Assembly: GCA_965218585.1 (NCBI GenBank)
Contig: CBDCLE010000006.1
Location: forward strand, 1-19,654
From: Terriglobia bacterium
GTDB lineage: Bacteria > Acidobacteriota > Terriglobia > 20CM-2-55-15
DNA length: 19,654 nt
Direction of reading: 5' to 3'
The notes beneath the pieces were generated by a model. That model worked only from the letters and a program-made list of their open reading frames with translations. It was not told where the DNA came from and searched no databases. Below are positions 1-19,654 of this stretch, piece after piece (the first letter of the stretch is position 1; each line of letters opens with the position of its first letter). Position numbers and translations under genes: made by a program.

Positions 1-845
1 TTTCAGCGCACCGGAAGTTTCCACGAGTGCGTCCCGCGCGCCGGTGGCTTCAAATTTGTTATCCGCTTCCCGGAGGGTAGTTCCGGTCGTTCGGGTAAGT
101 TCCGCCGAGACCCGCCGACCAAATTCGGGATGGGCATTCATACCGGTACCCAGAGCTGTACCGCCGATCGGCACTTCCTGCAGGTGGGTCATTGCCGTAC
201 TGATCCGCGCAATGCCATGACGCACCTGGGACGCATAGCCCGAAAATTCCTGACCCAGCATGATCGGCACTGCATCTTGGAGGTGGGTGCGACCCGTCTT
301 CAGCACGTCTCCAAACTCCGCAGCCTTATCTTCGAGGCCGGAGGCGAGGAGCTCCATCGCCGGTAGAAGGTCTTCGCGCAACCCTCTAATGCGGCCAGAT
401 GAATGGCCGTTGGGACCACGTCGTTTGACGACTGGCACTTGTTCACCTCGTCATTGGGACGGACCGGCTGACGGTCCCCCATCCTTCCACCCAAAAGCTC
501 ATTGGCTCGACTCGAGATGACCTCGTTGGCATTCATGTTCGTCGACGTACCCGAACCTGTTTGGAAGATGTCCAGGACGAATTCATCGTCCCATCTCCCA
601 TCCACAACTTCTTGCGCAGCCTGAATGATCGCGTCTGCGTGGTCGGATCGGAGCAATCCAAGATCCTCGTTCACCTGGCTGGCCGCACCCTTGATGAGTC
701 CGAGCGCGCGAATAAAGCGGCGGGGGAATCTTATGCCCGAGATCGGAAAGTTCTCGACCGCGCGTTGCGTCTGTGCGCCAATGTGCGATTCGGCCGGCAC
801 GTCCACAGGACCCATGGTGTCTGATTCCACTCGTGTTTGCTGCAC
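1..845 (-). CDS. fumC: Class II fumarate hydratase; runs off the window edge; one apparent frameshift near 380
   Basis: GTG at 845 after an AGGAGG RBS. Motifs [35 protein letters not shown] and NKCQSSND. After restoring one G near 380-384 the frame continues with [22 protein letters not shown] and [14 protein letters not shown] favours FumC over AspA (GGAGTS). Confidence 0.9.
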
Positions 846-899
846 TTCTCCCTCCTGCACCGTCTTAAGCGACGGGAATGTCGTGGTTACGGCGACTAA

Positions 900-1112
900 G
901 CCGCCAGCCTTCAGGAAACTTCGTCTCCGCGAGAGCTGTTTAGCGGGCAATATTTCCAAGAAATCGGGCGCATGTGGGATGTCAGTCCTGATGGCGAGCG
1001 ATTCCTCATGATCAAGACAGCGGACACCGATGACGGCACTCCGGCCACGCCCCAGATCCACGTCGTCCTGAATCGGATCGAAGAACTGAAGGAACGAGTC
1101 CCGGTGCCCTGA
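900..1112 (+). pseudogene. Orphan C-terminal fragment of a Ser/Thr kinase / TolB-like beta-propeller protein
   Basis: Own translation: [62 protein letters not shown]. This resembles the recurrent YDVSPDGQRFLM...VVLNW.EELK C-terminus. An in-frame stop lies upstream at 897-899. Confidence 0.7.
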
Positions 1113-1181
1113 TCGAGTATGAAAATGATTCTCAGGTCCTGTTAAATCAGTTTGTGGAGTGCGCCCCCTCAGGAGGTCGAG

Positions 1182-1343
1182 GTGAAAGCGAAGAAAGAGA
1201 CGCCCCCGGACGTTCGCGTCTGGTGTCAACACTGTTGCGTTCGAATCTCACCCAATGAAGACCAGGTTGCCGCCGGTGACAAGGTCTACCTTAGGCAGTG
1301 CTTTCCCAAGCGGCCCTCCGTCAAGAGAGCTAAGAAGAAGTAG
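1182..1343 (+). CDS. Small basic Cys-rich protein (53 aa), LIM-half-like putative zinc finger
   Basis: AGGAGG at 1171-1176 and GTG at 1182. Sequence [28 protein letters not shown] with Lys-rich ends. Confidence 0.6.
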
Positions 1344-1404
1344 CCGCTGTTTCACGCTATAGAGGTTGGGAATCAGGCGGTAACTCAGGATGACCATCCG
1401 ATGT

Positions 1405-1623
1405 TCAACTGCCATTATCCCTTTTGCTCTTAAGGTTGGTCATGAGTTCATCCAGAGAATAAACATCCATTTTTTGAAAGATGGATTTGAGATGATTTCG
1501 AAGGGTACTCGGAGCGATGTGGAGTTCATCAGCAATCGCGGCGACACGCAGACCGGATAGCAACATTCCCGGGATTTCTTGCTCTCTGCTGGTCAACAAC
1601 GGTAATTGCTCAGTGTCCCCTAA
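1405..1623 (-). pseudogene. LuxR/GerE C-terminal HTH domain, 5'-truncated by the IS at 1624
   Basis: LTSREQEI...GLRVAAIADELHIAPSTLRNHLKSIFQKMDV matches the LuxR HTH pattern. The upstream part of the listed ORF lies inside the IS. Confidence 0.8.
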
Positions 1624-3107
1624 CAGTCCGTGGTTAAAGTCGGCCTCATCGTAATTAGAAGAAGGACCGGATGCGACCATAACGCGAGGAGAATCAGGTT
1701 AGGAGATCGCGATATGGGAATGGGACGGAGAAAGCACCGACAGGACACGTTGTGGGTTGCGACCGCGGAGTTGCCGCGAACAGCGGGCCACGTATTTTAC
1801 GAACGGGTAAACCGAATCCTGAACGAGACGGAGTTCGACCGGTTCGTCGAGGATGCGTGCGAGAAGTTCTACGCCGCAGTGATGGGTCGGCCGAGCCTGG
1901 CACCGGGCAAGTATTTTCGGATGCTGCTGGTGGGCTACTTTGAAGGGATCGATTCGGAGCGGGGGATTGCATGGCGGTGTGCCGATTCTCTAAGCTTGCG
2001 GGAATTCCTGGGAGTGGGACTGAGCGACGCGGTACCGGATCATTCGACGGTTTCGCGAACCCGACGGCTGATCGATCTGGAGACGCATGGAAAGGTCTTT
2101 TCGTGGATGTTGGGTGTATTGGCCGGTGAGGACCTGATCGATGGGAAGACGGTGGGCGTGGATGCATCGACGCTGGAAGCCAACGCGGCGATGCGATCGA
2201 TCGTGCGGCGGGATACCGGGGAAGCCTGCAACGAGTTCCTGACACGGCTGGCCAAGGCGTCGGGCATTGAGACGCCGACCCGAGCGGACCGGGACCGACT
2301 GGACCGAAAGCGAACCAAGAAAGGATCGAACAAAGAGTGGGAACATCCCCACGACCCGGACGCGCGCATTACGAAGATGAAGGACGGGCGGACGCATCTG
2401 GCGCACAAGGTCGAGCATGCCGCCGACATGAAGACCGGAGCCATCCTGGCGGTTACCGTGCAGGGCGCCGATCGGGGCGACACGACGACTATCGAAGACA
2501 CGATGATCGAGGCGGCCCGTCAGATGGAGACACTGGCGGCCGATCCTGAATCGAAGCTGCCCGACGATTACCTTTCCGAAATCGTGGCCGATAAGGGATA
2601 TCACAGTAACGATACGATGACCGCCTTCAAAGACCTCGGTATTCGCAGCTATATCTCGGAACCGGACCGGGGTCGGCGTAACTGGAAAGGCAAGCCCGCC
2701 GAACAACAGGCCGTCTACGCCAACCGGCGACGGATCCGAGGTGAGCGGGGCAAGCGGTTACTCCGACAGCGGGGACTGATGTTGGAACGGCCGTTCGCGC
2801 ACACTCTGGAAACCGGAGCCATGCGTCGGGTTCACCTCCGACATCGGGACAACATTCTCAAGCGCATCCTGATTCAGTACGCCGCGTTGAATCTGAGCCT
2901 GATTCTTCGGAACAATTTCGGGAACGGCACACCGCGAGGCCTTCAGGGCCAGTATGTTGCTGCCTTGTTCACCCTGATACTGCTCTGGAGCCACTATCAA
3001 TCGCTCTCTTTCGATCCTGAACACTCCGGACACGATTTCAACGCTGTTCCGTCTTGGCCGACACCCGTGAATCCCAATTCAGAAAATTGCACTTCTGCCA
3101 CGGACTG
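1624..3107 (+). mobile_element. IS1182/IS5-like insertion sequence, copy 1 (1484 bp)
   Basis: Terminal IRs CAGTCCGTGGTTAAAGT / CAGTCCGTGGCAGAAGT (14/17). Flanks are CTAA (1620-1623) and CTAG (3108-3111). Ends are confirmed by identity with copy 2. Confidence 0.93.
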
Positions 3108-3111
3108 CTAG
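1714..3111 (+). CDS. DDE transposase (DUF772 + DDE), IS1182/IS5-like
   Basis: AGGAG RBS at 1701-1705. Motifs GRPS, SERGI, PDHSTVSRTR, VGVDAS, VADKGY and LERPFAH. Confidence 0.92.
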   Translation: MGMGRRKHRQDTLWVATAELPRTAGHVFYERVNRILNETEFDRFVEDACEKFYAAVMGRPSLAPGKYFRMLLVGYFEGIDSERGIAWRCADSLSLREFLGVGLSDAVPDHSTVSRTRRLIDLETHGKVFSWMLGVLAGEDLIDGKTVGVDASTLEANAAMRSIVRRDTGEACNEFLTRLAKASGIETPTRADRDRLDRKRTKKGSNKEWEHPHDPDARITKMKDGRTHLAHKVEHAADMKTGAILAVTVQGADRGDTTTIEDTMIEAARQMETLAADPESKLPDDYLSEIVADKGYHSNDTMTAFKDLGIRSYISEPDRGRRNWKGKPAEQQAVYANRRRIRGERGKRLLRQRGLMLERPFAHTLETGAMRRVHLRHRDNILKRILIQYAALNLSLILRNNFGNGTPRGLQGQYVAALFTLILLWSHYQSLSFDPEHSGHDFNAVPSWPTPVNPNSENCTSATDC

Positions 3112-3112
3112 G

Positions 3113-3198
3113 CCCCGCAATCATCCTGATTGCGGGGGTCGCCGGTCGTCGGCCAGGATGGCCGTATGAACGACCGAGCGAAATCTTTTTTCAAACAG
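3113..3198. repeat. Double-hairpin REP/MITE-like or terminator element
   Basis: Perfect 11-bp stem CCCCGCAATCA-tcc-TGATTGCGGGG (3113-3137). Second stem CGGTCGT..CGGCCA-gga-TGGCCG..ACGACCG (3143-3176), then a T6 tract. Lies downstream of the minus-strand operon. Confidence 0.5.
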
Positions 3199-3237
3199 CA
3201 AGCCGAACGCATGACGCTGGGGCCGATTCCCAACACC

Positions 3238-4173
3238 CTAAAACCGCGCCACCTCTTCACCATCCAGATACGCAATCAATACGTCGGCCACTCCAGTTGC
3301 AAAAACTTCATACCGATAATCAGTTGTCCACCCCATGTGCGGCGTCAGGATGACGTTCGAAAGCTTAGTCAGCGCGTGTCCGGCGGCAAGAGGCTCTTCG
3401 TCGAAAACATCGAGGCCGGCCCCGGCGATCCGTTCTTCGGCCAGGGCTTCAACCAACGCCGCTTCATCAATGATCGGGCCGCGCGCTGTATTCACAAGGT
3501 AGGCGGAAGGTTTCATCAGGCCGATGCACCGGGCATCGATCAGACCGCGTGACTCCGGTTTGAGGGCTGCGTGAATCGACACAACGTCGGACTCACTCAA
3601 TAGATCGTCGAGAGGTCGAAATCGAACGCCCGCTTTCTCGGCCGACACCTCCCTCAGGCGTGGTCCCCAGGCCACAACATGCATGTCCAGCGCCTGGGCC
3701 ACACGTGCCACATGCTGACCGATCCGTCCGAATCCGACGACACCGAGAGTCTTACCGTGCAATGCCGGAGTCAGGGGTGTGGACCACTCCCCGCTCTTGA
3801 CGGCATTGTCTTGCATCGGTATCTGCCGCATGAGGGCAATCATCAGACCCACGGTCAGTTCTACTGCACCATAGGCATACCCCGCGGCGGCCTTAGCTAC
3901 CACGACACCTCGCTCGGTCGCGGCCTCGAGGTCGATGTGGTTTATGTGAGTTCCAGTCTGGGCGATAATCTTCAAGTCGGGGAGTTGATCGAGCAATTCG
4001 CGTGTAAAGCGCGTCCGTTCCCTGTTCGCCAACACGGCATCGAAGCCGCTCAGGACGGAGGGGTCACCAAAGGGACCGGTGAAGATACGAACCTCGGCCC
4101 GCTCGCGTAACCTCCGCACGCCGTCGGTCACATGATAGGCCCGGTGAATATCGTCGAGGATTGCGACTCTCAT
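3238..4173 (-). CDS. D-isomer-specific 2-hydroxyacid dehydrogenase (SerA-like)
   Basis: Starts MRVAILDD. Motifs GVVGFGRIG (Rossmann), LVNTARGPI, AGLDVFDEEP and LTPHMG. Confidence 0.93.
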   Translation of the reverse strand: MRVAILDDIHRAYHVTDGVRRLRERAEVRIFTGPFGDPSVLSGFDAVLANRERTRFTRELLDQLPDLKIIAQTGTHINHIDLEAATERGVVVAKAAAGYAYGAVELTVGLMIALMRQIPMQDNAVKSGEWSTPLTPALHGKTLGVVGFGRIGQHVARVAQALDMHVVAWGPRLREVSAEKAGVRFRPLDDLLSESDVVSIHAALKPESRGLIDARCIGLMKPSAYLVNTARGPIIDEAALVEALAEERIAGAGLDVFDEEPLAAGHALTKLSNVILTPHMGWTTDYRYEVFATGVADVLIAYLDGEEVARF

Positions 4174-4183
4174 GAATTTGGAA

Positions 4184-5423
4184 TCAGAGGAAGAGTAACC
4201 AGCAGAGGAGGGCTCCGACCAGTGACATCGACAAACCCCAGGCGAGCATCTTGTTGAACAGCACACGCGTGTCAGTGCCCGCAGGGGCTGCAGCCAGAAA
4301 CAGCGCCCCCACAGTCGAGAGCGAAGACATGTCGACAAGGCTCGCACCCACGTTCATGGACCACGCAATAGGCAAGGGCTCGATGACACCGACGCTTTCG
4401 ACGAGACCCGGCACCAGCGGCAGAAACGCGGGCAACACGACACCCGAGGTGCTGCTGTACACGGAAACGACGCCGGAACCGAAAGCCACGATCGGCGCCA
4501 GAGATGCCGGGGTTGAAATACTGGCCAATGCATTCGTGAACAGGTCCATGCCTTCTGTCCGTTCAAGGATCGAGACGAGGAAGGTAACACCGGTCACCAT
4601 CAGTATCACACCCCAGGGAATTCCCTGGATGGCCTTCTTTTCTTCTACCGCTCGGAGCAGGACAAGAACTGCGGCGATGGTCAGACCCGTCATGCCGACA
4701 TGCGACCCGAAACCGGCGACCGCGATGATAAAAACAGCAATGCCTCCCAGGGTCAGCCAATGACTGGTTTCCATCTTGCTCGTCTCGTCCTCGAGGGAGC
4801 CCACACTGGAGCCCTTCTTGAACAGCCGCAGGCCGCCGAACAAGGCGAATCCGCCAAATGCCACGACTGCGTGCGCAAGGGCGTTGTACCCGTACGTGTA
4901 CCACTCCACTCCGCCCAGGCCAATCCTTTCCATCACGCCGTTGGCAACGATGCCGGTCGGCGCGAAGGGCGACAGCGTCCCGGCGAAGGCGCCGTTACCG
5001 GCCATGATCGCCATCAGGAAAGGTGAGATTCCGGCACGGGCAGCGATCGCCATCGCCGGGGGGCGCAATCAGGGCGCTTGTGGGTGTTCCTCCAGGACCG
5101 ATCGTTGCCACAAACATCCCAACGAAGAAAAACATGATGGGAAGAAGCCCGGCGTTCCCACGGCAGATACGTACCGCCCGCTCGGTCATACGGTTCAGCG
5201 TACCGTTCACGTTGGCAACGCTGAAGAGCAACGTGACACCGATCAGAGTTACAAGCAATGTCGTCGGGTAGCCTTCCAGAACGGTGCCCACCGACATGTC
5301 GCCCATGTAGACTCCGACGATCCAAGCCATCGCAAGCGCCAGCACTCCGACATTGACGGCCGTCGTGCAACTGAGCCCGACCGCAAGCACCAGGGCTCCA
5401 ATCGAGACCCAGGCCAGGTTCAC
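4184..5423 (-). CDS. SLC13/CitMHS/ArsB-NhaD (IT superfamily) di/tricarboxylate-type transporter; one apparent frameshift in the G6 run at 5058-5063
   Basis: GTG at 5423 overlaps the upstream TGA. Many hydrophobic helices, with SPFAPTGI, IPWGVILMVTGV and SSTSGVVLP. ORFs 4995..5558 and 4184..5068 join if one G is removed. Confidence 0.82.
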
Positions 5424-6849
5424 TGTTTCCCCACGGTTGAGGCGACACCCTCGGTCAGGAGGCCTATCAGTTCGTTGACGTCGGTCAAGTTTTCTATCGA
5501 CTCCACCGCACTGAGTGTGTCCCGTATCGCTCGTTCGGGAAGAACAAGCTCGGCGCACTCGGTGAATTTTTCGTGAAGCTCTTCGCGCGTAAACGGGTTG
5601 TCAGGTCCCACCTCTATATCGTTCAGCTGCTTTCTGGACCAGCTGGGTTCCGTCTTCGAGATCCACTTCCACCGTGCTACGGATCTTGTCAAAGCCCATG
5701 GCCTCGATGTCGGGATCGAGAATCGTTTCGACCCGACTCATCATTTCCTGAACAGGGACGCTCTGAACAAATTCGTCCGTAAATTCGCGTACACCCTGCC
5801 TTACGCCGGAGTGCGATACTCGAGAGCATGAACGCGGGACAGAATTTGGCTTCCAATTCCGTGTGTGCGATCGGATAACGGAGCGGGTTCAAGATATTAG
5901 AACCCGCTCGCAATCGAATCTCGGATATCTTTTCGGGACTCACGTCATTGTCGATGACCAGTTTCCGCATAGCATCCATGCTGGGATGTCCAAGCACGCC
6001 ACACGGATACGGTTTGATCGAAACTCCCGGCGTCACAATCGAATACGGATTTCCGAGTTGACCAACGATTCGGTCCGGATCGAAACCGTTGCCAAAACTG
6101 AAGATCTGGAAGAAACCCCACTGCCCGTCCAGGCCATCCGCACCACCGGTAAACCCTTTCCCGGCCAGCTCAGTGGCCGTAACACCGTTCTGGGCCGCGC
6201 GTCCTACATGAAGCGATTTGGTCATCGTTCCGAAGTTGACTCGGATTCCCGAAGATGTGCTCGCCACGATGGATAAAGCATGGGCCGTGGCTTCGGCGTC
6301 GAGCCTGAGCAACCGAGCCGCCGCGGCCATGGCTCCGAAAGCGCCGATCGTTCCGGAGGAATGAAAACCTTTCCTGTAGTGACTCGGATCAATCGCTTCG
6401 GCAATCTTGCATTCGACTTCGAACCCGACCAGAAAGGCTTCCAGGAACTGTTCCCCGGACACCTGTCCTCGTTCCCCCAGGGCCAGCGCGGCAGCCAACG
6501 GTGGGACAGTCGGGTGCGTCATCAGTCCAAATATCCGGTCGGCACTTGTGGACAACTGTGTATCGTCCCAGTCCAGCGCGTGTCCGCTCGCTCCATTGGC
6601 CAGTGCTGCGGCCGCCGCACTCGTCCGGAACGTATTCGATCCGAAGACTGTGGCCTCACCAATCCCCTGGGTGGACCGGACGTAGTCATAAACGATCCGG
6701 CTCCCCCGTGTGGTTGAACCCGCAAGCATGACACTGAGTCCGTCAATCACGCAGCGTTTCGCCAGGTGAAGAGCTTCAGGCGGGAAATCGAATCGGTCCC
6801 GCGTGATAAACCGAACAACATCTCCGGTAGCGTTAACCTTCTCGGTCAT
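5420..6849 (-). CDS. MmgE/PrpD family protein; two apparent frameshifts (near 5795 and 5608)
   Basis: Motifs ANGASGHALDWDD, THPTVP, GFHSSGT, TKSLHVG and IKPYPCG. The corrected C-terminus reads ...RYRGGPDNPFTREELHEKF. RBS GGGAG. Confidence 0.9.
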
Positions 6850-6867
6850 CAAACTCCCTGTCCGCCC

Positions 6868-7191
6868 CTACCGATTCTTCGCGAACTCGTCAGACTTTCC
6901 ACGCGGAATACTCAGTGACCGCCATTGACCCGAACAGTAGTGCTTCGCTAAGAAAACGATCTGCCCGATGTGGTAAGCGTAATGCGTGAATTGCCTGTTG
7001 ATGGCGGACATGACAGACATGGACTCCCCCCGGAGGATGGCCCTCCGATTCATGTCGTCTTCCGTCAGGCGTTCGAGCATATCAAACGTACACTGCCAGC
7101 CCAGTTCCCACTTCGCGAGCAGTTCTCTCTTCGTGTCGCCAGTATCGACGTCAAACTCTGCATCGCGGTTTCGCTTTGACAGTTCGCTCTC
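6868..7191 (-). pseudogene. DUF1572/DinB-family gene, 3' half (interrupted by IS3)
   Basis: ESELSKRNRDAEFD...WELGWQC...RGESMSVMSAINRQFTHYAYHIGQIVFLAKH...SLSIPRGKS. Confidence 0.88.
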
Positions 7192-7221
7192 TGAACCTCC
7201 CCGGGTTTTCCGGAGACAGTT

Positions 7222-8128
<907 letters not shown>

Positions 8129-8132
<4 letters not shown>

Positions 8133-8452
8133 CTCCGCGGTCGGCGGTCGAGCTCCGCCTGCGCGAAAAACGCTGATGCTTTCCGCAGGATCTCGTTCGC
8201 CCGCTTCAGCTCGCGAACCTCCCGCTCCAGTTCCCTCATCCGCTGCTTCTCGTCCGTGGTCAGCCCTCCGCGCTGCCCCGTATCTCGCTCGGCCTGCCGG
8301 ACCCACTTCCGCAACGTCTCGGCCCTACAGCCGATCTTCGACGCGATCGAGGCCATCGCCCTCCACTGGGAGTCGTACTCCCTCTGGTGCTCGAACACCA
8401 TCCGGACGGCCCGGTCTCGAACTTCGGGTGAATATCTGCTCGGTCTTCCCAT
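8129..8452 (-). CDS. IS3 transposase OrfA (HTH + leucine zipper)
   Basis: [14 protein letters not shown]...ETLRKWVRQ...[22 protein letters not shown]. Confidence 0.95.
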
Positions 8453-8506
8453 GATGACTCCAATTCTCTCAAGTAATGGAGTCTCCGGAAAACCCGGGGA
8501 GGTTCA

Positions 8507-8708
8507 CTTGTGGAAACCCATCCCAGCGCGTCTGCATGTTTCCGGCGAGATGCTTCAGGAGGACGGCTATGCTGTTGGATTCTTCGTCCAGAGTTCTGAA
8601 GAAAGACGCGTCCTCAACCTGAGCCAGGGCCGCCTCGGCAAGCGCCTTCAACTTGCCCAGGCGGTCCCCAACGTCTGTAAGATATTCGTTTGTCCGCGTA
8701 TTTCGCAT
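8507..8708 (-). pseudogene. DUF1572/DinB-family gene, 5' half
   Basis: MRNTRT...LDEESNSIAVLLKHLAGNMQTRW runs into the IS3 end. Confidence 0.88.
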
Positions 8709-8779
8709 GCGTCGACCCTACGGCGCCCATAACATTAACAAAACGAGGGGCTATCTTAGCAACCAGAGCCCTTTTATTG

Positions 8780-8807
8780 TTGCGCTCAGTACGCAAACGG
8801 GTATCCT
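8780..8807 (+). promoter_or_regulatory. Putative sigma70 promoter for the Sel1 gene
   Basis: TTGCGC-16 nt-TATCCT upstream of a GGAGG RBS. Confidence 0.35.
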
Positions 8808-8850
8808 GATGCCAATCCGTGAATCCCAGCTCAGGTGGAGGAAAGTTTTC

Positions 8851-9810
8851 ATGAAAGTCAGAACGATTTTTTCGGTGCTTGCCACAATCATTCTCGTGAC
8901 AGGGATGCTTGCCGGAACCAGCACGGCTCAAGACCCTCAACAGCAGTTCGAACTTCGTGTCCTGACCGACGTCGGCGCGAACTCGATCGAGCAATTCGCG
9001 AGACAGGCCGAGAGAGGGGACGTACGGTCGCAGAGGCGACTCGGAATGATTTACCTCACAGGAGACGACCCCGTTGAACCCGATAGATCTTTCGAGGTAG
9101 CCATCAATCCTGAAGAGGCTGCGAAATGGTTTCTAATGGCAGCCGAACAGGGCGACCAGCTTTCACAGTTGAGACTGGGCCTTCTGTATCACGACGGCAA
9201 CGGTGTGCCACAGGACTTTGCGGAAGCAGCGAAGTGGCTCAGGGGACCTGCCGAAGAGGGTGACGTCAACGCGCAGACCTTTATGGGGAGCGTTTATACA
9301 CGAACTGGCCCGGGGTGGGAACTGGATTACATCGAAGCGGCCAAATGGTTCGAATTGGCTGCGGATCAGGGTAGTGAGGGAGCGATAATCACCCTTGCCG
9401 GTATGTATCACAACGGCCTGGGCGTGGATCTGGACTTTGAAAAGGCGATGGACCTCTACCACGACGGATCCGACAACTCGACGGCTCAGTTCAATATCGG
9501 CCTCATGTACCGCCGCGGCGAAGGCGTTGACATAGACCTGGACGATGCCGCCGAGTGGATCGAAAGGGCTGCTGAACAGGGACACGCCATGGCTCAGTAC
9601 GAAATCGGCCAGATGTACCACACGGGTGAAGGCGTGCGGCCCGACACTGTCCGGGCCCACATGTGGGTGGATCTGGCGACCGAGACCGCAGCCGGCGTGG
9701 AGTTCGAGTCCAGGGTCGCGATGCGCAACACCATCGCAGCCGAGATGTCGCCCGATGAAATCGAAGAGGCTAACGAACAGCGACGGGAATGGCGGCCGCG
9801 TTCGCGCTAG
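8851..9810 (+). CDS. Secreted Sel1-repeat (TPR-like) protein
   Basis: GGAGG RBS and signal peptide MKVRTIFSVLATIILVTGMLAGTSTA. About six repeats of the type AQxxLGxxYxxGxGVxxDxxxAxxWxxxAAxQG. Confidence 0.92.
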   Translation: MKVRTIFSVLATIILVTGMLAGTSTAQDPQQQFELRVLTDVGANSIEQFARQAERGDVRSQRRLGMIYLTGDDPVEPDRSFEVAINPEEAAKWFLMAAEQGDQLSQLRLGLLYHDGNGVPQDFAEAAKWLRGPAEEGDVNAQTFMGSVYTRTGPGWELDYIEAAKWFELAADQGSEGAIITLAGMYHNGLGVDLDFEKAMDLYHDGSDNSTAQFNIGLMYRRGEGVDIDLDDAAEWIERAAEQGHAMAQYEIGQMYHTGEGVRPDTVRAHMWVDLATETAAGVEFESRVAMRNTIAAEMSPDEIEEANEQRREWRPRSR

Positions 9811-10307
9811 ATGAACGCGTCGATCAGAACAACTCTGCTGACCGCCATGACCGTTCTGCTCGCCCTGTGCGGACTGGAGGTGGCGGCCCGACAGAGTGGG
9901 GAGCTAAGAGTCACTCCCGGTGAAATCCGGTGGCCGTCCGGACAATCGTCGCTGGCTCGGCACTTCATTCGCTTCAGGTATAGAGTCTGTCATTCTCGAG
10001 GGAAACCCCGCTGAAGGGGGGCTCTACACCATGCTTCTCCGCGTCGGACCCGACACGCGGATTGATGCCCACTCACATCCCGACGATCGTGTCGCAACGG
10101 TCATGTCGGGAACCTGGTACTTCGGCTATGGGGAAGCTGTTTGATGAAACGCTCCTTAAAGAGTTGCCGTCAGGCAGCATCTATACGGAGCCTCCCGGCT
10201 CGAATCACTTCGCCGCGACCCGTGACGAGGGCGTCGTCATCCAGATAACGGGCTTCGGCCCTTCCGGGACAACATACGTCGTCCCGGCCAACGATCCCTC
10301 CCGGTAA
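9811..10307 (+). CDS. Secreted cupin-domain protein; two apparent frameshifts (near 9955 and 10131)
   Basis: Three ORF pieces join into signal peptide + GNPAEGGLYTMLLRV...AHSHPDDRVATVMSGTWYFGYG...LPSGSIYTEPPGSNHFA. Confidence 0.85.
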
Positions 10308-10374
10308 AGTGTAGGTGCGCTCTATGAGCGCACAATCGACGAAAAGGATGGCAAGAGTGAATGTCGAGGAGAGG

Positions 10375-10516
10375 ATGATGAAAACCTTCTGTATCTCCAT
10401 TCTGGCCTTTTTGATTTCGCTGATGCCCACCGCCCAGGCCTTGGCGCACCATAGTTCGGCCGCCTTCGACGTCCGGGAGGAAGTTACGGTCTCAGGAACG
10501 ATTCTTGAATACAGCT
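10375..10516 (+). pseudogene. DUF6152-like secreted protein, 5' part (interrupted by IS4)
   Basis: AGGAG RBS and a signal peptide, followed by AHHSSAAFD...TVSGTILEYS. Confidence 0.85.
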
Positions 10517-11844
10517 CACTAGTGTCCGGAACACGGTGCGACAGCCGCCGGCAACTTATAGATGAACAGTGAGTTGAAGGGCATTCTACGATTTTTCGAT
10601 TTGAACCTGCCGATCACACTTTTAGCAATATTACGGTGAGAGGGGTGATACCAATGGCGCATGAACTCAGGCCAAACCGTCTTCTCACAAGTCATGGATT
10701 ACGCGCCCCGATACGAGTTTCAGAAGTGTGTCGCCCGCTATCGGGGCGATTACCAGCAGAAAGGGTTTTCCTGCTGGGATCAGTTCCTGGCGATGGCATT
10801 CGCCCAATTGACCTATCGTGAAAGCCTCCGCGACATCGAAGCCTGCTTACGCGCCCTCGGCAGAAAGCGTTACCACATGGGATTCCGAAGCAAGGTGGCG
10901 CGGACGACACTGGCCGACGCCAACGAGCGGCGCGACTGGCGGATCTATGCGGATTTCGCACAGGTCCTGATCGGCATGGCGCGGCCGTTATATGCCGAAG
11001 ACCCCATCGGCGTCGAGTTGGATCAAGGTCTGTATGCCCTGGACTCGACCACCATTGACCTGTGTCTTTCACTATTCCCATGGGCCCGGTTTCGCCGGCA
11101 CAAAGCCGCGGTCAAGATGCATACACTGCTGGATCTTCACGGCAACATTCCCCGCGTTTATCCACGTCACAGACGGGAAAGTCCATGACGTCAACGTTCT
11201 CGATGAGATCGCACCCGAAGCGGGTGCCTTCTACGTCATGGACCGCGCCTATATCGATTTTGAACGGCTCTTTCTCTTCTCCCTCTGTTCCGCTTTCTTT
11301 GTGGTGCGTGCTAAGAAGAACGTCGTCCTGCGGCGGCGGTACTCCCGTCGGGTGGACACGACCACGGGATTGCGATCCGACCAGACGGTCATCCTCACAA
11401 CGAACAAATCCGCCAAAACCTATCCCGATCCGTTGCGGCGTATCAGCTACTTCGATGCCGGTACGAACAAGCGGTTGAAGTTCCTGACCAACAACTTCGC
11501 GTTGCCTGCACTCACCATCACTCAGATCTACAAGTCGCGATGGCAGGTGGAACTTTTCTTTAAATGGATCAAACAACACCTTCGAATCAAGTCCTTCTAC
11601 GGCACCAGCGAGAATGCGGTGAAGACCCAGATCTGGATCGCCATTTCGGGTTATGTTCTCGTCGCCATCATCCGGAAGCGCCTCGGCATCGATAGGAGTC
11701 TTTACCAAATCCTACAGATTCTCAGCATTGCGATTCTTGAGAAACAGCCCATTTTGCAGGCCTTTCACGCGCCTGATTCCCAATTCAATGAACTCCAAGA
11801 TCCTAACCAGCTGGTTCTATTCGACTTCTAACCGGACACTAGTG
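10517..11844 (+). mobile_element. IS4-family element (1328 bp) with a 9-bp target duplication
   Basis: 13-bp IRs CACTAGTGTCCGG. Direct repeat AATACAGCT at 10508-10516 and 11845-11853. Confidence 0.96.
10661..11831 (+). CDS. IS4 transposase (DUF4372 + DDE); one apparent frameshift in the C4 run at 11150-11153
   Basis: Motifs LTYRESLRDIE, ALDSTTI, VMDRAY and the YREK motif YKSRWQVELFFK. Confidence 0.94.
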
Positions 11845-11853
11845 AATACAGCT

Positions 11854-12722
11854 TTAGAAACCCGCATGTCTACCTGACCCTGCAGGTCGAGCCAGACGAC
11901 GGCCAGAGCGTCGAGATGGAAGTCGAAGCCGGAGCCGGGTCTGTGCTCAACCCTCTTGGTTTCACACATGACTCCGTGGCTGTTGGCGATGTAGTCACCA
12001 TCGCCGGTAACCCGAGCCGTCGCAACCCCGACGGATTGATGTTGGGAAGAGAGCTGTACAAGCAGGACGGCAGCTATTACCCACTGAACATCTCCTCTCG
12101 CAGTATCTACGAACCCAGCGATGAAACGGCCACCAGTATTGAAGGGACGTGGTTTTCGCCCCGCAGCGAGTTCTTTGGCTTCCTGGGCGGAGCCAGGAAC
12201 TGGCCTGTGACCGAGACAGGAAGAGCGGCCATGGACAACGTCGATCCGATGGAAACTCCCCAGAAGGATTGCATTCCCATCGCTGCGCCGGGGCTGATGT
12301 TCTACCCCGTGGCCAGCACCATTACGGTGGAAGAAGACCGTGTGGTCATGAACGTAGACTGGATGGATTCCGAACGGGTCGTTGATCTGGACGAGGATGG
12401 ACTCGTTCCAGCAGGAACTTCCCTGCATGGACACTCCGTCGGACGCTGGGAAGCCGATGTCCTCGTTGTCGAGACCACCAACTACATTGCACATCCCATG
12501 GGCCTTTCTACTTCCCTGCCCGGCAGCACTGGGAAACACCTCGTGGAACGTTTCCGCGTCAGTGAAGACGGCAAGAGCCTGATTTATTCCGGTGTGATGG
12601 AAGATCCCGAGTACCTGATCGAACCCGTAGAATGGTCAGGACAGTGGCTGTACAGGCCGAATATGCCTCACTCGAATGAAGAGTGCGACGTCGACGTCGC
12701 CCGCAAGTTCCTGGACGATTAG
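11854..12722 (+). pseudogene. DUF6152-like secreted protein, 3' part
   Basis: Removing the IS and one repeat gives the in-frame ILEYS-FRNPHVYL...EVEAG, 336 aa in total. The C-terminal domain has GHSVGRWEADVLVVET and EDPEYL. Confidence 0.85.
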
Positions 12723-12794
12723 GTCCGGTTCCCTTCCGACACTTCAATCCGCTCCAGAACCTGACCAAAAGTATTCCCGTTACCTGAGCGTGGG

Positions 12795-12800
12795 TATAAT
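12795..12800 (+). promoter_or_regulatory. Consensus -10 box 6 nt before the ATG (probable leaderless transcript)
   Basis: TATAAT-gcgtgg-ATG with no Shine-Dalgarno. Confidence 0.55.
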
Positions 12801-12806
12801 GCGTGG

Positions 12807-13362
12807 ATGAAACGACGACAATTCCTCGGTACGGCATTTGTGGGAGCGGGGGTGGCTGCGACTCCCTTACAGAACGCGGAATCTATCCAGAGAAGAAACC
12901 GGATCAAACAGGGCCTCTGGCCCACGAATTTCGGCCCTGACAACGGTTTATCATTCGATGACATGTGTCGGGAAGCCGTGCGCCTCGGCGCACATGGCTT
13001 CGACCTGAGGGGCCGCGACGAATGGGTCACGATGAGGCAGCACGGACTCGAACCGCTGCTGGTGGGAACCGGTGGCGTCGGATTCGGAGATGGAATCATC
13101 CATCCCGAGGCTCATGACGCCCTGTTCGAGTCTGTTTCCGAATGGATCGACACCTGTGCGGATAACGGCATCGAGAACTTCATCACCATCGGTGGCCAGC
13201 GGCAGGGCATGGACTTCCAGGTCGCTCAGGATAACGCCGTAGCGTTCCTCGACCGGATCAAACCCCATCTTGAACGCCGCAACGTTACGATAGCGCTCGA
13301 GAACATGAACAACAGGCGAACCGATCCGGCGTTCGGCGGGGCGGACCAGGTCTGCGGACATT
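12807..13362 (+). pseudogene. Tat-exported hydroxypyruvate isomerase-like / AP-endonuclease-2 TIM barrel, 5' part (interrupted by IS110)
   Basis: Twin-arginine signal MKRRQFLG, then TIALENMN. Joins the 3' part as QVCGH-WEWGIEMC. Confidence 0.88.
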
Positions 13363-13445
13363 CATGATAGGTGTTTGTCAAGCAGAGACAGAGATCTCCC
13401 TTCCGACTGTTTCAGTCAGCTGACACGTTCAGTTGTAACGCGGCG

Positions 13446-13635
13446 ACGGCCCGTGTTCCGTGGGCAGTGGGCGCCAGACATTCATGTGCGAGCATCGGGT
13501 GCGTTTTGCACCGTCGCTGAATTTTGAATTTGGGCCACCGCTGACCTCGAAACATTAGAGAGGGCGGACGCATCCAGAGGACGTGCCGCAGTCCGACAAC
13601 TGCGAGGACCAGCGGTGTCGCTGCGCAGCGGCCGT
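13446..13635 (-). ncRNA. Predicted bridge RNA / seekRNA of the IS110 element (boundaries approximate)
   Basis: Guide segments match the target (13586-13591, 13552-13559) and the donor junction (13523-13529, 13478-13486). Each pair flanks an internal hairpin. The target loop is closed by CACCGCTG/CAGCGGTG and CCTCG/CGAGG stems. Confidence 0.8.
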
Positions 13636-13638
13636 GTT

Positions 13639-14667
13639 TCAGGCCACCTTTCGGTTCTGGATGACGAATGGCTGACCACTCCGGTCCACCGATACCAGAT
13701 ACGCCACCAGACGACGGGCGACCGCCATACTGGCACGGTTTCTGGAGCCGCGCAGTCGTTCCCGGTCCCGAATCTCCATCAGCCGCTGGTCCCACCGGGG
13801 TGCCGCCTTGGCCGCCTCAACGAGGACGACCTGTAGATGACGATTGCGTTTCTTCGAGATCGGACCCCGGTGCTGCAGGCCCGCTGAACTGTGCTCGGCA
13901 CTGCAAAGACCGCAGTAACTAACTGCGTGACCGATTGAAGGAAACCGTTCGATCTCACCCACCTCCAGAGCCCAGGTTAGCGATAGGATCTCGCCGACAC
14001 CGGGAATGGTCTGCAGCAGTTCCACCCGGTCTCTGAGCAGAGGATCTTTTAGCAGTCCTTGTCTCAGCTCTCGTTCCACGGACCGAAACATTTCCACCGA
14101 TGCCCGGCTCAGCTTCAGCAGGTGCAGAACCGATTCGGGAACTTCCTCCAGGTTCGCTAGCAGTTCGGAGAAGTACCGCTCTCCGTGCAACCGTTGCTTG
14201 TTGTATTCAGTACCGGTTTCCATTAGTAGTCCCGCAATCCGGTTCTTCATCCGCACCGCTTCGGTCACAACCAGATTCCGGTACCGCAACATCCGTCTCA
14301 GCTCCCGGATCTCACTCGGGGCGATATAGCATTCCGGCAGTAGATCGCATCGCAGCAGATCAGCGATCTTCCTCGCATCGACTCGGTCGTTCTTTTTTTT
14401 GGATGCCGCGATGGCCTTCAGCATCGGTGGATGTGCGACTTTCAACTCCCTCGCCCAGGGTTTGAGCGTGTCATAGACCCATCCGGTGAACATGGTCGCT
14501 TCCATGGCTCCCACCCACGGCTCCCGACGTTCGACAGCCCAGTCCTCAAGCTTCCGACGGGTTGCGGCGATCACTCCTTCCTCCGTAATCTTTCCGTCAT
14601 TCTCTTTCACACAGTAGCTAATCGTTTTCTTGTGGATATCGAATCCGATATAGTGATTCACGTTCAT
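13639..14667 (-). CDS. IS110 DEDD recombinase/transposase (342 aa)
   Basis: RuvC-like DEDD residues in IGFDIHK, MEAT and KNDRVDA. C-terminal LQTIPGVG, YCGL and the catalytic-Ser motif HSSAG. RBS GGGAGG. Confidence 0.95.
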   Translation of the reverse strand: MNVNHYIGFDIHKKTISYCVKENDGKITEEGVIAATRRKLEDWAVERREPWVGAMEATMFTGWVYDTLKPWARELKVAHPPMLKAIAASKKKNDRVDARKIADLLRCDLLPECYIAPSEIRELRRMLRYRNLVVTEAVRMKNRIAGLLMETGTEYNKQRLHGERYFSELLANLEEVPESVLHLLKLSRASVEMFRSVERELRQGLLKDPLLRDRVELLQTIPGVGEILSLTWALEVGEIERFPSIGHAVSYCGLCSAEHSSAGLQHRGPISKKRNRHLQVVLVEAAKAAPRWDQRLMEIRDRERLRGSRNRASMAVARRLVAYLVSVDRSGQPFVIQNRKVA

Positions 14668-14782
14668 TGACCCTCCCGGTGTGTTTTCTGAGCGGGTGTC
14701 CATTCACCCGTCTCGGCTCTTTTAAACACGTCGGGAGGGTTTCTGTCATCTGAACTGCCCGGCACCTATGCATTCAAACATT

Positions 14783-15103
14783 GGGAATGGGGCATCGAGA
14801 TGTGTCAGCGTGTCGATTCACCCAACGTGGGGATGGTGTGTGACATCTACCACCTCCAGATCATGGACGGCGATCTCGCTTTCAACATCCAGAGCAGTAT
14901 CGACTGGATCGCTCACTTCCATACCGCCGGCGTCCCGACGCGGAACGAGCTCGACTATACCCAGGAGGATCAACTATCGATACATCGCCGAGGTGATTGC
15001 CGACACCGGGTATACCGGATATGTGTCGCACGAATTCCGACCCGGGCCGGGCCGCGACCCGGTTCGTTCGATCGAACAGGCAATGGCGATCATGGATGTC
15101 TAG
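14783..15103 (+). pseudogene. Hyi-like TIM barrel, 3' part; one apparent frameshift near 14967
   Basis: DIYHLQIMDGD, AHFHTAGVPTRNELD, QEINY and YTGYVSHEF. Confidence 0.88.
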
Positions 15104-15155
15104 CTGAAGGCCTACCCGGCGCTCGGTCCTGTCAATTGGCCGCCAGATGCGCTAG

Positions 15156-16643
15156 CAGTCCGTGGTTAAAGTCGGCCTCATCGTAATTAGAAGAAGGACC
15201 GGATGCGACCATAACGCGAGGAGAATCAGGTTAGGAGATCGCGATAATGGGAATGGGACGGAGAAAGCACCGACAGGACACGTTGTGGGTTGCGACCGCG
15301 GAGTTGCCGCGAACAGCGGGCCACGTATTTTACGAACGGGTAAACCCGAATCCTGAACGAGACGGAGTTCGACCGGTTCGTCGAGGATGCGTGCGAGAAG
15401 TTCTACGCCGCAGTGATGGGTCGGCCGAGCCTGGCACCGGGCAAGTATTTTCGGATGCTGCTGGTGGGCTACTTTGAAGGGATCGATTCGGAGCGGGGGA
15501 TTGCATGGCGGTGTGCCGATTCTCTAAGCTTGCGGGAATTCCTGGGAGTGGGACTGAGCGACGCGGTACCGGATCATTCGACGGTTTCGCGAACCCGACG
15601 GCTGATCGATCTGGAGACGCATGGAAAGGTCTTTTCGTGGATGTTGGGTGTATTGGCCGGTGAGGACCTGATCGATGGGAAGACGGTGGGCGTGGATGCA
15701 TCGACGCTGGAAGCCAACGCGGCGATGCGATCGATCGTGCGGCGGGATACCGGGGAAGCCTGCAACGAGTTCCTGACACGGCTGGCCAAGGCGTCGGGCA
15801 TTGAGACGCCGACCCGAGCGGACCGGGACCGACTGGACCGAAAGCGAACCAAGAAAGGATCGAACAAAGAGTGGGAACATCCCCACGACCCGGACGCGCG
15901 CATTACGAAGATGAAGGACGGGCGGACGCATCTGGCGCACAAGGTCGAGCATGCCGCCGACATGAAGACCGGAGCCATCCTGGCGGTTACCGTGCAGGGC
16001 GCCGATCGGGGCGACACGACGACTATCGAAGACACGATGATCGAGGCGGCCCGTCAGATGGAGACACTGGCGGCCGATCCTGAATCGAAGCTGCCCGACG
16101 ATTACCTTTCCGAAATCGTGGCCGATAAGGGATATCACAGTAACGATACGATGACCGCCTTCAAAGACCTCGGTATTCGCAGCTATATCTCGGAACCGGA
16201 CCGGGGTCGGCGTAACTGGAAAGGCAAGCCCGCCGAACAACAGGCCGTCTACGCCAACCGGCGACGGATCCGAGGTGAGCGGGGCAAGCGGTTACTCCGA
16301 CAGCGGGGACTGATGTTGGAACGGCCGTTCGCGCACACTCTGGAAACCGGAGCCATGCGTCGGGTTCACCTCCGACATCGGGACAACATTCTCAAGCGCA
16401 TCCTGATTCAGTACGCCGCGTTGAATCTGAGCCTGATTCTTCGGAACAATTTCGGGAACGGCCACACCGCGAGGCCTTCAGGGCCAGTATGTTGCTACCT
16501 TGTTCACCCTGATACTGCTCTGGAGCCACTATCAATCGCTCTCTTTCGATCCCTGAACACTCCGGACACGATTTCAACGCTGTTCCGTCTTGGCCGACAC
16601 CCGTGAATCCCAATTCAGGAAATTGCACTTCTGCCACGGACTG
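15156..16643 (+). mobile_element. IS1182/IS5-like insertion sequence, copy 2 (1488 bp), CTAG duplication
   Basis: Same IRs as copy 1. CTAG at 15152-15155 and 16644-16647. By eye it differs from copy 1 by four 1-nt insertions and two substitutions. Confidence 0.94.
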
Positions 16644-16647
16644 CTAG
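15247..16647 (+). CDS. DDE transposase, copy 2; three apparent 1-nt insertions (near 15345, 16462 and 16552)
   Basis: Near-identical to 1714..3111. Confidence 0.88.
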
Positions 16648-17147
16648 AACTCACCGCGGATCTCGACCGCAACAGATCGCGTTTGCGGCCCGTCCAGTTC
16701 TGCGAAGATGATCGACTGCCAAGTTCCCCGCTCGAGCTGGCCGTCGCGCACGGGCAGCGGTATGAATGAGCCGAAAAGCAAAGCTCTCAGATGGGCGACT
16801 GCATTTCCCCGCTCACAGTCGGAATACCGGGGATCGTTGTGCCTCCAATACTCTCCATCCGGGACCAGCAACTCGAAGAGCCGCTGGTAGTCCGCCAGTA
16901 AAGCCTCCTGCCACTCGTTGAGAAATACAGTCGCGGTCGTGTGCATAGACCGAACCGTCACAATGCCCGAACGAACGCCGCTGGCCTTGACGACGGCCTC
17001 AACCTGCGAGGTAAGGTCGTGGAACTCCATCCGCTGCCGAGTGACGACGCTGAGTCGTTTAGAAAGTCCGTCGGTCCGTTTGGCCTCACTCGATCCATTT
17101 GTAGGGGTGTCCGAACCGTTGGGTGCGATGGGAAGAATCTGCTGCAT
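16644..17147 (-). CDS. yjbQ: YjbQ/UPF0047 secondary thiamine-phosphate synthase family
   Basis: Motifs HTTATVFLNE, WRHND, NAVAHLRA and GTWQSIIFAELDGP. Confidence 0.9.
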   Translation of the reverse strand: MQQILPIAPNGSDTPTNGSSEAKRTDGLSKRLSVVTRQRMEFHDLTSQVEAVVKASGVRSGIVTVRSMHTTATVFLNEWQEALLADYQRLFELLVPDGEYWRHNDPRYSDCERGNAVAHLRALLFGSFIPLPVRDGQLERGTWQSIIFAELDGPQTRSVAVEIRGEF

Positions 17148-17242
17148 GGCTGAAAAGTCCTTTCTTACCTTGCGGGTAAAGTTGACGGAACTGACCACTT
17201 TCCTTGCGGTTGCGAGTCAGAAATCGGAGTATGGACCGCCAC

Positions 17243-18008
17243 TCATTCGAGACGTAGGACAGTGGGAACCGGACCCTGAAGAGCTCCAAACCTCCGCTTG
17301 CGCCGACGAAACTCAGCCAGCGATTCACCGAGGTCGGTTTTCCCAAAATCCGGCCACATCGTTTTGGTAAACAAAATCTCAGCGTGAGCGCACTCGGGTC
17401 CGAACAGATCGCTGAGCCTCTGTTCCCCACCCGTACGAATCAAGAGATCGACGGGCGGAACGATCGTGTCGTGAGACGCTTCGCGGACGGCTCTCCTCAC
17501 TGAACCGTAATCGGAGCCGCAATCAAATGAGGCATGGGTCGAGAGGACCCGGACTGCCCGCGCGATGGTGTCTCGAGCGGAGTAATCAAAAGCGAGCCTC
17601 AGGCAAAGGTTCCGACAGTCCGCGGTGATGTTCTCCACGTCTTCAATGGCCTCCCGGAGAGACGCACCGAGGCGGTCCCTTCTCCCAAACACCTTCACGC
17701 GGATTCCGTGGTCCACACAGGCCGAGGTTTCCGCCTGTAGGAAGTGGAGGAACAGATCCATCAGGGCCGCTGGTTTCCGCCTTGGGACGTTTCCAGTTGT
17801 CCGCTGAGAAAGCATAGAGAGTGAGCACTCCGATTCCGAGATCCAACGCGCCCTGCACGGTGCGCCGCACCGCCTGGACACCTTCCAGATGCCCTGCCGC
17901 GCGGGGTTGACCACGATGCTGGGCCCAGCGGCCGTTGCCATCCATGATGATGGCCAAATGGGGCGTCTGAAAGATACTGCGTAAAGTACTTGTCGTCGTA
18001 AAGTCCAT
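17243..18008 (-). CDS. uppS: cis-prenyltransferase / undecaprenyl diphosphate synthase; one apparent frameshift near 17770
   Basis: Motifs [43 protein letters not shown] and RRFG. Confidence 0.92.
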
Positions 18009-18018
18009 AGGCGAGATT

Positions 18019-18408
18019 TTACTGTGGTCGCCGTGCGGAAGCGATCAAGGCTTCCATGTGAGTCAGGTAGCGCTTCAGCGCGCGGCGTCCTTTCGCAGTC
18101 AGCCTGTAGATGGTCTTGGGTGCCCGCCGGTCGAACACTTTTTCGCAGTCGACATAATGAGCGTCCTCGAGCTTGCGGCAATGGACGCTCAGATTCCCGT
18201 CCGTCAAATCAAGAAGCTTCTTGAGTTCGCTGAACGAAAGCTGGGCCCTGGCTGCCAGTGCGCTGACGATGGCCAGACGAGTGCGTTCATGAATCAGGCG
18301 GTCCAGATCCAGAGCTTTTCGTCCGTCGCGCAAGGGCCGCTTTCGAGGCGTTCGGGTGTGCGCCTCGCCTTTTGGATGCTTTCGAACCGTCCCAGAGCTA
18401 GCCACCAT
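18019..18408 (-). CDS. Winged-helix transcriptional regulator (HTH_34, MarR/ArsR-like)
   Basis: [17 protein letters not shown]...[26 protein letters not shown]...[10 protein letters not shown]. The start overlaps the upstream gene end. Confidence 0.9.
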
Positions 18409-19015
18409 ACCTCCGTGTGATGATTACCCCGAACACGATGTGCAACCCACCGAATCCGATAGCGAGCAGAATGTCGTGCAGAGTCGACGGTACGAACAAG
18501 GCCACAGTGCCTATGACCATAAAGCACACGCCCATTACCGGCACAATCCGAACCGAAAAAGCGCCCCCGGTTGCGATGCCGCAGCCGTATAGAAGCAGCC
18601 ACATGCCCGGAATGACCCAATCGAACTGCTCGGCCCGAGCGATCGCCAAAGTAAGGACACCGGCAGCCAAAAACGGCGGCGCCATCCCAAGCGCAAAATT
18701 GCGCAGTGGGCGCAAAGTAGCGGGTGTCTCCAGCCGGTGGACCTTGGGAAGCGTTGTCGCAGTCGCGATCAGAATCGCCACGGCGGCTTCTACAAACCAG
18801 ATGCCAAGCCAGGCAGTGAAGTCTGATTGACGCGAAGCGATCCAGGATGCACCAAGGGCAGTCGCGCCGATCAGAATAGCTCCACGGCCAGGAAGAGACG
18901 TGAACACGGCCGAGCGCTCCATCGTGTGCCGGATAAAGCTTAGGTTAGCGGCCGCACGGGCATCCAAACCCACAGGCAAATCTACACCGGACGAACCCAG
19001 ATGCGACGTCTCCAT
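18398..19015 (-). CDS. Integral membrane protein of unknown function (about 6 TM)
   Basis: NLSFIRHTMERS followed by hydrophobic helices ending GFGGLHIVFG. ATG 19015 is preferred because the TTG at 19051 is part of a -35 box. Confidence 0.8.
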   Translation of the reverse strand: METSHLGSSGVDLPVGLDARAAANLSFIRHTMERSAVFTSLPGRGAILIGATALGASWIASRQSDFTAWLGIWFVEAAVAILIATATTLPKVHRLETPATLRPLRNFALGMAPPFLAAGVLTLAIARAEQFDWVIPGMWLLLYGCGIATGGAFSVRIVPVMGVCFMVIGTVALFVPSTLHDILLAIGFGGLHIVFGVIITRRYGG

Positions 19016-19022
19016 GCAATCG

Positions 19023-19051
19023 AAGGTAAGGTGACGGCTTCCTTGTGTCAA
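19023..19051 (-). promoter_or_regulatory. Sigma70 promoter of the membrane protein-wHTH-uppS-yjbQ operon
   Basis: TTGACA-17 nt-TACCTT-7 nt-ATG on the minus strand. Confidence 0.65.
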
Positions 19052-19052
19052 G

Positions 19053-19071
19053 TACTTTGTACAATAAAGTA
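19053..19071. promoter_or_regulatory. Palindromic operator candidate TACTTT-N7-AAAGTA
   Basis: Perfect 6-bp inverted repeat next to the -35 box. A similar site occurs at 17987-18005. Confidence 0.6.
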
Positions 19072-19175
19072 ATGAGACGGACGTCTTCAGTATTCAGCAA
19101 GGCAGAGCGTCGATGACCGAAGGAATGCAGGTTTCGGTTCTTAATCCAAAACAGGTATGCTGCCCTCGATCACAC

Positions 19176-19654
19176 ATGAGCTGGTTCGAACATCCGTCGA
19201 TCAAATATTCCTCCGTGTCCCCGACAAGAGCGGCCGAAATCAAGAGTCAGCTCGGAAACCTCGCGACGCTCCACGATCCCGCCCAAAGGTGGGATAGCGT
19301 TTCAAAAAAGATCCTTAAAACGTCTGACCCGTTCGAACTCCATAAGGATCTCTTTCGAGAGAACTACCGGGAATGGGACCCCGAGCGTGGCCCACCCCCG
19401 GCCGTCAACCCGAACGAGCAGGCAGTTCCGCAGACGAACCTGGGAAAATGGCTAAAGCGATTGGGCCTGGGGGGTTATTCGGAGTTTCACGATTTCAGCT
19501 TACGTCAGCCGGACGAATTTCTCCGACTCACCGTAGAGACACTCGACATCCGTTTTCGAAAAACGTTTGACCAGACATTGGATCTCACACAAGGGGTAGA
19601 GCGCCCCTCTTGGTTCAAGGGAGCCAGGATGAACATCGTCGACAGCGCTCTGGA
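19176..19654 (+). CDS. AMP-dependent acyl-CoA synthetase, N-terminal part (truncated by the window; absent from the ORF track)
   Basis: Own translation is open to the window end: MSWFEHP...DPFELHKDLFRENYREWDPERGPPPAVNP...TNLGKWL...YSEFHDFSLRQPDEF...WFKGARMNIVDSAL. This fits the ACS N-terminal W..GA.LN motif. Confidence 0.8.
   Translation, partial: MSWFEHPSIKYSSVSPTRAAEIKSQLGNLATLHDPAQRWDSVSKKILKTSDPFELHKDLFRENYREWDPERGPPPAVNPNEQAVPQTNLGKWLKRLGLGGYSEFHDFSLRQPDEFLRLTVETLDIRFRKTFDQTLDLTQGVERPSWFKGARMNIVDSAL

Follow-up and report, generated by a model that had tools for sequence, protein, structure and literature searches.

Bridge RNAs encoded in the right end have already been predicted for 93% of IS1111 elements (PMC11208160), and Durrant et al. 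described both loops, the target-binding and the donor-binding one, for elements of this group (PMC11208160). The predominant seekRNAs reported by Siddiquee et al. 2024 (PMC11187229) are 82 to 96 nt long and contain the two target matches, and the IS1111 order puts the top-strand-complementary guide first, with the bottom-strand guide 3' of it (PMC11187229).

The window analyzed here (19,654 nt of a Terriglobia bacterium contig) contains an IS110-family element that interrupts a plus-strand gene for a xylose-isomerase-like TIM-barrel protein. We interpret it as an IS1111-type member of the family, with a putative bridge (seek) RNA that would carry both target and donor guides (probability about 0.88). 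In its RNA, too, the guide that complements the top strand comes first, as in the IS1111 order. In this respect the element is like ISEc11, ISPa11, ISKpn4, and ISPst6 (PMC11187229), with which it also shares a DEDD recombinase of 330 to 350 aa followed by a long non-coding region, subterminal inverted repeats, and two target matches that overlap at the crossover. It differs from them in its Ser motif, SA in place of SG or TG. Since right-end bridge RNAs of IS1111 elements had already been described (PMC11208160, PMC11187229), the element adds a member to a known class of systems. No nucleotide similarity to any named element was detected in the sources searched, and its protein relatives carry generic names.

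The likeness to IS621 (Durrant et al. 2024, PMC11208160; Hiraizumi et al. 2024, PMC11208158) lies in the two internal loops, in each of which a left guide is directed to the bottom strand and a right guide to the top strand, in a dinucleotide core included in all guides, and in a predicted promoter rebuilt across the circle junction. Unlike that of IS621, the RNA is located in the right (3') end and not in the left one, the guides of the target loop come in the opposite order, GT takes the place of CT as the core, and the target guides are longer, with matches of up to 10 to 11 nt per side in relatives. Inspected by eye, the two bases that follow each right guide on its 3' side had no obvious fit to the opposite DNA of the kind made by the handshake guides of IS621. 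Similarity between the two recombinases is weak and restricted to the C-terminal domain (E 5e-11). The best match among solved structures is the recombinase of ISCro4 (PDB 9t56; E 6.4e-12), which aligns over both domains, although the two are only distantly related and that element is organized as in a different group. Both ISCro4 and IS621 (PDB 8wt6) align with the recombinase at the D, E, D..D and Ser positions, so that the catalytic DEDD and Ser residues are held in common.

The insertion and its recombinase

The element (Table 1) is 1420 bp long, counting one copy of the core, and its ends, TTGAATG.. and ..CATGAAT, form no inverted repeats. The junctions are those given by an earlier note on this DNA, CTGCGG-ACATT-CATG at 13352-13366 and ATTCAA-ACATT-GGG at 14772-14785. 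An uninterrupted paralogue of the disrupted gene region (G000:C2:468636-470323) is colinear with both flanks (92.6% identical across 1367 nt and 97.9% across 331 nt), and because it carries a single ACATT the insertion is precise. Thus, as in the IS110 family, there are neither terminal inverted repeats nor a target duplication beyond the shared core. The target site of the paralogue is identical to that of the window at 19 of 20 scored positions, yet it is empty.

The layout is that of IS1111, with a 5' end of only 79 nt (115 nt if translation starts at M13) and a non-coding end of 276 nt downstream of the recombinase gene. The subterminal repeats ATAGGTG/CACCTAT (7 bp, within the 7 to 17 bp of the IS1111 group) are found 8 nt from the left end and, at the right end, 7 nt from the core. 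In relatives they measure 6 to 9 bp and are located at the same offsets, with other sequences but with their complementarity kept.

The recombinase matches PF01548 (E 1.2e-18) and PF02371 (E 2.5e-19), as well as the NCBIfam profile NF033542, "IS110 family RNA-guided transposase", with 190.3 bits (cut-off 140) and coverage of profile positions 1-343 of 343. It has the N-terminal DEDD RuvC-like domain (D22, E68, D106, D109) and the C-terminal Tnp domain with the conserved Ser, within HSSAG at 271-275, that characterize the IS110 family. The true start is probably M13 at 14667, which would give a protein of 342 aa, since the relatives and a 96% identical homologue of 342 aa begin at residue 13.

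The earlier note took the repeated ACATT as the core, which was too long a call, as only (T)GT is common to both junctions across the relatives. Their common ends are TTGAATGYATAAGG.. on the left and ..CTTGACA..CTTATCATGGA on the right; left flanks end in (C)TGT, and the right junction reads NGT-CC... The base preceding GT is lineage-specific at the right junction and always T at the left one, as the left guide requires, and for this reason we read the core as the dinucleotide GT. The five bases shared in the window arise because the left flank and the right end both happen to finish in AAT. At the right end, the base before GT can be T, C, A, or G depending on the lineage (e.g., L059, L069, L022, and L123), and as the left-donor guide keeps a U, many lineages would have a natural mismatch next to the core.

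The window also contains two copies of another insertion sequence (1620-2965 and 15152-16500; 99.6% alike over 1349 nt) with a DUF772 plus DDE_Tnp_1 transposase (ORFs 1630-3111 and 15413-16606). The second copy begins approximately 370 nt past the IS110 element, at the point where the homology with the C2 paralogue ends, so that this region of the gene was apparently struck by two insertions. With one more transposase ORF (DDE_Tnp_1), the third, at 10992-11831, the window is rich in insertion sequences.

Table 1. Parts of the IS110-family element and its target, by position in the window
Feature	Positions	Strand	Basis or remark
Whole insertion sequence	13358-14782	-	Junctions read; span includes the repeated ACATT at both junctions
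Recombinase ORF	13639-14703	-	354 aa as listed; PF01548 + PF02371
Putative bridge (seek) RNA core, target-binding loop then donor-binding loop	13470-13621	-	Covariance model R1
Target-binding module (P1 13617-13610/13543-13536; P2 13607-13603/13549-13545)	13536-13617	-	Family model, covariation
Right-target guide (predicted), GUUGUCGGAC	13591-13600	-	Homologous position in 64 guide/flank combinations; model alignment; X3 flank
Inner stem-loop of target loop (P3, GCGG 13589-13586/CCGC 13567-13564)	13564-13589	-	Model; P3 pairs AU/GC/CG covary
Left-target guide (predicted), CUCUCUAAUGU	13552-13562	-	Directly 5' of invariant UUCGAGG, as in all relatives
Right-donor guide candidate, AUUCAAA	13523-13529	-	Complementary to T+TTGAAT at the left end; less certain than the other three
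Inner stem-loop of donor-binding loop	13488-13517	-	Model; helices 4 and 5 covary
Left-donor guide (predicted), CAUGAAUGU	13478-13486	-	Identical to right end + core
TTGACA in right end	13376-13381	-	Candidate junction promoter
Right subterminal inverted repeat, CACCTAT	13367-13373	-	Partner ATAGGTG 14769-14763
Left target flank + core, ATTCCCAATGT in element orientation	14778-14788	-	Same 11 nt flank the X3 copy

A predicted bridge RNA in the 3' end

The non-coding ends gave almost nothing when compared with those of the relatives by blastn, and motif anchors and a covariance model were needed for this reason. As the earlier note had suggested, the model (R1) was built from homologous elements, on an alignment (A2) of 34 non-redundant relatives with the window left out. 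It recovered a single match in the window, over the full model length, with 67.3 bits (E 3.6e-19), the next-best score being 11.1 bits, and in a search of 71 sources it found 68 RNAs. A common scaffold is plain among relatives whose nucleotide similarity is too low for BLAST. RNAalifold, applied to the 34 relatives, predicted two closing stems (P1 and P2), an internal loop with GGAC at the end of its 5' strand and UGU at the end of its 3' strand, an inner stem-loop formed by P3 and P4, and a second module with its own inner stem-loop.

The secondary structure is conserved and covaries. Among 67 distinct RNAs, 96.5% of the cells were paired, versus 82.5% in shuffles and 25 to 51% with slid partners, and 18 of the 25 base pairs had changed on both sides; none of 500 shuffles reached the observed values, though this alignment was fitted to the model, which favors such statistics somewhat. 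An independent MAFFT alignment had compensatory changes in 13 of 31 pairs. The stems of 8 and 5 bp drawn in the earlier note exist, and they correspond to P1 and P2 of the family; P1 of the window differs from the family sequence CCGGCCG/CGGCCGG by compensatory changes. Its GGA-UGCG-UCC hairpin, in contrast, competes with P3 and P4 of the model and finds no support in the family alignment. A search of Rfam (E<=10, positions 13200-14900) returned only a chance match of 12.5 bits and no family for the bridge RNA, and single-sequence folding of the 276-nt end was uninformative, its stability being not unusual (z -1.47).

The four segments from which the RNA had originally been recognized are all present on the minus strand (CUGCGG at 13591-13586, UCUAAUGU at 13559-13552, AUUCAAA at 13529-13523, and CAUGAAUGU at 13486-13478). 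In 20,000 mononucleotide shuffles of the 276-nt end, equivalent matches arose by chance in 9.5% of cases for the first segment, 8.8% for the second (G:U pairs allowed), 0.7% for the third, and 0.05% for the fourth, and the four together never occurred.

Some relatives (L004, L007, L011, L015, L022, and L024) have 3' non-coding ends of 519 to 534 nt, in which an extra stretch of approximately 240 nt with long GC-rich inverted repeats lies between the stop codon and the bridge RNA. L018 and L016 have no such stretch.

Predicted guides, flanks, and the proposed circle junction

In the relatives, a 5'-strand segment that finishes in GAC reads as the reverse complement of the core GT and the right flank together (guide/flank examples are GGTAGGAC/GTCCTACC, TAAGTGGGAC/GTCCCACTTA, TCCCGTGAC/GTCACGGGA, and AUCGCGGAC/GTCCGCGAT), while the left flank is copied by a segment that finishes in UGU and directly precedes the invariant UUCGAGG (e.g., UUUUAAUUGU, CGCCAUCUGU, and CCGUCUGU). 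Anchored right matches of 4 to 11 nt are found 37 to 44 nt (mostly 42 to 43) before the end of the left guide wherever they are clear; that of the window is at 39. Over eight variable positions, the right guide had on average 4.59 Watson-Crick matches with its cognate flank (64 combinations) versus 2.51 with non-cognate ones, and the left guide 5.32 (53 combinations) versus 3.92, the non-cognate means being inflated because many elements share targets. Target guides therefore covary with the flanking DNA on both sides of the core, among the relatives and in the same element elsewhere.

In the window, the AC of the predicted right-target guide would pair with the core GT, and the guide as a whole would pair with GTCCG at the window site and with GTCCGACAAT beside a second copy (X3, see below). 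Beyond GTCCG, the fit to the window flank is poor, with 3 of 8 variable positions in Watson-Crick pairs, a value between the cognate and non-cognate means. The predicted left-target guide is in the sense orientation of TTCCCAATGT, the left flank that three independent insertions have in common, and would pair with its bottom strand with two G:U pairs. The second segment of the earlier note falls within this guide (13562-13552), and its assignment is upheld by the homologous position and by guide-flank covariation in relatives.

Among loci of one MAG that carry the same left guide, UGGUCUGU, we observed two kinds of hairpin-like site, one in L011, L014, and L035 and the other in L012 and L017. 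The sites are GATGGCCTGT, read with a G:U pair, and GATCGTCTGT, read with one mismatch.

The third and fourth segments were retained as donor guides (13529-13523 and 13486-13478) on the basis of their alignment with the family and their match to the element ends, the third being the least certain. No segment complements the left end better than AUUCAAA, which aligns with AYUCAAU of the family; against the left end, this guide has one compensated change (L084) and one uncompensated change (L063), the ends being otherwise invariant. A second register just upstream is a possible alternative. The first tandem segment (CYCAAAC) was also considered for this role and rejected, as its variants fail to track the left end in two of the three known cases. 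For the left-donor guide, relatives with the right end CATGGA carry AUGGAUGU, while the window, L039, and L044, with CATGAA, carry AUGAAUGU, so that an A/G change in the guide is matched in the right end. Covariation in the donor loop is thin because the ends of the element are nearly invariant.

A consensus scan of the integrated copy for sigma-70 promoters and terminators found none. On a circle, 18 nt would separate TTGACA of the right end from the left-end TTGAAT (14777-14772). Of 52 distinct end pairs, 51 have TTGACA, 46 of them at a spacing of 18 nt and 5 at 17 nt. By analogy with the promoter rebuilt in IS621 (PMC11208160), we propose TTGACA/TTGAAT as a candidate junction promoter. In the RNA-library runs X1 and X2, contigs covered only the ORF of a relative at 90 to 95% identity and none reached the non-coding end, which says nothing either way about transcription of the element.

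Other insertion sites and alternative readings

The genome has one full copy of the element plus a fragment of 654 bp. The fragment (L002, G000:C1:34538-35191) is 96% identical and consists of the first 654 nt of the element only, followed by unrelated DNA; its left flank ends in CTCAGTGT, a poor fit to the left guide of the window. No match to the insertion sequence was found in 59 of 60 related genomes, the remaining one having only matches of 47 nt, and the element was not found in any of the 4 same-genus and 34 same-family genomes searched. In public genome and metagenome collections, 129 loci encode relatives with 47 to 75% best-segment identity. Over most of the protein length, the best relatives reach 69% in the genome collections and 67% in the metagenome collections; one relative at 69% (L031) is truncated and has no 3' end. 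Closer protein homologues are found at 96, 89, and 82% identity. The nearest protein matches in named collections are a generic "IS110 family transposase", and a search for a named relative among named plasmid records gave generic names only (best identity 62%).

Contigs of public runs were compared with window positions 13100-15050, and copies 95 to 99% alike were found in at least three contexts. A contig of 2134 nt from run X3 carries the element in another genomic context with 11 differences in 1422 nt (ca. 99% identity). Nine of the 11 differences could be located, none of them in a guide, so the X3 guides are likely, rather than certain, to be identical to those of the window. The left flank of this copy has ATTCCCAATGT in common with the window, and its right flank starts with GTCCGACAAT, which pairs with GUUGUCGGAC through nine Watson-Crick pairs and one G:U pair. 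A third left flank, from run X5, ends in TTCCCAATGT. From the X3 and X5 flanks, the preferred target would be approximately TTCCCAATGT-CCGACAAT. At the window site the left match is complete, but on the right only GTCCG is shared. Scored with both guides across 10,321 TGTCC sites of the genome, the empty site of the window reached 17 of 22; 166 sites (1.6%) scored at least as high, the maximum was 19, and none was perfect. The copy in the window seems to be an insertion at a secondary, partly matching site, and not at the best target of the element as had been supposed. The X3 site pairs with the guide over 10 nt.

The X3 alignment ends 9 nt short of the end of the element (near window 13363-13367), and loose letters there repeat the end sequence, which points to one inserted nucleotide beside the right subterminal repeat or to an artefact of the assembly.

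These sites bear directly on the proposal of the earlier note that the right-target guide is CUGCGG (13591-13586), pairing with CCGCAG, with CTGCGG-ACATT-GGG of the window as a cognate site. This hexamer complements the flank perfectly over its 6 nt and adjoins the homologous guide position, but relatives keep a scaffold ACUGCAC or ACUGGGC at this position whatever their flank, and in the model alignment only its C belongs to the guide, as the last base of GUUGUCGGAC, followed by an unpaired U and by GCGG (13589-13586), the 5' strand of the conserved stem P3, paired with CCGC (13567-13564). Moreover, CUGCGG is unable to pair together with the core GT, it is of the kind found in nearly one of every ten shuffles (9.5%), the nearly identical site of the C2 paralogue is unoccupied, and the right flank of the ca. 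99% identical X3 copy, a further insertion of the kind that the note had proposed to test for CTGCGG-ACATT-RGR, fits GUUGUCGGAC and not CUGCGG. We therefore disfavor this assignment as highly improbable. Another explanation would limit the function to the target-binding half, with a short seekRNA as in ISEc11 and ISKpn4 and with a protein that reads the ends through the subterminal repeats, the donor "guides" being conserved for some other reason (for example, as end sequence copied within the element). Reported seekRNAs of 82 to 96 nt with the two target matches (PMC11187229) are in line with it, as are the covariation of the subterminal repeats between ends and a donor-guide covariation limited to one A/G change (in three lineages) and one C/U change. 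We consider it improbable nonetheless, since conservation along the RNA is highest in the donor loop region, the inner stem of this loop covaries in helices 4 and 5, a copy of 8 to 9 nt of the right end plus core is found in the donor loop of all relatives, and both loops were described for IS1111-group elements (PMC11208160).

A third explanation accepts the RNA and the ORF as they appear and takes the copy as a dead relic, no longer mobile in this host. One full and one truncated copy in the genome, the absence from all same-genus (4) and same-family (34) genomes searched, and the vacant paralogous site (19 of 20 scored positions) speak for it. On the other hand, the ORF has its catalytic residues and a full-length match to NF033542, all the stems of the RNA are kept, and copies 95 to 99% alike occur in at least three contexts in public runs, so we regard this as unlikely, though less so than the two previous readings.

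The interpretation that we prefer is the one set out at the beginning, an IS1111-type element with an RNA that guides both target and donor; the earlier note had assigned the element to this class, and the model match, the structural and guide-flank covariation, and the further insertion sites agree with it. The gene of a DEDD/Ser recombinase of 342 to 354 aa is followed by a predicted structured bridge RNA of ca. 150 nt, 13621-13470(-), with two target guides in the first internal loop and two donor guides in the second, where AUUCAAA would pair with the left end and CAUGAAUGU with the right end plus GT. By analogy with IS621 and ISEc11, the element may be excised as a circle joined at GT, the junction of which would unite TTGACA and TTGAAT as a promoter, and the complex of RNA and recombinase may then insert the circle at sites such as TTCCCAATGT-CCGACAAT. 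The description of the system as intact holds for the ORF and the RNA, while "potentially reprogrammable" would extend to this element only by way of IS621 and ISEc11.

The element is a new member of a large clade, with generic names only in the sources searched, and relatives may be included in the supplementary tables of PMC11208160 and PMC11187229, where predicted bridge RNAs are given for each ISfinder element. The clade comprises at least 4455 proteins at E<=1e-30, in Acidobacteriota, Desulfobacterota-like, and other MAGs. More tentatively, and with some doubt on our part, this could be a large uncharacterized environmental clade of IS1111-like elements with a GT core, long target guides (ca. 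10 nt per side), and left-dominant recognition in nature. If so, insertion would require no more than a complete left match and 5 nt of right match, and for programmable recombination the clade would provide a separate scaffold whose rules of specificity differ from those of IS621. For one and the same element, the cognate, the secondary, and the empty identical sites hint at the extent of right-flank mismatch that is tolerated. As a natural case of an IS1111-type bridge RNA, the locus allows every part to be placed by homology, and, while knowledge of the system class itself is unchanged, the family alignment and the model could find more such RNAs.
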